A stretch of DNA of 64,000 nt from Eggerthellaceae bacterium (GTDB lineage Bacteria > Actinomycetota > Coriobacteriia > Coriobacteriales > Eggerthellaceae), in the NCBI GenBank assembly GCA_040774885.1, contig JAXGTO010000002.1, positions 39,328 through 103,327 of the forward strand, given 5' to 3'. Of this stretch, positions 1 through 64,000 are shown in pieces (position 1 is the stretch's first letter; the number at the start of each line of letters is the position of its first letter). The notes under the pieces were generated by a model. The model saw nothing but the letters and a program-made list of their open reading frames with translations, did not search any database and was not told where the DNA came from. A program made the translations under genes and the position numbers.

Positions 1-756
1 GTAGTGGCCAATCATCCTGACCAATATGCGAAGGATCCTTCCAAAAAGGCTCAAGCTGAAGAACAGACCAAGCTGATCAACGAGGCGCGCGATGTTTTGC
101 TATCGCGCAAATGGGACCCGGAATACGGCCCGCGCGGAACGGGCTACTCGCAAGCGCCCTACACCTACACCACGTCGCGCCCGGCCAACGAAGACCCGCG
201 CTACGACGAATGGCCCTTCAACGTCGATTTCGACTACATCTGGACCAGCTGGGAAAACGGCACGCAGGCAACGGGGAAGCACGCTGCCGGCGGACAGGGG
301 CAGCAAGGACGTCCGGCAGGGTCTAATCCCTTCGATCCTTTCGGAGGCTATTCATCCTACACCCAAGCGCCTCAGAAAACGCCTGAGGAAGAGATGGCTG
401 AAGCCAAGCAGGATCTCACCATCGAAATCGTCGGCATCGCAGCGAAACTTGCCTGCCTGGGTGTATGCATGGCCACCGCAAGCTGGGGACGAGCTTTGTA
501 TCTCTACGTGCTGCTGAGTGTTGCATTGGGCATTTTCAAGCACATGCGCGGTATGGGCATCCTCAGCTGGTTCATGCTTTTGCCTTTGGTGATGGTCTGT
601 TTCCCCCTGGTCATTTTCGCAATGCCGAATGAGGGCCAGATGGTAGGCGGAGCGATGATCATCTTCTTCGGCATGGCCGTGATGTTCGACGTGAGCAACA
701 TCCGCAGCGCCACCCAGCGTTGGCGCACCGCCAAGACGAAGTGCAAGGTCTCCTAA
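1..756 (+). CDS. J-domain (DnaJ-like) membrane protein, 5' end cut by window edge
   Basis: The frame is open from base 1. It has the HPD tripeptide and J-domain helix III (NHPDQYAKDPSKKAQAEEQTKLINEARDVLL), a Gly/Gln/Pro-rich linker, then hydrophobic C-terminal helices (FMLLPLVMVCFPLVIFAM, GGAMIIFFGMAVMF). Confidence 0.75.
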   Translation, partial: VVANHPDQYAKDPSKKAQAEEQTKLINEARDVLLSRKWDPEYGPRGTGYSQAPYTYTTSRPANEDPRYDEWPFNVDFDYIWTSWENGTQATGKHAAGGQGQQGRPAGSNPFDPFGGYSSYTQAPQKTPEEEMAEAKQDLTIEIVGIAAKLACLGVCMATASWGRALYLYVLLSVALGIFKHMRGMGILSWFMLLPLVMVCFPLVIFAMPNEGQMVGGAMIIFFGMAVMFDVSNIRSATQRWRTAKTKCKVS

Positions 757-766
757 CTCGCCCCGC

Positions 767-799
767 CACGCGACCCGCCGCAGGCGGGAGCACCCCCGC
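767..799. repeat. GC-rich hairpin repeat, copy 1 of 3 (CACGCGACCCGCCGCAGGCGGGAGCACCCCCGC)
   Basis: The 33-nt string is identical to 1072-1104. It contains a 6-bp stem CCCGCC/GGCGGG around GCA. Confidence 0.85.
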
Positions 800-1010
800 T
801 CCGATTCGCAACGAAACGTGCACTTCGCACATGGAATTCGAGATATTGTGGCCTTTTCAGAGAACCGATTGCCCTCCTTCGCCCTCTTTGATCGCATAAC
901 CCCAGTTCACAAAAACAAACGCAGGTAACCTGACGCGTTCGGCCCCACAGTATCCCGAATTCCAAGCAAATTTGGGCATTTTTCTGACGAATACGCTCTC
1001 TTGCCCTGTA
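800..1010 (+). repeat. Imperfect-palindrome intergenic element, copy E0 of 4
   Basis: Left box GGAATTCGAGATATTGTGGCC (833-853) pairs with right box GGCCCCACAGTATCCCGAATTCC (941-963). The central motif CCCCAGTTCA is at 900-909. The offsets GAATTC->motif (66 nt) and GAATTC->GAATTC (123 nt) are the same as in E1-E3. Confidence 0.75.
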
Positions 1011-1025
1011 CCACACGGTCAATCC

Positions 1026-1063
1026 CACGCGATCCGCCGCAGGCGGGAACACCCCACCCCCGC
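1026..1063. repeat. GC-rich hairpin repeat, copy 2 of 3 (diverged)
   Basis: CACGCGATCCGCCGCAGGCGGGAACACCCCACCCCCGC has the same hairpin core, with 2 substitutions and a 4-5 nt insertion relative to copies 1 and 3. Confidence 0.75.
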
Positions 1064-1071
1064 ACTCCCCA

Positions 1072-1104
1072 CACGCGACCCGCCGCAGGCGGGAGCACCC
1101 CCGC
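1072..1104. repeat. GC-rich hairpin repeat, copy 3 of 3
   Basis: Identical 33-mer to 767-799. Confidence 0.85.
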
Positions 1105-1184
1105 GCAACAAGAAAGCCGCCCAAAGGCGGCTTTCAAAGTTGCGCTTCCCATCCCCCGCTCGCAGCACTTTCGGCGACTGACGG

Positions 1185-1277
1185 TTTCCCCGGCGGAGCT
1201 GATTCGCCCGCCTTTCGCGCGTAGCGTACTTCGCTACGTAAGCGCGAAAACAAGGGCGAAGCAGCCCACCGGGGGAA
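1185..1277 (-). terminator. Long (~90 nt) imperfect hairpin directly 3' of purH; possible terminator or structured element
   Basis: The arms TTCCCCGGCGGAGCTGATTCGCCCGCCTTTCGCGCGTAGCG and CGCTACGTAAGCGCGAAAACAAGGGCGAAGCAGCCCACCGGGGGAA pair with a few bulges. The hairpin ends 4 nt before the purH stop. There is no clear U-tract. Confidence 0.35.
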
Positions 1278-1280
1278 GCG

Positions 1281-2867
1281 TCAGTGCCGAAAGTGGCGGT
1301 GGGAGGTGAACACCATCGCGACGCCCTGCTCATCGGCAGCGGCGATTACTTCTTCATCGCGGATGGAACCGCCGGGCTGGATGACGGCAGTGACGCCCGC
1401 CTGGGCCAGCACGTCGAACCCGTCACGGAACGGGAAGAACGCATCGGAGGCAGCCACGGCGCCTTTCGCCTTGTCGCCTGCTTGATCGACGGCGATATGG
1501 GCGGAATTGACGCGATTGGGCTGACCGCCGCCCACGCCCACGGTTGCGTGGTCTTTGGCGATGAGAACAGCATTGCTCTTGACGCTCTTGCAGGCCTTCC
1601 AGGCAAACACCAGGCCATCGAGCTCGGCATCGGTGGGCTTGCGCTTGGTCGGGCAGGTGAACGCATCGATGTCGGCGGCTTCGGCCACTGCATCGCTTTC
1701 CTGGCAGAGCAGCCCGCCTTCAACGGCGCGGAATTCCACTTCACCACCAGCGGGGTTTACGCCTCCCGTCTGAAGCAGGCGGGCGTTTTTCTTCGCCTTG
1801 TACATATCGGCGGCATCCCCGGCGAACTGCGGGGCGATGATGGCTTCGACGAACTGCTTGTTGTTGAAAATGGCCACCACGACATCGCTGGTAACGGGAC
1901 GGTTGAATGCGATCACCCCACCGTAAGCGGAAATGGGATCGCATTCGTGCGCCCGTTTGTAGGCATCGACGACGTCATCGGACTCGCACACGCCGCATGG
2001 CGTGAGATGCTTGACGATGACGCAGGCGGGACGATCGAATTCACGCACGGCGCACCATGCGGCATCGAGATCGAGGTAGTTGTTGTAAGAAAGCTCCTTG
2101 CCCTGCAGCTGCGTGGCGCTGGCCAGGCTATGGGCGGCATGGGCATAGGCATCGCGTCGGTAGAACGCAGCCTTCTGATGCGGGTTTTCGCCATAGCGCA
2201 GGTCCTGCACCTTCGTTAAGGCCAGATCCATGGAGTCGGGGAACTCCGATGCCGTCGTCTGCTCGCCGGCGATCTGTCCGCGCATCCAGTTGGAAATGGC
2301 GGTGTCGTAGGCTCCGGTGGTTTCGAACACCTTGAGTGCGCACGCGGCACGCGTTTCGCGCGTGACGGCACCGTTGTTGCCGCGCATTTCTTCCAGGATA
2401 TCGTCGTAGCGCTCGGGATCGGTGACCACCGTGACGCTTTCGAAGTTCTTGGCGGCGGAGCGCAGCATGGAAGGACCGCCGATGTCGATGTTCTCGATGC
2501 ACGTGGCGAAATCAGCGCCGGAGTTCACCGTCGATGCGAATGCATAGAGGTTGACGACCACCATGTCTATCATCTGGATGCCGTGCTCGGCAGCCTGCGC
2601 CATGTGATCGGGGTTGTCCCGTTTGGCCAGCAATCCTCCGTGCACCTTGGGATGCAGGGTCTTGACCCGGCCGTCCATCATCTCGGGAAAACCGGTGACC
2701 TCTTCGATGGGGGTCACGGCAACGCCGGCTTCAGCCAGCGCATGCGCAGTGCCGCCCGTCGAAATGATGGTGGCTCCGAATTCCGAGCTGAGCGCGGATG
2801 CGAATTCCGCGATGCCCGTCTTATCGGTCACCGAAATCAACACGCGTCCGATTTTGGGATCTGCCAT
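1281..2867 (-). CDS. purH: Bifunctional AICAR transformylase / IMP cyclohydrolase
   Basis: 528 aa. It has an MGS-like N-terminus ([12 protein letters not shown]...STGGTA) and an AICARFT domain ([26 protein letters not shown]). Confidence 0.97.
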
Positions 2868-2870
2868 GAG

Positions 2871-3857
2871 CTACTTCCTTCCTAAGCTGCTCTCGTGCTT
2901 GTCTCGCGCCTCTGCGCCATAACGCTGCCGATAGCGCACGTCCACCAATTCAGCCACGATGGCGATTGCCAATTCGGCTGGGGTCTTAGCCCCGAACTTC
3001 AGGCCAATGGGCCGCTTGATGGCGTCCCATTGTTCTTCGGTCATGCCCTGGGCGACGCACAGATCGTGCACCGTGCCATTCTTCCCGGCGCAACCCATCA
3101 TGCCGGCGTAATGGACTTTGCACTGTGCGGCCCACAGGCAACCCTGCGGATCGAACATGTGCCCGCGCGTGAGCACGCACACATAATCATCCGGGTCGGC
3201 CTTCAGCGAATCCAGCTTATCAAAGCCCGACAGCACGATGCGCTCGGCTCGGGGAAAGCGCTCTTCGTTCACGTAAGCGGGGTCGTAATCGACCACCGTC
3301 ACGTCGAACCCCACATGATCGGCAAGCGCCGCCACTTCGCTGGACGCATCGGAGGCCCCCAGAAGCCACACATGCACTTTGTCGAACAGCGGGACGCTGC
3401 ACCAGGTAAGGCCATCGAACTGCTCGCAATGCATGGAGGGACCGCGCGTGGCATCTTTCATTTGGAAGATATCGCGCGCAGAAGGCTCGCGGGCACTGAC
3501 GATTTCTTTGGCATCGTTGCAGAAGAACACCATGCTGCGCCCATCGGCGCTTCCGATGTCGCCGTATTTCTTGGTGACCTCGTTGTCGGTGTTGGATTGC
3601 GCAGCGTCGGCATCGAATACCACTTTGAATCCCAACCATGCCAAATCACCCTCATCCATGGCGCGCAAAGCGCGCTCGAACGTGGGGATGTCGGCTTCGG
3701 TGAGCTCGGAAGCGATCTTCGCGAGCGCAGCTGCATCGATATGCGGAGTGCCTTGCGTTGCCGCCGAGGCGAAGCAGGGAAAATCAGCCGGATCGAGCAC
3801 GGGCGCGCCTCCCTGCCGCAACGCCGCGATGGCCTGGTCCAAAGCTGCTCTACGCAT
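2871..3857 (-). CDS. XdhC/CoxI-family accessory protein (XdhC Rossmann domain at C-terminus)
   Basis: The C-terminal part (VWLLGASDASSEVAALADHVGFDVTVVDYDP...VLTRGHMFD...IKRPIGLKFGAKTPAELAIAIVAELV) matches the XdhC Rossmann pattern. I chose the start at MRRAALDQ because the longer ORF would be antisense-overlapped by purN. This ATG overlaps the purN stop (ATGCGTAG). Confidence 0.8.
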   Translation of the reverse strand: MRRAALDQAIAALRQGGAPVLDPADFPCFASAATQGTPHIDAAALAKIASELTEADIPTFERALRAMDEGDLAWLGFKVVFDADAAQSNTDNEVTKKYGDIGSADGRSMVFFCNDAKEIVSAREPSARDIFQMKDATRGPSMHCEQFDGLTWCSVPLFDKVHVWLLGASDASSEVAALADHVGFDVTVVDYDPAYVNEERFPRAERIVLSGFDKLDSLKADPDDYVCVLTRGHMFDPQGCLWAAQCKVHYAGMMGCAGKNGTVHDLCVAQGMTEEQWDAIKRPIGLKFGAKTPAELAIAIVAELVDVRYRQRYGAEARDKHESSLGRK

Positions 3858-4470
3858 CGACGGACACCTTTCTTTCTGGGGTGATATGCACCTTGCCGGC
3901 GGCGAACCAACGCAGCACCTCAGGGTACAGCTCGTGTTCGGCCCGATGGATCCGTTGCTCCAGATCATCGAGGGAATCGCCTTCTTGCACTTCCACAGCG
4001 CGCTGGGCGATGATGGGCCCCTTGTCGTATTCGGCATTGGCGAAATGCACGGTGATGCCGGTCACTTTGACACCCGCATCGAATGCCTCTTGGATGGCAT
4101 GGGCGCCTTTGAAGCTGGGAAGCAGCGCCGGATGCAGGTTTATCACCTTGTCCTCGAAGCTGCCGAGCACTCCTTCGCCCAGCTTGCGCATATACCCGGC
4201 CATGACCACGTAATCGGCTCCGGACCGCACGAGCTCGCTTGCCAGGACCTCATCGGCCAAAGCGGGATCGGCGAACAATTCCTTGTTGAGAGAGCAGGTG
4301 GGAATGCCCGCCGTGCTGGCGCGTTTGAGGCCGTGGGCATCGGGGCGGGAAGAAACGACTTCCACTATCTGGGCATCAAGCGATCCGTCGGCGATGGCAT
4401 CGATGATGGCTTGCAGATTCGTTCCGCTTCCGCTGATCAAAACGGCGATTTTGAGCGGGGTGCCGGCCAT
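3850..4470 (-). CDS. purN: Phosphoribosylglycinamide formyltransferase
   Basis: KIAVLISGSGTNLQAIIDA, HPALLPSFKG and TVHFA motifs. The start was taken at MAGTPLK, 4 nt after the purM stop, with GGGGAA upstream. The alternative start at 4485 would overlap purM. Confidence 0.92.
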   Translation of the reverse strand: MAGTPLKIAVLISGSGTNLQAIIDAIADGSLDAQIVEVVSSRPDAHGLKRASTAGIPTCSLNKELFADPALADEVLASELVRSGADYVVMAGYMRKLGEGVLGSFEDKVINLHPALLPSFKGAHAIQEAFDAGVKVTGITVHFANAEYDKGPIIAQRAVEVQEGDSLDDLEQRIHRAEHELYPEVLRWFAAGKVHITPERKVSVDA

Positions 4471-4474
4471 CGCG

Positions 4475-5743
4475 CTATTCCCCATCTGCTGCTTCGGCAG
4501 CATCGACAGCCGCATCTTCTTCGTCTTCGTAGAAGACGTCGCGGTCTTTGACGCGATCAGCTGCGGGAATGGGGACGGGCTTTGCCTCTGGTTCGGCGAA
4601 AGTCTTATCGGAAAACAGCGCGTGGATGTTCTCATAGCGCACAGTGCCGGTGCCGGTTTCTATGCGACCCACTTCAGAAACGGTCTCCCCCGCTTCGATG
4701 AGCGCCGATTTGACCGAAGCCGCCTGAGCGGCGTCGACGATGAGCACCATGCCGAGCCCCATGTTGAAGGTCTTGAGGGCTTCGGCTTCGGAAAGCCGTG
4801 CGGCGCGGCAAACGAACTCGATGATGGGCGCCATTTCCCACGTGCCGACCTCCACCACGGCATCCGCCGTGGAAGGCAGGGCGCGGTCGAGGTTCTCGGT
4901 GATGCCGCCGCCGGTGATGTGCGCCAAGGCGTGAACGGCTCCCGGATAAGCGTCGAGAACGGACCTGACGGACTTCACGTAGATGCGAGTGGGGTCGAGC
5001 AGGGCGTCTTGCACGCTGCGACCGCCCAATTCAGGACGCTCGAGGCGCGCCTCGTAATGGGTCTTACCCTCGATGCACACCTTGCGCGCAAGGCTGTATC
5101 CGTTGGAATGCAGGCCGCTCGAAGCCAAGCCCAGCAGCACGTCGCCTTCACCCACCTGTTCGGGGTCGAGCATCTTGGGACGATCGACCACGCCCACGCT
5201 GAAACCGGACAAATCGTACTCGTCGGGATCCATGATGCCCGGATGCTCGGCCATTTCGCCGCCCACCAACGCACAACCCGCCTGGCGGCAGCCGTCGGCA
5301 ATACCCGAAACGATTTCCGAAACGGCATCGCTGTCGAGCTTGCCGATGGCGATGTAGTCAAGGAAGAACAACGGCTCGGCACCTGTGGCCAAGATGTCGT
5401 TCACGCACATGGCCACCAGGTCGATTCCGACGGTGTCGTGTTTGCCGGCCAGCTTGGCCAACTGCAGCTTGGTGCCCACGCCGTCGGTACCGCTCACCAG
5501 CAGCGGGTCTTCCATGTCTTTGGCGGCAGCGATGCTGAACAACCCGCCGAATCCGCCGATGTCGCCCACCACTTCTTTGCGATAGGTGGAATGCACGCTA
5601 TCTTTGATGGCCGAAACAGCACGCGCTCCCTCTGCTGTGTCGACACCGGCTTGAGCATAGGTCACGGAATCGGAGCCAACCCAACTGGGCATGGCAGGGG
5701 CTTCTTCGGATGACGCAGCGCTTACGGTGATGCGATCGGACAT
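4475..5743 (-). CDS. purM: Phosphoribosylformylglycinamidine cyclo-ligase (AIR synthetase) with acidic C-terminal tail
   Basis: GGFGGLF, SGTDGVGTK and GGEMAE motifs, with an AAGGAG RBS before the ATG. About 60 extra C-terminal residues are rich in D/E/A. Confidence 0.95.
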   Translation of the reverse strand: MSDRITVSAASSEEAPAMPSWVGSDSVTYAQAGVDTAEGARAVSAIKDSVHSTYRKEVVGDIGGFGGLFSIAAAKDMEDPLLVSGTDGVGTKLQLAKLAGKHDTVGIDLVAMCVNDILATGAEPLFFLDYIAIGKLDSDAVSEIVSGIADGCRQAGCALVGGEMAEHPGIMDPDEYDLSGFSVGVVDRPKMLDPEQVGEGDVLLGLASSGLHSNGYSLARKVCIEGKTHYEARLERPELGGRSVQDALLDPTRIYVKSVRSVLDAYPGAVHALAHITGGGITENLDRALPSTADAVVEVGTWEMAPIIEFVCRAARLSEAEALKTFNMGLGMVLIVDAAQAASVKSALIEAGETVSEVGRIETGTGTVRYENIHALFSDKTFAEPEAKPVPIPAADRVKDRDVFYEDEEDAAVDAAEAADGE

Positions 5744-5782
5744 ATCGGTTGCAGCTCCTTTGCAAGGATCGGAACAGTGCGG

Positions 5783-7261
5783 TTATTGCCGGGGGAAATC
5801 AAGCGCGGACTGGGCGGCATGCTGGTTTTCGGGAAGAAAACCCTTCTTCTGGAGGCTCTCCGGCAAAGCAACCGGATAGCTTCCGCTGAAGCAGGCGTCG
5901 CAGAACCCATCGTGATCGGCCTGCACGGCATCATGCAAACCCTGCATGCTGATGAACGCCAACGAATCGGCGCCCATGAATTCGCACATGCCGGCGATAT
6001 CCATGTTGGCGGCGATCAGCTGGTCTTGGGTATCGGTGTCGATGCCATAGAAGCAGGGCCACTTGACCTCGGGTGAAACGATGCGCAGGTGAACTTCCTT
6101 CGCACCGGCATCGCGCAGCATCTGCACGAGTTTCTTGGACGTGTTGCCCCGCACGATGCTGTCATCGATGATTATGAGGCGCTTGCCTTCGATGACGCTG
6201 GGCAGAGGGTTGAGTTTGATGCGGATGCCCATCTGGCGCATGGCCTGCGTGGGCTCGATGAACGTGCGGCCCACATAGCGGTTCTTCACGATGCCGTCGG
6301 CATAGGGAATCCCGCTTTGCTGGGCATACCCCATGGCGGGCGGAACGCCGCTGTCGGGGACGCCGAGCACCAGATCGGCATCGATGGGAGATTCCTGCGC
6401 CAGGATGCGTCCCATGTTGCGACGGGCTTGGTACACGCTCTGGCCGTCCATCACACTGTCGGGACGGGCGAAATACACGTATTCGAAGATGCAACTGGCA
6501 CGGCGACCAGCGGGTACTCCTTGTTCGGCATGCATTCCGTCAGCGGAAAAGCGCACGATTTCGCCTGGCTCGACGTCGCGCACGTATTCGGCGCCGACGA
6601 TATCGAGACCGCAGGTCTCGCTGGAAACCACCCAACCGCCTCCGGTCAACTGACCGATGCAAAGAGGGCGGATGCCATTGGGGTCGCGAAACGCATAGAG
6701 CGAATCGGGGCTCGCCAGAACCATGGCATAGGCGCCGGTGAGCATCTCCATCATCTTGCGGATGCCATCGCGCAGATGATGCGTGGACTGCGTTTCGCGG
6801 CCGATGACCTTCGCCGCAACCTCGCTGTCGGTGGAAGAGCGCAGTTCAACGCCGTCGGCGATCATGCGTGCGCGAATAGAGCCGGTATTGACCAGCGTGC
6901 CGTTGTGGGCCAGTGCGACCACAACGTCGTCGATGGCGCTGATATGGGGTTGCGCCGCCTCCCACGAAGCCGATCCCCCGCTGGTGGAATAGCGCGTATG
7001 TCCCACGGCGACATCGCCGGTAAGCGCGGCAAGGCTGGCTTCATCGAATACCTGGGTGACCAGACCCAAGTCCTTGTGGACCATAACCGTTTCGCCATCC
7101 CCCACGGCTATGCCGGCGCTTTCCTGCCCGCGATGCTGCAGCGACTGGAGGCCGAAACAGGTCAAACGCGCGACGTCCTCGCCGGGGGCATAGACGCCGA
7201 ACACGGCGCATGCTTCTTCCAGGCGATCGGGGCGCTCCCCGGGCAACACGCTCGTGCTCAT
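5783..7261 (-). CDS. purF: Amidophosphoribosyltransferase
   Basis: CAVFGV after a short propeptide, a GATase-2 domain, a PRTase motif (LIIIDDSIVRGNTS) and C-terminal Cys ligands (CFYGID, CDACFSG). Confidence 0.96.
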   Translation of the reverse strand: MSTSVLPGERPDRLEEACAVFGVYAPGEDVARLTCFGLQSLQHRGQESAGIAVGDGETVMVHKDLGLVTQVFDEASLAALTGDVAVGHTRYSTSGGSASWEAAQPHISAIDDVVVALAHNGTLVNTGSIRARMIADGVELRSSTDSEVAAKVIGRETQSTHHLRDGIRKMMEMLTGAYAMVLASPDSLYAFRDPNGIRPLCIGQLTGGGWVVSSETCGLDIVGAEYVRDVEPGEIVRFSADGMHAEQGVPAGRRASCIFEYVYFARPDSVMDGQSVYQARRNMGRILAQESPIDADLVLGVPDSGVPPAMGYAQQSGIPYADGIVKNRYVGRTFIEPTQAMRQMGIRIKLNPLPSVIEGKRLIIIDDSIVRGNTSKKLVQMLRDAGAKEVHLRIVSPEVKWPCFYGIDTDTQDQLIAANMDIAGMCEFMGADSLAFISMQGLHDAVQADHDGFCDACFSGSYPVALPESLQKKGFLPENQHAAQSALDFPRQ

Positions 7262-8190
7262 GCAGCTTCCTCCTGTTTGGCTGCATCCGCAACAGCGGCC
7301 GCGTCGTCAGTACTCACAGACGAACTGTTGTCCGTCGAGGTTGTGCTCGCAGATTTGGGAACGGCCGTCTCCGATGTGTCGGCATACAAGATGGCACGAC
7401 CGTCATCAGAGGTGTTGGTGCAGGTTGAAAGCATGAACAGCTTGCTCACATTCGAAGCTTGGGGCATGCCATCATCGGGTTGCACGGTGGATCGATCGAT
7501 TTTGTCCTGGACGTAGGAGGTCATCTCCGTGGTGTCGGAAAACGAAGGCTGCGAGAGCAGATCGCTGCCCACGGAACGCACCACCGAAAAGCTGGTAAGG
7601 CGATAATTCATGGTGGGCGTGAGCACGTAGATGGTCCGATGGTCGTTGAACAGATCGTCGTTGCCGACCATATCGGATATCACGCAGAACATCGATCCGT
7701 CGATCATGTGATGCCCGTACAAGATGTTGTTGGAGTCGGAGAACGAAGGATCGCAGTTGGTGTCCAAGAAAATGGTTCCCGTCTTGGCCGCCCAACCGAA
7801 TCCGGAAACGCCGTTGAAGTCGGTGTCGAGGTATTTTGAATTATCGGTGGTATGGCATACCGGATAGTTGATATTGGTGCCCGGAACGTAGATCCAAGCG
7901 ACCACCTCGGAATTGATTGAGCGCAGATAGTCCCAGTCAACCGTCATGTCAGCCAAGGTCTTTCCCTCGATTTGGGGCTGCGCCGAATCGGCGATTTCCT
8001 GGTACTGCTGGCTGGCATTCCAATACGACCAGACGATAAAGCCCAGAATGGCGACGCTGATGACGCATACAGCCATTGCAACCCAGAACACGACGCGCCA
8101 AAACGTGCTCCCCTTGCGTTTGCCATCGGAGGATTGCGCATGGGATCCGCCTGCGGAGGCGGCAGCCGGTTGAAGCGGTCGATCAGCCAT
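7258..8190 (-). CDS. srtB: Class B sortase with low-complexity C-terminal tail
   Basis: N-terminal TM helix (VFWVAMAVCVISVAILGFIVW), VVAWIYVPGTNINYPV, ILYGHHM..DGSMF and the catalytic LSTC motif. The stop overlaps the purF start (ATGA). Confidence 0.85.
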   Translation of the reverse strand: MADRPLQPAAASAGGSHAQSSDGKRKGSTFWRVVFWVAMAVCVISVAILGFIVWSYWNASQQYQEIADSAQPQIEGKTLADMTVDWDYLRSINSEVVAWIYVPGTNINYPVCHTTDNSKYLDTDFNGVSGFGWAAKTGTIFLDTNCDPSFSDSNNILYGHHMIDGSMFCVISDMVGNDDLFNDHRTIYVLTPTMNYRLTSFSVVRSVGSDLLSQPSFSDTTEMTSYVQDKIDRSTVQPDDGMPQASNVSKLFMLSTCTNTSDDGRAILYADTSETAVPKSASTTSTDNSSSVSTDDAAAVADAAKQEEAA

Positions 8191-8276
8191 CGAAGGTCAG
8201 TGTCCTTTCATGGAATGGCAAGGATACGCTTCTTGGGCGCGTCCCTGCGTCTCTATCGCTGTCCATGATACGCAAA

Positions 8277-8297
8277 GCGCCCCCGAAACGGGGGCGC
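8277..8297 (-). terminator. Intrinsic-terminator-like hairpin after the small ORF
   Basis: On the minus strand the sequence reads GCGCCCCCG-TTT-CGGGGGCGC followed by TTTGCG. Confidence 0.55.
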
Positions 8298-8334
8298 AGA
8301 ATGCCGATTGTGCGCAATATCCACTCCAGCGAAG

Positions 8335-8454
8335 CTACTTCTTCTTCATTTCATCCATGAAGCCCTTCGCAATGCATGCAATGATGATGATGATGATCAC
8401 GGCCACGATGACCCATACGACCCACATCGGAATAACGCCGAACAGACTGTCCAT
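8335..8454 (-). CDS. 39-aa hydrophobic small protein (not in the ORF track)
   Basis: AAGGGGAGG RBS 6 nt before the ATG. The product is [39 protein letters not shown]: one TM helix with a Lys-rich tail. A hairpin terminator follows. Confidence 0.5.
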
Positions 8455-8532
8455 TAAAACCTCCCCTTATCGCGATAGCGCCTGAATGCGCATAGAATTC
8501 AATTTCATTTCGTCCATGGTAACGCGCCTGCC

Positions 8533-10224
8533 CTAACCGCGCAACCGTGCTTCCAGGGCATCGTTGATGATTCTGAGCGCTTTGATGCGCGCATAGCGCT
8601 TATCGTTGCTTTCGAGCACCATCCACGGCGCGAACTCGGTGGATGTCAGGCGGAACATGTCTTCGACCGCCGATTTGTATTGCGGGTATTTATCACGGTT
8701 GCGCCAGTCTTCGTCGGTGATCTTCCATTGCTTGGACGGATCGTCTTGACGCGCCTTGAAGCGGGCCAGCTGTTCGTCCCGATCGATCTCAACCCAGAAC
8801 TTGAGCAGAACGGCGCCCCAGTCCACCAAATCGCGTTCGAACTCGTTGATTTCATCGTAGGCGCGACCCCATTCCGCAGGGCTGGCGAATCCTTCGACGC
8901 GTTCCACCAGCACACGGCCGTACCAACTGCGATCGTAGATTCCCACATGGCCCGCTTTGGGCAGGCGCGTCCAGTATCTCCACAGCGTGGGATGGAGCAG
9001 TTCGGGCTTGGTGGGCGCCGGGCTGGGAAAGATGGTATAGCTGCGCGCATCGAGGGCCTGGGCCACGCGCTTGATGTTGCCGCCTTTGCCCGCGGCATCC
9101 CATCCTTCGTACATGATGATGAGCGGAAGCCGCTTGAGGTACATCTCGAGTTCCAGGTTGTACAGGCGCTTCTGCTGGCGCTTTAGTTCACGATGGTAGT
9201 CTTCTTCGGGATAGCGCAGATGGTAATCGATGCCCTGCAGCGTGGGACGCGATGCCACGATGGGGAACTTCGAGGTTTTCGGTGCCTGTGCGTGTTGCTG
9301 GGCGGCACACGCCTCATTGGCCGTGCGGACGGCCGCTTGCTGATCGGCCGTGCGAGTCCGCTCGTCATCGGGAGCCTCATCGCCGGTTCCGGCAGAATTG
9401 GCGGCGGCCTTGGCCGCTGCGGCAGCGGCCTGCGGGTCGTCGGCGCGGTTGACGGCTTCATCGAGCGCATCGACGAGCGTGCGGGCGATGGTCAGATTGG
9501 CGCGGCGCTTATCTTCGGCATTCACCACCACCCAGGGAGCGAAGGTGAAGTTGGTCTTGGGCAGGAGCTCATCGAGCACTTCGCGCTCCCGACGATACTC
9601 TCCCAAATGGCGCAGTTCTTCTTGGTCGACACGCCATGCGGTGGCAGGATCGTTGGCCAAGGCACGCAAGCGTCGGCGCTGCGTCTTCTCGGAGATATGC
9701 AAGAAGAACTTCACCACGATGTAGCCGTCGTCCACCAGCTGGCGCTCGAAGCTCTCCGTTTCGGCAAGGTAGCTGTCCACCAATTCCGAACGGGCGGCAC
9801 GCTGCGCGTCATCAAGATTTCTGCCCGGGTCGGCATAGAGCACCCGCTGCACGGCCGTGGTGTACCAACCGCGATCGTAGAGCGTCATATTGCCACGCGG
9901 GCCCAGCGCGCTCCAGAACTGTTGCATCCACGGATAGTAATCGGTTGCCTCGTATCCGCGCTTGCGGAACTTCTTGGCATCCTTGATGTTGTAGTTTTCA
10001 GTAACGTACACGCTGGTCATACGCGCATCCAGGTGATAAAGGAGGTCGGAGATGCGGCCGCCTTTGCCGGCGCCGTTCCAGCCTTCCAGCAAGACCACGA
10101 GCCCCACGCCCTTGGTGTGCGCCTGCTGCTGCAGCGACACGAGCCGCTCCACCAGCGCATCATGGACCGGTTTGTATTCTTCTTTGGTGATGGGGGCCAC
10201 ATCGAAATCGATCTTGTCGAGCAT
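8533..10224 (-). CDS. ppk2: Two-domain polyphosphate kinase 2 (PPK2; PAP-like polyphosphate:AMP phosphotransferase architecture)
   Basis: Two PPK2 P-loop modules (LLEGWNGAGKGG and MYEGWDAAGKGG) are joined by an Ala/Gln-rich linker. The start was taken at MLDKIDF, which has an AAGGAGG RBS 6 nt upstream. Confidence 0.9.
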   Translation of the reverse strand: MLDKIDFDVAPITKEEYKPVHDALVERLVSLQQQAHTKGVGLVVLLEGWNGAGKGGRISDLLYHLDARMTSVYVTENYNIKDAKKFRKRGYEATDYYPWMQQFWSALGPRGNMTLYDRGWYTTAVQRVLYADPGRNLDDAQRAARSELVDSYLAETESFERQLVDDGYIVVKFFLHISEKTQRRRLRALANDPATAWRVDQEELRHLGEYRREREVLDELLPKTNFTFAPWVVVNAEDKRRANLTIARTLVDALDEAVNRADDPQAAAAAAKAAANSAGTGDEAPDDERTRTADQQAAVRTANEACAAQQHAQAPKTSKFPIVASRPTLQGIDYHLRYPEEDYHRELKRQQKRLYNLELEMYLKRLPLIIMYEGWDAAGKGGNIKRVAQALDARSYTIFPSPAPTKPELLHPTLWRYWTRLPKAGHVGIYDRSWYGRVLVERVEGFASPAEWGRAYDEINEFERDLVDWGAVLLKFWVEIDRDEQLARFKARQDDPSKQWKITDEDWRNRDKYPQYKSAVEDMFRLTSTEFAPWMVLESNDKRYARIKALRIINDALEARLRG

Positions 10225-10341
10225 GCTCGATCCTCCTTGTAAAGCTTCGGCAAAGAAACGATTGCCGGCAACGGGCATTCCCGCCGCTTCGCGCTTCCAA
10301 GCACTATGATAGAACCAAATCTACGACGTGAGGAGCCGAAA

Positions 10342-11271
10342 TTGCCTAATCTTGGATTGATTGACTGCGGATCGAATACGGTGCGCCTGTGCATCTACCA
10401 GGTGTCTGAAAACGCACGGCCGCCTTTCGAACGCAAGGATTTCTCTTTGCTGCTCAACCACAAAGTGATGGCCGGCCTTGCGTCCCAAATCGAAGACGGG
10501 CTCATGACGAAGCGCGGCGTCAAGAAGGCCGCCTCGGCCATCAAAGGCCATTTGCAGACCGCAGAATTCTTCGATTGCGAGCGACTGGATGTCTTCGCCA
10601 CGGCTTTTTTGCGCAATTGCGATAATTCCGATCAGGCAAAAGCGGCCATCGAAGCCGCCTGCGGCGCGACCATCAACGTGCTCTCGGCGCGCGACGAGGC
10701 CCATCTGGGTTTCGTAGGGGCACGCTGCGCCACCAAAGGTATGGACCGCGGCACCTTGGTGGATATCGGAGGCGGATCGACCGAATTGACGCGCATCGAA
10801 GATGCGACGGACTCCGATGACATCAGCATCGCGCAGGGATCGCTTTCGAGCTTCGTGGAAAGCGTGCACGGCGTGATTCCCGACCAACACGAGCAGCAGG
10901 CCATCGCCGAGCGCTTCCGCGGACTGCTTGAAAAGGTGCCGACGTACGACCGTTATCGCGCGCCGTTGTTTTACGGCGTGGGAGGAAGCGTACGCGCCGT
11001 GGCCCGCATCTACGGAGAAGCGCTGGGCGACGGCAAACGACCCGATGTGATGGAGGCGATGCAAGTGAAAGACCTGCTGGCCTTTGCGCAGCGCGATCCA
11101 TCCGGTTTTGCACATGCGGCCCTGCGCGTGACGCCCGACCGCGTGCACACCGCGCTCCCCGGCTGCATCCTGCTCGATGTCGTGATGGATGATTTCGGCG
11201 CCCGGCAATTGGAATTGTGCCGATGCGGCGTACGCGAGGGTTATCTGTTGGAACGCATGCTCCAGCAGTAA
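10342..11271 (+). CDS. ppx: Ppx/GppA-family phosphatase (exopolyphosphatase-like)
   Basis: GLIDCGSNTVRL and DIGGGSTEL ASKHA motifs. The start is uncertain. The TTG at 10342 has a GAGGAG RBS, and the ORF track starts at ATG 10306. Confidence 0.82.
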   Translation: MPNLGLIDCGSNTVRLCIYQVSENARPPFERKDFSLLLNHKVMAGLASQIEDGLMTKRGVKKAASAIKGHLQTAEFFDCERLDVFATAFLRNCDNSDQAKAAIEAACGATINVLSARDEAHLGFVGARCATKGMDRGTLVDIGGGSTELTRIEDATDSDDISIAQGSLSSFVESVHGVIPDQHEQQAIAERFRGLLEKVPTYDRYRAPLFYGVGGSVRAVARIYGEALGDGKRPDVMEAMQVKDLLAFAQRDPSGFAHAALRVTPDRVHTALPGCILLDVVMDDFGARQLELCRCGVREGYLLERMLQQ

Positions 11272-11386
11272 CCGACGAGCGGCGCTCGCTCGCCGCGCCG
11301 CCGGCCCGTATCACGTGCTCGGCACTGCCAAAACGGGGCGCGTGAGGTACCATGGAGGACAAGGATTCGAACCGAGGGAGAAGACG

Positions 11387-14044
11387 ATGCCGGATACCGA
11401 AAACGACGAGAAGTCCACCAAGAGCGCCCAGGACTCCGACGAATCGCAACAGGGCAACGGAAAACCGCTGTGCCCCTACATGCAAAATCGCGAGTTGTCT
11501 TGGCTGGCCTTCAACGAGCGCGTGCTCGACCAAGGCGCCGACCCCAGCGTGCCGCTGTTGGAACGATTGCAGTTCGTCTCCATCTTCTGGAGCAACCTGC
11601 AGGAATTCTTCATGGTGCGCGTAGGCAGCCTTACCGATTTGAACCTGCTGAAAAAAGAAATCATCGACAACAAGTCGAATATGACGCCTTCCCAGCAGCT
11701 CGATGCGGTCTACGCCCGTTGCCATGAACTGTATCCGCAGCAAGAAAAGATCTACCTCAACCTCCAAGACGAGCTGGCCCAGGCCGGCATGCGACGGCTG
11801 GAGCCCGAGGCGCTCAACCAGGAGCAGGCGGCCTTCCTGCAAGATCATCTGGAAACCAACGTGCTTCCCTTCCTCAGCCCGCAGATCATCAACGCCCGCC
11901 ATCCCTTCCCCCACTTGGCCAACGGCCAGCTCTATATCATCGTGCGGCTGTTGGAAGAAGAGGACAAGCCCAAAGAAGAGCAGACCAAGGCCGAACGGCA
12001 AGCAGCCAAAGAAGCGCGCAAGAAGGCGAAGGCCCTGGGTGCCGAAGGCGTGACGCTGGGTCTGGTCCCCCTGCCCCGCCAAGCCCGCCGCGTCATTCCC
12101 CTGCCTGGCGACGGATTCAACTTCATCTTGTTGGAAGATGCCATCGAGATGGCCATCTCCAATATCTTCAGCATGTACAAGGTCAAGCACACCAACATCA
12201 TCTGCGTCACGCGCAACGCCGACCTCGACGCCACCGAAGGCGCCGACGAACGCGAAGAGGATTACCGCGAGCATATGAAGAAGATCCTCAAAAAGCGCGC
12301 CCGTCTGCACCCGGTGCGGCTGGAAAGCAAGCGCAAGCTTTCATCCACGGTGTCGGAATTCTTGATGGAACGGCTGGAACTCGAACAGTATCAGCTGTTC
12401 ACCACGCGCGTGCCGCTCGATATGGGCTACGCATTCGGAATCGCCGGCATGGTGGACGACGAAACGCGCGCGGCCAACACCAGCAATCCGTTTTCGCCTG
12501 TATGGCCCGCCTGCATCAAACGCAACGCAAGTGTGATGGAGCAGGCGCGCGAACGCGAACTGCTGCTGTCGTATCCGTACGAGAGCATGGACCCGTTCAT
12601 CCAGATGCTGCGCGAAGCCGCACACGACCCCAACGTGGTATCCATCAAGATCACCCTGTACCGTCTGGCCAATCAAAGCCACTTGGCAGAAGCCCTGATC
12701 GCCGCAGCGGAAGCCGGCAAAGAGGTCACGGCGCTGTTCGAGTTGCGCGCGCGTTTCGACGAGAGCAACAATATCGAATGGTCGCAGCGCTTCGAGGAAG
12801 CGGGGGCCAAGGTGATCTACGGCTTCCATGATTACAAAGTGCATTCCAAGATCTGCTGCATCACCCGTCAAAACGGCGACAAGCTGGAATACCTCACGCA
12901 ACTGGGAACCGGCAACTACAACGAGAAGACGGCCAAGCTCTACACCGACTTCAGCTTCATCACTTCCAGCGAAGCCATCGGACGCGATGCCGTGGAGTTC
13001 TTCCGCAACATGGGCATGGAAGTCGCCAGCCGCAACTACCAGACCATCTGGGTGGCCCCGTTGCAGATCAAGCAGAACATCTGCTCGGGAATCGATGAGC
13101 AGATCGCACTGGCCAAAGAAGGCAAGCCATGCGGGCTCTTCTTCAAGACCAACAGCATCACCGACAAAGACATCATGGAAAAGCTTGAGCAAGCCAGCCG
13201 CGCCGGCGTTCCCGTCACGTGCTTGGTACGCGGCATTTCGTGCTTGTTGCCGCAAGTCAAAGGGCACACGGAGAATATTCGCGTCCTTTCGATCGTGGGC
13301 CGCCTGCTGGAACACAGCCGCATCTACGGATTCGGCCCCCACGACCAAATGAGCATCTACCTTTCGAGCGCCGATTTGATGACGCGCAACATGGACAAGC
13401 GCATCGAGATCGCCTGGCCTGTTTTGGACGACACGCTGCGCCAGGAAGTGATCGATTACACCGATACGTGCCTGCGCGATACCGCGAAGCTGCGCGAACT
13501 GCGTGCCGATGGGACCTATACGGCGCTGCGCTCTCTGGCCCAAAAGGGCGACGAGCCGTTCAACAGCCAAGAGCACTTGATTGCGGAAGCACGCGAGCGT
13601 TCGGAGGCTGCTGCAAAATTGGAAGGCGACGGCAACGGATTCGCCAAATTGAAGATGCAGGCAACCGGTGCGGCGGCGCATCCCGCCCAACAGACGACCG
13701 TCGATCTGGAAGAAACGTTCCGCGAAGCGCTCAAGCACGAGGTGCCCGAAGACGAGGCCGATGAGTTGGCCGCTGTGGCCGTAGCCGCATACGAAGCCGT
13801 CACCCACCAGACTGCTGGCGAAGACGATGCACCCGCAGAAAAGTCCGACGCGCAATCTACCACGCAACCAGCGGCTTCGAAGGAAGCGACTGCACCAGCG
13901 GCCGCCTCGAAGCAAACTGGTGCGCCGACGACGACAGACTCTGCATCGGCAACGGGAACGTCGCAGAAGGCTGCAGCCGCCCCCGCGACCCCGCCGCGCA
14001 AGCACGGCTTCTTCTGGCGCCTGTTCCACCCCAACGAACGATAG
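11387..14044 (+). CDS. ppk: Polyphosphate kinase 1 with ~190-aa low-complexity C-terminal tail
   Basis: NRELSWLAFNERVL, the two PLD-like HKxxxxD-type modules (GFHDYKVHSKICCI, LLEHSRIY) and the PPK C domains. The start was taken at MPDTEND (GAGGGAGAAG RBS). The longer ORF would overlap ppx. Confidence 0.95.
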   Translation: MPDTENDEKSTKSAQDSDESQQGNGKPLCPYMQNRELSWLAFNERVLDQGADPSVPLLERLQFVSIFWSNLQEFFMVRVGSLTDLNLLKKEIIDNKSNMTPSQQLDAVYARCHELYPQQEKIYLNLQDELAQAGMRRLEPEALNQEQAAFLQDHLETNVLPFLSPQIINARHPFPHLANGQLYIIVRLLEEEDKPKEEQTKAERQAAKEARKKAKALGAEGVTLGLVPLPRQARRVIPLPGDGFNFILLEDAIEMAISNIFSMYKVKHTNIICVTRNADLDATEGADEREEDYREHMKKILKKRARLHPVRLESKRKLSSTVSEFLMERLELEQYQLFTTRVPLDMGYAFGIAGMVDDETRAANTSNPFSPVWPACIKRNASVMEQARERELLLSYPYESMDPFIQMLREAAHDPNVVSIKITLYRLANQSHLAEALIAAAEAGKEVTALFELRARFDESNNIEWSQRFEEAGAKVIYGFHDYKVHSKICCITRQNGDKLEYLTQLGTGNYNEKTAKLYTDFSFITSSEAIGRDAVEFFRNMGMEVASRNYQTIWVAPLQIKQNICSGIDEQIALAKEGKPCGLFFKTNSITDKDIMEKLEQASRAGVPVTCLVRGISCLLPQVKGHTENIRVLSIVGRLLEHSRIYGFGPHDQMSIYLSSADLMTRNMDKRIEIAWPVLDDTLRQEVIDYTDTCLRDTAKLRELRADGTYTALRSLAQKGDEPFNSQEHLIAEARERSEAAAKLEGDGNGFAKLKMQATGAAAHPAQQTTVDLEETFREALKHEVPEDEADELAAVAVAAYEAVTHQTAGEDDAPAEKSDAQSTTQPAASKEATAPAAASKQTGAPTTTDSASATGTSQKAAAAPATPPRKHGFFWRLFHPNER

Positions 14045-14065
14045 GCTGCATGCAGCTGTCACCTG

Positions 14066-14097
14066 AAAACGGGATGCCAATTCGGCATCCCGTTTTT
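14066..14097. terminator. Bidirectional intrinsic terminator after ppk
   Basis: AAAACGGGATGCC-AATTC-GGCATCCCGTTTTT: a 9-bp GC-rich stem flanked by an A-run and a T-run. Confidence 0.75.
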
Positions 14098-14261
14098 CAT
14101 TCCCCCACTCCTGCTTCCAATTGGCAGCGTCACCTTGCAGCAATATGGCGTTCCCGTTTCACCCCATTGCACCTGCAAACTCATGGAGCACCGATTCTTC
14201 GGAGCAACACGGCATCCCGTTTCACTCCTTCGCATCGCACTAGGGGCGTTTTGCTTTTCTG

Positions 14262-14450
14262 AGATCACCAAAACGGCCTTTTCTGCAAAGAATTTGCGAT
14301 ACGGTACGCCTTCGACCCACGATTCAACGTCAAAAATGCGAACCTGTCGACAAAACCCCAGTTCAGCAAGATTCAATTCAGCAATAACTCCAAGAATGGA
14401 GTACCGTACCGCAAATTCTTTGCAGAAAACGGCGAATTTGCGTTCTCGGA
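14262..14450 (+). repeat. Imperfect-palindrome intergenic element, copy E1 of 4
   Basis: CTGCAAAGAATTTGCGATACGGTAC (14283-14307) versus GTACCGTACCGCAAATTCTTTGCAG (14401-14425) gives a 24/25 inverted repeat. CCCCAGTTCA is at 14356-14365. The flanks are homologous to E0/E2/E3. The element ends 3 nt from the asd stop. Confidence 0.8.
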
Positions 14451-14453
14451 CAC

Positions 14454-15494
14454 CTAGGGCAAGAGCAGCTGGGCGATTTGAACGGCGTTGAGCGCTGCGC
14501 CCTTGCGGATTTGGTCGGCAACGACCCACAGCGAGATGCCGTGCTCGACCGACGGATCACAACGCAAGCGACCCACGTAGGTATCGTCGGTGCCGGCGAG
14601 AAGCCCCGGCATGGGATATACGTTGTTTCGAGGGTCGTCCATCAGCGTGATGCCGGGAGCCGCTTGGAGCGCGACGCGCGCTTGGTCGACGGAAATCGGT
14701 CCATCGAACTCGATGTTGACGGCTTCTCCGTGACAGCGCAAAACGGGCACGCGCACGCACGTGGCGCACACGCCGATGTTGTCGTCGCCCATAATCTTCT
14801 TGGTTTCGACCACCATCTTCCATTCCTCTTTGTACGAGCCATCTTCCATGGGCACGTCGATATGGGGGATGGTATTGAAAGCGATCTGATCGCTGAATGC
14901 ATCTATGGTGAGCTCCTCGCCGTCCAAGAATTGACGAGTCTGGTCGTAGAGCTCGGCCATGGCCGCGGCACCCGCTCCGCTGGCCGCCTGATACGTGGAA
15001 ACGACGATGCGCTTGATAGGGGCGATGTCATGCAACGGCTTGCAAGCAACCACCATCTGGATGGTAGAGCAGTTGGGATTGGCGATGACGCCCGAATGGC
15101 CGGCGATGGCGTCTGGGTTTACTTCAGGCACCACCAGGGGAACGTCGTCATCCATGCGAAAGGCGCTGGAGTTGTCGATCATCACGGCCCCTGCATCGCA
15201 CACCGCCTGACGCATCTTCTTCGAAACGGAAGCCCCGGCGGAAAACAAGGCGATGTCGACTCCGGCAAACGAATCCGTCGTCATTTCCTCAACCGTCAAA
15301 TCGCCGGCAGGAACGTCGCCGCAACCGTCGAAAGGAAGCTTCTTGCCTGCACTGCGCGCTGAAGCCAATGCCCTCACCTGGGAAGCAGGGAAATCAACGT
15401 CGTGCAGCACCTTGAGGAATTCCGCTCCCACCGCACCGGTGGCGCCGGCGATGGCCACAACAGGACGAGCGGGCATCTTCACGTTCCAAACCAT
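14454..15494 (-). CDS. asd: Aspartate-semialdehyde dehydrogenase
   Basis: VAIAGATGAVG, NPNCSTI (active-site Cys) and GAALNAVQIAQ. The ATG at 15494 lies 7 nt after AGGGAG. Confidence 0.95.
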   Translation of the reverse strand: MVWNVKMPARPVVAIAGATGAVGAEFLKVLHDVDFPASQVRALASARSAGKKLPFDGCGDVPAGDLTVEEMTTDSFAGVDIALFSAGASVSKKMRQAVCDAGAVMIDNSSAFRMDDDVPLVVPEVNPDAIAGHSGVIANPNCSTIQMVVACKPLHDIAPIKRIVVSTYQAASGAGAAAMAELYDQTRQFLDGEELTIDAFSDQIAFNTIPHIDVPMEDGSYKEEWKMVVETKKIMGDDNIGVCATCVRVPVLRCHGEAVNIEFDGPISVDQARVALQAAPGITLMDDPRNNVYPMPGLLAGTDDTYVGRLRCDPSVEHGISLWVVADQIRKGAALNAVQIAQLLLP

Positions 15495-15692
15495 GGTCAA
15501 ACTCCCTATCTAGCGATTGCGTTCAATGAATGGATTGCAGGCCAGTATACGCCAGCAAGCGACATCGGAGCGCAGAATCGCCGCATTGGCTGCTCGAATG
15601 CATGCGCGTGCGCGGAAACCGGAGCCGACGAACCACGGCCCGATGACTTCGAATGACGGCACCATACCGCCGAGCTCGAGAAGAAACGCTGC

Positions 15693-16973
15693 CTAGCGAC
15701 CTTTGTGCTTCTTGGCTTCCAGCTCTTCGGCCGAAAGGGACTTTTCCTCGAATACGCTGTCCGAATCAAGTCCGAACGCAGTGTGCAGGCAACGCACAGC
15801 CAGCTCCATCTGGGTGCCATCGATCACCATGGAAAGGCGGATGGGACTCGTCGAAATCATAAGGATGTTCACCTTGGCGTCGGCCAACGCGCTGAAGGCT
15901 TTGGCGGCGATGCCCGGCGTGCTCTTCATGCCGGTTCCCACAAGGCTCACCTTGGCGATATCTTCGTCGACTGCATACTCGCGGGCACCGATGACCGGCA
16001 AGGCCTGCTCAACCACTTCGCGGGCTCGCTTCAAATCGGCACCGGGACACGTGAACGAAATATCGGTCTGGCCATGTTCCGAAACGTTTTGCAAAATCAT
16101 GTCAACGCTCACGTTTCCGCTGGCCAATGCCGTGAATACGCGAGCAGCCACACCGAACTGGTCGGGGACGTCGCGGATGGTCATCTTGACTTCGGAGGTA
16201 TCGTGCGCGATTCCGGAAATAACGGCGTGCTCCATGGAAGGATCGTCCTCCTTGATGAACGTGCCCAGGGCGTCGCTGAACGCCGAACGGGAATGTATGA
16301 CAACATGATATTTGCGCGCCAGCTCGACCGCGCGCGTCTGCAACACGCCGGCGCCGGAACTGGCCAGCTCGAGCATGTCTTCGTAATTGATTTCGGAAAG
16401 CTTGCGGGCTCGCGGCGCCACACGCGGATCGGCAGTGTAGATGCCGTCCACATCGGAATAGATTTCGCAGACATCGGCACCGATGCCATAGGCCACAGCC
16501 ACGGCCGTCGTGTCGCTGCCGCCTCTTCCCAGCGTGGTGATGTCGCCATTCTTGTCGATGCCTTGGAAGCCGGCCACCACGGGGATTATTCCCTGTGAAA
16601 TGGCTTTCTTGATGCGATCGGCATGCACCAAGGTGATTTTCGCCTTCGCATGCTCGGTATCGGTTTCAATGCCAGCCTGCCGCCCGGTGAAGCTCATGGA
16701 TCGGTAACCGCGGGCTTCAACCGCCATGGCCAGCAATGTCATGGAAACTTGTTCGCCCGTAGAAAGCAATCGGTCCATTTCGCGCGCAGGGGGATTGTCG
16801 TTGATGGCGGCGGCCAATCCCACCAGCTCATCAGTGGTCTTGCCCATGGCGGAAACCACGGCCACCACGTCATCGCCCTGCTGCTTGATGGATACCAGGC
16901 GCTTTGCCACATTCTGTATGCGCTCGGGAGAAGCAAGGGAGGTCCCCCCGAATTTTGCAACGATCAAAGCCAT
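15693..16973 (-). CDS. lysC: Aspartate kinase (alpha subunit frame; an internal beta-subunit start is likely)
   Basis: MALIVAKFGGTSL, GRGGSDTTA and two C-terminal ACT domains. The longer ORF-track start lacks support. Confidence 0.95.
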   Translation of the reverse strand: MALIVAKFGGTSLASPERIQNVAKRLVSIKQQGDDVVAVVSAMGKTTDELVGLAAAINDNPPAREMDRLLSTGEQVSMTLLAMAVEARGYRSMSFTGRQAGIETDTEHAKAKITLVHADRIKKAISQGIIPVVAGFQGIDKNGDITTLGRGGSDTTAVAVAYGIGADVCEIYSDVDGIYTADPRVAPRARKLSEINYEDMLELASSGAGVLQTRAVELARKYHVVIHSRSAFSDALGTFIKEDDPSMEHAVISGIAHDTSEVKMTIRDVPDQFGVAARVFTALASGNVSVDMILQNVSEHGQTDISFTCPGADLKRAREVVEQALPVIGAREYAVDEDIAKVSLVGTGMKSTPGIAAKAFSALADAKVNILMISTSPIRLSMVIDGTQMELAVRCLHTAFGLDSDSVFEEKSLSAEELEAKKHKGR

Positions 16974-17016
16974 GGTTGTCTTTCTGCTCGATTGGTCGTC
17001 GCATATGATAGCAAAA

Positions 17017-18258
17017 TCACTTGGATGCCTCCTGCACGCCAGCGGGCATTTTCCACAACAGCACAAAACCGATGGCGAACAACACCACGATGGACAAAAC
17101 ACCCCACGACGAATTGCCGGTAAGTTGGGTGAACACGCTTACCAACAACGTCCCCATGACAGCGGCGTATTTGCCGAAGATATCGAAGAAACCGTAGTAC
17201 TCGTTTGCTCGTTCTTTGGGAATGAGCTTGCCGAATTCCGAGCGCGAAAGCGCCTGAACGCCGCCCTGGAACAAGCCCACGCAGATGGCCAAGATCCAGA
17301 ACTCGACGGCCGAGCGCAAGAAGAACGCAGCGAACAACGTGATGCCGCCGTAGGCCGCCACCGCCACCAACAACATCCGCCGCGTGCCGAACTTCCCTGC
17401 AAGGCGCCCATAGGCGATGGCCGAGGGAAACGCCACGAATTGCGTGACCAGCAGCGCCAATACCAATTGGGTAGAATCGATGCCCAGGTCGGTGCCGTAA
17501 CTGGTGGACATCTTGATGATGGTATGCACGCCATCGATGTAGAAGAAGAACGCTCCCATGAACATCAGCAGACGCTTATCGTGCACGATGCTCGAAATGG
17601 TGCGCCCCAGCCCCGCGAATGCAGTCCGCACCACATGGGTGCCGCGCGGCTTGCCGTGTACCTGATGCACATTGCGGATAAGCGGGATGCTGAACACCAC
17701 CCACCAGACAGCCGTGATGGCGAAAGCTATCTTCATGCCCACAGCCAAGGGAATGCCCACCGACGGCCCAGCGAGCACTACCGCCAAACAGGCGATGAAC
17801 GGAACGCACGACCCGATGTAGCCCCAAGCGTATCCCTGCGAAGAAATCTCGTCATAACGCTTCTCTTCGGTGGCATCCACCAAGAAGGCATCGTAGAACA
17901 CCATGGAGCCGTTGAGCATGACCGCAGTTATCACGTATACGATGAGGAACGGCAGCGCTTCGGTGGGAATGCCCAAAGCAGCGCACGCGACAGCACCGGT
18001 GCCGATGGTGCCGACCAGGAACTTCTTCTTATTGCCCTGGATGTCGGCCAAACTGCCCAATACGGGCATGAGCAGAGCCAAGATCAACGAAGCCACGGTC
18101 TCCGCATAGCCCCACGCCACCACTACGGAGCTGCCCGGTTCGGCCAATGTTTTGAAGTACACGGGAATGAGCGCGGTGGATAGAAGCACGAACGCCGAAT
18201 TGCCCACATCGTAGAGAACCCAGCTGCGCTCGGTTCTATTCATGCCGTTTCGCTTCAT
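17017..18258 (-). CDS. MFS transporter, UMF1/Atg22-like
   Basis: WVLYDVGNSAF N-terminal signature and about 12 hydrophobic segments. The start is at MKRNGMNR with a GGAAGGA RBS. The upstream half of the 766-aa ORF is antisense to the next gene. Confidence 0.85.
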   Translation of the reverse strand: MKRNGMNRTERSWVLYDVGNSAFVLLSTALIPVYFKTLAEPGSSVVVAWGYAETVASLILALLMPVLGSLADIQGNKKKFLVGTIGTGAVACAALGIPTEALPFLIVYVITAVMLNGSMVFYDAFLVDATEEKRYDEISSQGYAWGYIGSCVPFIACLAVVLAGPSVGIPLAVGMKIAFAITAVWWVVFSIPLIRNVHQVHGKPRGTHVVRTAFAGLGRTISSIVHDKRLLMFMGAFFFYIDGVHTIIKMSTSYGTDLGIDSTQLVLALLVTQFVAFPSAIAYGRLAGKFGTRRMLLVAVAAYGGITLFAAFFLRSAVEFWILAICVGLFQGGVQALSRSEFGKLIPKERANEYYGFFDIFGKYAAVMGTLLVSVFTQLTGNSSWGVLSIVVLFAIGFVLLWKMPAGVQEASK

Positions 18259-18408
18259 GCAAATCCTTCCGCAGATGGAACCGATGAGCCGCCATTCCGA
18301 TACGCGCGTGTGTTTGCTTTGATTTGTACCCGCCATTCTGTTGGCCGATACCCCACCATTGTATATGATGGGCACGTCTTTACCGGTAAAGCCCAGTTTA
18401 CGAAGGCG

Positions 18409-19380
18409 ATGTCCATGCCCGCGATCATGACGCACGATTTTTTCGGCCGCGATCTCCTGGAATCCCAGGATCAACTCGTTGCAGACGGGCGCGATGCCCG
18501 CGATGCCTTCCTTTTGGGCAACCAAGGGCCCGACCCCTTGTTCTACCTGGTCATGGGACCCAAGCACCATAAAATGCATCGCCTGGGGCACATGATGCAC
18601 AACGAACGCCCCACGCAGCTTCTGGCCAATCTCAAAGAGGCGCTCCAGGTGCTCGACGATACGGAACGTCCCATCGGCGAAGCCTACGCAAAAGGGTTTC
18701 TGTGCCACTACACCCTCGATGCGCACATGCATCCGCTCGTATTCTCGGAGGAATACCGGATCTGCGATGCCGGCGTGGATGGCCTGACGCGGGAAGATTC
18801 CAGCGAGGTCCATGGCGTCATCGAAAGCGAGTTCGACGAAATGGTCCTCTACACCGAACTCGGCGTGACCGTGGCCTCCTATTCCCCCGCCGACAACATC
18901 TTGAAGGCCGACCCGTATGTGCTGCGCACCGTGCAGAAACTCTACGCGTTCATGGCCCTCAAGACCTATGGCCTGGTCATCCCCACCGACTTGTACCCCA
19001 GCGCCATCCGTTCGTTTCGAAGGGGAGTCGCGCTGTTCTACTCCCCCACTGGGCAGAAACGCGCCATACTTTCCGATGTCGAAGAATTGGTGCGCCCCTA
19101 TTCGCTGTTCCGCAGCATGAGCCACCGACCCATCGAGCTTGAAACGAGCATGTTCGACAATCACGACCACCATCCGTGGACCGACCCCTTCACCGGAGTT
19201 CAGAGCACGCAGGGTTTTTGGGATATCTACCGCGACGCCCAAACCATCGCCCTGTGCAACATAGCCGCCTTCCAGAAAAAGGGATTCAACGAAGAAGCGG
19301 CCCGCGGTATCACCCATGACCTCAATTTCTCAGGCGACCACACCGAAGCGGTCTTGGAATTGGAAGGCAAAACGGAATAG
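18409..19380 (+). CDS. Zinc-dependent phospholipase C-like family protein
   Basis: His-rich metal motifs (THDFFG, GNQGPDPLFY, HRLGHMMH, CHYTLDAHMHP). The start is approximate: Met codons lie at 18409, 18415 and 18427. Confidence 0.65.
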   Translation: MSMPAIMTHDFFGRDLLESQDQLVADGRDARDAFLLGNQGPDPLFYLVMGPKHHKMHRLGHMMHNERPTQLLANLKEALQVLDDTERPIGEAYAKGFLCHYTLDAHMHPLVFSEEYRICDAGVDGLTREDSSEVHGVIESEFDEMVLYTELGVTVASYSPADNILKADPYVLRTVQKLYAFMALKTYGLVIPTDLYPSAIRSFRRGVALFYSPTGQKRAILSDVEELVRPYSLFRSMSHRPIELETSMFDNHDHHPWTDPFTGVQSTQGFWDIYRDAQTIALCNIAAFQKKGFNEEAARGITHDLNFSGDHTEAVLELEGKTE

Positions 19381-19382
19381 CC

Positions 19383-20156
19383 ATGCTCGAAGTCGTCCTC
19401 ACCATACCGTTCTGGTTTGAAATGGTGGCTACCGTCACCGGTGCCATATCCGGCGCCATGAGCGCCTCACGTGCGAAATTCGACATCATCGGCGCTATGG
19501 CCATCGCAACGCTGGTCGGCTTGTTCGGCGGCGTGATGCGCGATGTGATGCTGCAAAATTACGGAATCTACGCCTTCCAAAAGCCCGAGCTCATCGTGGC
19601 CTGCGTCATCGCAGCCATCGTGGTGTTCTACTTCGGACGCCTGGTGAACTACCTCGACCCGGTAGTCGACCTCATCGATTCGCTGTCCGTGGGCTTGTGG
19701 GGCATCATCAGCGTGGGCAAAGCGCTTTCGGCCGGCGTGGGAATCGTTCCGGCCGTTGTGCTGGGCATCGTCACCGCCGTCGGCGGAGGCATCGTGCGCG
19801 ATGTCATCATGAACAAACCGGTTGCGGTATTCCAGGCCGGCACGCTCTATGGCGGAGCAGCGGTCATCGGCTGCATCGTGTTCGCGTTGATGAAGACCAA
19901 CCACATATTCGATGCATGGAGCTCGTACGCCTGCGTGGCGCTGGTGGTGCTGCTGCGTTATTTGAGCCTCTGGTTCGGTTGGCGGACCAAGCCGAGTCGC
20001 GATCTGACCGGCGATGTGGTCGATGCCGTGGCAAAGCCCGTCCGTGCGATAACCGGACGCCGCCCTCCCGCCCGCGTGCTGGATGAAGAGGAAAAGACCA
20101 AGAAGAAGATCTCGCAGCGCACGTTCAACAAGAAGCGCGACAAGAAGAAGAAATAG
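19383..20156 (+). CDS. TRIC / UPF0126 (YadS-like) cation-channel family membrane protein
   Basis: Two UPF0126 repeats (GAISGAMSA...GLFGGVMRDV and TAVGGGIVRDV), seven hydrophobic segments and a Lys-rich tail. Confidence 0.8.
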   Translation: MLEVVLTIPFWFEMVATVTGAISGAMSASRAKFDIIGAMAIATLVGLFGGVMRDVMLQNYGIYAFQKPELIVACVIAAIVVFYFGRLVNYLDPVVDLIDSLSVGLWGIISVGKALSAGVGIVPAVVLGIVTAVGGGIVRDVIMNKPVAVFQAGTLYGGAAVIGCIVFALMKTNHIFDAWSSYACVALVVLLRYLSLWFGWRTKPSRDLTGDVVDAVAKPVRAITGRRPPARVLDEEEKTKKKISQRTFNKKRDKKKK

Positions 20157-20161
20157 CCTCT

Positions 20162-20791
20162 CTAGGCGTTTTTCAAGATGATGGTTCCCATAAGATCGGC
20201 CACATGCTCGCATGCATCGGTGCATTCTTCCATCTTGGTGAAGATGCGCGACCACACCAGCACGCGCATGGGATTGTCCATATCGACCGTATGGAGGTTG
20301 CGCACCAGCTTGAGGTAGAGCTGGTCGGCTTCTTCTTCCAATGAATTCACGTTGACGATGGCGTCTTTGAAAGCCGTCGACTTCTTGAAGTTGACGAATT
20401 CGTCCATGGCCCCGCACAACGCCTCGGCCTCGCGTTTGATGATGTCGGCCAGCTGATGGGCGTCTTTGTGCATGAAATGGATATCCATCATGTAGAACAG
20501 TTGGATGATGTCTTCCATCTCATCGATGATCTCATCGAGGGCCTGCGAAAGCGACAGGATGTCATCGCGGTCGATGGGAGTGATGAAGTCGGTGGACATG
20601 GCGGTGAACGTATCGTGGTTGATGACGTCGCCGCTGTGCTCGAGCTCATGGGCTTCGGGCAAGCGCGCGGCCATCGCCTCGGCCGTGGTGAAGTTCTCGA
20701 TGACGTCGATGAGCAGATCGGCTTCTTGGCAGGCGATCTGCGTCTGATGCTTGAACGCCTTGAAGTAGTCGTATTTGGTCTTGCGGGGCAT
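20162..20791 (-). CDS. DUF47 (PhoU-like, YkaA-type) phosphate transport regulator
   Basis: Four-helix PhoU-like repeats. It lies immediately downstream of the PiT transporter, which is the usual pairing. Confidence 0.85.
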   Translation of the reverse strand: MPRKTKYDYFKAFKHQTQIACQEADLLIDVIENFTTAEAMAARLPEAHELEHSGDVINHDTFTAMSTDFITPIDRDDILSLSQALDEIIDEMEDIIQLFYMMDIHFMHKDAHQLADIIKREAEALCGAMDEFVNFKKSTAFKDAIVNVNSLEEEADQLYLKLVRNLHTVDMDNPMRVLVWSRIFTKMEECTDACEHVADLMGTIILKNA

Positions 20792-20800
20792 CGATTCTCC

Positions 20801-21871
20801 TTAGAACAGCATCAAGAACAGTTTAGCGAACACAAATCCCATCAGGCCGCATCCCGGGAACGTGAGCACCCAGGTTTTGACCATGTCGATGGCAACGCTC
20901 CATTTGACCGCGCTGCGGCATTTGGCGCGGCCCACGCCCATGATGGCCGTGGTGTTGGTGTGGGTGGATGAAACGGGAAGGCCGCCGAATGTGGATATCA
21001 CCAAGCAGATAGTGGAAGAAAGCGAGGCCGCAAAGCCTTGATAGCGCTCGAGTTTCACCATATCCATGCCGACGTTCTTGATGATGCGAGTACCGCCGGA
21101 AGCCGTGCCGATGCCCATGTTGAGGGCGCAGAAGATCATCAGCCATATCGGCAGTTGCAGCTGGCCCGCATCGCCCGATCCGATGGCCAGCGTAACGGCC
21201 AGCATGAAGATGGACATGAACTTCTGACCATCCTGCGCGCCATGCATGAAAGCCGCGCCGGCACCGGTGAATATCTGGCCGATCTTGAAGAAATGATCGG
21301 CCTTGGAGCGGTCGAAGCCCGAACAGAACCGTGCCAAAAGTTTTGCGAACAACCACCCGAATCCAAAGCCCATGAATGTAGAGAGCAAGATGCCGTAGAC
21401 GACCTTCATCCATTCCGCGCCGTTGACGCCGGCGAGCCCGCCTTGCAAGGCGATGGCGGCTCCCGTAAGACCGGCGATGAGCGAATGGGACTGGCTGGTG
21501 GGAATGCCGAACCACCAAGCCACGGCTCCCCAAACGATGATGGCCACCATGGCGGCAAGCAGTGCGATAAGTGCCGCATGGCTGTCTCCGCCGAAGTCGA
21601 CCATGTTGTAGATGGTGTTGGCGACAGCCGAAGAAACCAACGTGACGATGAGCAACCCCAAGAAATTGCAAACGGCGGCCATGAGAATGGCGGGGCCGGG
21701 CCGCATGCTGCGCGTTCCCACCAGCGTGGCGATGGCATTGGGGGCGTCGGTAGCGCCGTTGACGATGATGACGCCGACATTGAGAAGGGTCACTGCCACC
21801 AAGGCAGGATTCGACATCAATTCGGCAACGAACGTGGACAGCTCGATGGTCACGAAACGCCTTTCACCCAT
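20801..21871 (-). CDS. pit: Inorganic phosphate transporter, PiT family
   Basis: NGATDAPNAIAT and FMHGAQDGQK signatures in a polytopic protein. The start is uncertain: the GTG at 21853 has GAAAGG upstream. Confidence 0.9.
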   Translation of the reverse strand: MGERRFVTIELSTFVAELMSNPALVAVTLLNVGVIIVNGATDAPNAIATLVGTRSMRPGPAILMAAVCNFLGLLIVTLVSSAVANTIYNMVDFGGDSHAALIALLAAMVAIIVWGAVAWWFGIPTSQSHSLIAGLTGAAIALQGGLAGVNGAEWMKVVYGILLSTFMGFGFGWLFAKLLARFCSGFDRSKADHFFKIGQIFTGAGAAFMHGAQDGQKFMSIFMLAVTLAIGSGDAGQLQLPIWLMIFCALNMGIGTASGGTRIIKNVGMDMVKLERYQGFAASLSSTICLVISTFGGLPVSSTHTNTTAIMGVGRAKCRSAVKWSVAIDMVKTWVLTFPGCGLMGFVFAKLFLMLF

Positions 21872-22024
21872 GTGTTTGCGTTAGCGGTCGCTATTCTACC
21901 GTATCGTCAAGATTATTTATGATTGAACGATGACCCAATCGATGGGTTGGCGACCCACAGCCGCAGGTGGGATGAGAAATAAAATGGGAATCCGTTACAC
22001 AAGGGTACCCGAAGCGGCTATTGC

Positions 22025-22711
22025 TCACGAATATGCGTTTATGGTGCGCTGCCGTTCCGCCCCGATAGACGTGGTCTGATTGTGACCGGGCAGCACGATG
22101 GTGGCATCGTCGAGCGTGGCCAAAAGGCGCATGGAAGCCCGCATGGCGCCCATATCGCCGCCTTCGAAATCCGTGCGCCCGATGCTCCCGAAAAACAGCG
22201 TGTCGCCGGAAACCAGCACCGGCGCACCCTGGCTGTTGGTTCCATCTTCGGGCTTTACCAGATAACAGACACCGCCGGGCGTATGCCCCGGCGTGGCCAT
22301 AACCGTGAACGTGATGCGGCCAACCTGCACGGTCTGACCATCGGATACCTTCTGATCAACCGGGCAGGCATTCGCACCGCGCCGGCCCCCGTTTCCCTGA
22401 CCCGCCTCGATCAGCTTCGCGTCAACGGCAGACGCAACAACCCGGGCACCGGTCTCATCGCGCAACGCGCGCAATGCCCCAACGTGGTCCCAGTGATTGT
22501 GGGTGCACAGGATGGCGCTCACCGGTCTGCCGTCCACGGCGGCCATGATGGTTTCGGGGTGCGTGCTGGGATCGACCAGCACCACGCCGCCTTCACCGTC
22601 ATCAACGAGATAGACGTTGTTGTCTATCATGCCCAGCACGATGAACGAAACTGCCACGCAACCGCCGGTTACACGATGAATCTCATCGCCCTGCGAAAAA
22701 GAAAATGCCAT
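22025..22711 (-). CDS. MBL-fold metallo-hydrolase (glyoxalase II-like)
   Basis: THNHWDHVG metal motif, TPGHTPGG and GDTLF. Confidence 0.85.
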   Translation of the reverse strand: MAFSFSQGDEIHRVTGGCVAVSFIVLGMIDNNVYLVDDGEGGVVLVDPSTHPETIMAAVDGRPVSAILCTHNHWDHVGALRALRDETGARVVASAVDAKLIEAGQGNGGRRGANACPVDQKVSDGQTVQVGRITFTVMATPGHTPGGVCYLVKPEDGTNSQGAPVLVSGDTLFFGSIGRTDFEGGDMGAMRASMRLLATLDDATIVLPGHNQTTSIGAERQRTINAYS

Positions 22712-22739
22712 GGATACGCCTTTCCGGTTCGGTGTCGGA

Positions 22740-25169
22740 TCAGTGCTCGCCGGGCATCATGCGATGGGCGTCGAACACGCCCTCGATACCCTTGAGCTTG
22801 CCGATGATCTTGTCGATGGCAGAGACTTCGCTTACTTGAAACAAGAAGCGCATCTCCACCATGTTGTCGCGATGCGAGGTGGTGCTGGAAGAAAGCACGT
22901 TTGCTCCGGCTTCGGCCAGCACGATGGCCACATCGCGCAGAAGATTCATTCGGTCGAGCGCCTCGATGAGAATCTCGACCTTGTAAGAAATGTCGTTGTT
23001 GGGAGCGTTTTCCCATCGCACGTCTATGATGCGCTCGGGATGCGCCATCAAGCTGGCGGCATTGGGGCAGTCGGCCCGATGAACCGAAACGCCCCTGCCC
23101 CGCGTCACGAAACCGACGATGTCATCTCCGGGTACGGGATTGCAGCAGCGAGACAGGCGGACGAGAACGTCATCGATGCCTTTGACCACCACGCCGTTGC
23201 TCGCATGGACTTCACGTTTCTTCGGTTCCTTCACCGAGGTGATCATCGGAGGCATCATGCCGGTCATCATGGTGGCCGACTTCGATGTCGACGCTTCTTC
23301 ATGTTCGCCCGATCCACCATCGAGTATCTTGATCAAACGGTTTGCGACATGCTGGGTGCTTTCCTTGTTCGTTCCGATGTTCACCAGCATGTCGTCTGAA
23401 TCGCGGTATCCCATCTGCTCGGCCGCCTGCTTCATGGCACGCATGCCGCGAGCATTCGCGATCCCCAACCCGTGCTTGCGCATCTCGGTCGAAAGCTTCT
23501 CGCGTCCGGTTTCCAGATCATCGCCGCGCGTCACCCTGCTGAAATACGAACGGATCTTGCTGCGCGCGCTGGGGGTCTTCACCATTTTGAGCCAGTCGCG
23601 ACTGGGGCCGGCGCTTTTCTGGGTGAGGATATCGACGCGATCGCCCACCTGAAGCTCGTAGGACAAGGGAACGATGGAGCCATTGACCTTGGCGCCGACG
23701 CAATGGTTGCCGACCTCGGTATGGATGGCATAGGCGAAATCGACCGGCGTGGATCCGGAACGCAAGCTCATGACCTCGCCTTTGGGCGTGAACACGAACA
23801 CTTCAGAAGGGGCAAGATCGACTTTGAGCGACTTGAGAAACTCGCGCGAATCCTGCGTTTCGTCCTGCCAGTCGACCATTTGGCGAAGCCAGGCCAGCTG
23901 CTGGTCGAAGCTGGCATCGCCTTTAGCGCCCTTTTCCTTGTAGCGCCAATGGGCGGCCACGCCGTATTCGCTCATGCGGTGCATTTCCTCGGTTCGGATC
24001 TGAACTTCAAGCGGGCGTCCGGCCGGCCCGATCACCGTGGTGTGCAGGCTTTGGTACATGTTGAATTTCGGCATGGCGATATAGTCTTTGAAACGCCCGG
24101 GCATCGGGTGCCACAGGCTATGGACGGCGCCCAATGCCGAGTAGCAATCCTTCACCGAGTCCACGATGATGCGAACGGCGATGAGGTCGTATATCTCGGA
24201 GAACCCCTTGCCGCGATTGGTCATCTTCTGGTAAATGGAATACAGATGCTTGGGACGTCCCATGATCTGCGCATCGATGCCCAGCTTGTCCATTTCGCCA
24301 TGGAGGATGTCGATGGTCTTTTCCAGATACTCCTCGCGCTCGCCGCGACTCTCGGCCACCATGCGCGATACCTGCTTGAACTTGGCGGGCTCCAGATAGA
24401 AAAACGAGAGATCCTCGAGTTCCCATTTGATGGAGCTGATGCCCAGACGATGCGCAATGGGCGCGTATATCTCAAGGGTCTCGCGCGCCTTGAAGATGCG
24501 GCGGTCTTCCTTGAGCGCCGAAAGCGTGCGCATGTTGTGCAGGCGGTCGGCAAGCTTGATCACGATGACGCGGATGTCCTTGCTCATAGCGACGAACATC
24601 TTGCGAATGGTCTGCGCCTGTTCGTCGGAAAGGCTCTCCACCTCGATGCGCGTGATTTTGGTGACGCCGTCGACCAGTTGGGCGACGCTGTCGTTGAACG
24701 TTTCGCGCACCTGATCGAGCGTGACGCTCGAATCTTCAACCGTATCGTGCAACAGGGCGGCGGTAAGCGTTTCGGCATCCATCTTCAAATCCGCCAGGAT
24801 GAGCGCGACCTCAACCGGATGGGCGATGAACGGCTCCCCGCTTTTGCGGCATTGGCCTTCATGGGCATCGCGGGCGAACAAGAACGCCCGCTCGATCATG
24901 TCCTCGTCTTCATCGCTGAGATAGGCGGATGTGACCCTTTGCAGTTCGGCGAACCGCTCTTCGGGCGTGGCACGTGCCACCACCTTGCCGGGGTCAGCCG
25001 TGGCAGCGGGCGTGGTAAAGCTCATCTCGGCAGCATGCGGCCGGCCGATGAGCTCATCGGATCCATCGCTGAAACGGCTCGATCCACCGATCGTCTCGGC
25101 AGCCTGACCCAGCATCTCATCATCGGCCGTTGCGGGCCGCGCCGTGCTTTCGTCGGTCTTGTCGCTCAT
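22740..25169 (-). CDS. relA: Bifunctional (p)ppGpp synthetase/hydrolase
   Basis: HD domain (HPVEVA...HDTVED), synthetase domain (YQSLHTTV, EVQIRT), TGS and ACT domains. The ATG overlaps the stop of the upstream gene (ATGA), with an AAGGAGAGGGGG RBS. Confidence 0.95.
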   Translation of the reverse strand: MSDKTDESTARPATADDEMLGQAAETIGGSSRFSDGSDELIGRPHAAEMSFTTPAATADPGKVVARATPEERFAELQRVTSAYLSDEDEDMIERAFLFARDAHEGQCRKSGEPFIAHPVEVALILADLKMDAETLTAALLHDTVEDSSVTLDQVRETFNDSVAQLVDGVTKITRIEVESLSDEQAQTIRKMFVAMSKDIRVIVIKLADRLHNMRTLSALKEDRRIFKARETLEIYAPIAHRLGISSIKWELEDLSFFYLEPAKFKQVSRMVAESRGEREEYLEKTIDILHGEMDKLGIDAQIMGRPKHLYSIYQKMTNRGKGFSEIYDLIAVRIIVDSVKDCYSALGAVHSLWHPMPGRFKDYIAMPKFNMYQSLHTTVIGPAGRPLEVQIRTEEMHRMSEYGVAAHWRYKEKGAKGDASFDQQLAWLRQMVDWQDETQDSREFLKSLKVDLAPSEVFVFTPKGEVMSLRSGSTPVDFAYAIHTEVGNHCVGAKVNGSIVPLSYELQVGDRVDILTQKSAGPSRDWLKMVKTPSARSKIRSYFSRVTRGDDLETGREKLSTEMRKHGLGIANARGMRAMKQAAEQMGYRDSDDMLVNIGTNKESTQHVANRLIKILDGGSGEHEEASTSKSATMMTGMMPPMITSVKEPKKREVHASNGVVVKGIDDVLVRLSRCCNPVPGDDIVGFVTRGRGVSVHRADCPNAASLMAHPERIIDVRWENAPNNDISYKVEILIEALDRMNLLRDVAIVLAEAGANVLSSSTTSHRDNMVEMRFLFQVSEVSAIDKIIGKLKGIEGVFDAHRMMPGEH

Positions 25170-28100
25170 CGATCCCCCTCTCCTTGCGCCGGCGGGCATT
25201 CGTCGGTGGGAAGGATGGGCCGGGAAACACGGCGGCGCAATTCCTCGGCATCGCCGGAAAGGACCCATTGCCTGAATGCGCGGAATATCTCGATCTCGTC
25301 TTGTCCTTCGCGATAGCGCACGCTGTCGGTAAGTTCGACTTTGGGAGGATCGTCGTTGACGTGGATGGTGCGCGCAGCACCGTCTTCACCTGGAGCATTC
25401 GAACGCGTCTCGATGAGCCCCAACTCACGGAACACCGACACCGCGCATGCGGCGCTGGCGGGCTTGATCGGATGTTTGGGCTCAGCCTCGGAACACGACC
25501 GGGCCAAATCGGCGTTGGAAATGCACAGAGGCTCATTGGATCCGCTGCGCTGCAAATCACGTAGGCGGCGGTATACCTGGGCCATCGCATCATGGCTGGG
25601 AGTGGCGTCTTGCAAAATGCCCTCGTTGATGCGGGCATCGTCGGCCCCGAACAGCAGATGCACCTGCGCGGGCAAACCATCCCTTCCCACGCGGCCGCTC
25701 ATCTGGTTGAACTCAACCTCGTTGAATGGCAAATGATAGAGGACCACATGGCGGATGTTGGGGATGTCCACCCCCTCGCCGAAGGCGGACGTGGCAACCA
25801 GCACGCGCAGATCGTCTGCACGGAACAGTTCTTCGATGCGCGTGCGCTCCACACGGGCCAGCCCCGCATTGTAAAAGCCCACCATCGAAGCCATTTGGGG
25901 CACCTGTTTGCGAAGAGCACGCGCCAAAGACACCGATTGCTGACGGGAGTTCACGTAGATGACGGTTTTTTCACCCGTCGCAACCAAATTGGCGAGATAG
26001 GTTTCACGGCGGCGCGAATTGCGTTGGTCGTCGATGCTCAAATTGGGACGAGAGGTATCGTCGCAGATGCGCTCGACGATTCCGAGAGCCTCGCAGACGT
26101 CATCGGCCACTTCTGCAGAAGCCGTGGCGGTAAGGGCGAGGACCTTCCGGGGAGCCAGCCGCTCCACCGCTTGGGAAATGCGCGCATACGCCGTGCGGTT
26201 GCCGGCCTTGGCCAGCCCGATATGGTGGGCCTCATCCACCACCATGAAATCGATGTTGCCCGATTGGGCGAATTCATCGGCATGGAAGCTCAGGAACTCA
26301 GGCGTGGTGAGCACGATGTCGACCCCACCTTCGGCGATGCGCGCGAAAACACTGCGTCGCTGGTCAGGGGTCGATTCGCCCGTGAGCACTTCGCTCACGA
26401 CGCCGAATGGCGAAAGGGCGCGGTCCAGATGATAGGCTTGATCGGCGATGAGGGCGCGCAGCGGATAGACGAACAGGCTGACGCCGCCACCCGCGAGGGC
26501 ACGGCACGCCGCATGCACTTGGAAAGTGAGCGACTTGCCCCGTCCCGTGGCCATGACCGCCAACACCGAACGATCGGAACCGAGTGCATCGAGAACACGG
26601 CGCTGGGAATCGAACAGGGTCCCCTCTTCGCCGATGCATGCGGCAATGACGGCATCCTGCAATCCAGCAGGGTCTTCTGCAGCGCGTTTTTCCCAGCACG
26701 CGCGGTTTTTCTCGCACTCACGTTCGTCGCGCGCGATATCGGAAGCGCACTCAGAGCAGTCGGCGCACAACTCGGCGTCGCTGGCCGCATACAGATCGGA
26801 AACGAAGTTCACGTTGTCCGGCTGCAAGCACGCCTCCAAAGCGGCGCAAGGCGTGGCGGGAGCAAGCTGGCTGAGCATGGCCTTGACCGAACGACGTCCG
26901 CGATATTCATCTATCTGCACTTCGAATGCAGCATCGACCACGCTATCGCATTGCATGAGCGATGCAATGTCGGAACAATGGAACATGATGCCCGCAACCT
27001 GGGCGCGGCCATCGGTCAGCTGGCAGGAGAGGTGGTTTTTATCTGCCCCCACGGCCCGGCAGCGACCCAAGATGACATTGCGCGCCAAGAAGCGCGGAGG
27101 ACGATTCTCCTGGCCGAAGGGTGCCATCTGCTGCAACGCCTCGACGTTGGACATCGTGAGCTCTTCCAAACGAACGCAGGCATCGATTTCAACACGCGGA
27201 TGGAAACACTCTTCCGGCAAACCGTCCATGTAAGAGCACAGACGCTCGGTGAATTCGGGCAGACGGTCAGCAGGCAAGGTGACGCCTACGGCGGCCTCGT
27301 GTCCGCCGAAGCGGGTCAGCAGATCAGCGCAGCTTTCAACGGCCCGGAAAAGATTCACGTTGCCAACGCTGCGTCCGCTGCCACGCGCCTCGCCGTTCTC
27401 GTCGATAGTGAACAAAAGCGCAGGAACGCCGTACGTGCGCACCAGTCGGCTGGCCACGATGCCTTTGACGCCTTCGTGCCACCCTTCGCCCGACACCACC
27501 AATGCGCGCTGGCCGTGATAGGCTTCTTCGGCCTGCAAGCTGGCGATCTCAGCGAGTTCGGCCTCGATGGCGCGCCGTTGGCAATTGACTTCTTCCAAAC
27601 GGGCGGCCAGGCGACAGGCTTCGTCATAGTCGTCGCACATCAGCAGATCGAGCGCCAATTGCGCATCGCCCATGCGTCCCGCTGCATTCAGGCGAGGAAT
27701 GAGGGAAAAGCTCAGCGATGAGGCCTCGACGGGTTTGTCGGCTGCTCCGGCCTGTTGCAGCAGGGCTGCCAGACAGGGACGCGGGCTCTCGTTCATGCGC
27801 GCCACGCCATCTGCCACCAGCGCGCGATTGCCCGCCCGCATGGGCATGAGGTCGGCCACGGTGCCCAGCGTGGCCAAGTCGGTGTACTCGCGCCACAGGT
27901 GCGGCTTGCCGAATCGAGCGCCCAACGCCTGAACCACCTTGCATGCCACGCCCACGCCCGCAAGGATGGAACTGGGAGATTTGCTATCGAGCTTGGGGTC
28001 GCATACCGGCACGGATTCAGGCACCAGATCGGCCGGCTCGTGATGGTCGGTGATGACGACTTCGACCCCATGGTGCTGCAATGTCTTGACTTCGTTTTTG

Positions 28101-28543
28101 CATGCGATGCCGCAGTCGACGGTCACCAGCACTTCGGGCTCGGTTTCCATCACACGCGGGATGGCCGCTTCGGTGATGCCGTAGCCTTCGTCAGTGCGAC
28201 GCGGGATGAACGGCTCGGCCTTGGCGCCCAGCGCCCGCAACGCGCGGGTAAGCACCGTGGTCGAGGATATGCCGTCCAAGTCGAAATCGCCGAACACCGT
28301 GATACGGAGATCATCGCGCACGGCGCGCTCAAGCGCATCGACGGCATCGGACAGTCCTGCCACCTGATAGGGGTCGAGCCAATCGCGCTCGATGCTGGGA
28401 TGCAGGAACGCACGTGCCCGAGAGGGATCGTCGTGTCCACGCGCCACCAGCACGGCGGCCATGAAATGCGGGATATCCAACTCGCGCTGAAGCACGGCTA
28501 CAGCTTGGGCATCGGCCGCAAGGATGTTGAAACGGGTTGCCAT
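25166..28543 (-). CDS. recJ: RecJ single-strand exonuclease fused to a RecQ-like SF2 helicase
   Basis: aa 1-560 carry the DHH motifs (DFDLDG, VTVDCG, ITDHH) and DHHA1 (GGHEAAVG). aa 640-965 carry helicase motifs I MATGRGKSL, II VVDEAHH, III LTATA and VI QMSGRVGRDG. It is a single uninterrupted frame. Confidence 0.9.
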   Translation of the reverse strand: MATRFNILAADAQAVAVLQRELDIPHFMAAVLVARGHDDPSRARAFLHPSIERDWLDPYQVAGLSDAVDALERAVRDDLRITVFGDFDLDGISSTTVLTRALRALGAKAEPFIPRRTDEGYGITEAAIPRVMETEPEVLVTVDCGIACKNEVKTLQHHGVEVVITDHHEPADLVPESVPVCDPKLDSKSPSSILAGVGVACKVVQALGARFGKPHLWREYTDLATLGTVADLMPMRAGNRALVADGVARMNESPRPCLAALLQQAGAADKPVEASSLSFSLIPRLNAAGRMGDAQLALDLLMCDDYDEACRLAARLEEVNCQRRAIEAELAEIASLQAEEAYHGQRALVVSGEGWHEGVKGIVASRLVRTYGVPALLFTIDENGEARGSGRSVGNVNLFRAVESCADLLTRFGGHEAAVGVTLPADRLPEFTERLCSYMDGLPEECFHPRVEIDACVRLEELTMSNVEALQQMAPFGQENRPPRFLARNVILGRCRAVGADKNHLSCQLTDGRAQVAGIMFHCSDIASLMQCDSVVDAAFEVQIDEYRGRRSVKAMLSQLAPATPCAALEACLQPDNVNFVSDLYAASDAELCADCSECASDIARDERECEKNRACWEKRAAEDPAGLQDAVIAACIGEEGTLFDSQRRVLDALGSDRSVLAVMATGRGKSLTFQVHAACRALAGGGVSLFVYPLRALIADQAYHLDRALSPFGVVSEVLTGESTPDQRRSVFARIAEGGVDIVLTTPEFLSFHADEFAQSGNIDFMVVDEAHHIGLAKAGNRTAYARISQAVERLAPRKVLALTATASAEVADDVCEALGIVERICDDTSRPNLSIDDQRNSRRRETYLANLVATGEKTVIYVNSRQQSVSLARALRKQVPQMASMVGFYNAGLARVERTRIEELFRADDLRVLVATSAFGEGVDIPNIRHVVLYHLPFNEVEFNQMSGRVGRDGLPAQVHLLFGADDARINEGILQDATPSHDAMAQVYRRLRDLQRSGSNEPLCISNADLARSCSEAEPKHPIKPASAACAVSVFRELGLIETRSNAPGEDGAARTIHVNDDPPKVELTDSVRYREGQDEIEIFRAFRQWVLSGDAEELRRRVSRPILPTDECPPAQGEGDR

Positions 28544-28719
28544 GGATAATGCACCAACTTACCTGCGTGTGTTTTCTCACTTGCCATTATGCCATAAGCA
28601 AGTGGGCGCACATGCGCCGACGAAGGGTCTTGCCAGAAATAGGATGGAAGCGGAAGAACCCGTGCCAAAACATCGTTTCTCATAGACAGGGCCCTGCTTC
28701 GCGCTGTGGAGCCGACCGA

Positions 28720-29277
28720 TCAGTTGAAACGCTGCTGGGTTTGCTCCAACCCGTGCTCGATGAGGAAAGGCACCGCTTGCGCACCGGCATCACAGGCCGC
28801 TGCAAAGTCATCGGCCTCCTGCTTTCGCGGACGGGAAAGCACGTAATCGGCAACATTCATGCGCCCCGGCGGGCGGCCGATTCCGATGCGGATGCGGGCC
28901 CAATCGCGCGTGCCCAGTTTATCGCAGATGGATCGCAGGCCATTGTGGCCGGCATGCCCGCCGCCGAACTTCACGCGGATGGGTCCGGGGTCGATATCGA
29001 GTTCGTCATGGATGACGATCAGCTGACCGGGCTCGATGCCATAGGCATTGCAAAGTTGTTTGACCGGGCCGCCGCTCGTGTTCATGAAGCTCTGGGGTTT
29101 GGCCAGCACCGCATCTTCACCGGCAACCACCCCTTTGGCCGTAAGCGCGCCGCACTCCGTTTTCCAGTAGCGCGCGCCGCAAGCATCGGCGATCAAGTCA
29201 AGCGTATCGAACCCGGCGTTATGCCGCGTATGCTCGTATTCTTCGCCTGGATTTCCCAGGCCGACGATCAAATACAT
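28720..29277 (-). CDS. pth: Peptidyl-tRNA hydrolase
   Basis: MYLIVGLGNPG..YEHTRHNAGF and GGGHAGHNGL, with an AGAGGTGGA RBS. Confidence 0.95.
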   Translation of the reverse strand: MYLIVGLGNPGEEYEHTRHNAGFDTLDLIADACGARYWKTECGALTAKGVVAGEDAVLAKPQSFMNTSGGPVKQLCNAYGIEPGQLIVIHDELDIDPGPIRVKFGGGHAGHNGLRSICDKLGTRDWARIRIGIGRPPGRMNVADYVLSRPRKQEADDFAAACDAGAQAVPFLIEHGLEQTQQRFN

Positions 29278-29382
29278 CAATCCACCTCTGAAGAAGGTTT
29301 GCAGCGGCCCCAACACTCCAAGCGTCCGAAACCGGCGCGGGTGGCAGGGCCTTGCGTTATGCCCGTTCGTCCAATGCTTCGT

Positions 29383-30357
29383 CTACAGAGCGAAGTCGGG
29401 GTCGAACAGATCCGAAACGCTACCGTTGCTGTACACGTTTTGAATGGCGCGGGCGAACAGCGGAGCCACCGAGATGACTTTGATCTTGCCGGTCTGCTTG
29501 TCAAGCGGAACGGGAATGGTGTTGCACACCACGACTTCTTCGATATCGGCATTCTCGAGACGATCATAGGCCGGACCGCTGAACACGGGATGAGTGGCGC
29601 ACACGTACACCTTTTCGGCACCGTTGGCCTTGAGCGTGTTGACGGCGGCCACAACGCTGCCGGCCGTGTCGATCATGTCATCGTTCAAGATGCAGATCTT
29701 GCCATGCACATCACCGATAAGAGCCGTGATCTCGGCCTGATTGTGCTTGGGGCGCCCCTTGTGCATGATGGCCAGATCGGCACTCATGATATCGGAGAGC
29801 TTCTTGGCGGCCTTGGCGCGACCCAGGTCGGGACTGACAACGCACAGCGTGGCCGGATCGAAATTCTTGGCAAGGAAGTAATCGGCCAAGATGTTGAGGG
29901 CCGTAAGGTGATTGACGGGACTGTCGAAGAATCCTTGGATCTGCCCTTGGTGCAAGTCGATGGTGATGGTGCGGTCGACACCCGAAACGGTCATGAGATC
30001 GGCCACCAGTTTGGCGGTGATGGGCTCGCGCGCCGCTGCCTTGCGGTCTTGGCGCGAATAACCATAGTGGGTTACCACGGCGGTAACGGTGCGGGCGGAA
30101 GCGCGCTTGGCCGCATCCGTCATGATGAGCAATTCCATGAGCGCGTCATTGACGTTTGACCCTGCCACCGACTGGATGATGAACACATCGGCGCCGCGCA
30201 CGCTTTCAAGATAGCGAGCGTAGATTTCGCCATTGGCGAACTGCTCGAGCTTGACGTTTCCGAGAGACACCCCCAGTTCATCGGCGATCTGGTTGGCCAA
30301 TTCCGGATTGCTCGATCCGGAGAACACCGCCAGGGACTTCTTCATCTCGGTCGTCAT
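29383..30357 (-). CDS. prs: Ribose-phosphate pyrophosphokinase
   Basis: VFSGSSNPELA, the PRPP-binding loop (LNDDMIDTAGS) and SVAPLFA. The start is M9 of the ORF-track translation. Confidence 0.95.
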   Translation of the reverse strand: MTTEMKKSLAVFSGSSNPELANQIADELGVSLGNVKLEQFANGEIYARYLESVRGADVFIIQSVAGSNVNDALMELLIMTDAAKRASARTVTAVVTHYGYSRQDRKAAAREPITAKLVADLMTVSGVDRTITIDLHQGQIQGFFDSPVNHLTALNILADYFLAKNFDPATLCVVSPDLGRAKAAKKLSDIMSADLAIMHKGRPKHNQAEITALIGDVHGKICILNDDMIDTAGSVVAAVNTLKANGAEKVYVCATHPVFSGPAYDRLENADIEEVVVCNTIPVPLDKQTGKIKVISVAPLFARAIQNVYSNGSVSDLFDPDFAL

Positions 30358-30434
30358 CTTCACTGCCTTTCTTTCGTCCACTGCTTTCGAAGAGCCATTG
30401 TAGCGCGTCGATGGCGCACTCGAGCCCGGAGCCG

Positions 30435-31793
30435 TTACTTCTTCTGCGCGTGATACCCGGGCTTCTCGATCTGACGCGCGCGGCCCAGCGCCAAAGCGCC
30501 GGCCGAAACGTCCTCGGTGATGACGCTACCCGCACCCACGAGGGCATCATCGCCGATGGTGACCGGAGCCACCATCATGGTGTCGCTGCCCACGAACACA
30601 TCGTTGCCGATGACGGTGGGCCACTTCTTAGAGCCATCGTAATTGCAGGTGATGGAGCCGGCACCGATGTTTACGCCCGTCCCCATGGTGGTATCTCCGA
30701 TATAGGACAGATGCGGCACCTTGCTGCCCGCGCCGATGGTCGACTTCTTGATCTCAACGTGGGTGCCGGCCTTCGCCCCGCGGCACAGATGGGCCAAAGG
30801 ACGCAGGTAGGCGCGCGGCCCGCACGTGGCCTCATCGTCGATGCGTGCTTCGACGGCCACGGTTTCGTCTACCACGCACGACCGTCCGACGACCGTGTCG
30901 GTGAGCCGTGTGTTGGGGCCGATGATGCTGTCTTCGCCGATGCTGGTGGAACCCATCAGCATGGTATCCGGCAAGATCTCGACATCTTGGGCGATTTCCA
31001 CATCGGGGCCGATCCACACCGTGCGCGGATCGAGCATGGTGACGCCAGCGGCCATATGGCGATCGTTGATGCGGATCTGCATGGTGCGGGTGGCTTCCGC
31101 CAACTGCTGACGCGAATTGATGCCCAAGCATTCGGTGGGGTCGCCCGCCGGCACGCCGATGACGGCGCGACCATCGGAACGGCAGATTTCGAGCACATCG
31201 GTAAGATAGTATTCGCCTTGGGCGTTATGGTTCGAAACGCGCGTCAACGCATCGAAGAGCGCGGCGGCGTCGAAGCAGTAGAAACCTGAATTGCATTCGG
31301 TGATGCGCGTCTGGTCGAGCGTGCAATCCTTCTGTTCCACGATACGTTCCACCTGGCCATCGGCAGAACGAATGATGCGTCCATAGCCGAACGGGTCGGT
31401 CATCTGCATGGTGAGCACGGCAACGGCGGCATCGGCATCCTCACGCGCCTCGGTCAAACGGGAAAGCGTATCAGCGGTGATCAACGGACAGTCGCCGGAA
31501 AGCACCAGCAAAGATCCGGTCATCCCCGCACAGGCGTCAGCGCACACCGCCACGGCATCTGCCGTGCCCTTGCGGTCGGGCTGAACGACGGTTTCGCACT
31601 CGCCGATGAGCGTTTCCACCTGCTGGCGCAAGTGCCCCACCACCACGATGGTGCGATCGACCCCGGCTTCACGGGCAGTATCGATCACCCAATTTACCAG
31701 CGGCTTTCCCAAGAGGCGATGCGCCACTTTGGGATGCTTGGATTTCATACGGGTACCTGCTCCGGCTGCTAGAACGATGGCGGATGCACTCAT
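30435..31793 (-). CDS. glmU: Bifunctional UDP-GlcNAc pyrophosphorylase / GlcN-1-P acetyltransferase
   Basis: LAAGAGTRMKS and left-handed beta-helix hexapeptide repeats at the C-terminus. The start is at MSASAIV. Confidence 0.95.
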   Translation of the reverse strand: MSASAIVLAAGAGTRMKSKHPKVAHRLLGKPLVNWVIDTAREAGVDRTIVVVGHLRQQVETLIGECETVVQPDRKGTADAVAVCADACAGMTGSLLVLSGDCPLITADTLSRLTEAREDADAAVAVLTMQMTDPFGYGRIIRSADGQVERIVEQKDCTLDQTRITECNSGFYCFDAAALFDALTRVSNHNAQGEYYLTDVLEICRSDGRAVIGVPAGDPTECLGINSRQQLAEATRTMQIRINDRHMAAGVTMLDPRTVWIGPDVEIAQDVEILPDTMLMGSTSIGEDSIIGPNTRLTDTVVGRSCVVDETVAVEARIDDEATCGPRAYLRPLAHLCRGAKAGTHVEIKKSTIGAGSKVPHLSYIGDTTMGTGVNIGAGSITCNYDGSKKWPTVIGNDVFVGSDTMMVAPVTIGDDALVGAGSVITEDVSAGALALGRARQIEKPGYHAQKK

Positions 31794-31819
31794 GGATTCC
31801 CTTTCTGGAAAGGACGATA

Positions 31820-32719
31820 TCAGTTCTCCGATAATGCGGCGCACAAAGCGTCGAGCAAGGTAATGGCGAAATGCTGGGCGCTGCGGCCTTCTTTGGCATC
31901 CTGCCATTGTTCCCCGGGCAGCGCGACGGCGATGCGCGGAACGCCGCCTTGCACGGCACTGAGCGCGCTGCGCAAGCGCAAATGCAGCGTCTCTTCTTCT
32001 TCAAACGCCACTTGAGGAACGCCGGGAGCGGGTTCGTCTCCGGCCAAAACGATATGGACCAAGAGCATGTCTTCATCGGGCTTGACCAATAAAGAGTCGG
32101 CACTCACGATGCGCGAAGCGGGATTGGTGGCCAAAGCCAAGTTGGACATGCGAGCGGCCACCGAACGGGTGAACGCAGAGGTGCCGAAAAGGCACAAGGC
32201 GTTGTCTTCGAGCACATCGGCAGCGCGGGCGAATCCCAAATAGGCCGAAGAAGCAGGCCCTGGCTTGCCCACCCAGGAATGATGCAGGTTGTTGATTTCC
32301 CCGAACGTGAGCGCCCCGGCGATTCCGTCGGCAGGCAGGCCCATGTTCATCTGGAATTTGCGCAGCGCCGATTCGGTATAGGCGCCGAAGATGCTGTCAT
32401 CGGTTCCGCAAGAAAAGCCCAACGCGCCCAAGGCGGTCTGAAGCTCCAAAACGTCATTGCCATGGAAATAGGGCATGCGAAGGTACAACGTGCGCCCGCC
32501 CATCTTGAAGCTGGCATCCAGCAAGGCCGACCATTCGCGTTCGGTTACCTGGGAGCTTTCGGGAAGGCCCCTGTCGGCGCAGAAAGCCGCGAGCGCATGC
32601 TCGGTGGCATCGTCGAACGTGGAAGTGACTTGGGAGTCATCGAGGAATCCCAAGGCAGCCAACTTCTGTTGGACGTCTTCAACGGCAGCGCCGGTGTCAT
32701 GTTTCTGAATCATTTGCAT
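31820..32719 (-). CDS. Protein with two peptidoglycan-binding (PG_binding_1-like) repeats and an uncharacterised C-terminal domain
   Basis: Two repeats (GAAVEDVQQKLAALGF...TEHALAAFCADRGL and VLELQTALGALGF...TESALRKFQMNMGL). No obvious signal peptide. The start is approximate. Confidence 0.65.
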   Translation of the reverse strand: MQMIQKHDTGAAVEDVQQKLAALGFLDDSQVTSTFDDATEHALAAFCADRGLPESSQVTEREWSALLDASFKMGGRTLYLRMPYFHGNDVLELQTALGALGFSCGTDDSIFGAYTESALRKFQMNMGLPADGIAGALTFGEINNLHHSWVGKPGPASSAYLGFARAADVLEDNALCLFGTSAFTRSVAARMSNLALATNPASRIVSADSLLVKPDEDMLLVHIVLAGDEPAPGVPQVAFEEEETLHLRLRSALSAVQGGVPRIAVALPGEQWQDAKEGRSAQHFAITLLDALCAALSEN

Positions 32720-32778
32720 ACGGGCATTGTATCGCAGGGCTGCGGCTGCCGTCACCGGTTCACAAAACCGTTATGCAC

Positions 32779-33855
32779 CTATTTCAGGCGGTTGACGAAC
32801 CAATCGGCCATGCTCACCAAAAGATTGCGTGCCGTACTGGGAGACACCATGTCTACCAGACGGTTCTTGGCGATGCTGGTAAGGTTTTCGGCATAGTTGC
32901 GCGCGTACTCGATGCTGCCGCTGCGCTCCATGATATCCACCGCTTCAGCCAAGACGGCCGGATCTTTTTCCTTGGAAGAGAGGATTTCGATGAGCCGGTC
33001 TTTGTCAGGCGAATTCTGCAGGGCATGCACCACCACCAACGTGCGCTTGCCTTCGGTGATGTCGGTGCGGAAATCCTTCTTGGTGGACTCCTCCGAACCG
33101 ATGAGGTTGAGCAGATCGTCTTGGATCTGGAAGGCAAGGCCCGTGTCCAAGCCGTAGTTGCGCAGCGCTTCGATTTCGGCCTCGGTGCCGCCGCCGATGA
33201 TGGCGCCGATGGCAAGGGGCACGGCGCCGGAATAATGCGCAGTCTTGTGAGTGGCCATTACCAGGTAGTCTTCGGGAGTGATGTTGTAGCGGCCGTCACG
33301 CGCCCATCCGATATCGAGTGCTTGGCCCTCGATGGTGCGACGCGTCATGTCGATGAGCTCGGTCACCACACGCACCTTGGTGGCATCATCGAGGCTTTCG
33401 TCCTTCATGACGGTGCCGTTGACCATCGACAAGGCCAGGTCACCCGCATTGATGGCAAGGCCCAGGCCTTCGGTAAGGTGCATGCAGGGCTCGCCGCGAC
33501 GCAGCTCGGCTTCGTCGGCGATGTCGTCATGGATAAGCGCTGCGGTGTGGAAATGCTCCACAGCCGCCGCTGCGCTGGTGGCCTTTACGATGTCGCCGCC
33601 CACGGCCATGCAGGCCGCAAAGCAGATGAGGGGGCGATGGCGCTTGCCGCCATTGCGACTGTAGGCATACAGGGGATCGTAGAGATATTTGTCCATATCG
33701 GGATGGGTGCCATGGGGAATGTAACTGTTGACGAGGTCGCCCACCTTGTCGGCATACAGGGAAAGATATTCCTCGAACGAAGCGGGAGTCACTTCTTCGG
33801 CGTCCATGATCTCGCGGATGTTCTCGATGTGCTCGTTATGCTCGGTCTCGGTCAC
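32779..33855 (-). CDS. Polyprenyl diphosphate synthase (trans-IPPS)
   Basis: FARM motif ALIHDDIAD and SARM motif FQIQDDLLN. The start must lie 3' of the tRNA. The GTG at 33855 has a purine-rich stretch upstream, and the next ATG is at 33807. Confidence 0.88.
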   Translation of the reverse strand: MTETEHNEHIENIREIMDAEEVTPASFEEYLSLYADKVGDLVNSYIPHGTHPDMDKYLYDPLYAYSRNGGKRHRPLICFAACMAVGGDIVKATSAAAAVEHFHTAALIHDDIADEAELRRGEPCMHLTEGLGLAINAGDLALSMVNGTVMKDESLDDATKVRVVTELIDMTRRTIEGQALDIGWARDGRYNITPEDYLVMATHKTAHYSGAVPLAIGAIIGGGTEAEIEALRNYGLDTGLAFQIQDDLLNLIGSEESTKKDFRTDITEGKRTLVVVHALQNSPDKDRLIEILSSKEKDPAVLAEAVDIMERSGSIEYARNYAENLTSIAKNRLVDMVSPSTARNLLVSMADWFVNRLK

Positions 33856-33885
33856 GATAATCGGCTCTCTGTCCTCTTTGCTGTT

Positions 33886-33970
33886 TGGTAGGAGCGGTGG
33901 GACTCGAACCCACATTCCCGAAGGAGGCGGATTTTAAGTCCGCTGCGTCTGCCAGTTCCGCCACGCTCCC
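33886..33970 (-). tRNA. tRNA-Leu (anticodon TAA), CCA encoded
   Basis: Folds by hand: acceptor GGGAGCG/CGCTCCT, anticodon stem GCGGA/TCCGC with loop CTTAAAA, a long variable arm, and T arm GTGGG-TTCGAGT-CCCAC, followed by ACCA. Confidence 0.95.
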
Positions 33971-34035
33971 CTGCCGTATTCAACACTGCCATGATAGCAA
34001 AAGAGACCCGACCAGCCGCATCGTCTGCGGCAGCA

Positions 34036-34995
34036 TCACCCGTTCGCCATACAAGGCTGCCCACCGGCAGCGTGCATGATCATACCTTGGAGGATATCGC
34101 TTTCCGAAACGGTGAAAGCATCAACCCGCGCAAGGTCCATGATGCAGCGCAGTATGGCCATACCCGCGACGATGACGGGAGCGCGGCCCGGTTGCAAACC
34201 GACCACTTGCTTGCGCTCGGCCAACGGCAGCGCCGCCAGGCGCGCGCAAACGGCATCGAGCGTATCGGCGCTCACGCAAGCACCGTGAACGCGAGAAGAA
34301 TCATAAGGGTCCATGGCTTGGTCGACCGAAACCACACTGGTGGCCGTGCCGGCAACGGCTATCAGACGATCGATGTCGAAACCGTCTTCCAGCAAACCGT
34401 CGAAGAAGGCGGCGAACTGCGGCTGGAACCACGCACGTGCCGCATCCAGTTCCTCGGCAGCAGGCGGATCGGAGGCGATGAAGCGCTCCGTGATGCGGCG
34501 ACACCCGATATTGAACGAATGCAGACGAACAGGATGACCTCCGCCGACACCGGCGATCAGCTCCGTTGAGCCACCGCCTATATCGACCACCAGCACCTGT
34601 TGCCCCTGATGATCGACGGTTGCCCCGGCAAATGACAGCGCCGCTTCGGTGCTGCCGGGAATAACTTGAAGATCCACGCCGCGTCGAGCCAAAAGCGCTT
34701 CGAATTCATCGGCATTGCGCGCGTCGCGGCTGGCCGAAGTGGCCATCGCCAGCACTTCAACCGGCTGGCCGGGTTGCCCGTAGCCATCGATGATCGAACG
34801 ATAAGAAGCGATTTGAGCATCAACCCGTTCCATGGCATCTTTGCGCAATACGCCCGTGGCATCGACATCCTGGCCCAAATCGGTAATAGCGCATTCGCGG
34901 TCGAGTTCCCTCAAATGGCCGTCGGCCACTTCGGCCACCAGCAATCGACAGGTGACCGTTCCGATGTCGATGGCGGCATAACGCTTCCCCGGCAT
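34036..34995 (-). CDS. Ppx/GppA-family phosphatase (second copy)
   Basis: AAIDIGTVTCRLLV and VVDIGGGSTEL ASKHA motifs. It lies downstream of the ftsB-like gene, as in many actinobacteria. Confidence 0.85.
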   Translation of the reverse strand: MPGKRYAAIDIGTVTCRLLVAEVADGHLRELDRECAITDLGQDVDATGVLRKDAMERVDAQIASYRSIIDGYGQPGQPVEVLAMATSASRDARNADEFEALLARRGVDLQVIPGSTEAALSFAGATVDHQGQQVLVVDIGGGSTELIAGVGGGHPVRLHSFNIGCRRITERFIASDPPAAEELDAARAWFQPQFAAFFDGLLEDGFDIDRLIAVAGTATSVVSVDQAMDPYDSSRVHGACVSADTLDAVCARLAALPLAERKQVVGLQPGRAPVIVAGMAILRCIMDLARVDAFTVSESDILQGMIMHAAGGQPCMANG

Positions 34996-35033
34996 AACCT
35001 CTCCTGACCGATTCGATTCGTCTTGGTTGGTTT

Positions 35034-36083
35034 TCAGCCCTGATTGTATCGGAACAACACGTCAAGAACACCCGAATACCAGGTGTCCGGCGCTTGGATG
35101 TCATCGGTTGAAACGACGCTGAAGCCATCGCTTTGCGTGTCGAGTCCAGTGACCACCACGGCGTTTTCGCCCGACTTCACCCATCCGAATTCACTGCGTG
35201 CCTGAGCTTCCATGCCATCGGCGGTTCCCAAGCTATCCACTTGGGCTTGCAGCGTATCGTTGTGTTCGGTGAGCGCCGTGTATTGGGCTTCGAGTTTCGC
35301 CTGATCGCGGACGGTGGTGTAGTACTGCTGGGCCGAGGGATACACGAATGCAACGCACAGCGCAATGCAGAGCACCACGCAGGTGGCGACGATAGCCGTC
35401 GTGGATGCCCGCCATTTCTGCCCCAGCCCGCGCAGGGTCCAGCCGACGCGGTAGGCGACGGCGGGCTTGCTTTGCTGCATGCGGGCTGCGCGCTTGTGAG
35501 ACGACCCCATGCGCGTCTGATAGACGGCAGCGCGAGATGATTGCGAACCGCCGCTTGCATCTTCTTGGCGGACGGTTTTGTCGAAAGCCCGATCGGCTTT
35601 GCGCTTGCGCTTGTCGTGACGTTCCTTTTCCAGCTTGGAACGCACGGTTTCCCTCCGCGCGCCGTCGACTTCAGATTCGCCATCATCCTCATTGCGTTCA
35701 CGTCGGGTCGATCCAACGGATGCCGAGCGCGATGAAGGACGAGCCGATGCGCGCGGTTCGGAGCGCTTGGCCCGCGTTGCCGCTGCAGTCGGACGTTCGT
35801 ATTCGATGATGTTGCCGAAGCCGTCGGTACGCAGCGCATGCTGTCGAACGTGCGGGCGTTCAGCCTGATCAGCGGATTGGACAGGTTGGTAGGGCGACCT
35901 CATGCGGGGAGCGGCGGAATAGAATTCGGCCGAGCGGATGCGCTCTGCGCTACGCGACCCTTGGGGTTGGCGACGATGCTGCTTGGGGGTTTCAGCGCGA
36001 CGAGCGGCCGAAACCGTGGGACGCACCCGACCAGAGGCCCTGCGGGCCTGATCGAAATCGACGATATGCGCGTTGCCGCTCAA
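35034..36083 (-). CDS. Septum formation initiator (FtsB/DivIC-like) with long basic disordered N-terminus
   Basis: TM helix (IVATCVVLCIALCVAFVY) followed by a coiled coil (QAKLEAQYTALTEHNDTLQAQVDSL) and EAQARSEFGWVK. TTG start with an AAGGAG RBS 9 nt upstream. Confidence 0.75.
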   Translation of the reverse strand: MSGNAHIVDFDQARRASGRVRPTVSAARRAETPKQHRRQPQGSRSAERIRSAEFYSAAPRMRSPYQPVQSADQAERPHVRQHALRTDGFGNIIEYERPTAAATRAKRSEPRASARPSSRSASVGSTRRERNEDDGESEVDGARRETVRSKLEKERHDKRKRKADRAFDKTVRQEDASGGSQSSRAAVYQTRMGSSHKRAARMQQSKPAVAYRVGWTLRGLGQKWRASTTAIVATCVVLCIALCVAFVYPSAQQYYTTVRDQAKLEAQYTALTEHNDTLQAQVDSLGTADGMEAQARSEFGWVKSGENAVVVTGLDTQSDGFSVVSTDDIQAPDTWYSGVLDVLFRYNQG

Positions 36084-36217
36084 ATGAAGCTGCTCCTTGA
36101 AGCATGGTGGTCATTTAACTGGTAGGTTTCATGCTTGAGCTGGTGCCATCATAGCACGGGGCAGACCTGTCAGCAGGACGAAATGCGCGTTATACCATCA
36201 ATCCTGAACAATCGCTA

Positions 36218-36246
36218 TTGATATTCATTTTCATTTGGGATATGCT
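36218..36246 (+). promoter_or_regulatory. Sigma-70-like promoter (TTGATA-17-TATGCT) overlapped by a Fur/PerR-like 7-1-7 box
   Basis: -35 at 36218-36223, -10 at 36241-36246. TGATATTCATTTTCA (36219-36233) matches the Fur-type consensus TGATAATnATTATCA at 12/14 specified positions. Confidence 0.45.
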
Positions 36247-36279
36247 ATCAACATTGTCACCTATGAGGAGGGAGAAGAC

Positions 36280-36564
36280 ATGGAGTCAACCAGAACGAAG
36301 AGCAGGGGAATGCGCATCGCCATCGTCGGAGGTGCGGCTGTTCTGGCCATCAGCGCTGCGGCTTTGGTCGGTTGCAGCGGGTCGAGCGATCCGCAGTCGC
36401 TCTATCAGAGCAAGTGCGGAAGCTGCCACTCGACTTCCACCGTCGACAATGCGAATTACTCAGGCGACCAATGGGCTGACGTAGTGAATCGCATGAAGGA
36501 CAAGTCAAGCTCCATCAGCGATTCTGACGCACAGACCATTACGCAGTACCTGCAAAATCGCTAG
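36280..36564 (+). CDS. Lipoprotein mono-haem c-type cytochrome (CXXCH)
   Basis: GAGGAGGGAG RBS, signal peptide with lipobox LVGC, a single CGSCH haem-binding motif and a candidate distal Met in VVNRMKD. Confidence 0.65.
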   Translation: MESTRTKSRGMRIAIVGGAAVLAISAAALVGCSGSSDPQSLYQSKCGSCHSTSTVDNANYSGDQWADVVNRMKDKSSSISDSDAQTITQYLQNR

Positions 36565-36600
36565 ACCAACCAATTCGTTTTTTGAGAGAGAGGGAGAACT

Positions 36601-37368
36601 ATGTCCGAATTGACGCGACGCAACTTCATGAAGGGTGCCGGAATCGGCGCCGCCACCTTGGCCGCTGGCGGCGTGCTGGCCGCATGCAGTTCAGGCTCCA
36701 GCAACGCTTCGACGACCACGAGCACCACCGACGCATCGGCCACGACGGCATCTGCCGACATGTTGCAGCCCACGAAAACCTTCGACAGCACCACCGGACA
36801 CAACTTCAGCATCGAGCCCGACAGCCTGACCACCGTGGGCACCACGCTTGAGAACCTCAAGAGCGCCGTGCAGGGCGAGACCAACGCCACCACCAAATAC
36901 GCCGCTTGGGCCAAGATCGCCGACAAAGAAGGCTATAGCCAGATCTCCCGTCTGTTCAACTGCACCAGCGATGCCGAGAAGATCCACATCAATCTGGAAG
37001 TCGCCCAGATCAAGAAGGTCGAACCCGATTACACGCAACCCGAAGCCGTTGCCGCTGGCGAATACGAAAGCGACATGAATCTGATTCACGGCGCCCAGGG
37101 CGAAATCTACGAGACTTCCGATATGTATCCCAACTTCATCAAAGTGGCCGCCACCGAGGGTGACAACGAGTCGCTGCAGGTGTTCACCCGCGCCAAGTTG
37201 GCCGAGGCTTTCCATGCGCAGCGCTATATGGATGCCTACAATACCATCGACACGCCCAGCGATGACAAGTACTACCTGTGCCCCGTATGCGGCTATATCC
37301 ACAAGGGCGAGAACTTCACCGCCTGCCCCATTTGCCTCACCGCGAAAGACCAGTTCAAAGAGTACTGA
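36601..37368 (+). CDS. Rubrerythrin with Tat signal peptide and lipobox
   Basis: TRRNFMKGAG twin-arginine motif, lipobox LAAC and a Ser/Thr linker. It has a four-helix di-iron domain (QGETNATTKY, EKIH, GEIYE.., EAFHAQ) and a C-terminal rubredoxin-like CPVCG...CPIC. Confidence 0.9.
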   Translation: MSELTRRNFMKGAGIGAATLAAGGVLAACSSGSSNASTTTSTTDASATTASADMLQPTKTFDSTTGHNFSIEPDSLTTVGTTLENLKSAVQGETNATTKYAAWAKIADKEGYSQISRLFNCTSDAEKIHINLEVAQIKKVEPDYTQPEAVAAGEYESDMNLIHGAQGEIYETSDMYPNFIKVAATEGDNESLQVFTRAKLAEAFHAQRYMDAYNTIDTPSDDKYYLCPVCGYIHKGENFTACPICLTAKDQFKEY

Positions 37369-37388
37369 TTCCTCCTGGATATCCAGAC

Positions 37389-37430
37389 GAAGGAAGGGCC
37401 CCGGATAAACATCCGGGGCCCTTCCCTTTC
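37389..37430. terminator. Bidirectional intrinsic terminator between rubrerythrin and yebC
   Basis: GAAGGAAGGGCCCCGGAT-AAAC-ATCCGGGGCCCTTCCCTTTC: a long GC stem. Confidence 0.75.
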
Positions 37431-37456
37431 ATCAAGAACAATGTGAAATGAAGCGA

Positions 37457-38257
37457 TTACTCTTCGTCGAGCGCCGCAGCGATTTCGTCGGTCATCTCCA
37501 TGGCATGGTAGACGTTTTGCAGGTCCTCGAGCTCTTCGAGCTTGTCGACCAAACGCATGACCTTCTTGGCATCTCCCACTGAAAGCGAAGTGGGAGTGGT
37601 GGGCTCCATGATGAACTCGGCACCCTTCACGACCACACCGGCGTCTTCGAGGCCCTTCTTGACCGACATCAAATCGGAAGGGTTGGTGTAGACGATCCAC
37701 TCTTCGTCGGCGTCTTCATAGTCATCGCCACCGGCTTCTGCCACGGCCAACATGAACTCTTCTTCATCGCCCGCAGCGCCATTGGCCTTGACGGGTTCTT
37801 TCTTGTCGCCCTCGACTTCTTTGGGGACGAGGATCTGGCCCTTGCGTTCGAACTGGAACGCCACCGAACCGCTGGTTCCCAAATTGCCGCCCGCGTGGGT
37901 GAAGGCACTGCGCACATCGGCGGCAGTGCGGTTGCGATTGTCGGTGAGGGCCTCGCAATACACCGCCACGCCGCAGGGACCGTAGCCTTCGTAAACGACC
38001 GTTTCGTAATTGGCAGCATCTTTTCCGCTGCCGAAGGCCTTGTCGATGGCAACTTTGATCTTGTCTTTGGGAAGCGAGTAGCCTTTGGCCTTGTCGATTG
38101 CGGCAGCCAAGCTGGCATTGTTTTCGGGGTTGGGGTCACCACCCTCTTTGGCGGCAACGGTGATGTTGCGGCTCAATTTGCTGAACAGCGCGGAGCGCTT
38201 GGCATCCTGCGCGGCTTTGCGGTGCTTGGTGGTCGCCCACTTGGAATGTCCGGACAT
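37457..38257 (-). CDS. yebC: YebC/PmpR-family DNA-binding regulator
   Basis: MSGHSKWATTKHRKAAQDAKR N-terminal signature. The longer ORF-track start was rejected. Confidence 0.95.
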   Translation of the reverse strand: MSGHSKWATTKHRKAAQDAKRSALFSKLSRNITVAAKEGGDPNPENNASLAAAIDKAKGYSLPKDKIKVAIDKAFGSGKDAANYETVVYEGYGPCGVAVYCEALTDNRNRTAADVRSAFTHAGGNLGTSGSVAFQFERKGQILVPKEVEGDKKEPVKANGAAGDEEEFMLAVAEAGGDDYEDADEEWIVYTNPSDLMSVKKGLEDAGVVVKGAEFIMEPTTPTSLSVGDAKKVMRLVDKLEELEDLQNVYHAMEMTDEIAAALDEE

Positions 38258-38392
38258 GCTACTTCCCTTCTTACGTTGCAACAGCGCGATATTGTACCAC
38301 ACGGACCCCGCTTCCCCTCGCTTGGGCTGCAGGTACGCACAGCCCCTGCAAATCACAGACTTGGCCAGCCGGCGGCCTGCTACCATTAAACC

Positions 38393-38752
38393 ATGTCCTG
38401 CTATTTCATATACATCGTGCGCTGCGAAGACGGATCGCTTTACACCGGCATCACCACCGATGTGGTGCGCCGCATGAAAGAGCATCTGGGACAGGGCGGC
38501 AAGGGCGCCAAATACACACGTGCGCGCAGGCCTGTGGAACTGGCCGCGCTCTGGCAGGCGCCGGATAGATCAACCGCTTCGGTGCTCGAATACCGCATCA
38601 AGCATTTGGATCGTGAAGGCAAGGATGCGCTGGTGGTGCGTCCCGCGCGCGCTGCCCGACTGGTCGAAGACGTCGCCGACGTGCGCACCGTGGCGGCAAA
38701 ACGGCGCCGCTCCTGGTGGAACGACGCCGTCGCAATGCAGGATATCGACTGA
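38393..38752 (+). CDS. GIY-YIG nuclease-family protein (UPF0213-like)
   Basis: YFIYIVRCEDGSLYTGITTDVVRRMKEH (GIY...YTG signature). Confidence 0.85.
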   Translation: MSCYFIYIVRCEDGSLYTGITTDVVRRMKEHLGQGGKGAKYTRARRPVELAALWQAPDRSTASVLEYRIKHLDREGKDALVVRPARAARLVEDVADVRTVAAKRRRSWWNDAVAMQDID

Positions 38753-38754
38753 TA

Positions 38755-39270
38755 TCAGGCGCGCTGCCAAAGGCCGGTCTTGCCGCCGTCTTTCTTGAGC
38801 AATCGCACATCCATGATCTCCATGCCGCGGTCGACCGCTTTGCACATGTCATACACGGTAAGACAGGCGACGCTGGCAGCAGTGAGAGCTTCCATCTCGA
38901 TACCGGTCTTTCCGGTTACGGCGCAGGTAGTGGTTACATGGATTCCCACGCGACCATCATCGCGCTCGCCCGCATCCACCGGGTCGCATTCCACCTTGGC
39001 TTTGGTGATCATCAGCGGATGGCACATGGGAATGAGGGTGCTGGTCTGCTTGGCGGCCATGACGCCCGCAACGCGAGCGCACGCGAGCACGTCTCCTTTG
39101 GCGGCAGTGCCCGTTGTGATGAGCTCGAGCGTTTCGGGGTGCATGGCGATGAAACCTTCGGCAACCGCCACACGTTGGGTATCGGGCTTGGCTCCCACGT
39201 CGACCATGCGCACGTCGCCTTTTGAATCGATATGGGTCAAAGCACTCTCGTCTGACATTTCAGCGTCCAA
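38755..39270 (-). CDS. moaC: Cyclic pyranopterin monophosphate synthase
   Basis: [22 protein letters not shown] and [10 protein letters not shown]. Confidence 0.95.
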
Positions 39271-39793
39271 TCATAGACATGACTATCCAAATGATGAAGA
39301 TGATGAGAATCCACGTTCCCAGCGAGCAACCTGCCTTCTTCTGCCCCTGGACCGGTTGAGCGGGGCGTTGCACGCCGGTGCCGGTGGGAGCGGAGGGTTG
39401 AACGGTACTGGTACTGGTTGGCGGCATGGGCCGGGAATATCTGGGGGCAGAAGGCTGCGCAGCATCGCCCGCCGACATGGTTTGAGAAGAGGCGGGGGCG
39501 GCAGCCTGCTGGGCACGCTGCTGAGCCTCGATGCGATGCTGAAGCCGTTGAGCCAGCTTGGCCTCTTGGCGCTGCTGGCGCTTGGCGCTTCGCGAAGCGT
39601 CTTCGGTTATGAGCGATTCGGGTTGGCCGCTCGAGGGATTGCCTTGAGACAGCACATCGCGACGCTGCACGGCATCGAAGCGCTGCTGCATCTCGATAAC
39701 GCTGGGAACGTCATCTGGAATGACCATCCCACCGCAGCGCGGGCATACCGACATATCCTCGGGCACAGGTTTTCCGCAGCAGTTGCATTTCAT
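39260..39793 (-). CDS. Zinc-ribbon membrane protein
   Basis: N-terminal CxxC...CxxC (CNCCGK...CPRCG), a Gln/Ala/Pro-rich middle and a C-terminal TM helix ([17 protein letters not shown]). Confidence 0.6.
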
Positions 39794-39802
39794 CGTGCGG
39801 CG

Positions 39803-40822
39803 CTATTTCTTGACGTCGGCGGCATCCGAAGGTGCTGCGTCGGCCGGTGCTGCACCGATGGCAGCGCCCATGTTCTTTGCGGCGGAAGAAACGGCTTTCG
39901 CGGGCTTTTTCGCCGCATCCTCGGTGCCGCTCTTGAACAGCTCTGCGATACCGCCGGCGGCATTGGCCAAGCCGGTCAATTCGAGTGGCATGAATATCTT
40001 GGTGGCATTGCCATCGGCCACCTGCTTCAGGCTGTCGATATAGCGCACGGCCAGCAGATCTTCGGTGGGTTCGCCTTCATGGATAGCCCCGAACACGGCC
40101 TCGATGGCCTTGGCCTCACCTTGGGCAACCAGTACCTTCTGCTCCTTTTCGGCGGCGGCCACTTCTTTGATGGCGCTCGCGCGACCTTCGGCTTCTTTGA
40201 TGGTGGCCTGCTTCAAGCCCTCGGCGCGGGCGATGGCGCTTTCACGCTCGCCTTCCGCTTCGGTGACCATGGCGCGGCGTTCGCGCTCCGCTTTCATTTG
40301 CCGATGCATGGCCTGCGTGACGTCCGCAGGCGGTTCGATGCGCTGCAGCTCGACGCGGATGATGCGCACGCCCCATTTGTCGGTGGCTTCGTCCAAGATG
40401 TCGCGCAGCGTCAAATTGATCTTGTCGCGGCTGATGAGCGATTCGTCCAACTGCATCTCGCCCACCACGTTGCGAAGATTCGTTTGCGCCAGCTTGGTGG
40501 CAGCCATGTAGAAGTTGGTCACGTTGTAGATGAGCTTCACCGGATCGGTGGCTTCGTAATAGACCACGGCATCCACGGTGACGGCCACGTTGTCCTTGGT
40601 GATGACTTCCTGCGGCGGCACGTCGACGACGTTTTCACGCATGTCGACCTTGGTCACCTTGTCGATGAACGGGACCACGATGGTCAATCCCGGCTCCAAC
40701 GTGCGTTGGTATTTGCCCAAGCGCTCGACCACGCCCTTCTGGTACGGGCGGATGATGCGCACACCGAGCGCCGCATATGCAGCGATCAGTATGACCAGGA
40801 CAATGGCGATGATGATGAACAT
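39803..40822 (-). CDS. SPFH/band-7 (stomatin-like) protein
   Basis: N-terminal TM helix, an SPFH core (IIRPYQKGVVERLGKY...DAVVYY) and an Ala/Glu-rich coiled-coil tail. Confidence 0.9.
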   Translation of the reverse strand: MFIIIAIVLVILIAAYAALGVRIIRPYQKGVVERLGKYQRTLEPGLTIVVPFIDKVTKVDMRENVVDVPPQEVITKDNVAVTVDAVVYYEATDPVKLIYNVTNFYMAATKLAQTNLRNVVGEMQLDESLISRDKINLTLRDILDEATDKWGVRIIRVELQRIEPPADVTQAMHRQMKAERERRAMVTEAEGERESAIARAEGLKQATIKEAEGRASAIKEVAAAEKEQKVLVAQGEAKAIEAVFGAIHEGEPTEDLLAVRYIDSLKQVADGNATKIFMPLELTGLANAAGGIAELFKSGTEDAAKKPAKAVSSAAKNMGAAIGAAPADAAPSDAADVKK

Positions 40823-40823
40823 A

Positions 40824-41276
40824 TCACTGCTCCTTCGATTGCGGACGCGGCACGACTACCACGTGCACACCGTCCACCGACTCCACGACGGCGGTCGATC
40901 CCTGCGCCATGGCTGTTTTCGGATCGGCGGCCTTGGCCAGCCAATCTTCCGTTCCCACACGGGCCTTGCCGCTTGCCCCCGGCTCGATGGCCGCCGTTAT
41001 GACGGCCTCCTTGCCGATAAGGCGATTGATACCGCTTTTCTGAGGTTCCGGGCGGGTGACCCGTTTGGCAAAAGGCCTCATGATGAGCAAGCACGCCACG
41101 CCCACCACGGCCACGATGGCTATCTGCCACGCCAGCTCGACGCCGAACAAGCTTGCAATGGCCGCGGCCACGCACCCGATGGCGAATGGCAGCATGAAAA
41201 ACGAAAGGTTGATCATCTCGCCGATACACAGGGCAACGGCCAGAATGGCCCAGAACCATGCAATGGGAATATCCAT
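40824..41276 (-). CDS. NfeD-family membrane protein
   Basis: Hydrophobic N-terminus and a C-terminal OB-like NfeD domain (GKEAVITAAIEPGASGKARVGTEDWLAKA). It is 1 nt from the SPFH start, the classical nfeD-SPFH pair. Confidence 0.85.
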   Translation of the reverse strand: MDIPIAWFWAILAVALCIGEMINLSFFMLPFAIGCVAAAIASLFGVELAWQIAIVAVVGVACLLIMRPFAKRVTRPEPQKSGINRLIGKEAVITAAIEPGASGKARVGTEDWLAKAADPKTAMAQGSTAVVESVDGVHVVVVPRPQSKEQ

Positions 41277-41295
41277 CCTGCCTTCCTCCCTTCCG

Positions 41296-42306
41296 TCAGC
41301 CTCCGATGGTGTTCATATTAACAGAGGTGGCGTTGGCATGGGTTCCTTCATGATGCTCGGAAGGTTTGGCTCCCAGGGCACGCAAGAGCACCGCGCGCAC
41401 CGCTTGGTCATCGGCTGCTTCCGCAGCGGGCTTCACGTCATATTCTTCATCGCTGAACAGACAGGGCCTCAGCATGCCCTCAGCCGTCAGGCGCAACCGA
41501 TTGCACGAACTGCAAAAATGATTCGAAAGCGGAGAAATGAAGCCGACCGTGCCGCGTGCATCAGGAAACTCCCAATAGCGCGCCGGGCCCCATCCGCCGG
41601 GGGCATCGCCGTCGGCGGGCTGCAAGGCAGGCATTCCCGCTGCTCGGGCCCCTTCATCGATGGCCGCGCGAATGTCCTCGCAACTGATGACGTCGTCGGG
41701 GCCCCAACCGCACCCTTCTACGCCGCTCGAATCGCCCACCGGCATGTATTCGATGAAGCGCACGTGCAACGGCCGATCGACGCTCATGCGGGCGAACTCA
41801 TAGAAGTCCTGATGGAGGCTGCGCACGGCCACAGCGTTGATCTTGACCGGGTCGAATCCCACATCGAGCGCTTCATCGATTCCCGCCAGGGCATCGACGA
41901 TATCGCCGCCGCGGGTGATCTGGCGATAAGCAGTCGAGTCCAACGTGTCCAGCGATATGTTGACGCGCGAGAGCCCCGCTTCTTTCAGGGGCCGGGCGAA
42001 ACGCGGCAACAGGATGCCGTTGGTGGTCATGGCGATGCTCTCGATGCCGGGAATGGCAGAGAGCTCGGCAACCAGATCGACCACGCCCTTGCGCACAAGC
42101 GGCTCGCCGCCGGTGAGGCGCAAGTGCTTTATCCCCAAGTCGGCTGCCTGGCGCACGATGCGCACGATCTCATCGAAGGTCAGTATCTGGTTATGGGAAA
42201 GCGACTGCACGCCTTCGGCCGGCATGCAATAGATGCAACGCAGATTGCAACGGTCGGTCAAACTGATGCGCAGATAATCGATGGTGCGGCCATAGGAATC
42301 TATCAA
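41296..42306 (-). CDS. moaA: GTP 3',8-cyclase (radical SAM)
   Basis: YLRISLTDRCNLRCIYCMP and the C-terminal CxxCxxxxxxxxxxxxxC cluster motif (FCSSCNRLRLTAEGMLRPC). The preferred start is the TTG at 42306 with a GAGAGGGA RBS, which gives a 336-aa product. The ORF-track ATG at 42375 would overlap modC. Confidence 0.92.
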   Translation of the reverse strand: MIDSYGRTIDYLRISLTDRCNLRCIYCMPAEGVQSLSHNQILTFDEIVRIVRQAADLGIKHLRLTGGEPLVRKGVVDLVAELSAIPGIESIAMTTNGILLPRFARPLKEAGLSRVNISLDTLDSTAYRQITRGGDIVDALAGIDEALDVGFDPVKINAVAVRSLHQDFYEFARMSVDRPLHVRFIEYMPVGDSSGVEGCGWGPDDVISCEDIRAAIDEGARAAGMPALQPADGDAPGGWGPARYWEFPDARGTVGFISPLSNHFCSSCNRLRLTAEGMLRPCLFSDEEYDVKPAAEAADDQAVRAVLLRALGAKPSEHHEGTHANATSVNMNTIGG

Positions 42307-42365
42307 CGGGTTTCCCTCTCTTCTTTTCGAGAACCCAGTATATCCGATGCTGCGCGACGATACGT

Positions 42366-43469
42366 TCAGCGGCACACCAGATACAGCTTATCGGACGGAA
42401 TGCGCACCAAAACCTCTTCGCCTTCCTCGGGCATCCGATCGCCCCGCAGCTTGTCCAAGCGCCAGAACAGGTGACGATGCAGATAATCCATATCATGATT
42501 GACGGAATCGACAGGCTCTTCGTCTGCTTGTCCGTCAAGCGGAGCCAAGAGGACGGTGCGCTCGAAGCGCGAATCGCTCACACGGTCCACGCGCATACGA
42601 TGCACGTTCTCTCCCGGCTCGTCGGCTCGTTCCAGGAAAAAGGCGCGCACACCCAAAGTCGAAACGTCCTGCGGCACAACAGCGGCGCTTTCGATGGTGA
42701 TGCCCCACTTGGGGCATCGCACATGATGCTGGTCGACGAATTGGGCTTCGGTGGCGTTCTTGCAACCGGACAGCTTGATGGCGGCGGCGCTTTGGGGGCT
42801 GTTGACCAGCTGATCGCATGAGTCGATCTCCATGATGGAGCCGTGTTCCACCACGGCGATGCGATCGCAAAAACGGATGGCCTCGTCGATATCGTGGCTC
42901 ACATACAAGATGGTGCCGGTGAACGCTTCGAACAATCCCACCAGATTCTGCTCGAGCACGCCCTTGAGATGCGAGTCGAGGGCAGAAAACGGTTCATCGA
43001 GCATCAGAATGCCAGGGTGCGCCGCCAGCATGCGTGCCAAAGCAACGCGTTGCTGCTGACCCCCTGAAAGCTGCGCCGGATAGCGTTTCTCGAATCCGGA
43101 GAGGCTGAAGCGCCGCATTTCTTCGGCCACCAGCCTATCTCGTTGCGCGCGATCGACGTCTTTGCCGATGCCGGCGGCTATATTGTCGGCAACCGTCAAA
43201 TTGGGAAACAGCATATAGCTCTGGAACAGCAAGGCGGTCTTGCGCTGCTGGGGTGTGAGGTTGATGTTTCGATCGGAATCGAAAAACGTGGTGCCGTTGA
43301 CAACGATATGCCCCTCGTCAGGCGTCTCGATGCCGGCGATGCAGCGAAGCGTGAGGCTCTTCCCGCAACCTGACGCTCCCAGAAAGCCGAAAGTCTCGTC
43401 ACCTGCCGAAAACGCGACATCCAGCTGGAAAGAGCCGAAAGCCTTTTTGATGTCGATATCCAAGCTCAT
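42366..43469 (-). CDS. modC: Molybdate-type ABC transporter ATPase with C-terminal TOBE-like region
   Basis: Walker A GASGCGKS, signature LSGGQQQRV and Walker B LMLDEP. The operon context includes modA and modB. Confidence 0.85.
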   Translation of the reverse strand: MSLDIDIKKAFGSFQLDVAFSAGDETFGFLGASGCGKSLTLRCIAGIETPDEGHIVVNGTTFFDSDRNINLTPQQRKTALLFQSYMLFPNLTVADNIAAGIGKDVDRAQRDRLVAEEMRRFSLSGFEKRYPAQLSGGQQQRVALARMLAAHPGILMLDEPFSALDSHLKGVLEQNLVGLFEAFTGTILYVSHDIDEAIRFCDRIAVVEHGSIMEIDSCDQLVNSPQSAAAIKLSGCKNATEAQFVDQHHVRCPKWGITIESAAVVPQDVSTLGVRAFFLERADEPGENVHRMRVDRVSDSRFERTVLLAPLDGQADEEPVDSVNHDMDYLHRHLFWRLDKLRGDRMPEEGEEVLVRIPSDKLYLVCR

Positions 43470-44890
43470 TCCTCAATCGCCCCCCTTCGATACTTGGTGG
43501 TGCGACGGCTCCACAGATTGATGAACAAGATGACGATGAAGCTGAAGATGATGATGACGATGGTCCAGAAGATGGCCACGTCGGTGTTGCCGTTCATCCA
43601 CTCGAAGTAGATGGCGATGGGGATGGTGCGCGTAACGCCCAGATAATTGCCAGCCAAGAACAACGTGGCGCCGAATTCGCCGAGAGCACGGGCGAAAGCG
43701 AGCACGGTACCGGCCGCGATGGAGCTCCATGACAAGGGCAGCATGAGCTTGAAGAAGATCTTCGGATTACTCCACCCCAATGTGCGCGCGGCATCCATCA
43801 TGTTGGGATCGAGATTCTCGAAAGCGCCGCGGGCGCTGCGGTACATCAGCGGAAATGCCACCACAACAGCGGCAATGACCGTTGCCGGCCAACTGAAGAT
43901 GAGCGGGAACCCGATATCGATGAACCACTGCCCCACCACTGTGTTCTTGCCCAGGGCAAGCAGCAGCAGGAAACCGCAGACAGTAGGCGGCAGCACCATG
44001 GGAATGGTGAAGATGCTATCGGCGATGTCCTGAGCGCGCGGGCCGATTCGCAAGCTGAAATACGCTGCTGCCAGACCCAAGATGAAGATGAAGACGATGG
44101 CCGTGCCGGTGGTCTTGAGCGTCACCCACAAAGGCGAATAGTCGATGCTTCCCAGAAAATTCTGCAGCTGCTCGAACCATGAAGGCTGCTCGGCCAAGGC
44201 AACGTCATCGGAAGACACCATATGGCCGAAGCAGGCATGGGTGAGCTTGAGGGGATCGTCCAAATCGCTCGAGGTGACATCGCTTCCGTCTGCGCCGATA
44301 ACGCAGGCGTAATACGATCCCGATTTGAGTTCCTGGTCGAACCGGTAGATGGCACTGCCCACCTGTATTTCAGTGTTGGTGGTGAAGTGCCAGGTAACGC
44401 CATCGCCGATGACGGTTCCGCCGCTTGCGTTGAGATTGTCAAGCGCTACCAGATAGCGCTTGAGGTCATCGCAGGCAGCAGCATCGGAAGGGTCGAATCC
44501 CACGGCAGCCGCCGAATCGGCGGGCACATACACCACGACATCGGAATCGGTGGCCAAAAGGGAAAGATTGCCGGCGCTCGAACCGATATAGTAGCAATAC
44601 CCCTGATAGACACCGTCTATTTCGCGGTCGGACCCAACTTGCGCGCGAGAAAAAGAATCGACCGCAAACGAACATCCGTCGATAAGAGCCGCGTCGTTGT
44701 CGGCAGACAACTGGACGTCGCTCGTATCGACGCTTGAAGTGGAGGTCGATGAGGCGCCTGATCCCGTTTGCGCGGAAGAAGCGGCGGGTTGGTCGACATC
44801 GCCCAATGCGTCATCCGCCCAGGCGACGGGGACCATGCAGGCCATTGAAATGACGACGGCCGCGCACAAGCGACAAAAACGTATTCCCAT
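43466..44890 (-). CDS. modB: Molybdate ABC permease fused to a ~235-aa N-terminal secreted domain
   Basis: The C-terminal ~235 aa form a CysTW/ModB-type permease (EAA-like loop DAARTLGWS...LGEFGATL). The N-terminus has a signal peptide and an extracytoplasmic domain that I cannot assign to any family. Confidence 0.88.
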   Translation of the reverse strand: MGIRFCRLCAAVVISMACMVPVAWADDALGDVDQPAASSAQTGSGASSTSTSSVDTSDVQLSADNDAALIDGCSFAVDSFSRAQVGSDREIDGVYQGYCYYIGSSAGNLSLLATDSDVVVYVPADSAAAVGFDPSDAAACDDLKRYLVALDNLNASGGTVIGDGVTWHFTTNTEIQVGSAIYRFDQELKSGSYYACVIGADGSDVTSSDLDDPLKLTHACFGHMVSSDDVALAEQPSWFEQLQNFLGSIDYSPLWVTLKTTGTAIVFIFILGLAAAYFSLRIGPRAQDIADSIFTIPMVLPPTVCGFLLLLALGKNTVVGQWFIDIGFPLIFSWPATVIAAVVVAFPLMYRSARGAFENLDPNMMDAARTLGWSNPKIFFKLMLPLSWSSIAAGTVLAFARALGEFGATLFLAGNYLGVTRTIPIAIYFEWMNGNTDVAIFWTIVIIIFSFIVILFINLWSRRTTKYRRGAIEE

Positions 44891-44978
44891 TCCGTTGATA
44901 TCCTTACCTGAAAAACAAGGGGCCGGAAACCCGGCCCCTTGTACCTTGCATCATGCGTTGACTCGAATCTGCACTGCT

Positions 44979-45893
44979 TTAAGCAGCCAGCTCGAAGCCC
45001 CACTTCTGCCACACCTTGAGCGCTTCTTCATCAGAGACGGCCCAATTCAGGAAATCCTGGGCTTCCTGGCTGTTGTCACCGGCCATGCTGGTGACGGCGG
45101 CGGGGTAGATGATGTTCTTATGCGTGCTGGCGGGGACGGTTCCCACTACCTTGACGCCGCCGAAACGGTACACGTCGGAGGTGTACACGAAGGCGATGTC
45201 AACGTCGCCGCTCTGAGCGAGCTTGCACACGTTGCCCACAGAGGTCTGCAGCTGGACCATGCCATCGCCGGCCAATGCGCCGGAGAACTCGCCGCCCTTG
45301 CCGGTGGCGTCCTTGCCGGTAGTGCCATCGGGCTCGGTGTAGCAGCCCACGGTGGACAGGCTCTGGCAAGCGTAGTTGCCGGCGGGCACGGATTCGTCGC
45401 CCACGGCAACCTTGTACTTGCCGGCGGCGATGTCGTCGAGCGTGCACTCGGTGATATCGGTGTTGTTCTCGCTGGTAACCATCACCAGGTCGTTCTTGAA
45501 CATGTCAAAACGCGTGGAAGCGTCGGTGTAACCGGCCTGCTCCGCTTCGTCCATCTTGGCTTTGGACGCAGAAATCAGAATGTCGGCAGAAGCGCCGCCA
45601 GCCAGCAGTTCGTTGAGCTCGCCGGAGCTCTTATACTGCGTGTCGGCAAACGTCACGTTGGGATGGCTTTCGGTGTAGAGCTGTTCGACTTCGTCCATGG
45701 CCTTGGACAGGCTGTTGGCAGCGAAGATCTGGAGCTCGACGGGCTGTGCGCTGGTGTCAGTGGATGACTGGGTCGACGACGAGCTGGAGGTGCTGCTCGA
45801 AGAATCACTGGAGGAGCATCCGGCCAATGCGAATGCGCCCACCAGAGCCACGGAGACAACCGCGACCAGCAGGGTCTTGGAAAACTTCTTCAT
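44979..45893 (-). CDS. modA: Molybdate-binding lipoprotein
   Basis: Lipobox LAGC, a Ser-rich linker and ModA-like motifs (IFAANSL, ISASKAKMD, YPAAV). Confidence 0.88.
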   Translation of the reverse strand: MKKFSKTLLVAVVSVALVGAFALAGCSSSDSSSSTSSSSSTQSSTDTSAQPVELQIFAANSLSKAMDEVEQLYTESHPNVTFADTQYKSSGELNELLAGGASADILISASKAKMDEAEQAGYTDASTRFDMFKNDLVMVTSENNTDITECTLDDIAAGKYKVAVGDESVPAGNYACQSLSTVGCYTEPDGTTGKDATGKGGEFSGALAGDGMVQLQTSVGNVCKLAQSGDVDIAFVYTSDVYRFGGVKVVGTVPASTHKNIIYPAAVTSMAGDNSQEAQDFLNWAVSDEEALKVWQKWGFELAA

Positions 45894-45947
45894 AGAATCC
45901 CTTCCTTGTTGATGGCAGTCCCCCTGGACTGCAATTTACAGCCCTCT

Positions 45948-45976
45948 ATATTATGCATGGAAAGGAATATAGTCAA
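45948..45976 (-). promoter_or_regulatory. Sigma-70-like promoter of the mod/moa operon (TTGACT-17-TAATAT) with overlapping palindromes
   Basis: On the minus strand the sequence reads TTGACTatattcctttccatgcaTAATAT. The inverted repeat CTATAT-N15-ATATAG spans the spacer, and CAAGAATA-N18-TATTCTTG (45974-46007) overlaps the -35. Confidence 0.5.
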
Positions 45977-46018
45977 GAATAATTGATGCAGGAAGAGTCT
46001 ATTCTTGTTTACTCATAT

Positions 46019-47611
46019 TCATCGCTTCTCGGAACGCCAGCTCCACTGGGACACCGTATCGAGCAAGGGCCAACCGGATCCATGAGGATGCACTTTCTGA
46101 CGCCCCACCTCGAGATCGGAAAGTTTGAAGTACAGATGGTCCACGTTGGCAAGCCAAGCCCAAACCGCATCCCCTTGGGGAGCGGGGCCGGAAGACCCAT
46201 CCCACTGAGCGGCCTTCCATTCGGGCAGGGCATCATCAAGGGTGGCTGCTTCGGATGCGGCCATCAAATGGGCGTCGACGGTCTGATTGGAATAGCCTGA
46301 ATAGTTGAACCGGCCGTCAGTATGGTAGATCTCGATCAATTCGTCAGGGGATACCGACCCCAACCGGAGCAAAGCCGCATCGGAAAAAGAGGCTTCTTCG
46401 ATATCTTCCACAGCCATAGGGCGCGGGTCGATTTCGAAGCCGGCCGCCTTCAGCTGATCTGCTAAAGCGCTTACCACCTCTTTGCTCAATTTGCTCTTCG
46501 TGTCATAGCAGATATCGAACGCAGCGCGGGATGCCCCCTTTGAAAAGATGCCGTCCGAAGCGAGCGTCCAACCCGCTTGCAGCATCAGGTTCTTGGCTCC
46601 TTCCACATCAGTGGTTATTTTGGCATCGGTAGAAGCCCAAGGAAGCCCGGCGCCCACGGTGTACGCCTCATCGGCATACCCTGCAAGCGATCCGCTGATG
46701 AGCTTCTTGCGATCGATGGCCATGTTGAGAGCACGGCGCACCGCCACATCGGCGGTCACGGCTGTTTCCATCAAGGGGAACGACACACCCCATGAATCGA
46801 CGGTCTTGCAATCGAGAAGCGAATACGCGTCAATGGATTGGCTGGAAAGCCGCGCCGAAGTCCAGGCGATATCGACTTCGCCGTTGTAGCAGGCACCGCA
46901 GGAGGCGTCTTCATCGAGAAATTTGATCTCGACCGTATCGATGTTGGGGGCAGAACCGTAATAGCGAGTATTCGCCTTGAGCACCACACGCTGCCCGCGC
47001 TCCCATGAATCGAGTTGATACGGACCGGATCCTACCGGCTTGGTACCATACGATAATTCCTCGTAGCTGTCGCTGGGAACGATGCCTACCACTGCCAGCG
47101 AATAGAGCAGCGTGTTGCTGGCCCGCAGCAGATGGATGATGACCTTCTGGGTCCCATCGGTGTCAACGTAGTCTATGGCGGAAAGATCGATGGTGTCGGT
47201 GTCGTTGTCGCGCAACGTGTTGAGCGTGAAAGCCACATCGTCGGCGGTCAACGGCTGACCGTTGGAAAACAGGATATCGTCGCGCACCTCGAACGTCCAG
47301 GTGAGTTCCTCTTCGTCATATTCGTAAGAAGTTGCCGCATCGGCCACGATGTTCAAATCGGCATCTACGGTAACCAGGGTAGACTGGATGAGGGGGTTGT
47401 GCGTGTCGCGCCCGCAGCCCCAGCCGAACAACGGGTCGAAACCATGCGATGGCTCGCTGGAAGGGTCGAACGCCACCACCACCGTATTGGAATCCGTCGC
47501 ATCCTGATCGGTTTGGCCAGGCGGCGCGCACCCCACAAGGCCGGAAACGCCGAAAGAAGCAGCCGCAAGGGCTGAAAAAGAACAGAATCGGCGACGCGAA
47601 ATGGCGAGCAT
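46019..47611 (-). CDS. ABC transporter substrate-binding protein, family 5 (peptide/nickel type), Tat signal plus lipobox
   Basis: SRRRFCSFSALAAASFGVSGLVGC followed by an SBP_bac_5-like body. No permease or ATPase gene is adjacent. Confidence 0.85.
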   Translation of the reverse strand: MLAISRRRFCSFSALAAASFGVSGLVGCAPPGQTDQDATDSNTVVVAFDPSSEPSHGFDPLFGWGCGRDTHNPLIQSTLVTVDADLNIVADAATSYEYDEEELTWTFEVRDDILFSNGQPLTADDVAFTLNTLRDNDTDTIDLSAIDYVDTDGTQKVIIHLLRASNTLLYSLAVVGIVPSDSYEELSYGTKPVGSGPYQLDSWERGQRVVLKANTRYYGSAPNIDTVEIKFLDEDASCGACYNGEVDIAWTSARLSSQSIDAYSLLDCKTVDSWGVSFPLMETAVTADVAVRRALNMAIDRKKLISGSLAGYADEAYTVGAGLPWASTDAKITTDVEGAKNLMLQAGWTLASDGIFSKGASRAAFDICYDTKSKLSKEVVSALADQLKAAGFEIDPRPMAVEDIEEASFSDAALLRLGSVSPDELIEIYHTDGRFNYSGYSNQTVDAHLMAASEAATLDDALPEWKAAQWDGSSGPAPQGDAVWAWLANVDHLYFKLSDLEVGRQKVHPHGSGWPLLDTVSQWSWRSEKR

Positions 47612-47728
47612 GGGAACAAAACCTTCCAACGCAATCGGTTATCGATACGCAGAATAGCGCATCATCGTGCATGCAAAGAACTCTCCACAGCGCGCACATG
47701 CAGGATACGCCCGACGCAGCACCCCTCC

Positions 47729-47762
47729 GAAAACGGACGATTCACAAAATGGAATCGTCCGT
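47729..47762 (-). terminator. Intrinsic terminator downstream of the histidine kinase
   Basis: On the minus strand: ACGGACGATTC-CATTTTGT-GAATCGTCCGT followed by TTTTC. Confidence 0.55.
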
Positions 47763-47932
47763 GAAACCAACCTGCAACGTGGCAGAGGTAGCGTTGGGAC
47801 AGCAACCAATCGACAGCAGGGAAGCGATGTCATCATGGGAAACAGGGACTTTGAAAAAGCGGTGCTGTTCAGCGTCGTGACCTCGAGCGTCATCGGCGTG
47901 GCGCTGAGCGCCTGCGCCGCCTTGGTACTGGG

Positions 47933-50530
47933 CTAGCGGGCGCTTTCACCAGCACGGGACACCAGACCATCGAGCGCGCCATAGAGCACTTCGGCTTTGA
48001 TGGGTTTGGCGCAATAAGCATCCATGCCGGCATCGAGAGCCTGCTGGACGTCTTCGTCGAACGTATTGGCCGTTATGGCCACCAACGGCACCGAATCGGC
48101 GCCGGCGATGCCCGATGCACGCAACCTCTGTGCAAATTCGAGCCCGCCCATGACCGGCATCTTGAGGTCGACCAGGATGGCATCGAATTCCACCTTATGG
48201 GCTGCCTCGATCATATCGAGGGCGCACCGGCCGTTTTCCGCGGCCGTCACCGTGCAGCCGACCCGCTCAAGCAAAGTGGTGCATACCACCACGTTGATAT
48301 TGTTGTCTTCCACCACCAGAACTCGCACTCCCTCAAGATGCACGTTTTGGCCATCGGAAGGGATTTCCAACTGCTCTGCTTTGGCCAAGGGGATGGTGAC
48401 CGCGAAAGTCGAGCCCTTCCCCACTGCCGTCTGAAGGTCTATGGTGCCATCCATGCGGGACACCAAATGCTCGGTGATGGCCAAACCGATGCCCGCACCA
48501 TCCACTCCCTCGATTTCACTGCGGCTTTCACGTAGAAATGGCATGAAAGCGCGTTTGGCGAATTCCGGCTCCATGCCGATGCCCGTATCGCGCACGGTCA
48601 AAATCGCATCTATGCAAGCGCCTTTGTCTTGCGCTTCGAGGGCGACATCGACTGTACCGCCGACGGGGGTGTACTTTATGGCGTTGGATACAAGATTCAA
48701 CATGATCTGCCGCAAACGCGTCGGGTCGGCAAGGACCGCGACGGGCGAAGCCTCCGCAGTGCGATACGTCAGGTCGATGGATCGCTCCAAGGCTGCTTGC
48801 GCCATGATTTCCTGGGAATTCGAAAACAAGGCCACCAAATCGATGGACACGGGACGAATGACCAAACCCTCTTTTTGGATGAGAGACATATCCAGGGTGT
48901 CGTTGACCAGACTCTGCAGATACGCTCCCGATTCCTCGATTCCCTTGAGATACGATCGCGTCGTCTCATCCATCTCATTGCTATCGTATGCCAAGGCCGA
49001 AAGATTGATGATGGCGTTGAGCGGCGTGCGCAAATCATGGCTCATCTGCGAAAGGAATTGGTTTTTAACCTGATCGGAACGGCGCGCGGCATCGAGCGCG
49101 GATTCCAATTCGCGATTATGGCTCTCAGCAGCACGCACTGCCGTAGTGTCGTCGGTACGCGCACCGAAAATAAGGTCATGGGAATCGTCGAGATAGCGAA
49201 ACGTGCTCTTGTTGAAGCGAATCTCACCAGAATCGGTGATGCGACGCCACGGAATCTTGCAGAAGCCCTGATCATCCAAAACCGCACAGATGGATTCGAG
49301 CTTGACGCTGCGCCGGAGCTCATCTCTGTCTTCGGGATGAACCCCTGACCGCTCCATGACGTGGATATGGTCGTCCCAGCTGCTGGCATGGGTGATATCA
49401 GGCAACAATCCCGTGGTTTCCGATGGGTCGAAATACGTGCAAGAACGATGTTTGATATCGATGATGACAATGCTCTTGAAGGCGGTTTGCACCACATGGC
49501 TCACCACTTCTTCGAGCAACATGCGTTCGCTGATATCGTTGCCGAAGCACCAACCTTCCACATCGCCGGTGATCGGGTCGGTATTGAGCCGAATGGTGAC
49601 CTCGACCCACCGAAAACGCTCCATTTGTGGGGCGCCGCGACCGCGGAACGAGAATACGGAGGTTCCCTCGGTTTCGTATGCATGGAGCATGGCCTTGCGG
49701 TTGAACAGCTTGGTCTGCTCGATGAAAGCATCATCGTGAACGTACATTCCAAGTACATCGCGAAGATGCTCGTCCATCGTATGCTCCGAGAGCATGATGG
49801 CCAAAAGCTGCGGATCGACGCTGGTCTGATCGGTGATGGTATTGCGCGTGAGGTTCAACTTGGAAGCCGCAAGCGCTTGCTGGGCCATGAGCATGCGGTT
49901 GTGTTCACGCCGTTCATTTTGCTGTGCGGCCTGGCGCCGTGCACGCGCGACGGCCAGCTTGACGAAAACCACCGAACCGACGGTCAGCAACGTTTCGTGG
50001 TCGTCCGCATTCGCCATCGGATTGTCCACGCCGAAAAACCCCACCAGGTCGCCGCCATCGAACGCCGGCGCTACCAGCAAGCTGTCGATATCCTGTTCTT
50101 CCAGCATATGCCGTTCGGTGGCACGATCGGACGGCAGATCCGATACCTTCGGAATGAAAACGAACCCACGCGTGGTGAATGCGTCGAGCCAAGCTGAGAG
50201 AAGCGCAAGGGGTTGGCGCTGGAGTTTTGCGATTTGCGGCGTGACGCCGGCAGCGCATTTTTCGTAATCATTGCGGCATAATTCGCCTTCGATGCAAAAA
50301 GAATACACGCGAGATGCAGCATAGTAGTTCAAAAGAGAGGTGAGCACGTCTTCGATGGCGTCTTCAAGATCATCGTTGCGCATCAGCTCGGACAGGCATC
50401 GATTGGCGTATTCGAGCCGCTTCAAGCGCTTCGAATCGATACAGGATTCTTCCGATTCCCGATCCGCCATGCCCTTCGCCTCCGTACGGAACCTGGCCCA
50501 CTGTGCTGCAAACGCATATCTTTGTGCCAT
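47933..50530 (-). CDS. Soluble hybrid sensor histidine kinase / response regulator (GAF, PAS, HisKA, HATPase, REC)
   Basis: H-box FLSQMSHDLRTPLNAI, N/G boxes (NLVSNAIKYT, DTGIGM) and a C-terminal receiver domain (VLVVEDNNIN...LVDLKMP). No TM segment is visible. Confidence 0.9.
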   Translation of the reverse strand: MAQRYAFAAQWARFRTEAKGMADRESEESCIDSKRLKRLEYANRCLSELMRNDDLEDAIEDVLTSLLNYYAASRVYSFCIEGELCRNDYEKCAAGVTPQIAKLQRQPLALLSAWLDAFTTRGFVFIPKVSDLPSDRATERHMLEEQDIDSLLVAPAFDGGDLVGFFGVDNPMANADDHETLLTVGSVVFVKLAVARARRQAAQQNERREHNRMLMAQQALAASKLNLTRNTITDQTSVDPQLLAIMLSEHTMDEHLRDVLGMYVHDDAFIEQTKLFNRKAMLHAYETEGTSVFSFRGRGAPQMERFRWVEVTIRLNTDPITGDVEGWCFGNDISERMLLEEVVSHVVQTAFKSIVIIDIKHRSCTYFDPSETTGLLPDITHASSWDDHIHVMERSGVHPEDRDELRRSVKLESICAVLDDQGFCKIPWRRITDSGEIRFNKSTFRYLDDSHDLIFGARTDDTTAVRAAESHNRELESALDAARRSDQVKNQFLSQMSHDLRTPLNAIINLSALAYDSNEMDETTRSYLKGIEESGAYLQSLVNDTLDMSLIQKEGLVIRPVSIDLVALFSNSQEIMAQAALERSIDLTYRTAEASPVAVLADPTRLRQIMLNLVSNAIKYTPVGGTVDVALEAQDKGACIDAILTVRDTGIGMEPEFAKRAFMPFLRESRSEIEGVDGAGIGLAITEHLVSRMDGTIDLQTAVGKGSTFAVTIPLAKAEQLEIPSDGQNVHLEGVRVLVVEDNNINVVVCTTLLERVGCTVTAAENGRCALDMIEAAHKVEFDAILVDLKMPVMGGLEFAQRLRASGIAGADSVPLVAITANTFDEDVQQALDAGMDAYCAKPIKAEVLYGALDGLVSRAGESAR

Positions 50531-50581
50531 TATCGCATAGCGCCCCTGCCCAAGCGAGCATATTTCCCAGCCGTCACAGTG

Positions 50582-50614
50582 AAAAGGCCCCGACGCTCCA
50601 AGAGCATCGGGGCC
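50582..50614 (-). terminator. Intrinsic terminator after glmM
   Basis: On the minus strand: GGCCCCGATGCTCTTGGAGCGTCGGGGCC followed by TTTTC. Confidence 0.6.
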
Positions 50615-50640
50615 GCATAAGCACCATCAAGCAGAACCGA

Positions 50641-51978
50641 TCAGGCCAGCTCTCGTTCGACCACTTCTGCGATGTTTTTGCAATGCCTAAGGGCATCGGC
50701 ATCATCGGCCGCTTCGACCATGACGCGGACAAGCGGCTCGGTCCCGCTGGTCCGCACCAATACCCGGCCGGAATCGCCCAGCTCGGCGGTAGCGGCTTCG
50801 ATGGCATGGGTAATCTCGGGATTGGAGCCCCATGCATCCTTGTCCTTGACGCGGACGTTGATGAGTTCCTGCGGGAAGCGGGTCATCACCTGCGCCGCTT
50901 CACTGGCGCAGCATCCCTTCCTTTCGCATGCTGCCAAGAATTGGCAGGCGGTTACCAAGCCGTCACCAGTGGAATTATGTTTCAAGAAGATGGTGTGCCC
51001 GCTTTGCTCTCCACCGATCATGAAACCGCCTTCGCGCATGGCCTCGAGCACATGGCGATCGCCCACGGGAGTCTGCAGCACTTCGATGCCATGGTCGCGC
51101 ATGGCATGCACCAGGCCGAGATTGCACATGATGGTCGACACCACGGTGTCGCCGACAAGTTCGCCGCGTTGTTTCATGTCGAGAGCGCACACCGCTTCGA
51201 CCATATCGCCGTCTATTTCGGAGCCATCGGCAGCCACGAACAAAACGCGATCGGCATCGCCGTCATGCGCAATGCCCAGCTGGGCGCCCGTTTCGGCCAC
51301 CAGCTGCTTGAGCGGGCCCAAATGGGTCGAACCGCACTCGACGTTGATGTCGGTACCGTCGAAATCCTCATTGATGGCAACGACTTCAGCTCCCAAGCGA
51401 CGCAGCGCCTTGGCCGTGGTCAGGCTCGAAGCCCCGTGTCCGGTATCCAGCGCGATCTTCCACTTGGAAAAATCGATTCCCTGGTCCGTGATGCAGCGCA
51501 CCGCATGATCGATGTAAAGCTCGACTCCTTCTTCCACCGGAATGACCGTTCCCACCTCATCGCCGGCGGGCTTCTGATCTCCATGGAGGCCGCCTGCCGC
51601 AACGAAACTCTCGATTTCCTCTTCGAGGGCTACGGGAAGTTTGAATCCTTGGGCATCGAAGAACTTGATACCGTTGTATTCGGGCGGATTGTGGGATGCG
51701 GAAATGACTGCTCCCCCATCGGCATGCAGCTCGCGCGTGAGCAGCGCAACCGCCGGCGTGGGGATGATGCCCAAACCGAGAGCCGTTCCACCCGCGCTCA
51801 TGATGCCTGCTTCAAGCGCGGCTTCCAGCATATCGCCCGAAAGACGGGTATCTTTGCCCACCACGATGGTCTTGCCCATGAAATGGACTGCCGCCTGGCC
51901 GAGATGATAGGCGACTTCGCAGGTGAGCGCGGTATTGGCAACCCCACGGGCACCGTCTGTTCCAAAGAGTTTCGCCAT
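50641..51978 (-). CDS. glmM: Phosphoglucosamine mutase
   Basis: MAKLFGTDGARG, the active-site SASHNPPEYNG and GDGDADR. Confidence 0.96.
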   Translation of the reverse strand: MAKLFGTDGARGVANTALTCEVAYHLGQAAVHFMGKTIVVGKDTRLSGDMLEAALEAGIMSAGGTALGLGIIPTPAVALLTRELHADGGAVISASHNPPEYNGIKFFDAQGFKLPVALEEEIESFVAAGGLHGDQKPAGDEVGTVIPVEEGVELYIDHAVRCITDQGIDFSKWKIALDTGHGASSLTTAKALRRLGAEVVAINEDFDGTDINVECGSTHLGPLKQLVAETGAQLGIAHDGDADRVLFVAADGSEIDGDMVEAVCALDMKQRGELVGDTVVSTIMCNLGLVHAMRDHGIEVLQTPVGDRHVLEAMREGGFMIGGEQSGHTIFLKHNSTGDGLVTACQFLAACERKGCCASEAAQVMTRFPQELINVRVKDKDAWGSNPEITHAIEAATAELGDSGRVLVRTSGTEPLVRVMVEAADDADALRHCKNIAEVVERELA

Positions 51979-51980
51979 GG

Positions 51981-52391
51981 CTATTTACCCCTTTTGATAT
52001 GGTCGGCATGGAGCATGACGGCGCCGCTGGGACGTTCGTCATCACGCATGCGCGCATTGAGCTCTGCCGCAAATTCATCCAAGGAAATGTCGAAGCGCTC
52101 AAGCACCACCAAAAGGTGGTACACCACGTCGGCGGCCTCATAGCGCAGATGGTCGCGGTCCGCATCGTTGTTTCCGTGATCGACGTCTTTAGCGGCCAGG
52201 GCAACCTCTCCTGCCTCTTCCATCACCTTTTTGACCGGCTCATCGACGCTGCCGGAGAGCAGTCGATGGGTGTAGCTTTCGTCGGTGGCTGTTCGACGGT
52301 CGTGAATCGTTGCCGCCAAAGCTTCCAACGTAGCTCCGATTTGAGATGCGGGTTGTTCTTCCCCCTGGGGGATGAAGGTCTTATCGCTCAT
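51981..52391 (-). CDS. hisE: Phosphoribosyl-ATP pyrophosphatase (MazG-like)
   Basis: SYTHRLL...KKVMEEAGEVALAAK...LRYEAADVVYHLLVVL pattern. The start is at MSDKTF, because the longer ORF contains the rpoC hairpin. Confidence 0.85.
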   Translation of the reverse strand: MSDKTFIPQGEEQPASQIGATLEALAATIHDRRTATDESYTHRLLSGSVDEPVKKVMEEAGEVALAAKDVDHGNNDADRDHLRYEAADVVYHLLVVLERFDISLDEFAAELNARMRDDERPSGAVMLHADHIKRGK

Positions 52392-52409
52392 CGTTTCTCC
52401 CCGAAGACG

Positions 52410-52435
52410 AAGGAGGCGCATGAAAGCGCCTCCTT
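52410..52435 (-). terminator. Strong hairpin 3' of rpoC (no clear U-tract; possible attenuator or processing site)
   Basis: AAGGAGGCGC-6 nt-GCGCCTCCTT: a perfect 10-bp stem between the rpoC stop and the hisE start. Confidence 0.4.
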
Positions 52436-52444
52436 TATCGACTG

Positions 52445-60411
<7,967 letters not shown>

Positions 60412-60466
60412 GGGGCATTTCCTCCTTCAAGAAAATCCGGAAAACTGCGAAAAGTCGCAAGTTCTT

Positions 60467-60495
60467 AAAATACGCGCGGAATATTCCCGAGTCAA
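60467..60495 (-). promoter_or_regulatory. Sigma-70-like promoter for rpoBC (TTGACT-17-TATTTT)
   Basis: On the minus strand the sequence reads TTGACTcgggaatattccgcgcgTATTTT, about 55 nt upstream of the rpoB GTG. Confidence 0.55.
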
Positions 60496-60551
60496 GGAAA
60501 ATTTTTACCAATTATGCAATTCGTATGTTTATCTGGGGAAACAGATGGAGC

Positions 60552-60790
60552 TCTGCAACCCTCGCGCAACAACAAGATTGGCGTTCGTCACGATTTCGGC
60601 CTTTAACGCAGCGAATTCGGGATAGTGTGGCGATTTGACCGACTTTCGAAGCCGGAAGCATCGACACCGCGAGCATCGTCCCAGTTCACGCAGCGACCAG
60701 AAAGACAGCTTTCTTGTTCCGAGCCACATTATCCCAGATTCGATGCGAAAACCGCCGTTTAAATGACAAATGGCTCGGATTTGAGATCGT
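60552..60790 (+). repeat. Imperfect-palindrome intergenic element, copy E2 of 4
   Basis: Left arm CGCAGCGAATTCGGGATAGTGTGGC (60607-60631) versus right arm GCCACATTATCCCAGATTCGATGCG (60723-60747) pairs at 21/25. TCCCAGTTCA is at 60679-60688. The left flank TTCGTCACGATTTCGGCCT is identical to E3. Confidence 0.8.
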
Positions 60791-61149
60791 TGAGCTGGAT
60801 TCAAGGCAAAAGGGTCAGACCTGGGAAGGAATCGGTCGAGAGTGCCAAACGACAACGGATAAGCCTCTCCAACCAAACCAGTCTTCACGGCATCCAACGG
60901 CCAATCTTCATCGAGGAAATCAGATGCCTATCGGCACCGAGCTGCAGCCCGATACCGGCATCTCATCACTCCAATCGAATTTCCTGCAGCGTTACCCTGC
61001 CGACATCGTCCGCAGCACCATCGTTCACAACCTCCATTGCAAAATGAGCAAGCCGTGAACGGACGCTGCAAGATTACGGCAAGAATCCCGAAAACGTAAT
61101 GCAAGACAATTGCAAAACGAGTGAATGCCCTACGCCGTACCATCATCGC

Positions 61150-62112
61150 ATGATTGCACTCAGCCATATATCCGCCGTCGAATTCTGGCGCTCGCCTACA
61201 GCAAAGACGCTCGAGGGTCAACGAATGCGCCCCTCAAAGGCTGCATGGGGAGACCCTCCCAGCACAAGAGCGCTTGCCGGCATAACGGCTGCTTGGCCGA
61301 ATGGCATCAACCGCCCGTTCAACATTATCGTTAACGATGCTTCATCTCGCAGGGATACCGCATGCGCAATAACGCACCTATGGTCGCTGCCAATTCCTAA
61401 CGGCTCGTTAATTGCTCAGGACGGTTATCTCGTTTCGTCGCCGGAATTCACGTTTGTTCAGATGGGAAACATCTTTTCACTTCCGCAGCTTATTGCGCTG
61501 GGTATGGAATTTGCGGGTGGATACCGACTGCGACCGCAAACCGAAGAGGGATTCGAAAAACGGCAACCGCTAACGACTGCAACGAAACTGCGTGCTTTCG
61601 TCGATTCCACTCGCGGCTCGCATGGCCGCACAAAGGCGCTTCGCGCCTGTGCCTATCTTATGGAGGGGTCCGCTTCACCCAGAGAAACGGCTCTCGCTCT
61701 ATTCTTGACATTGCCCTATCTGCTCGGAGGCTACGGAATCGCCCGTCCACAACTCAATTCGAGAGTGAGGATGCCCACCCGCGCAGTCTGGAAACCAGAT
61801 AGAAATTACCGGTCATGTGATTTGACTTGGCCGGAATTCAACTTTTCGCTGGAATACGACAGTAACCGTTGGCATACCGGATCCGAGCGAATCAGCCGTG
61901 ATGCAAAACGCCAAGGAGAGCTTGGGCTTACGGGCATGGAAGTTATTCCGGTTTCAAACCAGCAAATCATGAATGCAACGGATATGGAAAAGATCGCTCT
62001 TCTTGCGGCGAAAAAGACCGGAAAGAGAATTCCGAAATCGGCTCTAGGCCCAACCCAAGCACGAGTCTATCTACGACGCGAGATATTCAAAATCGGACAT
62101 ACGGATATCTAG
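61150..62112 (+). CDS. Hypothetical protein with C-terminal DUF559 / Vsr-like PD-(D/E)xK endonuclease-like region
   Basis: CDLTWPEFNFSLEYDSNRWH...RDAKRQ resembles the D...ExD...K core of DUF559 proteins. The start is uncertain (the ORF-track ATG is at 61099) and no clear RBS is visible. The gene looks lower in GC than its neighbours by eye. Confidence 0.55.
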   Translation: MIALSHISAVEFWRSPTAKTLEGQRMRPSKAAWGDPPSTRALAGITAAWPNGINRPFNIIVNDASSRRDTACAITHLWSLPIPNGSLIAQDGYLVSSPEFTFVQMGNIFSLPQLIALGMEFAGGYRLRPQTEEGFEKRQPLTTATKLRAFVDSTRGSHGRTKALRACAYLMEGSASPRETALALFLTLPYLLGGYGIARPQLNSRVRMPTRAVWKPDRNYRSCDLTWPEFNFSLEYDSNRWHTGSERISRDAKRQGELGLTGMEVIPVSNQQIMNATDMEKIALLAAKKTGKRIPKSALGPTQARVYLRREIFKIGHTDI

Positions 62113-62126
62113 GAACTATGCCGACA

Positions 62127-62345
62127 TTTGCAACCAGCAAACCCGACATTCGTCACGATTTCGGCCTATCATGCAGCGAATTCGCGATAGTGAAGTGATT
62201 CGGACAGCATTAGATACTGACGAGGCCAACGCAACATGCATCACCCCAGGTCATACGCTATCAGAAAAAAATACCCACTCATTTGGAGCCACAATATCCC
62301 GAATTCGATGCAGAAACAGGCGTTTCAATGGCAAATGGGGCGAAT
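62127..62345 (+). repeat. Imperfect-palindrome intergenic element, copy E3 of 4
   Basis: Left box GCGAATTCGCGATAGTGAAGT (62176-62196), central CCCCAGGTCA (62244-62253) and right box GCCACAATATCCCGAATTCG (62288-62307). The spacing of 66 and 123 nt is the same as in the other copies. Confidence 0.8.
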
Positions 62346-62490
62346 CGGATCTAGCGCGACTGGCCAGGGCGAATGGGGCGAATTGGAGCTAGCGCAACCG
62401 GCTGAAACGAACGAGGCGAATTGGAGCTAGCGCAACCGGCTGAAACGAACGAGGCGAATCGGAGCTAGCGCAACCGGCCGGGACGAACGG
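62339..62490. repeat. Tandem repeat, 38-bp unit x4 (GGCGAATTGGAGCTAGCGCAACCGGCTGAAACGAACGA)
   Basis: Units start at 62339, 62377, 62415 and 62453. The two middle units are identical and the outer ones are diverged. The unit length is not a multiple of 3, and there is a TAG in every unit. Confidence 0.9.
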
Positions 62491-62610
62491 TGCGATCGAA
62501 ACCGCCCGCCCAATGATGCAGAGGCACATATCGATGTTGAGGCGTTTAAGCACAACCGGTCACGATACGAGCGACGAGCGGCGGCACGGAAATCAGTTGG
62601 CAGCAGATTC

Positions 62611-62670
62611 ATCCCTATGTCGATTGAGAATCAACCAAAAATCCCTATGTCGATTGAGAATCAACCAAAA
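62611..62670. repeat. Perfect 30-bp tandem duplication (ATCCCTATGTCGATTGAGAATCAACCAAAA x2)
   Basis: 62611-62640 is identical to 62641-62670. Confidence 0.95.
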
Positions 62671-62755
62671 CAAGGAGGGCGAACCCGCATGAGGGAGAGA
62701 ACGGAATCGCACCTCTGGCTGCAATCCGATTCGGACCGCCCCACCATTTCAAGGC

Positions 62756-62776
62756 GGGAGCGCGAAAAGCGCCCCC
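62756..62776 (-). terminator. Hairpin 3' of gatB (weak terminator candidate)
   Basis: On the minus strand: GGGGGCGC-TTTT-CGCGCTCCC, about 10 nt after the gatB stop. The U-tract is poor. Confidence 0.4.
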
Positions 62777-62786
62777 GTCCAAACGG

Positions 62787-64000
62787 CTAGCCGAGCTTTT
62801 GCGCCAAGAGCTGGTTGATGAGCTTGGGATTGCCCTGGCCCTTCGTTTCCTTCATGCATTGCCCCACGAAAAAGCCGATGAGGCCGGTCTTGCCGCCCTT
62901 GTACTGTTCGACCTTGTCGGGGTTGGCGGCCAAGACGGCGTCGATCACCGCTTCGAGCTCTCCGGTGTCGCTCACCTGCTTCATGCCGTGCTCTTCCACG
63001 ATGGCCGCAGGATCCTTGTCTTCGTCCATGATGGCGGCGAACACTTCCCTGCCCTGCTTGGAACTGATGGAATCATCGGCCAACAGGCCGACCAGCGCCA
63101 CCGCGCGCTCGGGTGTGAGCGGCGTGTCGTCCAGGTCGATGCCCTCGTTGGCGTTTAGATAGCCGGCCACGTCGTTGATGACCAGATTGGCCAACGGTTT
63201 GGCCAGATCCGCGGAAGCCGACCGCATGCACTGCTCGAAGAAATTGGCTGTGGCGCGATGCTCCACCAGATGTCGCGTATCGTAGGGCGTCAAGCCATAG
63301 TCGGCTTCGAAGCGGGCCGCTTTGGCATCGGGGAGTTCGGGGAGCTTGGCACGCACTCCTTCGATGAATTCATCGGACAAATCGTAGGGAGCCAGGTCGG
63401 GGTCGGGGAACATGCGGTAGTCGTCGGCGGTTTCTTTGACGCGCATGACGATGGTGCGCTTGGCAGACGGATCCCAATGGCGCGTTTCCTGATAGATGAT
63501 GCCGCCCTCTTCAAGAACTTCGGCTTGGCGGCATATCTCGTAAGCCAGGCCGTCATGCAGGTTCTTGAAGCTGTTGATGTTCTTGAGCTCGGTCTTGGTT
63601 CCCAGTTCTGTGGCGCCGCGGCGGCGCAGGCTGATATTGCCGTCGGCGCGCAGGCTGCCCTCTTCCATGCTGCAGTCGGAAATGCCCAGAGCCAGATAGA
63701 TCTGGCGGAGCTTCTGCATGAACATCCGCGCCTCTTCCGGCGTGCGGATATCGGGCTCGGTCACCAATTCCATCAGCGGCGTGCCGGCGCGGTTGTAATC
63801 GACCAGGCTGTGCGTGGCTCCGGCGATGCGGCCTTCCTCGCCGCCGATATGGATCATCTTGCCGGCATCTTCTTCCATATGGATGCGCGTGATGCCGATA
63901 TGCGCCGTATAGCCGTCCTGCGCATCGGAACCCAGGTCGACCCGTTCGCGGGCGCCGGCGCCGTCCACGTCCAAATCGAGATGGCCGCGCATGCAGAAGG
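62787..64000 (-). CDS. gatB: Asp/Glu-tRNA amidotransferase subunit B, 5' end beyond window
   Basis: ITRIHMEEDAGK, NRAGTPLMELVTEPD and the C-terminal GatB/YqeY domain (GFFVGQCMKETKGQGNPKLINQLL). The frame is open to base 64000. Confidence 0.93.
   Translation of the reverse strand, partial: FCMRGHLDLDVDGAGARERVDLGSDAQDGYTAHIGITRIHMEEDAGKMIHIGGEEGRIAGATHSLVDYNRAGTPLMELVTEPDIRTPEEARMFMQKLRQIYLALGISDCSMEEGSLRADGNISLRRRGATELGTKTELKNINSFKNLHDGLAYEICRQAEVLEEGGIIYQETRHWDPSAKRTIVMRVKETADDYRMFPDPDLAPYDLSDEFIEGVRAKLPELPDAKAARFEADYGLTPYDTRHLVEHRATANFFEQCMRSASADLAKPLANLVINDVAGYLNANEGIDLDDTPLTPERAVALVGLLADDSISSKQGREVFAAIMDEDKDPAAIVEEHGMKQVSDTGELEAVIDAVLAANPDKVEQYKGGKTGLIGFFVGQCMKETKGQGNPKLINQLLAQKLG

What the first reader, a model, noticed from the sequence alone, without database searches (positions are those of the whole stretch)
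14262..14450. Unnamed family of ~190-bp imperfect-palindrome intergenic elements with exactly conserved internal geometry (4 copies in 64 kb)
Four intergenic loci share one architecture, all in the same orientation: E0 ~800-1010, E1 ~14262-14450, E2 ~60552-60790 and E3 ~62127-62345.

Each has three parts. The left box is xxGAATTCGxGATAxxGTGGC. A central motif CCCCAGTTCA follows. The right box is the reverse complement of the left box (GCCACxxTATCCCGAATTC), and it is followed by GCAGAAAACGGCG-like sequence.

The distance from the left GAATTC to the central motif is exactly 66 nt in all four copies. The distance from the left to the right GAATTC is exactly 123 nt in all four. The sequence between the boxes is otherwise strongly diverged.

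Arm sequences differ between copies but stay complementary within a copy. For example, E1 has ACGGTAC/GTACCGT where E2 has GTGTGGC/GCCACAT. This looks like compensatory change.

Indel-free spacing together with covarying arms argues for a constrained structure, either a structured RNA or a protein-bound cruciform/recombination site, rather than random decay of a MITE. I do not recognise the element as ERIC, BOX, RUP, Correia or REP.
Basis: seen in the sequence. Interest (0 to 1): 0.7.

Follow-up and report, generated by a model that had tools for sequence, protein, structure and literature searches.

The report
Palindromic repeat linked to nuclease gene
The flagged sequence is a real, previously undescribed ~190-bp hairpin-forming repeat whose internal geometry is conserved even in other genera of gut-type actinobacteria (Eggerthellaceae). 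It tends to sit next to an uncharacterised mobile nuclease gene, so it is probably that gene's DNA (or RNA) partner rather than a decaying jumping-gene relic.

Summary
Four same-strand copies lie at 802-994, 14258-14450, 60581-60773 and 62146-62338. All share the inverted boxes GAATTYGNGATA / TAYCNCRRATTC exactly 123 nt apart and CCCCAG(T/G)TCA exactly 66 nt from the left box. The intervening 81 nt are near random (33-37% identity against 26% expected).

- **Not a known family.** There is no Rfam match, no conserved ORF, no target-site duplication, no promoter or terminator, and no transposase in the window.
- **Strict pattern scans found nothing.** Scans of GTDB genomes, JGI metagenomes and IMG/VR returned only chance or unrelated hits.
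- **New finding.** E2 and E3 bracket a foreign-composition 337-aa gene encoding a DUF559/EDxHD-type nuclease. Homologues of that gene in two other Eggerthellaceae genomes carry strongly diverged copies of the element beside them, on the same strand. The dyad axis sits at exactly the same distance from the CAGNTCA motif. Pairing is kept (32-35 of 51 Watson-Crick pairs), and 34 of 51 pairs change on both sides across six sequences.
- **Best reading (about 0.4).** It is the cognate cis element of this accessory nuclease-gene family, similar to REP-RAYT or a homing site and acting on DNA. E0 and E1 would be gene-less copies.
- **Main rival (about 0.25).** A structured RNA is not excluded.

The evidence rests on six sequences from three genomes, and the source genome itself could not be scanned.

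The parts
14258..14450 (+). E1, the flagged copy. It has 53-nt arms that are 81% complementary around an 87-nt centre. It lies between the ppk terminator (14066-14096) and the asd stop codon (14454-14456).
14290..14301 (+). E1 left box, GAATTTGCGATA
14349..14365 (+). E1 apex motif, GACAAAACCCCAGTTCA (offsets 59-75), lying just 3' of the dyad axis
14407..14418 (+). E1 right box, TACCGCAAATTC, the reverse complement of the left box with compensated changes
802..994 (+). E0, a solo copy between a DnaJ-like membrane protein gene (ends 756) and purH (1281-2867, - strand). It is bracketed by 38-nt GC-rich hairpin repeats.
60581..60773 (+). E2. It lies upstream of the conserved rpoB promoter/5'UTR (homology to relatives ends at about 60528) and 325-450 nt upstream of the nuclease gene, on the same strand.
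61099..62112 (+). 337-aa accessory gene (NCBI aa, start 61225). GC3 is 0.52, against 0.7-0.8 in the neighbours. The C-terminus is a DUF559/EDxHD (Vsr-like) nuclease domain. E2 and E3 bracket it in direct orientation.
62146..62338 (+). E3. It starts 33 nt after the nuclease gene's stop codon and is the closest relative of E2 (arms 81-84% identical, loops 38-49%).
62337..62495 (+). 38-nt x 4.2 tandem array abutting the right end of E3. Its relation to the element is unknown.

Best explanation
E1 belongs to a family of ~193-bp imperfect palindromes. Each has two ~50-nt arms around a 91-nt unpaired, sequence-free centre. That centre carries one strand-specific motif (GCATNNYCCCAGNTCA) at a fixed position 6-11 nt 3' of the dyad axis.

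The family is most likely the cognate cis-acting DNA element of an accessory, horizontally moving gene family encoding DUF559/EDxHD-type nucleases. Copies sit immediately beside these genes on the gene's strand in three Eggerthellaceae genomes, and in this window two copies bracket the gene.

Proposed mechanism: the nuclease-family protein, or a complex containing it, recognises the two inverted boxes and the apex motif in a fixed geometry on extruded hairpin/cruciform or looped DNA. It uses the element either as its own terminal or landing site (homing-like spread of the gene to element copies) or to propagate the element in trans (REP-RAYT-like). Gene-less copies such as E0 and E1 would be solo, MITE-like derivatives or unoccupied sites.

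**Shown:** the family, its geometry, pairing conservation with changes on both sides, and its adjacency and co-orientation with the nuclease genes.

**Inferred:** that the protein binds or cuts the element, that it acts on DNA rather than RNA, and any mobility.
For: - **Geometry across genera.** With the register fixed only by the central CAGNTCA, the best dyad axis is the same (offset sum 128) in all six sequences, scoring 19-28 of 30 inner pairs against 2-17 (mostly 3-13) at other axes. L004 keeps 32 Watson-Crick + 2 G-U of 51 pairs and L047 keeps 35 + 4. Across the six, 34 of 51 pairs change on both sides.
- **Membership of the two outside copies.**
  - L047:11106-11306 has GCATAATCCCAGCTCAG against GCATAACCCCAGTTCAC in E0, a 14/17 match at the expected place.
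  - L004:4735-4917 aligns to the covariance model with no indel across the loop. It shares CAGGTCA and the 12-mer GCAGAAACAGGC with E3 in the same columns.
- **Gene association.**
  - E2 and E3 bracket the 337-aa gene.
  - The L004 copy is 83 nt upstream of homologue P0002, and the L047 copy is 145 nt downstream of homologue P0018. All are on the gene's strand.
  - 93.6 kb of relatives' loci without the gene gave no element with filters off.
  - A fourth homologue (L050) is flanked by direct repeats of a different palindromic motif. A fifth (L045) has a perfect 29-nt-arm palindrome 43 nt upstream.
- **The gene is accessory and nuclease-like.** It has flat GC3. 8 and 5 of 30 homologues match DUF559 and MTES_1575. 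Profile and fold searches match the I-Bth0305I homing-endonuclease catalytic domain and PvuRts1I/AbaSI. P0002 and P0010, which are 35% identical, occupy the same NrfD-ferritin gap in opposite orientations.
- **A DNA-level reading fits.** There is no wobble bias on either strand and no consensus structure in the loop. No transcription signals are shared. The box-motif-box centre distances of 65 and 52 bp are about 6.2 and 5.0 helical turns (inference).
- **Length constraint.** Loops are saturated with zero net indels, whereas related intergenic DNA shows 9 gap openings per 42 mismatches.
Against: - Only three genomes and six distinct sequences support the association.
- The two outside copies score only 20 and 15 bits with the covariance model. 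The same model gave 19.9 bits to a spurious hit inside a coding region, and blastn and nhmmer do not find the outside copies. Their membership therefore rests on positional coincidences and the shared axis.
- Two of the five homologue loci lack a recognisable E element.
- E0 and E1 are not next to any such gene, and no protein-DNA contact has been shown.
- The N-terminal 210 residues have no recognised DNA-binding fold.
- No target-site duplication or empty site demonstrates mobility.
- Same-strand placement in 4 of 4 gene-adjacent copies, and + strand loops that are G-poor and fold less well than shuffles, would fit an RNA equally well.
Confidence: 0.4

Rival explanations
1. Structured non-coding RNA. 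The + strand is transcribed, either on its own or by read-through from the upstream co-oriented gene. It folds into a long closing stem that presents an unstructured ~90-nt loop, and the C-rich motif ACCCCAGUUCA in that loop acts as a seed or a protein-binding site. It could be a partner or regulator of the nuclease, or a family of sibling small RNAs.
For: - Stem pairs are maintained through double changes across six sequences.
- The motif is strand-specific, and all four gene-adjacent copies share the gene's strand.
- E0, E1, E3, L004 and L047 each lie downstream of a co-oriented gene.
- + strand loops are G-poor and A-rich (GC skew -0.18, p=0.04; AT skew +0.20).
- + strand loops fold less well than shuffles in 6 of 6 copies.
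Against: - There is no G-U enrichment among non-Watson-Crick positions on either strand.
- No promoter or terminator is shared.
- The E3 stem is no more stable than shuffles.
- There is no Rfam relative.
- Exact loop length is unusual for an RNA loop that has no internal structure.
- In L004 an AT-rich, promoter-like stretch lies between the element and the gene.
- E1 lies beyond the ppk terminator.
Confidence: 0.25
2. Ordinary non-autonomous transposable element (MITE). An unseen transposase mobilises it in trans, and its proximity to the nuclease genes only reflects shared residence in permissive, variable intergenic hot spots.
For: - It is a dispersed, non-coding ~190-bp element with long terminal inverted repeats in intergenic DNA, 3 of 4 between convergent genes.
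- E0 sits inside an array of REP-like hairpin repeats, a common insertion target.
- E2 lies in lineage-variable DNA upstream of the conserved rpoB promoter.
- Selection for transposability could conserve the ends, an internal host-factor site and the length.
Against: - There is no target-site duplication.
- No transposase or recombinase is present among about 48 window genes.
- No solo boxes occur elsewhere in the window.
- Copies are mutationally saturated rather than recent.
- Repeated adjacency and co-orientation with one gene family in three genomes is unlikely by chance.
Confidence: 0.2
3. Invertible DNA switch (inverton) or other host architectural site. A recombinase acts on the two inverted boxes and flips the 105-bp centre, and the apex motif binds a DNA-bending protein.
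For: - The architecture is inverted boxes at an exact short spacing with a central motif.
- Homologous genes sit in opposite orientations in L004 and L050.
Against: - Three of the four window copies lie between convergent gene ends, with nothing to regulate.
- No invertase is present in the window.
- All six copies are in the same orientation relative to the motif.
- The cited enrichment concerns inverted repeats within coding sequences, not these palindromes.
Confidence: 0.07

Closest known systems
REP/REPIN elements with their RAYT (REP-associated tyrosine transposase) gene
   Same: Both are hairpin-forming palindromic intergenic repeats dispersed in the chromosome. In both, copies flank a single accessory nuclease or transposase-type gene thought to recognise them, and pairing is maintained between arms.
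   Different: The flanked gene is a DUF559/EDxHD PD-(D/E)xK-type nuclease, not a Y1 HUH transposase. The element is ~190 bp with a 91-nt unpaired centre and an apex motif, not two short REPs. The flanking copies are direct, not inverted. Copies are highly diverged and apparently few.
ERIC/IRU and Correia/NEMIS-type MITEs
   Same: Both are 100-200-bp imperfect palindromes in intergenic or 3' regions. Correia elements also carry a central protein (IHF) site between the inverted ends.
   Different: No target-site duplication was found. Filler sequence is saturated while the spacing is exact, whereas ERIC is conserved throughout. The host is Actinomycetota (Eggerthellaceae). The element is linked to a nuclease gene.
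Integron attC sites
   Same: Both are imperfect palindromes whose structure and geometry, not sequence, are conserved. Both lie in one orientation next to accessory gene cassettes (here E2-gene-E3).
   Different: The R''/R' core sites (RYYYAAC/GTTRRRY) are absent and no integrase is present. Copies are scattered among housekeeping genes. The centre has a fixed length of 91 nt with a conserved motif, rather than a variable terminal structure.
Free-standing EDxHD/Vsr-like homing endonucleases (I-Bth0305I type)
   Same: The catalytic-domain fold and sequence profile match. The gene is accessory, with foreign composition, and occupies variable intergenic sites.
   Different: Known members home into specific protein-coding targets or introns. 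A repeated structured palindrome as partner or target has not been described, to my knowledge. The N-terminal 210 residues are unrelated.

Membership tests
MITE (miniature inverted-repeat transposable element) | Terminal inverted repeats on a short non-coding element | tested here: met
   Arms of about 50 nt in a 193-bp element. There is no conserved ORF, and E3 has stop codons in every frame.
MITE (miniature inverted-repeat transposable element) | Target-site duplication flanking each copy | tested here: not met
   No direct repeat occurs at the arm ends of any of the four copies.
MITE (miniature inverted-repeat transposable element) | A parent insertion sequence or transposase with matching ends | tested here: inconclusive
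   None among about 48 window genes, and no solo ends in the window.
REPIN-RAYT system | A Y1 (HUH) transposase gene flanked by the repeats | tested here: not met
   The flanked gene has a DUF559/EDxHD nuclease domain, with no Y1_Tnp hit.
REPIN-RAYT system | Many near-identical short REP doublets per genome | tested here: not met
   There are four copies in 64 kb, and their loops are at random-level identity.
Integron attC / cassette array | R''-L''...L'-R' core sites (RYYYAAC/GTTRRRY) and a nearby IntI integrase or attC cluster | tested here: not met
   The core motifs are absent on reading the arms. No integrase is present in the window. The copies are 1.5-46 kb apart among core genes.
Any Rfam RNA family | A covariance-model match | tested here: not met
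   Only a tRNA passes the gathering threshold. No hit overlaps an element at E<=5.
Inverton (invertible promoter or switch) | Both orientations present in a population, with an invertase nearby | not testable with these tools
   No reads are available. No recombinase is present in the window.
Type III toxin-antitoxin (RNA repeats upstream of a toxin gene) | Tandem ~36-nt repeats plus a terminator upstream of a ToxN/AbiQ-type RNase gene | tested here: not met
   The gene is not ToxN-like. The 38-nt array lies downstream of E3.

The most novel reading that the evidence does not exclude
The element is the obligatory nucleic-acid partner of a widespread, uncharacterised family of DUF559/EDxHD nucleases. 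It would act either as a folded DNA site the enzyme uses to move itself (a new kind of homing or transposition unit with palindromic landing pads) or as a structured RNA that works with the nuclease. That would give the first functional handle on DUF559 proteins in Actinomycetota.
Probability: 0.25. Interest if true: 0.8.

Novelty: new variant of a known kind. Interest (0 to 1): 0.55.

Why it matters
DUF559-type nuclease genes are common in Actinomycetota and have no known role or partner. A conserved-geometry palindrome that travels with them would make their function directly testable through binding and cleavage assays and strain comparisons.

The element is also a clean example of structure and spacing being conserved while sequence turns over completely. 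That makes it a good seed for a new covariance model for Eggerthellaceae genomes, which are important human-gut drug metabolisers. If the link turns out to be incidental, it is simply one more lineage-restricted intergenic repeat.

Tried and rejected
- **Protein coding.** Six-frame translations share only box-derived residues, and E3 has stop codons.
- **Known RNA.** Rfam was searched at the gathering threshold and at E<=5.
- **Target-site duplications.** None were found at the arm ends.
- **Promoter or terminator role.** Nothing is shared between copies. ppk and purH have their own terminators.
- **Loops as guides or antisense.** There is no match of 13 nt or more elsewhere in the window.
- **Alternative pairing of the central segment with an arm.** This appears only in E2 and is not family-wide.
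- **Conserved hairpins within the loop.** The consensus folding energy is about 0.
- **RNA strand choice from wobble pairs.** No bias was found.
- **Strict IUPAC scans.**
  - GTDB genomes gave 3 chance hits.
  - JGI metagenomes gave 24 unrelated or chance hits.
  - IMG/VR gave nothing for the box-plus-motif pattern and 4 chance hits for motif-plus-right-box. The 16-mer apex motif gave 95 stretches, consistent with chance, and none was palindromic.
  - These patterns were too narrow, because the boxes differ in L004 and L047.
- **Plasmid and phage blastn.** No hit.
- **Retrieving the source genome.** This was not possible.
- **Orthologous asd and rpoB loci of relatives.** No element was found. 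The 19.9-bit hit in L042 is a false positive inside a coding sequence.
- **GAATTC avoidance.** There is none: 40 sites against about 10 expected.
- **parS or matS-like sites.** Considered by eye and not supported.
- **The search for related loci with the nuclease alignment.** This failed because the alignment has no conserved stretch to search with.

Full report
**Observation.**
The left GAATTY hexamer starts at 834, 14290, 60613 and 62178. CCCCAG(T/G)TCA starts 66 nt later in all four, and the right hexamer 123 nt later in all four. All copies are on the + strand.

A box-N55-motif pattern gives 4 matches against 0.02 expected. Because that pattern was derived from the copies, I also checked independent measures:
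- The 12-nt box occurs six times against 0.09 expected, and only inside the elements.
- E0 and E1 share an identical 12-mer at the same offset.
- Pairwise blastn of whole intergenic regions recovers just the elements (E2-E3 4e-28, E3-E0 1e-6, E2-E0 2e-5).

MAFFT aligns 201 nt of the four copies without a single gap. The palindrome extends from offset -32 to +160 relative to the left hexamer. That gives E0 802-994, E1 14258-14450, E2 60581-60773 and E3 62146-62338.

**Pattern of conservation.**
Identity is 0.72-0.73 in the boxes, 0.90 in the central 10-mer and 0.52 in the outer arms (0.81-0.84 for E2-E3). In the two loop segments it is only 0.33-0.37, against 0.26 for random sequence of that composition. 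The filler is therefore essentially saturated, yet both loop lengths are exact.

In related Raoultibacter strains, intergenic DNA shows 9 gap openings per 42 mismatches. Neutral decay should therefore have changed these lengths many times over, so spacing is under constraint (inference).

Of 51 arm pairs, 69.6% of cells are standard pairs. Fourteen pairs change on both sides, against 3-7 in slid controls and 7.9 +/- 2.0 in shuffles. Most of these changes are contributed by E1, which is both the best palindrome (41 of 51 Watson-Crick pairs; z -7.3 as RNA, -7.8 as DNA) and the most divergent copy. E0 and E2 are moderately stable (z about -3). E3 is no more stable than shuffles (z -0.3).

**What it is not.**
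- Rfam has no match, even at E<=5.
- No frame is open in all copies.
- No target-site duplication is visible.
- No promoter or terminator is shared, and ppk and purH have their own terminators outside the elements.
- The loops match nothing else in the window and have no consensus secondary structure.
- Non-Watson-Crick arm positions are 8 G-U on the + strand, 16 on the - strand and 46 other. That is the random expectation and gives no RNA-strand signature.
- All ~48 window genes are housekeeping except one. There is no transposase, recombinase or RAYT.

**Organism and public scans.**
The flanking genes place the window in Eggerthellaceae. The best Asd relatives are 78-81% identical (Eggerthellaceae, Raoultibacter, Gordonibacter), and the best RpoB relatives are 87-88%. 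The source genome is seen once in the protein collection and could not be retrieved.

Strict-pattern scans gave nothing useful:
- GTDB representative genomes: 3 chance hits lacking the right box.
- JGI metagenomes: 24 unrelated or chance hits.
- IMG/VR: none.
- blastn against plasmids and phages: none.

A covariance model built from the four copies (R1) finds no further copy in the window with filters off. The only other hit is an unrelated GC-rich palindrome at 1163-1298. It also finds none in the asd and rpoB loci of relatives. A 19.9-bit hit in L042 lies inside a coding sequence and needs large deletions, so it is a false positive.

Comparison with relatives shows that the rpoB promoter and 5'UTR are conserved up to window position ~60528. 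E2 lies beyond that point, in lineage-variable DNA.

**The link to a nuclease gene.**
E2 and E3 are the most similar pair. They bracket, in direct orientation, a 337-aa gene (61099-62112). Its codon-position GC is flat (GC3 0.52, against 0.7-0.8 in the neighbours), so it is probably foreign.

The gene has 67 homologues at 40% identity or less. Eight and five of 30 scanned members match DUF559 and REase_MTES_1575 respectively. A profile of the family matches the catalytic domain of the homing endonuclease I-Bth0305I and PvuRts1I. A confident AlphaFold model (pLDDT 88) matches the same nuclease folds only in its C-terminal third, and the N-terminal 210 residues match nothing solved.

I fetched the loci of four homologues, with these results:
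- **L004 (P0002).** A long palindrome lies 83 nt upstream of the gene on the same strand. With filters off it is the top covariance-model hit of the locus (20 bits, E 2.8e-4). The alignment has no indel across the 91-nt loop. CAGGTCA sits under the central motif, and the 12-mer GCAGAAACAGGC is identical to E3 in the same columns.
- **L047 (P0018).** A 189-nt palindrome lies 145 nt downstream of the gene on the same strand. Its centre reads GCATAATCCCAGCTCAG, against GCATAACCCCAGTTCAC in E0.
- **L045 (P0006).** A different, perfect 29-nt-arm palindrome lies 43 nt upstream of the gene.
- **L050 (P0010).** The gene is flanked by direct repeats of another palindromic motif.

Sequence-only searches do not detect the L004 and L047 copies. 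I therefore tested the geometry directly. With the register fixed only by the CAGNTCA heptamer, the best dyad axis is the same (offset sum 128) in all six sequences. It scores 19-28 of 30 inner pairs, against 2-17 (mostly 3-13) at other axes. In that register L004 keeps 32 Watson-Crick + 2 G-U of 51 pairs and L047 keeps 35 + 4. Across the six sequences, 34 of 51 pairs change on both sides.

The family thus extends across genera with its geometry intact while the box sequences drift. That drift explains why the strict patterns found nothing.

P0002 and P0010 are 35% identical and occupy the same NrfD-ferritin gap in opposite orientations in two genomes. That fits an accessory, mobile gene family.

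**Interpretation.**
The best-supported reading (about 0.4) is that the element is the cognate cis element of this nuclease-gene family. This would be a REP-RAYT-like or homing-site-like partnership in which the boxes and apex motif are recognised in a fixed geometry, probably on DNA. E0 and E1 would be gene-less copies. Protein recognition, DNA-level action and mobility are all inferred, not shown.

A structured RNA (about 0.25) remains possible for three reasons:
- All four gene-adjacent copies share the gene's strand.
- The motif is strand-specific.
- + strand loops are G-poor and fold less well than shuffles in 6 of 6 copies.

An ordinary MITE with incidental proximity to the gene (about 0.2) fits the intergenic distribution and the position of E0 inside a REP-like array. 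It fails the duplication test and does not explain the recurrent gene adjacency.

An inverton (about 0.07) fits the architecture, and the literature reports that DUF559 genes are enriched at predicted inversion loci (PMC9881135). However, three of the four window copies have nothing to regulate.

Covariation alone does not prove base pairing. Quasi-palindrome template-switch correction, or co-evolution of two binding sites with a diverging protein, would give the same counts (established knowledge and inference).

**Caveats.**
- The association rests on five gene loci from four or five genomes and on six distinct elements.
- The covariance-model scores of the outside copies are no higher than one known false positive.
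- The source genome's total copy number is unknown.

**Verdict.**
The feature is real and previously undescribed. It has evolutionarily conserved geometry and an unexpected gene association. I rate it a new variant of the hairpin-repeat kind, of moderate to good interest (0.55), and it needs a genome-scale association test.

Noticed in passing
window 762-799, 1021-1058, 1067-1104: Three copies of a 38-nt GC-rich, REP-like hairpin repeat (..CGCGACCCGCCGCAGGCGGGAGCACCCCCGC) bracket E0. Two of them are 46 nt apart, as if E0 had landed inside a short array.
   Followed up: partly
window 62337-62495 and 62611-62670: A 38-nt x 4.2 tandem array starts at the last base of E3, and its unit contains a box-like GGCGAATYGGAGCTAG. 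A perfect 30-nt x 2 repeat lies further on, before gatB.
   Followed up: partly
window 14066-14234: A perfect bidirectional terminator lies after ppk (14066-14096). Repeats of GGCATCCCGTTTCAC.., spaced about 63 nt apart (14078, 14152, 14205-14234), lie just upstream of E1.
   Followed up: no
window 1163-1298: A 136-nt GC-rich imperfect palindrome overlaps the 3' end of purH. It gives a weak covariance-model hit on both strands but is unrelated in sequence to the E family.
   Followed up: partly
window 61099-62112: The 337-aa protein has a confident AlphaFold model (pLDDT 88). Only the C-terminal third matches known nuclease folds. The N-terminal ~210 residues have no match among solved structures.
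   Followed up: partly
L004:5001-5957 versus L050:1643-2623: Two nuclease-family homologues (P0002 and P0010) that are 35% identical occupy the same gap between the NrfD and ferritin genes in opposite orientations. An extra 405-aa gene with no family assignment is present only in L004.
   Followed up: partly
L050:1517-1546, 2889-2905, 3002-3031; L045:59-179: Other nuclease homologues carry different palindromes beside them. In L050, ACACAATCGTTAACGATTGT units flank the gene as direct repeats. In L045, a perfect 29-nt-arm palindrome lies 43 nt upstream. Neither is recognisably related to the E family.
   Followed up: partly
window 60412-60528; L040-L044 upstream of rpoB: The rpoB promoter (TTGACT-17-TATTTT) and 5'UTR, including TTGCGACTTTTCGCAG, are conserved across Eggerthellaceae. 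The DNA further upstream differs completely between lineages. L041 has ~28-nt tandem repeats there.
   Followed up: partly
window 52445-56866: RpoC is 1473 aa long and carries a C-terminal helix-hairpin-helix / alpha-CTD-like domain (residues ~1321-1372). Relatives have it too.
   Followed up: no
L009, L010, L019, L022, L026, L028 (JGI metagenome contigs): An unrelated MITE-like element is built from tandem GAATTCGTGATATGTACATATCACGAATTC palindromes between CCGTTTTACTATTTAATCAT inverted termini. It was picked up only because it shares the GAATTCGNGATA box.
   Followed up: no
L034:11305-11470 (Raoultibacter MAG): A 166-nt imperfect palindrome (30-nt arms, 87% complementary) lies downstream of asd, the position E1 occupies in the window. 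It is unrelated in sequence and single-copy in the loci held.
   Followed up: partly
window 37379-37650 (- strand): A sub-threshold Rfam match to the proteobacterial sRNA sX6 (25 bits against a gathering score of 40, E 0.019), overlapping the start of the YebC-family ORF (37457-38485, - strand) and the sequence just upstream of it. It is probably chance.
   Followed up: no

Follow-up and report, generated by a model that had tools for sequence, protein, structure and literature searches.

The question raised by this locus is whether a RecJ nuclease and a RecQ-like helicase are encoded there as a single polypeptide and, if so, what such a protein would do. In E. coli and B. subtilis, RecJ, a 5'-3' ssDNA exonuclease, and RecQ or RecS are separate proteins that share 5'-end resection and gap processing. 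In the stretch of Eggerthellaceae bacterium DNA analysed here (the window, 64,000 nucleotides), the two modules lie in one ORF of 1125 codons plus TGA at 25166..28543 on the minus strand. A sequence-only reading of the window had proposed this fusion without naming the strand. The uninterrupted frame that it described is confirmed: the ORF runs from an ATG start to a TGA stop with no internal stop, and every motif that had been quoted lies at the position given for it. The predicted helicase core is also detected, Pfam placing DHH (aa 80-228), DHHA1 (346-439), RecJ_OB (453-557), DEAD (646-813) and Helicase_C (850-956) all above their gathering scores. The order of domains is thus a RecJ core, a helical linker of ~80 aa, an SF2 helicase core and a winged-helix tail of ~160 aa. 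The full-length AF2 model has a mean pLDDT of 89 and a pTM of 0.72.

The fusion is real and is not peculiar to one genome. Full-length homologues, 62-71% identical and with the identical Pfam set, account for over 120 clusters at the 90% identity level, and relatives of the helicase part are encoded on at least 591 genome contig stretches. One open frame carrying the DHH, GGH, GxGK[ST] and DExH motifs together is present in 74 of 80 species-representative genomes of the Coriobacteriia; in five of the remaining six, a contig end truncates the frame. Naturally split genes were considered and rejected: the apparent stand-alone helicase P0195, which was the short match examined, is a fragment at the edge of a contig, and its frame stays open as far as the first base.

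The RecJ exonuclease core extends over aa 25-558 (26870..28471, minus strand), as judged from TIGR00644, Pfam and PDB matches. The fusion passes the NCBIfam recJ equivalog TIGR00644 (478 bits, cutoff 396.9), and the Pfam scores of this half are 74.5 bits for DHH, 53.8 for DHHA1 and 90.4 for RecJ_OB (PF17768). The complete RecJ signature that had been claimed for the N-terminal half is therefore present, with DFDLDG at 86-91, VTVDCG at 140-145, ITDHH at 164-168 and GGHEAAVG at 413-420, the last including the GGH motif of DHHA1 (G413-G414-H415). Residues D86, D88, D90, D143, D166, H167, H168, D231 and H415 are invariant in an alignment of 49 sequences. RecJ structures matched in the PDB include 8y30 (1e-89), 5f54 and 2zxo, the last, from T. 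thermophilus, superposing with an rmsd of 2.9 over 572 columns. Domain calls, conservation of the frame and synteny with relA support the view that the fused gene is the organism's own recJ, an orthologue with predicted exonuclease activity.

The second half of the protein most closely resembles the cores of RecQ, WRN and RECQL5 in both sequence and structure. Lobe 1 (aa 646-813; 26105..26608, minus strand; Pfam DEAD 81.8 bits) aligns with E. coli RecQ (1oyw) at E 8e-37 and includes motif 0 (Q647), the Walker A motif GRGKS (K670), Ia (PLRALIADQ), Ib (TTPEF), II (DEAH, 770-773) and III (TAT). Lobe 2 (aa 850-956; 25676..25996, minus strand; Pfam Helicase_C 77.8 bits) includes motifs IV (YVNSR), V (TSAFGEG) and VI (QMSGRVGRDG). 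The longer stretches that contain these motifs are MATGRGKSL (664-672), VVDEAHH (768-774), LTATA (804-808), VATSAFGEGVDIPNIRHVV (916-934) and QMSGRVGRDGLPA (947-959). Alignment A1, whose ten members are 31-54% identical to the query, shows no variation in motifs 0, I, Ia, Ib, II, III, IV, V and VI. With its catalytic and ATPase motifs intact, the SF2 motor appears active.

The assignment of aa ~640-965 to a RecQ-type helicase stands for the ATPase core, all of whose motifs are there, but not for the features that surround it. The RecQ-family cutoff is missed: NCBIfam recQ_fam (TIGR00614) gives 183.6 bits against 219.8, and the recQ equivalog (TIGR01389) gives 200.5 bits against 640.2, with only profile positions 17-362 of 591 matched. 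The PADLOC models of the defence helicases DpdF and PsyrT reach 203 and 193 bits on the core, scores comparable to that of recQ_fam. The aromatic-rich loop of E. coli RecQ couples DNA binding with ATP hydrolysis. After motif II the query has DEAHHIGLAKAGNRTAY where E. coli has DEAHCISQWGHDFRPEY; equivalents of W154 and F158 are absent and only the arginine, equivalent to R159, is kept, the family consensus at this loop in A1 being DEAHHxGxxKAGxRPAY. A tetracysteine zinc domain is a signature of the extended RecQ family (PMC3378886), and neither A1 nor A3 has any conserved cysteine beyond motif VI. The alignment to E. coli RecQ ends at residue 344, and the equivalent post-core segment of the query is a Cys-free helical hairpin in the AF2 model. 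An HRDC domain is not matched by Pfam even at E 10, and the protein ends ~45 residues past the winged helix. The helicase is RecQ-like in its core only, not a canonical RecQ.

The C-terminal tail (aa 962-1110; 25214..25660, minus strand) had been left unassigned. The AF2 tail model (pLDDT 90.7) predicts a two-helix hairpin lacking zinc cysteines, a winged helix and a long helix. The winged helix is confidently modelled after the core, and RecQ catalytic cores align with the full model over 513-534 columns; Pfam gives no RQC match. Since a profile search of the PDB with the tail returned no significant match and Foldseek found for the isolated tail only generic MarR/PadR winged helices (E ~1e-2), the tail was not assigned to the RQC domain. 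It is homologous to the C-terminal portion of "long" RecJ. PF10141 (ssDNA-exonuc_C) matches the query tail weakly (15.1 bits, E 0.019, below the gathering cutoff of 26.4 bits) and passes on the relatives P0171 (31.2 bits) and P0397 (36.2 bits) over the region of lobe 2 and tail. A near-invariant R-P-I-L-P motif follows at aa 1108-1112 (25208..25222, minus strand), with P1109 and P1112 at least 90% conserved. This RPIxP motif occurs in 238 of 276 members with an intact helicase, in 4 of 36 with a degenerate one and in none of 32 half-helicase members.

Between the two enzymatic cores lies the linker (aa 563-640; 26624..26857, minus strand), for which a Pfam scan gave no match. AF2 predicts helices at 567-572, 575-586, 589-593, 600-623 and 625-637 (pLDDT 74-91). 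The seven cysteines that had been reported are present (566, 572, 593, 596, 599, 610 and 616, with CADCSEC at 593-599), but they make up no metal module that the family has conserved: close relatives share just C566, C572 and C593, distant ones share none, and positions 596, 599, 610 and 616 are variable. The unconserved cysteines, the predicted helical structure and the lack of a Pfam match led to the rejection of two readings of this segment, as a zinc or Fe-S module and as the zinc domain of RecQ in a new place. In P0122, P0153, P0241, L070 and L074 the same position, after RecJ_OB and before the helicase, is occupied by a HIRAN domain; relatives bearing it include Olsenella, Parafannyhessea, Acetohalobium, Phosphitispora and others. 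Pfam detects no HIRAN in the query fusion. From the HLTF literature, HIRAN binds 3'-OH DNA ends.

The fusion is a recJ orthologue equipped with a RecQ-like SF2 motor that looks active, and it probably serves as a helicase-nuclease in one chain that resects the 5' strand at DNA ends and widens single-strand gaps at stalled forks. Cooperation of RecQ and RecJ in resection is treated as established in a passage of PMC3378886, and a passage of PMC10470531 cites Morimatsu & Kowalczykowski 2014 for it. The polarity, coupling and pathway that we infer for the fusion are as follows. The motor would track 3' to 5' on one strand and open the duplex, and the winged helix of the tail would serve as a DNA-binding element or pin. 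The 5' end of the displaced strand would enter the RecJ hole made by the DHH, DHHA1 and OB-fold domains, and RecJ would digest this strand 5' to 3', leaving a 3' single-stranded tail or a widened gap for RecFOR and RecA. The fusion would be geometrically coherent because motor and nuclease would both move the same way on the duplex.

It is less likely that the SF2 module acts as a translocase or remodeller, pulling RecJ along SSB-coated ssDNA and stripping SSB or RecA or remodelling forks, which would make the protein a motorised gap exonuclease with no duplex unwinding. The absence of the zinc domain, the HRDC domain and the aromatics of the aromatic-rich loop is consistent with such a role, as are the likeness of HIRAN-bearing relatives to HLTF-type fork remodellers and a tail in which Foldseek finds generic winged helices and no RecQ-specific wedge. 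However, the core is nearest to genuine RecQ-family helicases, the winged helix stands at the exact place of the strand-separating winged helix of RecQ within the aligned RecQ cores, and RqlH, likewise divergent and RecQ-like, unwinds DNA (PMC3378886).

Relatives of the fusion occur in the Coriobacteriales and in several lineages of Bacillota, frequently with HIRAN between nuclease and helicase. Cluster names for the distant members are mostly absent. Among the best 150 cluster representatives at 50% identity, RecJ is joined to an intact helicase in 62, motif I, II or VI is lost in 19, and lobe 2 and the tail alone are kept in 25. Many "long" RecJ proteins of 820-915 aa retain just the second helicase lobe and the tail. 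In this decay series hmmsearch i-E values are as low as 4e-64, with 36 of 39 below 1e-3, and the C-terminal part of long RecJ aligns with the fusion family at an hhalign E of 3e-53 over 271 columns. These observations support an old RecJ-helicase architecture, common to the Coriobacteriia and several Bacillota lineages, and its repeated decay to RecJ with half a helicase, the remnant being what Pfam PF10141 matches.

Since many relatives lacking the ATPase motifs still keep the domain, it may also serve a non-motor role. It is highly improbable that in the query itself the helicase half is a non-motor appendage with a structural or regulatory role in RecJ, such as a platform on which SSB or other partners dock. 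Although the 19 and 25 representatives just mentioned, and the non-ATPase PF10141 domain of S. aureus RecJ, show the form that such an appendage would take, the query and each of the 74 complete frames from Coriobacteriia have Walker A and DExH, A1 shows no change in the helicase motif residues, which is unexpected for a relic, and RPIxP and HIRAN accompany intact motifs and disappear as these decay.

A broader and more tentative proposal concerns the ancestry of RecJ. The ancestral RecJ across much of the Bacillota and Actinomycetota may have been a single-chain RecJ-HIRAN-RecQ-like helicase-winged-helix resection machine, of which the Coriobacteriia protein would be a surviving active form minus HIRAN and the PF10141 domain of S. 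aureus and B. subtilis RecJ a decayed helicase stump. In members that remain intact, a single chain would then link the recognition of 3' ends to unwinding and to degradation of the 5' strand, and the conserved C-terminal RPIxP motif would participate in this coupling. S. aureus RecJ (PDB 8Y30, 757 aa) is the best structural match to the fusion, aligned over the full length of the query (E 4e-48, 1119 columns), and, unlike the fusion, has neither lobe 1 nor ATPase motifs. The link to its C-terminal domain is drawn from this Foldseek alignment and from the PF10141 scores above cutoff on P0171 and P0397; PF10141, which other "long" Firmicute RecJ proteins also have, matches lobe 2 and the tail of these two relatives, and the query tail scores below cutoff. 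For the same link, hhalign of P0405 against A4 and A1 gave colinear, weak alignments (probability 22-29%, P ~1e-3). A Pfam scan of 14 members of alignment A4 finds PF10141 in only two and Helicase_C in only two, and 8y30 is absent among the 60 matches listed for the A4 profile search.

Several known systems share part of this design. The RecQ and RecJ of E. coli (RecF pathway) and the RecQ/RecS and RecJ of B. subtilis comprise the same two modules, a RecJ DHH/DHHA1/OB nuclease and a RecQ-type SF2 core; in contrast, the fusion joins them in one polypeptide through a structured linker, and its helicase differs from their RecQ in the missing zinc domain, HRDC and loop residues and in its score below the family cutoff. 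Natural single-chain SF2 helicase-exonucleases include WRN, which combines a RecQ helicase with a DnaQ-type 3'-5' exonuclease and whose helicase core is among the best structural matches, and the DinG of S. aureus and B. subtilis, which has a DEDD exonuclease at its N terminus; DinG-exonuclease fusions have been described (PMC12345164, PMC12525004). The fusion differs from both in nuclease fold and polarity, its nuclease being of the DHH family and predicted to be 5'-3' and ssDNA-specific. This nuclease is N-terminal and orthologous to the housekeeping RecJ. Dna2, RecBCD, AddAB and AdnAB embody the proposed logic of a motor physically coupled to a nuclease to give a 3' tail, but with SF1 motors and PD-(D/E)XK nucleases, mostly in several subunits, whereas the fusion combines SF2 and DHH in a single chain. 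M. smegmatis RqlH, PsyrT and DpdF are bacterial helicases with a divergent RecQ-like core and a C-terminal region that is non-canonical (193-203 bits on the DpdF and PsyrT models). None is joined to RecJ. In RqlH the tetracysteine zinc domain is retained and the C-domain is ComF-like (PMC3378886), and DpdF and PsyrT lie in defence or toxin-antitoxin loci, in contrast to the housekeeping locus of the query.

A full-text literature search found no description of a RecJ-RecQ-like fusion and no biochemical or genetic data on any family member, and all databases annotate the protein as plain "RecJ". The single-chain form of the textbook RecQ/RecJ pair is conserved and apparently undescribed, and in hundreds of species a helicase is concealed in genes annotated as "RecJ". 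Its conservation in a class of human-gut Actinomycetota and in several Bacillota lineages would be independent evolutionary evidence that RecQ and RecJ activities constitute one unit. The fusion would offer a compact, genetically simple system for the coupling of unwinding to 5'-3' degradation, a bacterial counterpart of BLM/Sgs1-Dna2 or WRN, and would bear on DNA repair in gut bacteria of the Eggerthella group. Moreover, the decay series offers an explanation, open to test, of where the C-terminal domain found in S. aureus and B. subtilis RecJ came from.

The gene order at the locus is glmU-prs-pth-fusion-relA, with an MBL-fold hydrolase also among the neighbours. The relA/spoT gene (22740..25169, minus strand; 809 aa from the ATG at 25169; TIGR00691 827.6 bits, cutoff 499) lies directly downstream of the fusion in 69 of 72 related loci, which bears out the recJ-relA neighbourhood noted earlier. 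An origin of the single frame in a frameshift or faulty assembly, or in a recent DpdF/PsyrT-like defence insertion that merely seems fused, could invoke the PADLOC scores on the core and a frame break in one related assembly (L065). It is effectively refuted, since the same frame is conserved in the 74 species genomes, which are independent of one another, and across protein clusters numbering in the hundreds, GC is even along the gene (0.61-0.64), the neighbours are housekeeping genes in conserved synteny with relA, and the L065 break falls within the RecJ part, away from the domain junction. A defence-system role was likewise rejected on this gene context, the likeness to DpdF and PsyrT being limited to the helicase core. 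The claimed overlap of stop and start can be read directly from the sequence as an ATGA at 25166..25169 (minus strand): the TGA of the fusion occupies 25168-25166 and the ATG of relA 25169-25167, and GGAGAGGGGG precedes the ATGA.

The fused gene (25166..28543, minus strand) opens with an ATG and runs for 1125 codons without an internal stop, and its GC content is even throughout (0.61-0.64). Each motif quoted by the sequence-only reading was found at its residue number in a scripted check of the ORF. Pfam places DHH (aa 80-228), DHHA1 (aa 346-439) and RecJ_OB (aa 453-557), followed by DEAD (aa 646-813) and Helicase_C (aa 850-956), all well above their gathering scores. Since aa 25-558 score 478 bits against the NCBIfam recJ equivalog TIGR00644 (cutoff 396.9), the fusion protein is a recJ orthologue by NCBI's own criterion. 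All 49 sequences of an alignment extending down to 28% identity share the catalytic Asp and His residues and the GGH motif without change.

For the helicase half, the nearest matches are cores of the RecQ family (1oyw from E. coli RecQ, E 8e-37; also RECQ4, WRN, RECQL5, RECQ1 and BLM). A Foldseek search with the full-length model returned RecJ structures at the top, then RecQ, WRN and RECQL5 cores with E values of 1e-19 to 1e-21. The label "RecQ-like" in the title of the sequence-only reading is thus borne out, and "RecQ-like SF2 core" is the correct form of it. The fusion protein scores 183.6 bits with recQ_fam, below the cutoff of 219.8; the recQ equivalog covers only positions 17-362 of its 591, and the alignment with E. 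coli RecQ stops at residue 344, ahead of the zinc domain. No conserved Cys follows motif VI across the family alignments, and neither HRDC nor RQC models match the fusion protein, even at E 10. The loop after motif II reads IGLAKAGNRTAY in the fusion protein versus ISQWGHDFRPEY in E. coli RecQ, so that the aromatic-rich loop lacks its Trp and Phe. Models of the defence-type RecQ-like proteins DpdF and PsyrT score on the helicase core as well as RecQ. On these sequence features, the helicase half is not a canonical RecQ.

The last 160 residues, previously left unassigned, can now be given a predicted fold: a hairpin of two helices followed by a winged helix and a long helix, modelled with a pLDDT of 90.7 except for the poorly predicted final ~15 residues. 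A structure search with the tail alone recovers generic winged-helix proteins only. In the full model, the alignment with RecQ catalytic cores, their zinc and winged-helix subdomains included, extends over 513-534 columns, which would put the tail at the RQC position; an RQC domain itself cannot be called. Close to the C-terminus lies the motif R1108-P-I-L-P1112 (window 25208-25222, minus strand; consensus xP[ILV]x[PQ]), which is near-invariant in the alignments.

The AlphaFold2 model of the whole fusion protein, built on the 49-sequence alignment, has a mean pLDDT of 89 and a pTM of 0.72. Five helices are predicted in the linker (aa 563-640) with a pLDDT of 74-91, which suggests a folded connector, not a flexible tether. 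The seven cysteines reported there were located at positions 566, 572, 593, 596, 599, 610 and 616. Close relatives (62-71% identity) keep C566, C572 and usually C593 but no others, and in distant relatives none of the seven recurs. The idea of a conserved zinc or Fe-S module is rejected on this basis. A species-specific metal site composed of C593-x2-C596-x2-C599 with C610 and C616 is conceivable. This metal-cluster-like pattern (window 26696-26767, minus strand; aa 593-616) was found in this genome alone; the closest relatives retain just one or two of its cysteines, and the segment is predicted to be helical.

An exhaustive HMMER search over 1.84 billion 50%-identity cluster representatives revealed many proteins of 1050-1310 aa that match both halves, down to 28-31% identity. 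The best 150 representatives were sorted with an HMM of the helicase-plus-tail region. In 62 of them, the helicase region joined to RecJ is whole and retains intact motifs I, II and VI; in 19 it is whole with at least one of these motifs lost (degenerate forms), and in 25 RecJ is joined to the second RecA-like lobe and tail only (half forms); the rest are fragments or RecJ only. One protein from the search of representatives (P0161, 1848 aa) has a triplicated architecture, with tandem RecJ-like cores at aa 6-498, 597-1105 and 1129-1433; after the third core come an OB-like segment and a weak match to lobe 2 and tail.

In many intact members, a HIRAN domain separates the OB fold from the helicase. 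It exceeds the Pfam cutoff in three database proteins (P0122, P0153 and P0241) and in the Olsenella and Parafannyhessea genes, and is absent from the Eggerthellaceae fusion protein of the window. Among the named HIRAN-bearing relatives are those of Acetohalobium arabaticum, Sporohalobacter salinus, Selenihalanaerobacter shriftii, Phosphitispora, Candidatus Frackibacter and Peptococcaceae; the named intact relatives make the fusion architecture common to two phyla. Decayed forms are represented by proteins of Natroniella, Fuchsiella, Halobacteroides and Pelosinus. In a sample that is not phylogenetically independent, the HIRAN signature is present in 110 of 276 intact, 4 of 36 degenerate and none of 32 half forms, and the RPIxP motif in 238, 4 and none of them, respectively.

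Among RecJ proteins of 820-915 aa, the C-terminal extensions of 36 of 39 map onto HMM positions ~207-480, at independent E values down to 4e-64 (database size 1.8e9). These extensions align with the fused helicase in hhalign at 100% probability (E 3e-53, 271 columns), and the PDB matches of the extension profile are RecA-like lobe 2 of eIF4A, RecQ and WRN. By profile comparison, these C-terminal extensions are unambiguously homologous to lobe 2 and tail of the fused helicase. The "RecJ C-terminal domain" PF10141, which precomputed annotation places on S. aureus RecJ, exceeds its gathering cutoff on the same region of two family members: the intact RecJ-HIRAN-helicase protein P0171 (31.2 bits, aa 994-1169, overlapping Helicase_C) and the half form P0397 (36.2 bits, aa 633-852). 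Foldseek with the fusion model likewise ranks S. aureus RecJ (8Y30) first, in an alignment that spans 1119 query columns; hhalign matches of this RecJ to the family profiles are colinear and motif-consistent, and weak (probability 22-29%, P about 1e-3). PF10141 is probably an eroded remnant of helicase lobe 2 and winged helix. Because a lone lobe 2 with motifs IV-VI presupposes a complete helicase, fusion followed by decay is the simplest direction, supported but not proven.

RecJ degrades ssDNA 5' to 3', and RecQ-family motors move and unwind 3' to 5'. If the motor runs 3' to 5' on one strand at an end or gap, and the nuclease 5' to 3' on its complement, both would advance in the same direction. 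A covalent link would then be coherent and would ensure that the displaced 5' strand is handed over. HIRAN binds 3'-OH ends, as described in the HLTF literature, and in the relatives that carry it could help to place the machine at a primer terminus or end. Cooperation of RecQ and RecJ in RecFOR-dependent resection is described for E. coli and B. subtilis in the introduction of PMC3378886 and by Morimatsu & Kowalczykowski 2014, as cited in PMC10470531.

The main rival to an unwinding motor is that the SF2 module acts as a translocase or remodeller. Activity of the motor is supported by the helicase motif residues, which are invariant in an alignment of ten members 31-54% identical to the query, and by the way in which RPIxP and HIRAN track intact motifs. 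Against it stand the missing zinc domain, the altered aromatic-rich loop and the loss of ATPase motifs that many relatives appear to tolerate. A purely structural role for the helicase half, of the kind that such tolerance might allow, is unlikely in the fusion protein, where the motifs are kept. The parts and their partnership are already known, and the sequences are public, all named simply RecJ. The covalent arrangement, uncharacterised yet conserved, is new, as is the evolutionary link to RecJ proteins of model organisms. Full-text literature searches gave no description of a RecJ-helicase fusion, a HIRAN-RecJ fusion or the origin of PF10141; Gao et al. 2026 (S. aureus RecJ CTD structure; cited in PMC13527009) may already give the CTD fold.

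The arrangement is conserved and widespread. From 5.8 billion proteins, the search recovered more than 120 full-length homologues (1108-1218 aa) that carry an identical Pfam set; the named ones belong to Raoultibacter, Gordonibacter, Slackia, Enteroscipio, Paraeggerthella and other Eggerthellaceae, and their database name is always "single-stranded-DNA-specific exonuclease RecJ". Raoultibacter proteins are the closest among the matches listed (67-71% identity), which places the source of the window in the Eggerthellaceae. A scan of one genome per GTDB species detected at least 591 stretches encoding a relative of the helicase part, of which the best 80 were kept. Most of these bear Coriobacteriia titles, among them Olsenella porci and Parafannyhessea umbonata of the order Coriobacteriales. 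DHH, GGH, GxGK[ST] and DExH lie in a single open frame in 74 of the best 80, and an artefactual fused frame is rejected on this basis. Five of the other six are cut by a contig end. The sixth (L065, Cryptobacterium sp. CAG:338), the only complete locus among the best 80 of at least 591 with a broken fused frame, is interrupted near locus position 5229, within the RecJ part and not at the domain junction; this could be a sequencing error or a pseudogene. About eleven of the best 80 (L021, L022, L045, L046, L047, L059, L067, L069, L072, L073 and L080), 48-62% identical to the Eggerthellaceae helicase part, lie in MAGs titled Methanomethylophilaceae, Anaerovoracaceae, Bacteroidaceae, Prevotella, Oscillibacter, Alloprevotella, Subdoligranulum, Acutalibacteraceae, Agathobacter and Acidaminococcaceae. 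Mis-binning of Coriobacteriia contigs is the probable explanation.

The fused ORF is the only match to the helicase HMM within the 64-kb window. Upstream lie pth, prs and glmU; downstream are a RelA/SpoT gene (TIGR00691, 827.6 bits) and then an MBL-fold hydrolase, and with such housekeeping neighbours (pth, prs, glmU, relA) a defence-gene reading is rejected. A same-strand relA follows within 1.5 kb in 69 of the 72 loci with enough flanking DNA, and pth precedes the fused gene in only 13 of 61. The fused gene ends in GAT CGA TGA, where the last base of CGA and the first two bases of the stop make up the relA start codon ATG, giving an ATGA overlap that is preceded by GGAGAGGGGG. A start at 25268, within the fused gene, would give the longest relA ORF; the start at 25169, coupled through ATGA, is more plausible. 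From this start, ~94 N-terminal residues (window 24887-25169, minus strand; aa 1-94) precede the TIGR00691 match, which begins at aa 95. A 311-aa ORF adjoining glmU (window 31820-32755, minus strand) gives a weak partial match to SleB, a spore cortex-lytic enzyme (aa 98-174; 67.7 bits, cutoff 236.5). The sole Rfam match in the whole window is a tRNA gene (33889-33970, minus strand; 56.7 bits) just upstream of a polyprenyl diphosphate synthase gene (32779-33915).

Follow-up and report, generated by a model that had tools for sequence, protein, structure and literature searches.

What is a lone nuclease-like gene doing between two copies of a palindromic element, next to rpoB? The question arises at the rpoB-gatB locus of an Eggerthellaceae genome, within a 64,000-nucleotide stretch of contig JAXGTO010000002.1 that was analysed as a whole and is called here the window. 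A first-pass annotation saw at this place the layout expected of a cassette that had been inserted by, or could be excised through, recombination between two elements, E2 and E3. The unit is real, as the same layout recurs at three other paralogues of the gene, with different repeat families, and in other genera; present-day recombinational insertion or excision, on the other hand, is unlikely in the light of the comparisons reported below. The reading that we put forward, tentative but the most likely of those considered, is that the segment at 60.58-62.49 kb is one of six modules in this genome, each made of a nuclease gene of the PD-(D/E)xK fold and its private palindromic repeat, and REPIN/RAYT-like in logic.

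Table 1. Features of the rpoB-gatB region (positions in the window).
Feature	Position	Strand	Remarks
rpoB	56866..60411	-	left neighbour
E2 palindromic element, 191 bp	60582..60772	+	5' of ORF; left arm 60582-60633, right arm 60721-60772
Unique spacer, 377 nt	60773..61149	+	from E2 to likely start codon
Nuclease-family gene, 320 aa from likely start M18	61150..62112	+	variable N-terminal domain and Vsr/DUF559-like PD-(D/E)xK C-terminal domain (predicted)
E3 palindromic element, 191 bp	62147..62337	+	left arm 62147-62198, right arm 62286-62337; begins 34 nt past the ORF stop codon
Array of four head-to-tail 38-bp units	62334..62490	+	first unit starts within outer end of E3
Perfect 30-bp tandem duplication	62611..62670	+	gatB-proximal spacer
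gatB	62787..63992+	-	right neighbour, convergent with ORF

As described at first pass, the two elements have the same orientation, start 1565 bp apart and enclose a single plus-strand gene, which runs against the minus-strand rpoB and gatB (Table 1). Its reading frame is open from an ATG at 61099 (337 aa), and the likely start codon is M18, since homologues align from residue 18. To the left, an rpoB leader kept across genera extends to about position 60520, which places the left limit of the nuclease unit between 60520 and 60582; a promoter-like TTGACT-17-TATTTT lies upstream of rpoB at 60495-60467. The leader is the only DNA of the region that matches other genera (this genome is the sole member of its genus in the set, and the window protein is alone in its protein cluster, so that the locus was compared with genomes of other genera), and an Rfam scan of 60300-62900 gave no match at E<=1. 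The region is a synteny break with a 2.4-kb spacer rich in non-coding DNA, and gatB and rpoB are adjacent in this genome only, among the genomes searched. The genes expected upstream of rpoB were rplJ-rplL according to the first-pass annotation, whereas related genera carry a YacP/NYN-like gene and then rlmB at that place.

The 38-bp units next to E3 each repeat a terminus-like GCGAAT(N)GG, and a comparable 39-bp array is found at the corresponding end of the sister copy on contig C47. Tandem arrays adjoin 11 of 61 elements, compared with about 2% genome-wide, an excess that is perhaps only twofold once intergenic bias is allowed for. On the other side of the gene, the spacer between E2 and the start codon resembles none of those at the other paralogues; element-to-gene spacers being unrelated among paralogues, a conserved upstream partner ORF is unsupported.

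E2 and E3 belong to the repeat family, about 20 members strong, that is paired with the paralogue of this locus (the E family); within it they are sister copies in direct orientation and share derived asymmetries of their arms. The 19/19 identity attributed to them corresponds to an exact run, TTCGTCACGATTTCGGCCT, which is present in both, absent from the rest of the window and never found twice in 100 shuffles (0/100). This is their longest exact common run, the next one being 12 nt long, and overall they are 72% identical in the same orientation versus 55% with one copy flipped. Left arms are 85% and right arms 83% identical between the copies, while the centres are 57% identical, and complementarity of the arms within a copy reaches 65% in E2 and 58% in E3; the arms are thus preserved as sequence rather than as a hairpin. 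Fold z-scores are -2.8 for E2 and -0.9 for E3, the latter no better than shuffled sequence. E2 and E3 had been called the most similar pair of the family, which is correct among the four copies in the window; genome-wide they rank second of 153 pairs, after C1:62397 / C24:12429 (83%). The central motif is CCAGGTC in E3 (from 62246) and the variant CCAGTTC in E2 (from 60681). Among upstream elements, this motif faces either way relative to the gene about equally often (11 versus 10), and the direct orientation of E2 and E3 is therefore without special meaning.

The gene itself is compositionally atypical, and the impression of low GC at first pass was borne out by calculation: against 1246 proxy genes, its GC content (52.9%) lies at the 5.7th percentile, its GC3 (52.2%) at the 2.7th and its codon score at the 1.5th, while rpoB and gatB lie between the 93rd and 98th percentiles for GC3 and codon score. 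The C-terminus had been described as DUF559/Vsr-like. In the ORF taken singly, no Pfam family was found at E<=0.01 and nothing significant in NCBIfam; the best Pfam match at E<=10 is the MTES_1575 restriction endonuclease (E=0.17, 12.5 bits against a cut-off of 38.2), and the gathering score for DUF559/Vsr membership is not reached. Relatives do match DUF559 (8 of 34, best 1.1e-5) and MTES_1575 (8 of 34), so that the DUF559/Vsr link is visible at the family level only. A profile of the family gives weak E-values against the PDB (3r3p, E=0.004; 3hrl, E=0.17), and an AlphaFold2 model of pLDDT 88 is matched by Foldseek to the catalytic domain of I-Bth0305I with a probability of 0.94-0.96 and a target TM of 0.51-0.53. 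In an alignment of 34 sequences the invariant residues are SASPRE 191-196, D241, E252-Y253-D254, H259 and D268, all of them present in the window protein. Alignment and model together point to a restriction-endonuclease-like core fold with conserved acidic residues.

Mean pairwise identity is 22% over residues 18-110 and 40% over residues 191-300, which suggests a fast-evolving N-terminal part joined to a conserved C-terminal nuclease domain of the Vsr/DUF559-type PD-(D/E)xK kind. The N-terminal domain of about 200 residues matched no solved structure, and neither Y1_Tnp nor any other transposase domain was detected in the Pfam and NCBIfam scans.

Six intact paralogues of the gene are present in the genome, each single-copy and 32-50% identical to one another, and each adjoins a palindrome that belongs to a separate sequence family, so that six families or subfamilies of repeats correspond to six paralogues. 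Conversely, all repeat clusters with at least four members contain a gene-adjacent member. Four paralogues are bracketed on both sides, namely C2 (the rpoB-gatB locus), C31, C10 and C34; the flanking copies are direct at C2 and C34 and inverted at C31 and C10, and they rank first of 78 pairs (C31) and second of 55 (C10) for similarity within their own family. Among 98 inverted repeats of matching geometry genome-wide, seven lie within 600 nt of a paralogue, a zone that covers 0.64% of the genome and in which about 0.6 would be expected.

Most repeats stand alone. There are roughly 60 lone copies, outnumbering the gene-adjacent ones about 5 to 1; they are full-length, 9 of 16 lie between convergent genes, and a six-frame hmmsearch found no gene fragments near them. 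The elements come in three discrete lengths, 180, 191 and 202 nt, which differ by roughly one turn of the helix. The E family occupies 19-21 loci, and its copies are 55-83% identical, which suggests that they are old and shows no sign of recent movement. No consistent direct repeat was found at the ends of 18 E-family copies. Like MITEs or composite transposons, these are short non-coding intergenic elements with inverted terminal arms, two of which may enclose a gene; unlike them, they have neither a target-site duplication nor a transposase of a known family, and conservation is confined to the arms and a 7-nt core, the rest of the interior being free to vary.

The association extends to other Eggerthellaceae and Coriobacteriia. 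A palindrome lies at most 300 nt from the gene at 28 of 30 loci and at 47 of 68 loci from named Eggerthellaceae/Coriobacteriia (75/98 altogether), and palindromes number 1.15 per kb close to the gene but 0.064 per kb at distances above 700 nt, an enrichment of about 18-fold. Genomes carry up to 14 paralogues. Bracketed loci occur in other genera too; at the threshold used, both-sided bracketing is seen at 6 of 68 outside loci, most of which have one element only. As the arms are lineage-specific, the outside palindromes had to be found with a geometry-based inverted-repeat finder, and the E-arm model of our genome found no match in the homologue loci of other genera. Common to the lineages is the loop motif CCAGGTC, found in 31 of 120 outside loops versus 1.0 expected, in which the centre of CCWGG lies 6 nt from the dyad. 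CCWGG is also the sequence context of E. coli Vsr, which may be a coincidence.

A unit of this kind can be present or absent between congeners. A homologous unit of about 1.45 kb (tandem repeats, palindrome and gene) is found in the genomes G145 and G108, and the same site in their congener G057 measures 124 nt; the single element expected to stay behind is missing from this lone empty site. In the genera of G012 and G005 no empty sites were found, the flanks being too diverged or the contigs broken at repeats. Gene and repeat numbers can be set side by side for sampled stretches of a few genomes only, and these differ in GC: there are 2 inverted repeats per 400 kb in G041 (no gene) and 34 per 400 kb in G073 (12 genes), and, among congeners, 6 in 423 kb in G074 (no gene match) and 9 per 400 kb in G151 (6 genes).

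Under the module reading, the protein would recognise its own repeat family. Its variable N-terminal domain would read the family-specific arms of about 50 bp, while the conserved nuclease domain would act on or close to CCAGGTC, the off-centre core shared by the repeats, and repair of the resulting nicks or breaks would copy the repeat, or keep the copies alike, at intergenic sites, mostly at the 3' ends of genes. The gene would therefore sit inside its own repeats and share their gains, losses and inversions. Binding, cutting or spreading of the repeat by the nuclease is what we infer from this arrangement; we know of no case in which PD-(D/E)xK nucleases alone transpose DNA. Also at odds with this reading are the age of the copies, the missing target-site duplications, the small number of outside loci with elements on both sides, and the distance of E2 from the start codon, which is well above the 20-50 nt of most upstream elements in other genomes. 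A more general proposition, speculative and in our view somewhat unlikely, is that Coriobacteriia harbour self-perpetuating repeat systems driven by a Vsr/DUF559-like nuclease whose N-terminal domain reads the arms of 130-200-bp palindromes, which cuts CCAGGTC, and whose repeats are copied or homogenised by repair.

The closest parallel is provided by REPINs, which are REP doublets, and RAYTs, the REP-associated tyrosine transposases (PMC3116915, PMC3337134). As in these systems, a single-copy gene is framed by copies of its own scattered palindromic repeat (at C2, C31, C10 and C34), a separate repeat family with many lone intergenic copies goes with every paralogue, the repeat consists of two inverted arms around a spacer, and both gene and repeats are long-established, not products of recent spread. 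The differences are equally clear. The predicted enzyme is a Vsr/DUF559-like PD-(D/E)xK nuclease with a novel N-terminal domain, where RAYTs are HUH/Y1 transposases of the IS200/IS605 type; at 130-200 bp, with arms of 25-55 bp and loops of 50-110 nt, the elements far exceed REPINs in length, and they have a conserved off-centre CCAGGTC core; and the nuclease family, with its many paralogues per genome, acts on the repeats only putatively. Compared with the Vsr/DUF559/I-Bth0305I clade of PD-(D/E)xK nucleases (PF03852, PF04480; PDB 1cw0, 3hrl, 3r3p; PMC3424549), the C-terminal domain has the same D...E-Y-D...H...D pattern; 3r3p and 3hrl are matched weakly by profile and by fold, and some relatives match DUF559. 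The window protein nevertheless falls below every Pfam threshold and has its long N-terminal domain in addition; its gene is in neither an intron nor an intein, and nothing links it to mismatch repair.

In a different account, older, independent repeats serve as landing pads for a homing-type selfish gene: a free-standing homing endonuclease would cut one of the copies, and double-strand-break repair, with an occupied locus as template, would set the gene beside a copy or between two. The closest solved fold is indeed the catalytic domain of a homing endonuclease, the gene is atypical in GC and codon usage, the unit is an indel between congeners, and the gene-less G074 still has similar palindromes; palindromic arms would moreover permit repair either way, fitting direct as well as inverted flanks. 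Yet the single-copy, divergent paralogues speak against recent spread within the genome, the empty site of G057 is without a lone repeat, and the one-to-one correspondence of repeat families and paralogues, with no multi-copy family devoid of a gene, would be unexpected if the repeats pre-existed independently. We regard this account as unlikely.

Even less probable is a passive cassette, inserted or excised at the rpoB-gatB spacer by RecA-type recombination between direct repeats, the gene product being uninvolved. Such a cassette would suit a compositionally foreign gene between direct sister copies, at a gene adjacency unique to this genome among those searched. However, efficient RecA recombination requires far more than E2 and E3 offer (minimal processing segments), their 72% identity and 19-nt longest run being far from long near-identical direct repeats. 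Present-day exchange between E2 and E3, as proposed at first pass, is thus unlikely from the sequences themselves, and it does not account for the two paralogues whose inverted flanks would lead recombination to inversion, not excision; besides, most outside loci have a single element, and the one empty site seen has none.

We would give a similarly low rating to the possibility that the palindromes act in cis, as 5' or 3' hairpins, looping operators or sites at which a recombinase from another locus inverts DNA, with lone copies as by-products. In other genomes the distance from the end of the upstream element to the start codon is typically 20-50 nt, element lengths one helical turn apart suggest phased protein binding, and the flanks of C31 and C10 are inverted; furthermore, predicted programmed-inversion targets show a 14-fold enrichment of 'DUF559 domain-containing protein' (PMC9881135). 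At our locus, in contrast, E2 and the start codon are 377 nt apart, E3 folds no better than shuffled sequence, and E2 and E3, being direct, cannot make an inversion switch; the many full-length lone copies, mostly between convergent genes and with no gene remnants nearby, also speak against it. Finally, a chance meeting of two MITE-like repeats and an unrelated accessory gene in one long rearranged intergenic region, plausible in a spacer at a synteny break that tolerates insertions, is effectively refuted by the recurrence of the layout at all six paralogues and 75/98 outside loci and by the local enrichment.

Few uncharacterised bacterial genes are as common as those of DUF559-type nucleases, and the long intergenic palindromes of gut Actinomycetota are without an assigned function; the fixed pairing of nuclease paralogue and repeat family, with variable arms and a CCAGGTC core, gives a testable partner to both. 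If the enzyme acts on the repeats, the two would form a new enzyme-plus-repeat class with an influence on genome architecture, one unit being located immediately upstream of the rpoBC promoter in this genome, and a possible source of programmable, sequence-specific DNA-binding nucleases. Should the broader proposition on Coriobacteriia hold as well, the REPIN/RAYT life-style would have arisen a second time in nuclease-driven repeat systems, through a mechanism of independent origin. And if the enzyme does not act on the repeats, the association would still explain why such genes appear as predicted inversion targets.

The window corresponds to C2:39328-103327, on contig C2 of the draft genome. 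In this genome (2.02 Mb, 58.6% GC), the 2.37-kb spacer between rpoB and gatB carries two palindromic elements, E2 and E3, in identical orientation and 1565 bp apart (start to start), with a single plus-strand ORF between them, much as the first-pass annotation had described apart from small corrections. The reported 19/19 identity also holds: the 19-mer TTCGTCACGATTTCGGCCT is exact in both elements, occurs nowhere else in the window and is their longest shared run, followed by one of 12 nt. E2 and E3 show 72% identity as they lie (55% with one flipped) and, having been taken for the most similar pair, rank second among 153 pairs genome-wide. The likely start codon of the ORF was placed where it is because homologue alignments begin at residue 18; it lies 377 nt from the end of E2, and the stop codon 34 nt from E3. 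The atypical composition suspected by eye was confirmed by computation: against 1246 proxy genes, GC (52.9%), GC3 (52.2%) and codon score rank between the 1.5th and 6th percentiles; the neighbours lie beyond the 93rd percentile in GC3 and in codon score. A 44-aa upstream ORF (60924-61058) is probably not a gene; it sits in a spacer that none of the five remaining paralogues shares. The gatB-proximal spacer contains a perfect 30-bp tandem duplication (62611-62670, two copies of ATCCCTATGTCGATTGAGAATCAACCAAAA), with no link to the elements seen.

Features of the rpoB-gatB spacer (window positions) and of the five other paralogues (positions in the contig named)
Feature	Position	Strand	Own elements	Remarks
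rpoB	56866-60411	minus		left neighbour of spacer
E2	60582-60772			191 nt, palindromic element
ORF (C2 paralogue)	open from 61099; likely start ATG 61150; stop 62110-62112	plus		single ORF between E2 and E3
E3	62147-62337			191 nt, palindromic element
gatB	62787-63992+	minus		right neighbour of spacer
C31 paralogue	20349-21287		20100-20239, 21557-21696	pair 91% identical, inverted, 1st of 78 pairs
C10 paralogue	24762-25694		24189-24321, 25717-25849	pair 85% identical, inverted, 2nd of 55 pairs
C34 paralogue	550-1509		226-419, 1609-1803	pair 64% identical
C14 paralogue			single element	directly 3' of gene
C7 paralogue			single element	directly 3' of gene

The expectation that rplJ-rplL should precede rpoB was not upheld: in eight other genera, neither these genes nor gatB were found upstream of rpoB, where a YacP/NYN-like gene and rlmB are located instead, and no nuclease homologue was found within 6 kb of this region. 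As the latter two genes sit elsewhere in our genome, at a contig junction (C46:9313-9842 and C13:1-1256), the rpoB-gatB adjacency marks a rearrangement. The rpoB leader is conserved across genera and ends near 60520, which places the start of the unit between 60520 and 60582. The ~108 nt that precede the rpoB start codon (60412-60520, minus strand) form a conserved leader or promoter region, 74-90% identical in ten or more further genera of the family and without an Rfam match.

The ORF product has 67 database matches, all at 43% identity or less, and homologues were detected in 107 of the 151 same-family genomes searched, as many as 14 of them in a single genome. Named relatives belong to the Eggerthellaceae/Coriobacteriia (Paraeggerthella, Raoultibacter, Gordonibacter, Adlercreutzia, Senegalimassilia, Slackia and others). 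The proposed DUF559/Vsr-like C-terminus is supported in part: the ORF product itself matches nothing significantly in Pfam or NCBIfam, but 8 of 34 relatives match DUF559 (and 8 of 34 match REase_MTES_1575). All invariant residues of the 34-sequence alignment (SASPRE, D241, E252-Y253-D254, H259 and D268) lie in the C-terminal half, and the product carries every one of them. The family profile matches the catalytic domain of the I-Bth0305I homing endonuclease (3r3p, E=0.004), as well as PvuRts1I and 3hrl, and an AlphaFold2 model (pLDDT 88) matches 3r3p with a Foldseek probability of 0.94-0.96. The C-terminal half is thus predicted to be a nuclease domain. No solved structure matches the N-terminal ~200 residues; mean pairwise identity is 22% over residues 18-110, the most variable part, and 40% over residues 191-300.

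Six intact paralogues, 32-50% identical, are present in the genome, and all adjoin a palindrome of common geometry, each from a different sequence family. These families share a central ATAACCCCAGGTC core and have unrelated arms. Besides the E family (19-21 copies by nhmmer), they comprise 14 (C31), 12 (C10), 15 (C34), 2 (C14) and 6 (C7) loci, and every repeat cluster with at least four members includes a gene-adjacent copy. Genome-wide, 7 of the 98 inverted repeats of this geometry lie within 600 nt of paralogues (~0.6 expected); no gene fragments were found beside lone repeats. The closest protein pairs share repeat size: ~140 nt for C10/C31 (50% identical) and ~190 nt for C2/C34 (42%).

E-family arms form convergent pairs without exception, and total length is quantised at 179/180 (n=5), 190/191 (n=11) or 201/202 nt (n=2), which suggests that the relative phase of the two arms is constrained; the steps approximate one DNA helical turn. 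Examples in the window are 803-993, 14259-14449, 60582-60772 and 62147-62337. Conservation is confined to the ~52-bp arms (cATTCGTCACGAAA...GCAGCGAATTCGGGATAGTGTGGC) and to CCCCAGGTC, a core that lies off centre; the remainder is variable. Of the 16 copies that could be scored, 9 sit between convergent genes. E2 and E3 make poor hairpins (arm complementarity 65% and 58%, fold z-scores -2.8 and -0.9). As their left and right arms are nonetheless 85% and 83% identical (centres, 57%), they are sister copies of an already asymmetric element, with arms retained as sequence and not as a stem. Tandem arrays of 38-39 bp (62334-62490 and C47:315-443) begin within the outer end of E3 and of its closest relative, on C47, each unit repeating the element's terminal GACGAATGG-like motif; genome-wide, 11 of 61 elements are accompanied by an array no more than 60 nt away. 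A short GC-rich palindromic unit (GGGGCTGGGGATAAACCCCAGCC), with copies 50-125 nt apart at C24:52-515 and C41:14246-14423, possibly forms CRISPR-like or other repeat arrays and has no relation to the nuclease-linked families.

The association extends to other genera, as 28 of 30 loci carry a palindrome (arms of at least 24 nt) no further than about 400 nt from the gene, most commonly ending 4-50 nt upstream of the start codon (both-sided in 8 loci). A second sample comprised 68 scorable, named loci, of which 47 have a palindrome at most 300 nt from the gene (upstream 30, downstream 23, both 6); palindrome density falls from 1.15 per kb close to the gene to 0.064 per kb beyond 700 nt. Arms differ among lineages. 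Of 120 loops, 31 contain CCAGGTC (1.0 expected); the centre of its CCWGG is offset from the dyad by +6 or -6 nt, and the motif has no strand preference relative to the gene. Palindromes number 6 in 423 kb of G074 (no gene) and 9 in 400 kb of its congener G151 (six genes); the figures per 400 kb are 2 in G041 (no gene) and 34 in G073 (12 genes). In a Raoultibacter-like genus, a nuclease homologue is followed after ~250 nt by a ~150-nt repeat (L050:1608-1766, genome G134) that reaches at least 20 copies per genome in three congeners, far above any family here. Finally, G145 and G108 share a ~1.45-kb homologous unit (tandem repeats, palindrome and gene), replaced by 124 nt in congener G057, whose flanks are 83-89% identical and whose empty site has no lone element; the unit was therefore gained or lost as a whole. 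The tandem array ahead of the palindrome in G145 resembles that at E3.

A gene between its own repeats, with one repeat family per paralogue, follows the logic of REPIN/RAYT systems (PMC3116915, PMC3337134). The defining HUH/Y1 transposase is absent, so the locus is not a member of that family. In the literature searched, no account was found of a pairing between DUF559-type nucleases and palindromic repeats. Our leading, still tentative, reading is a module of nuclease plus cognate repeats, against which stand the absence of visible target-site duplications at E-family copies and the apparent age of these copies (55-83% pairwise identity). A homing-type selfish gene using the repeats as landing pads is unlikely. 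We give still less credit to the passive cassette of the first-pass annotation: its direct repeats and atypical gene stand, but excision through homologous recombination is weakened by the 72% identity and 19-nt longest run of E2/E3, by inverted flanking copies at other paralogues and by an empty site devoid of a solo element. Equally improbable is a purely cis-regulatory or inversion role for the elements, although predicted programmed-inversion targets show a 14-fold enrichment of DUF559 proteins (PMC9881135). Our initial reading, that MITE-like repeats had clustered by chance, was dropped as every paralogue adjoins its own palindrome family, and coincidence is now barely credible.

Under the nuclease-plus-repeat reading, the variable N-terminal domain would recognise the family-specific arms, the conserved nuclease domain would work on the conserved core, and break repair would duplicate or homogenise the repeats. 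Lying within its own repeats, the gene would be gained, lost or inverted together with them.
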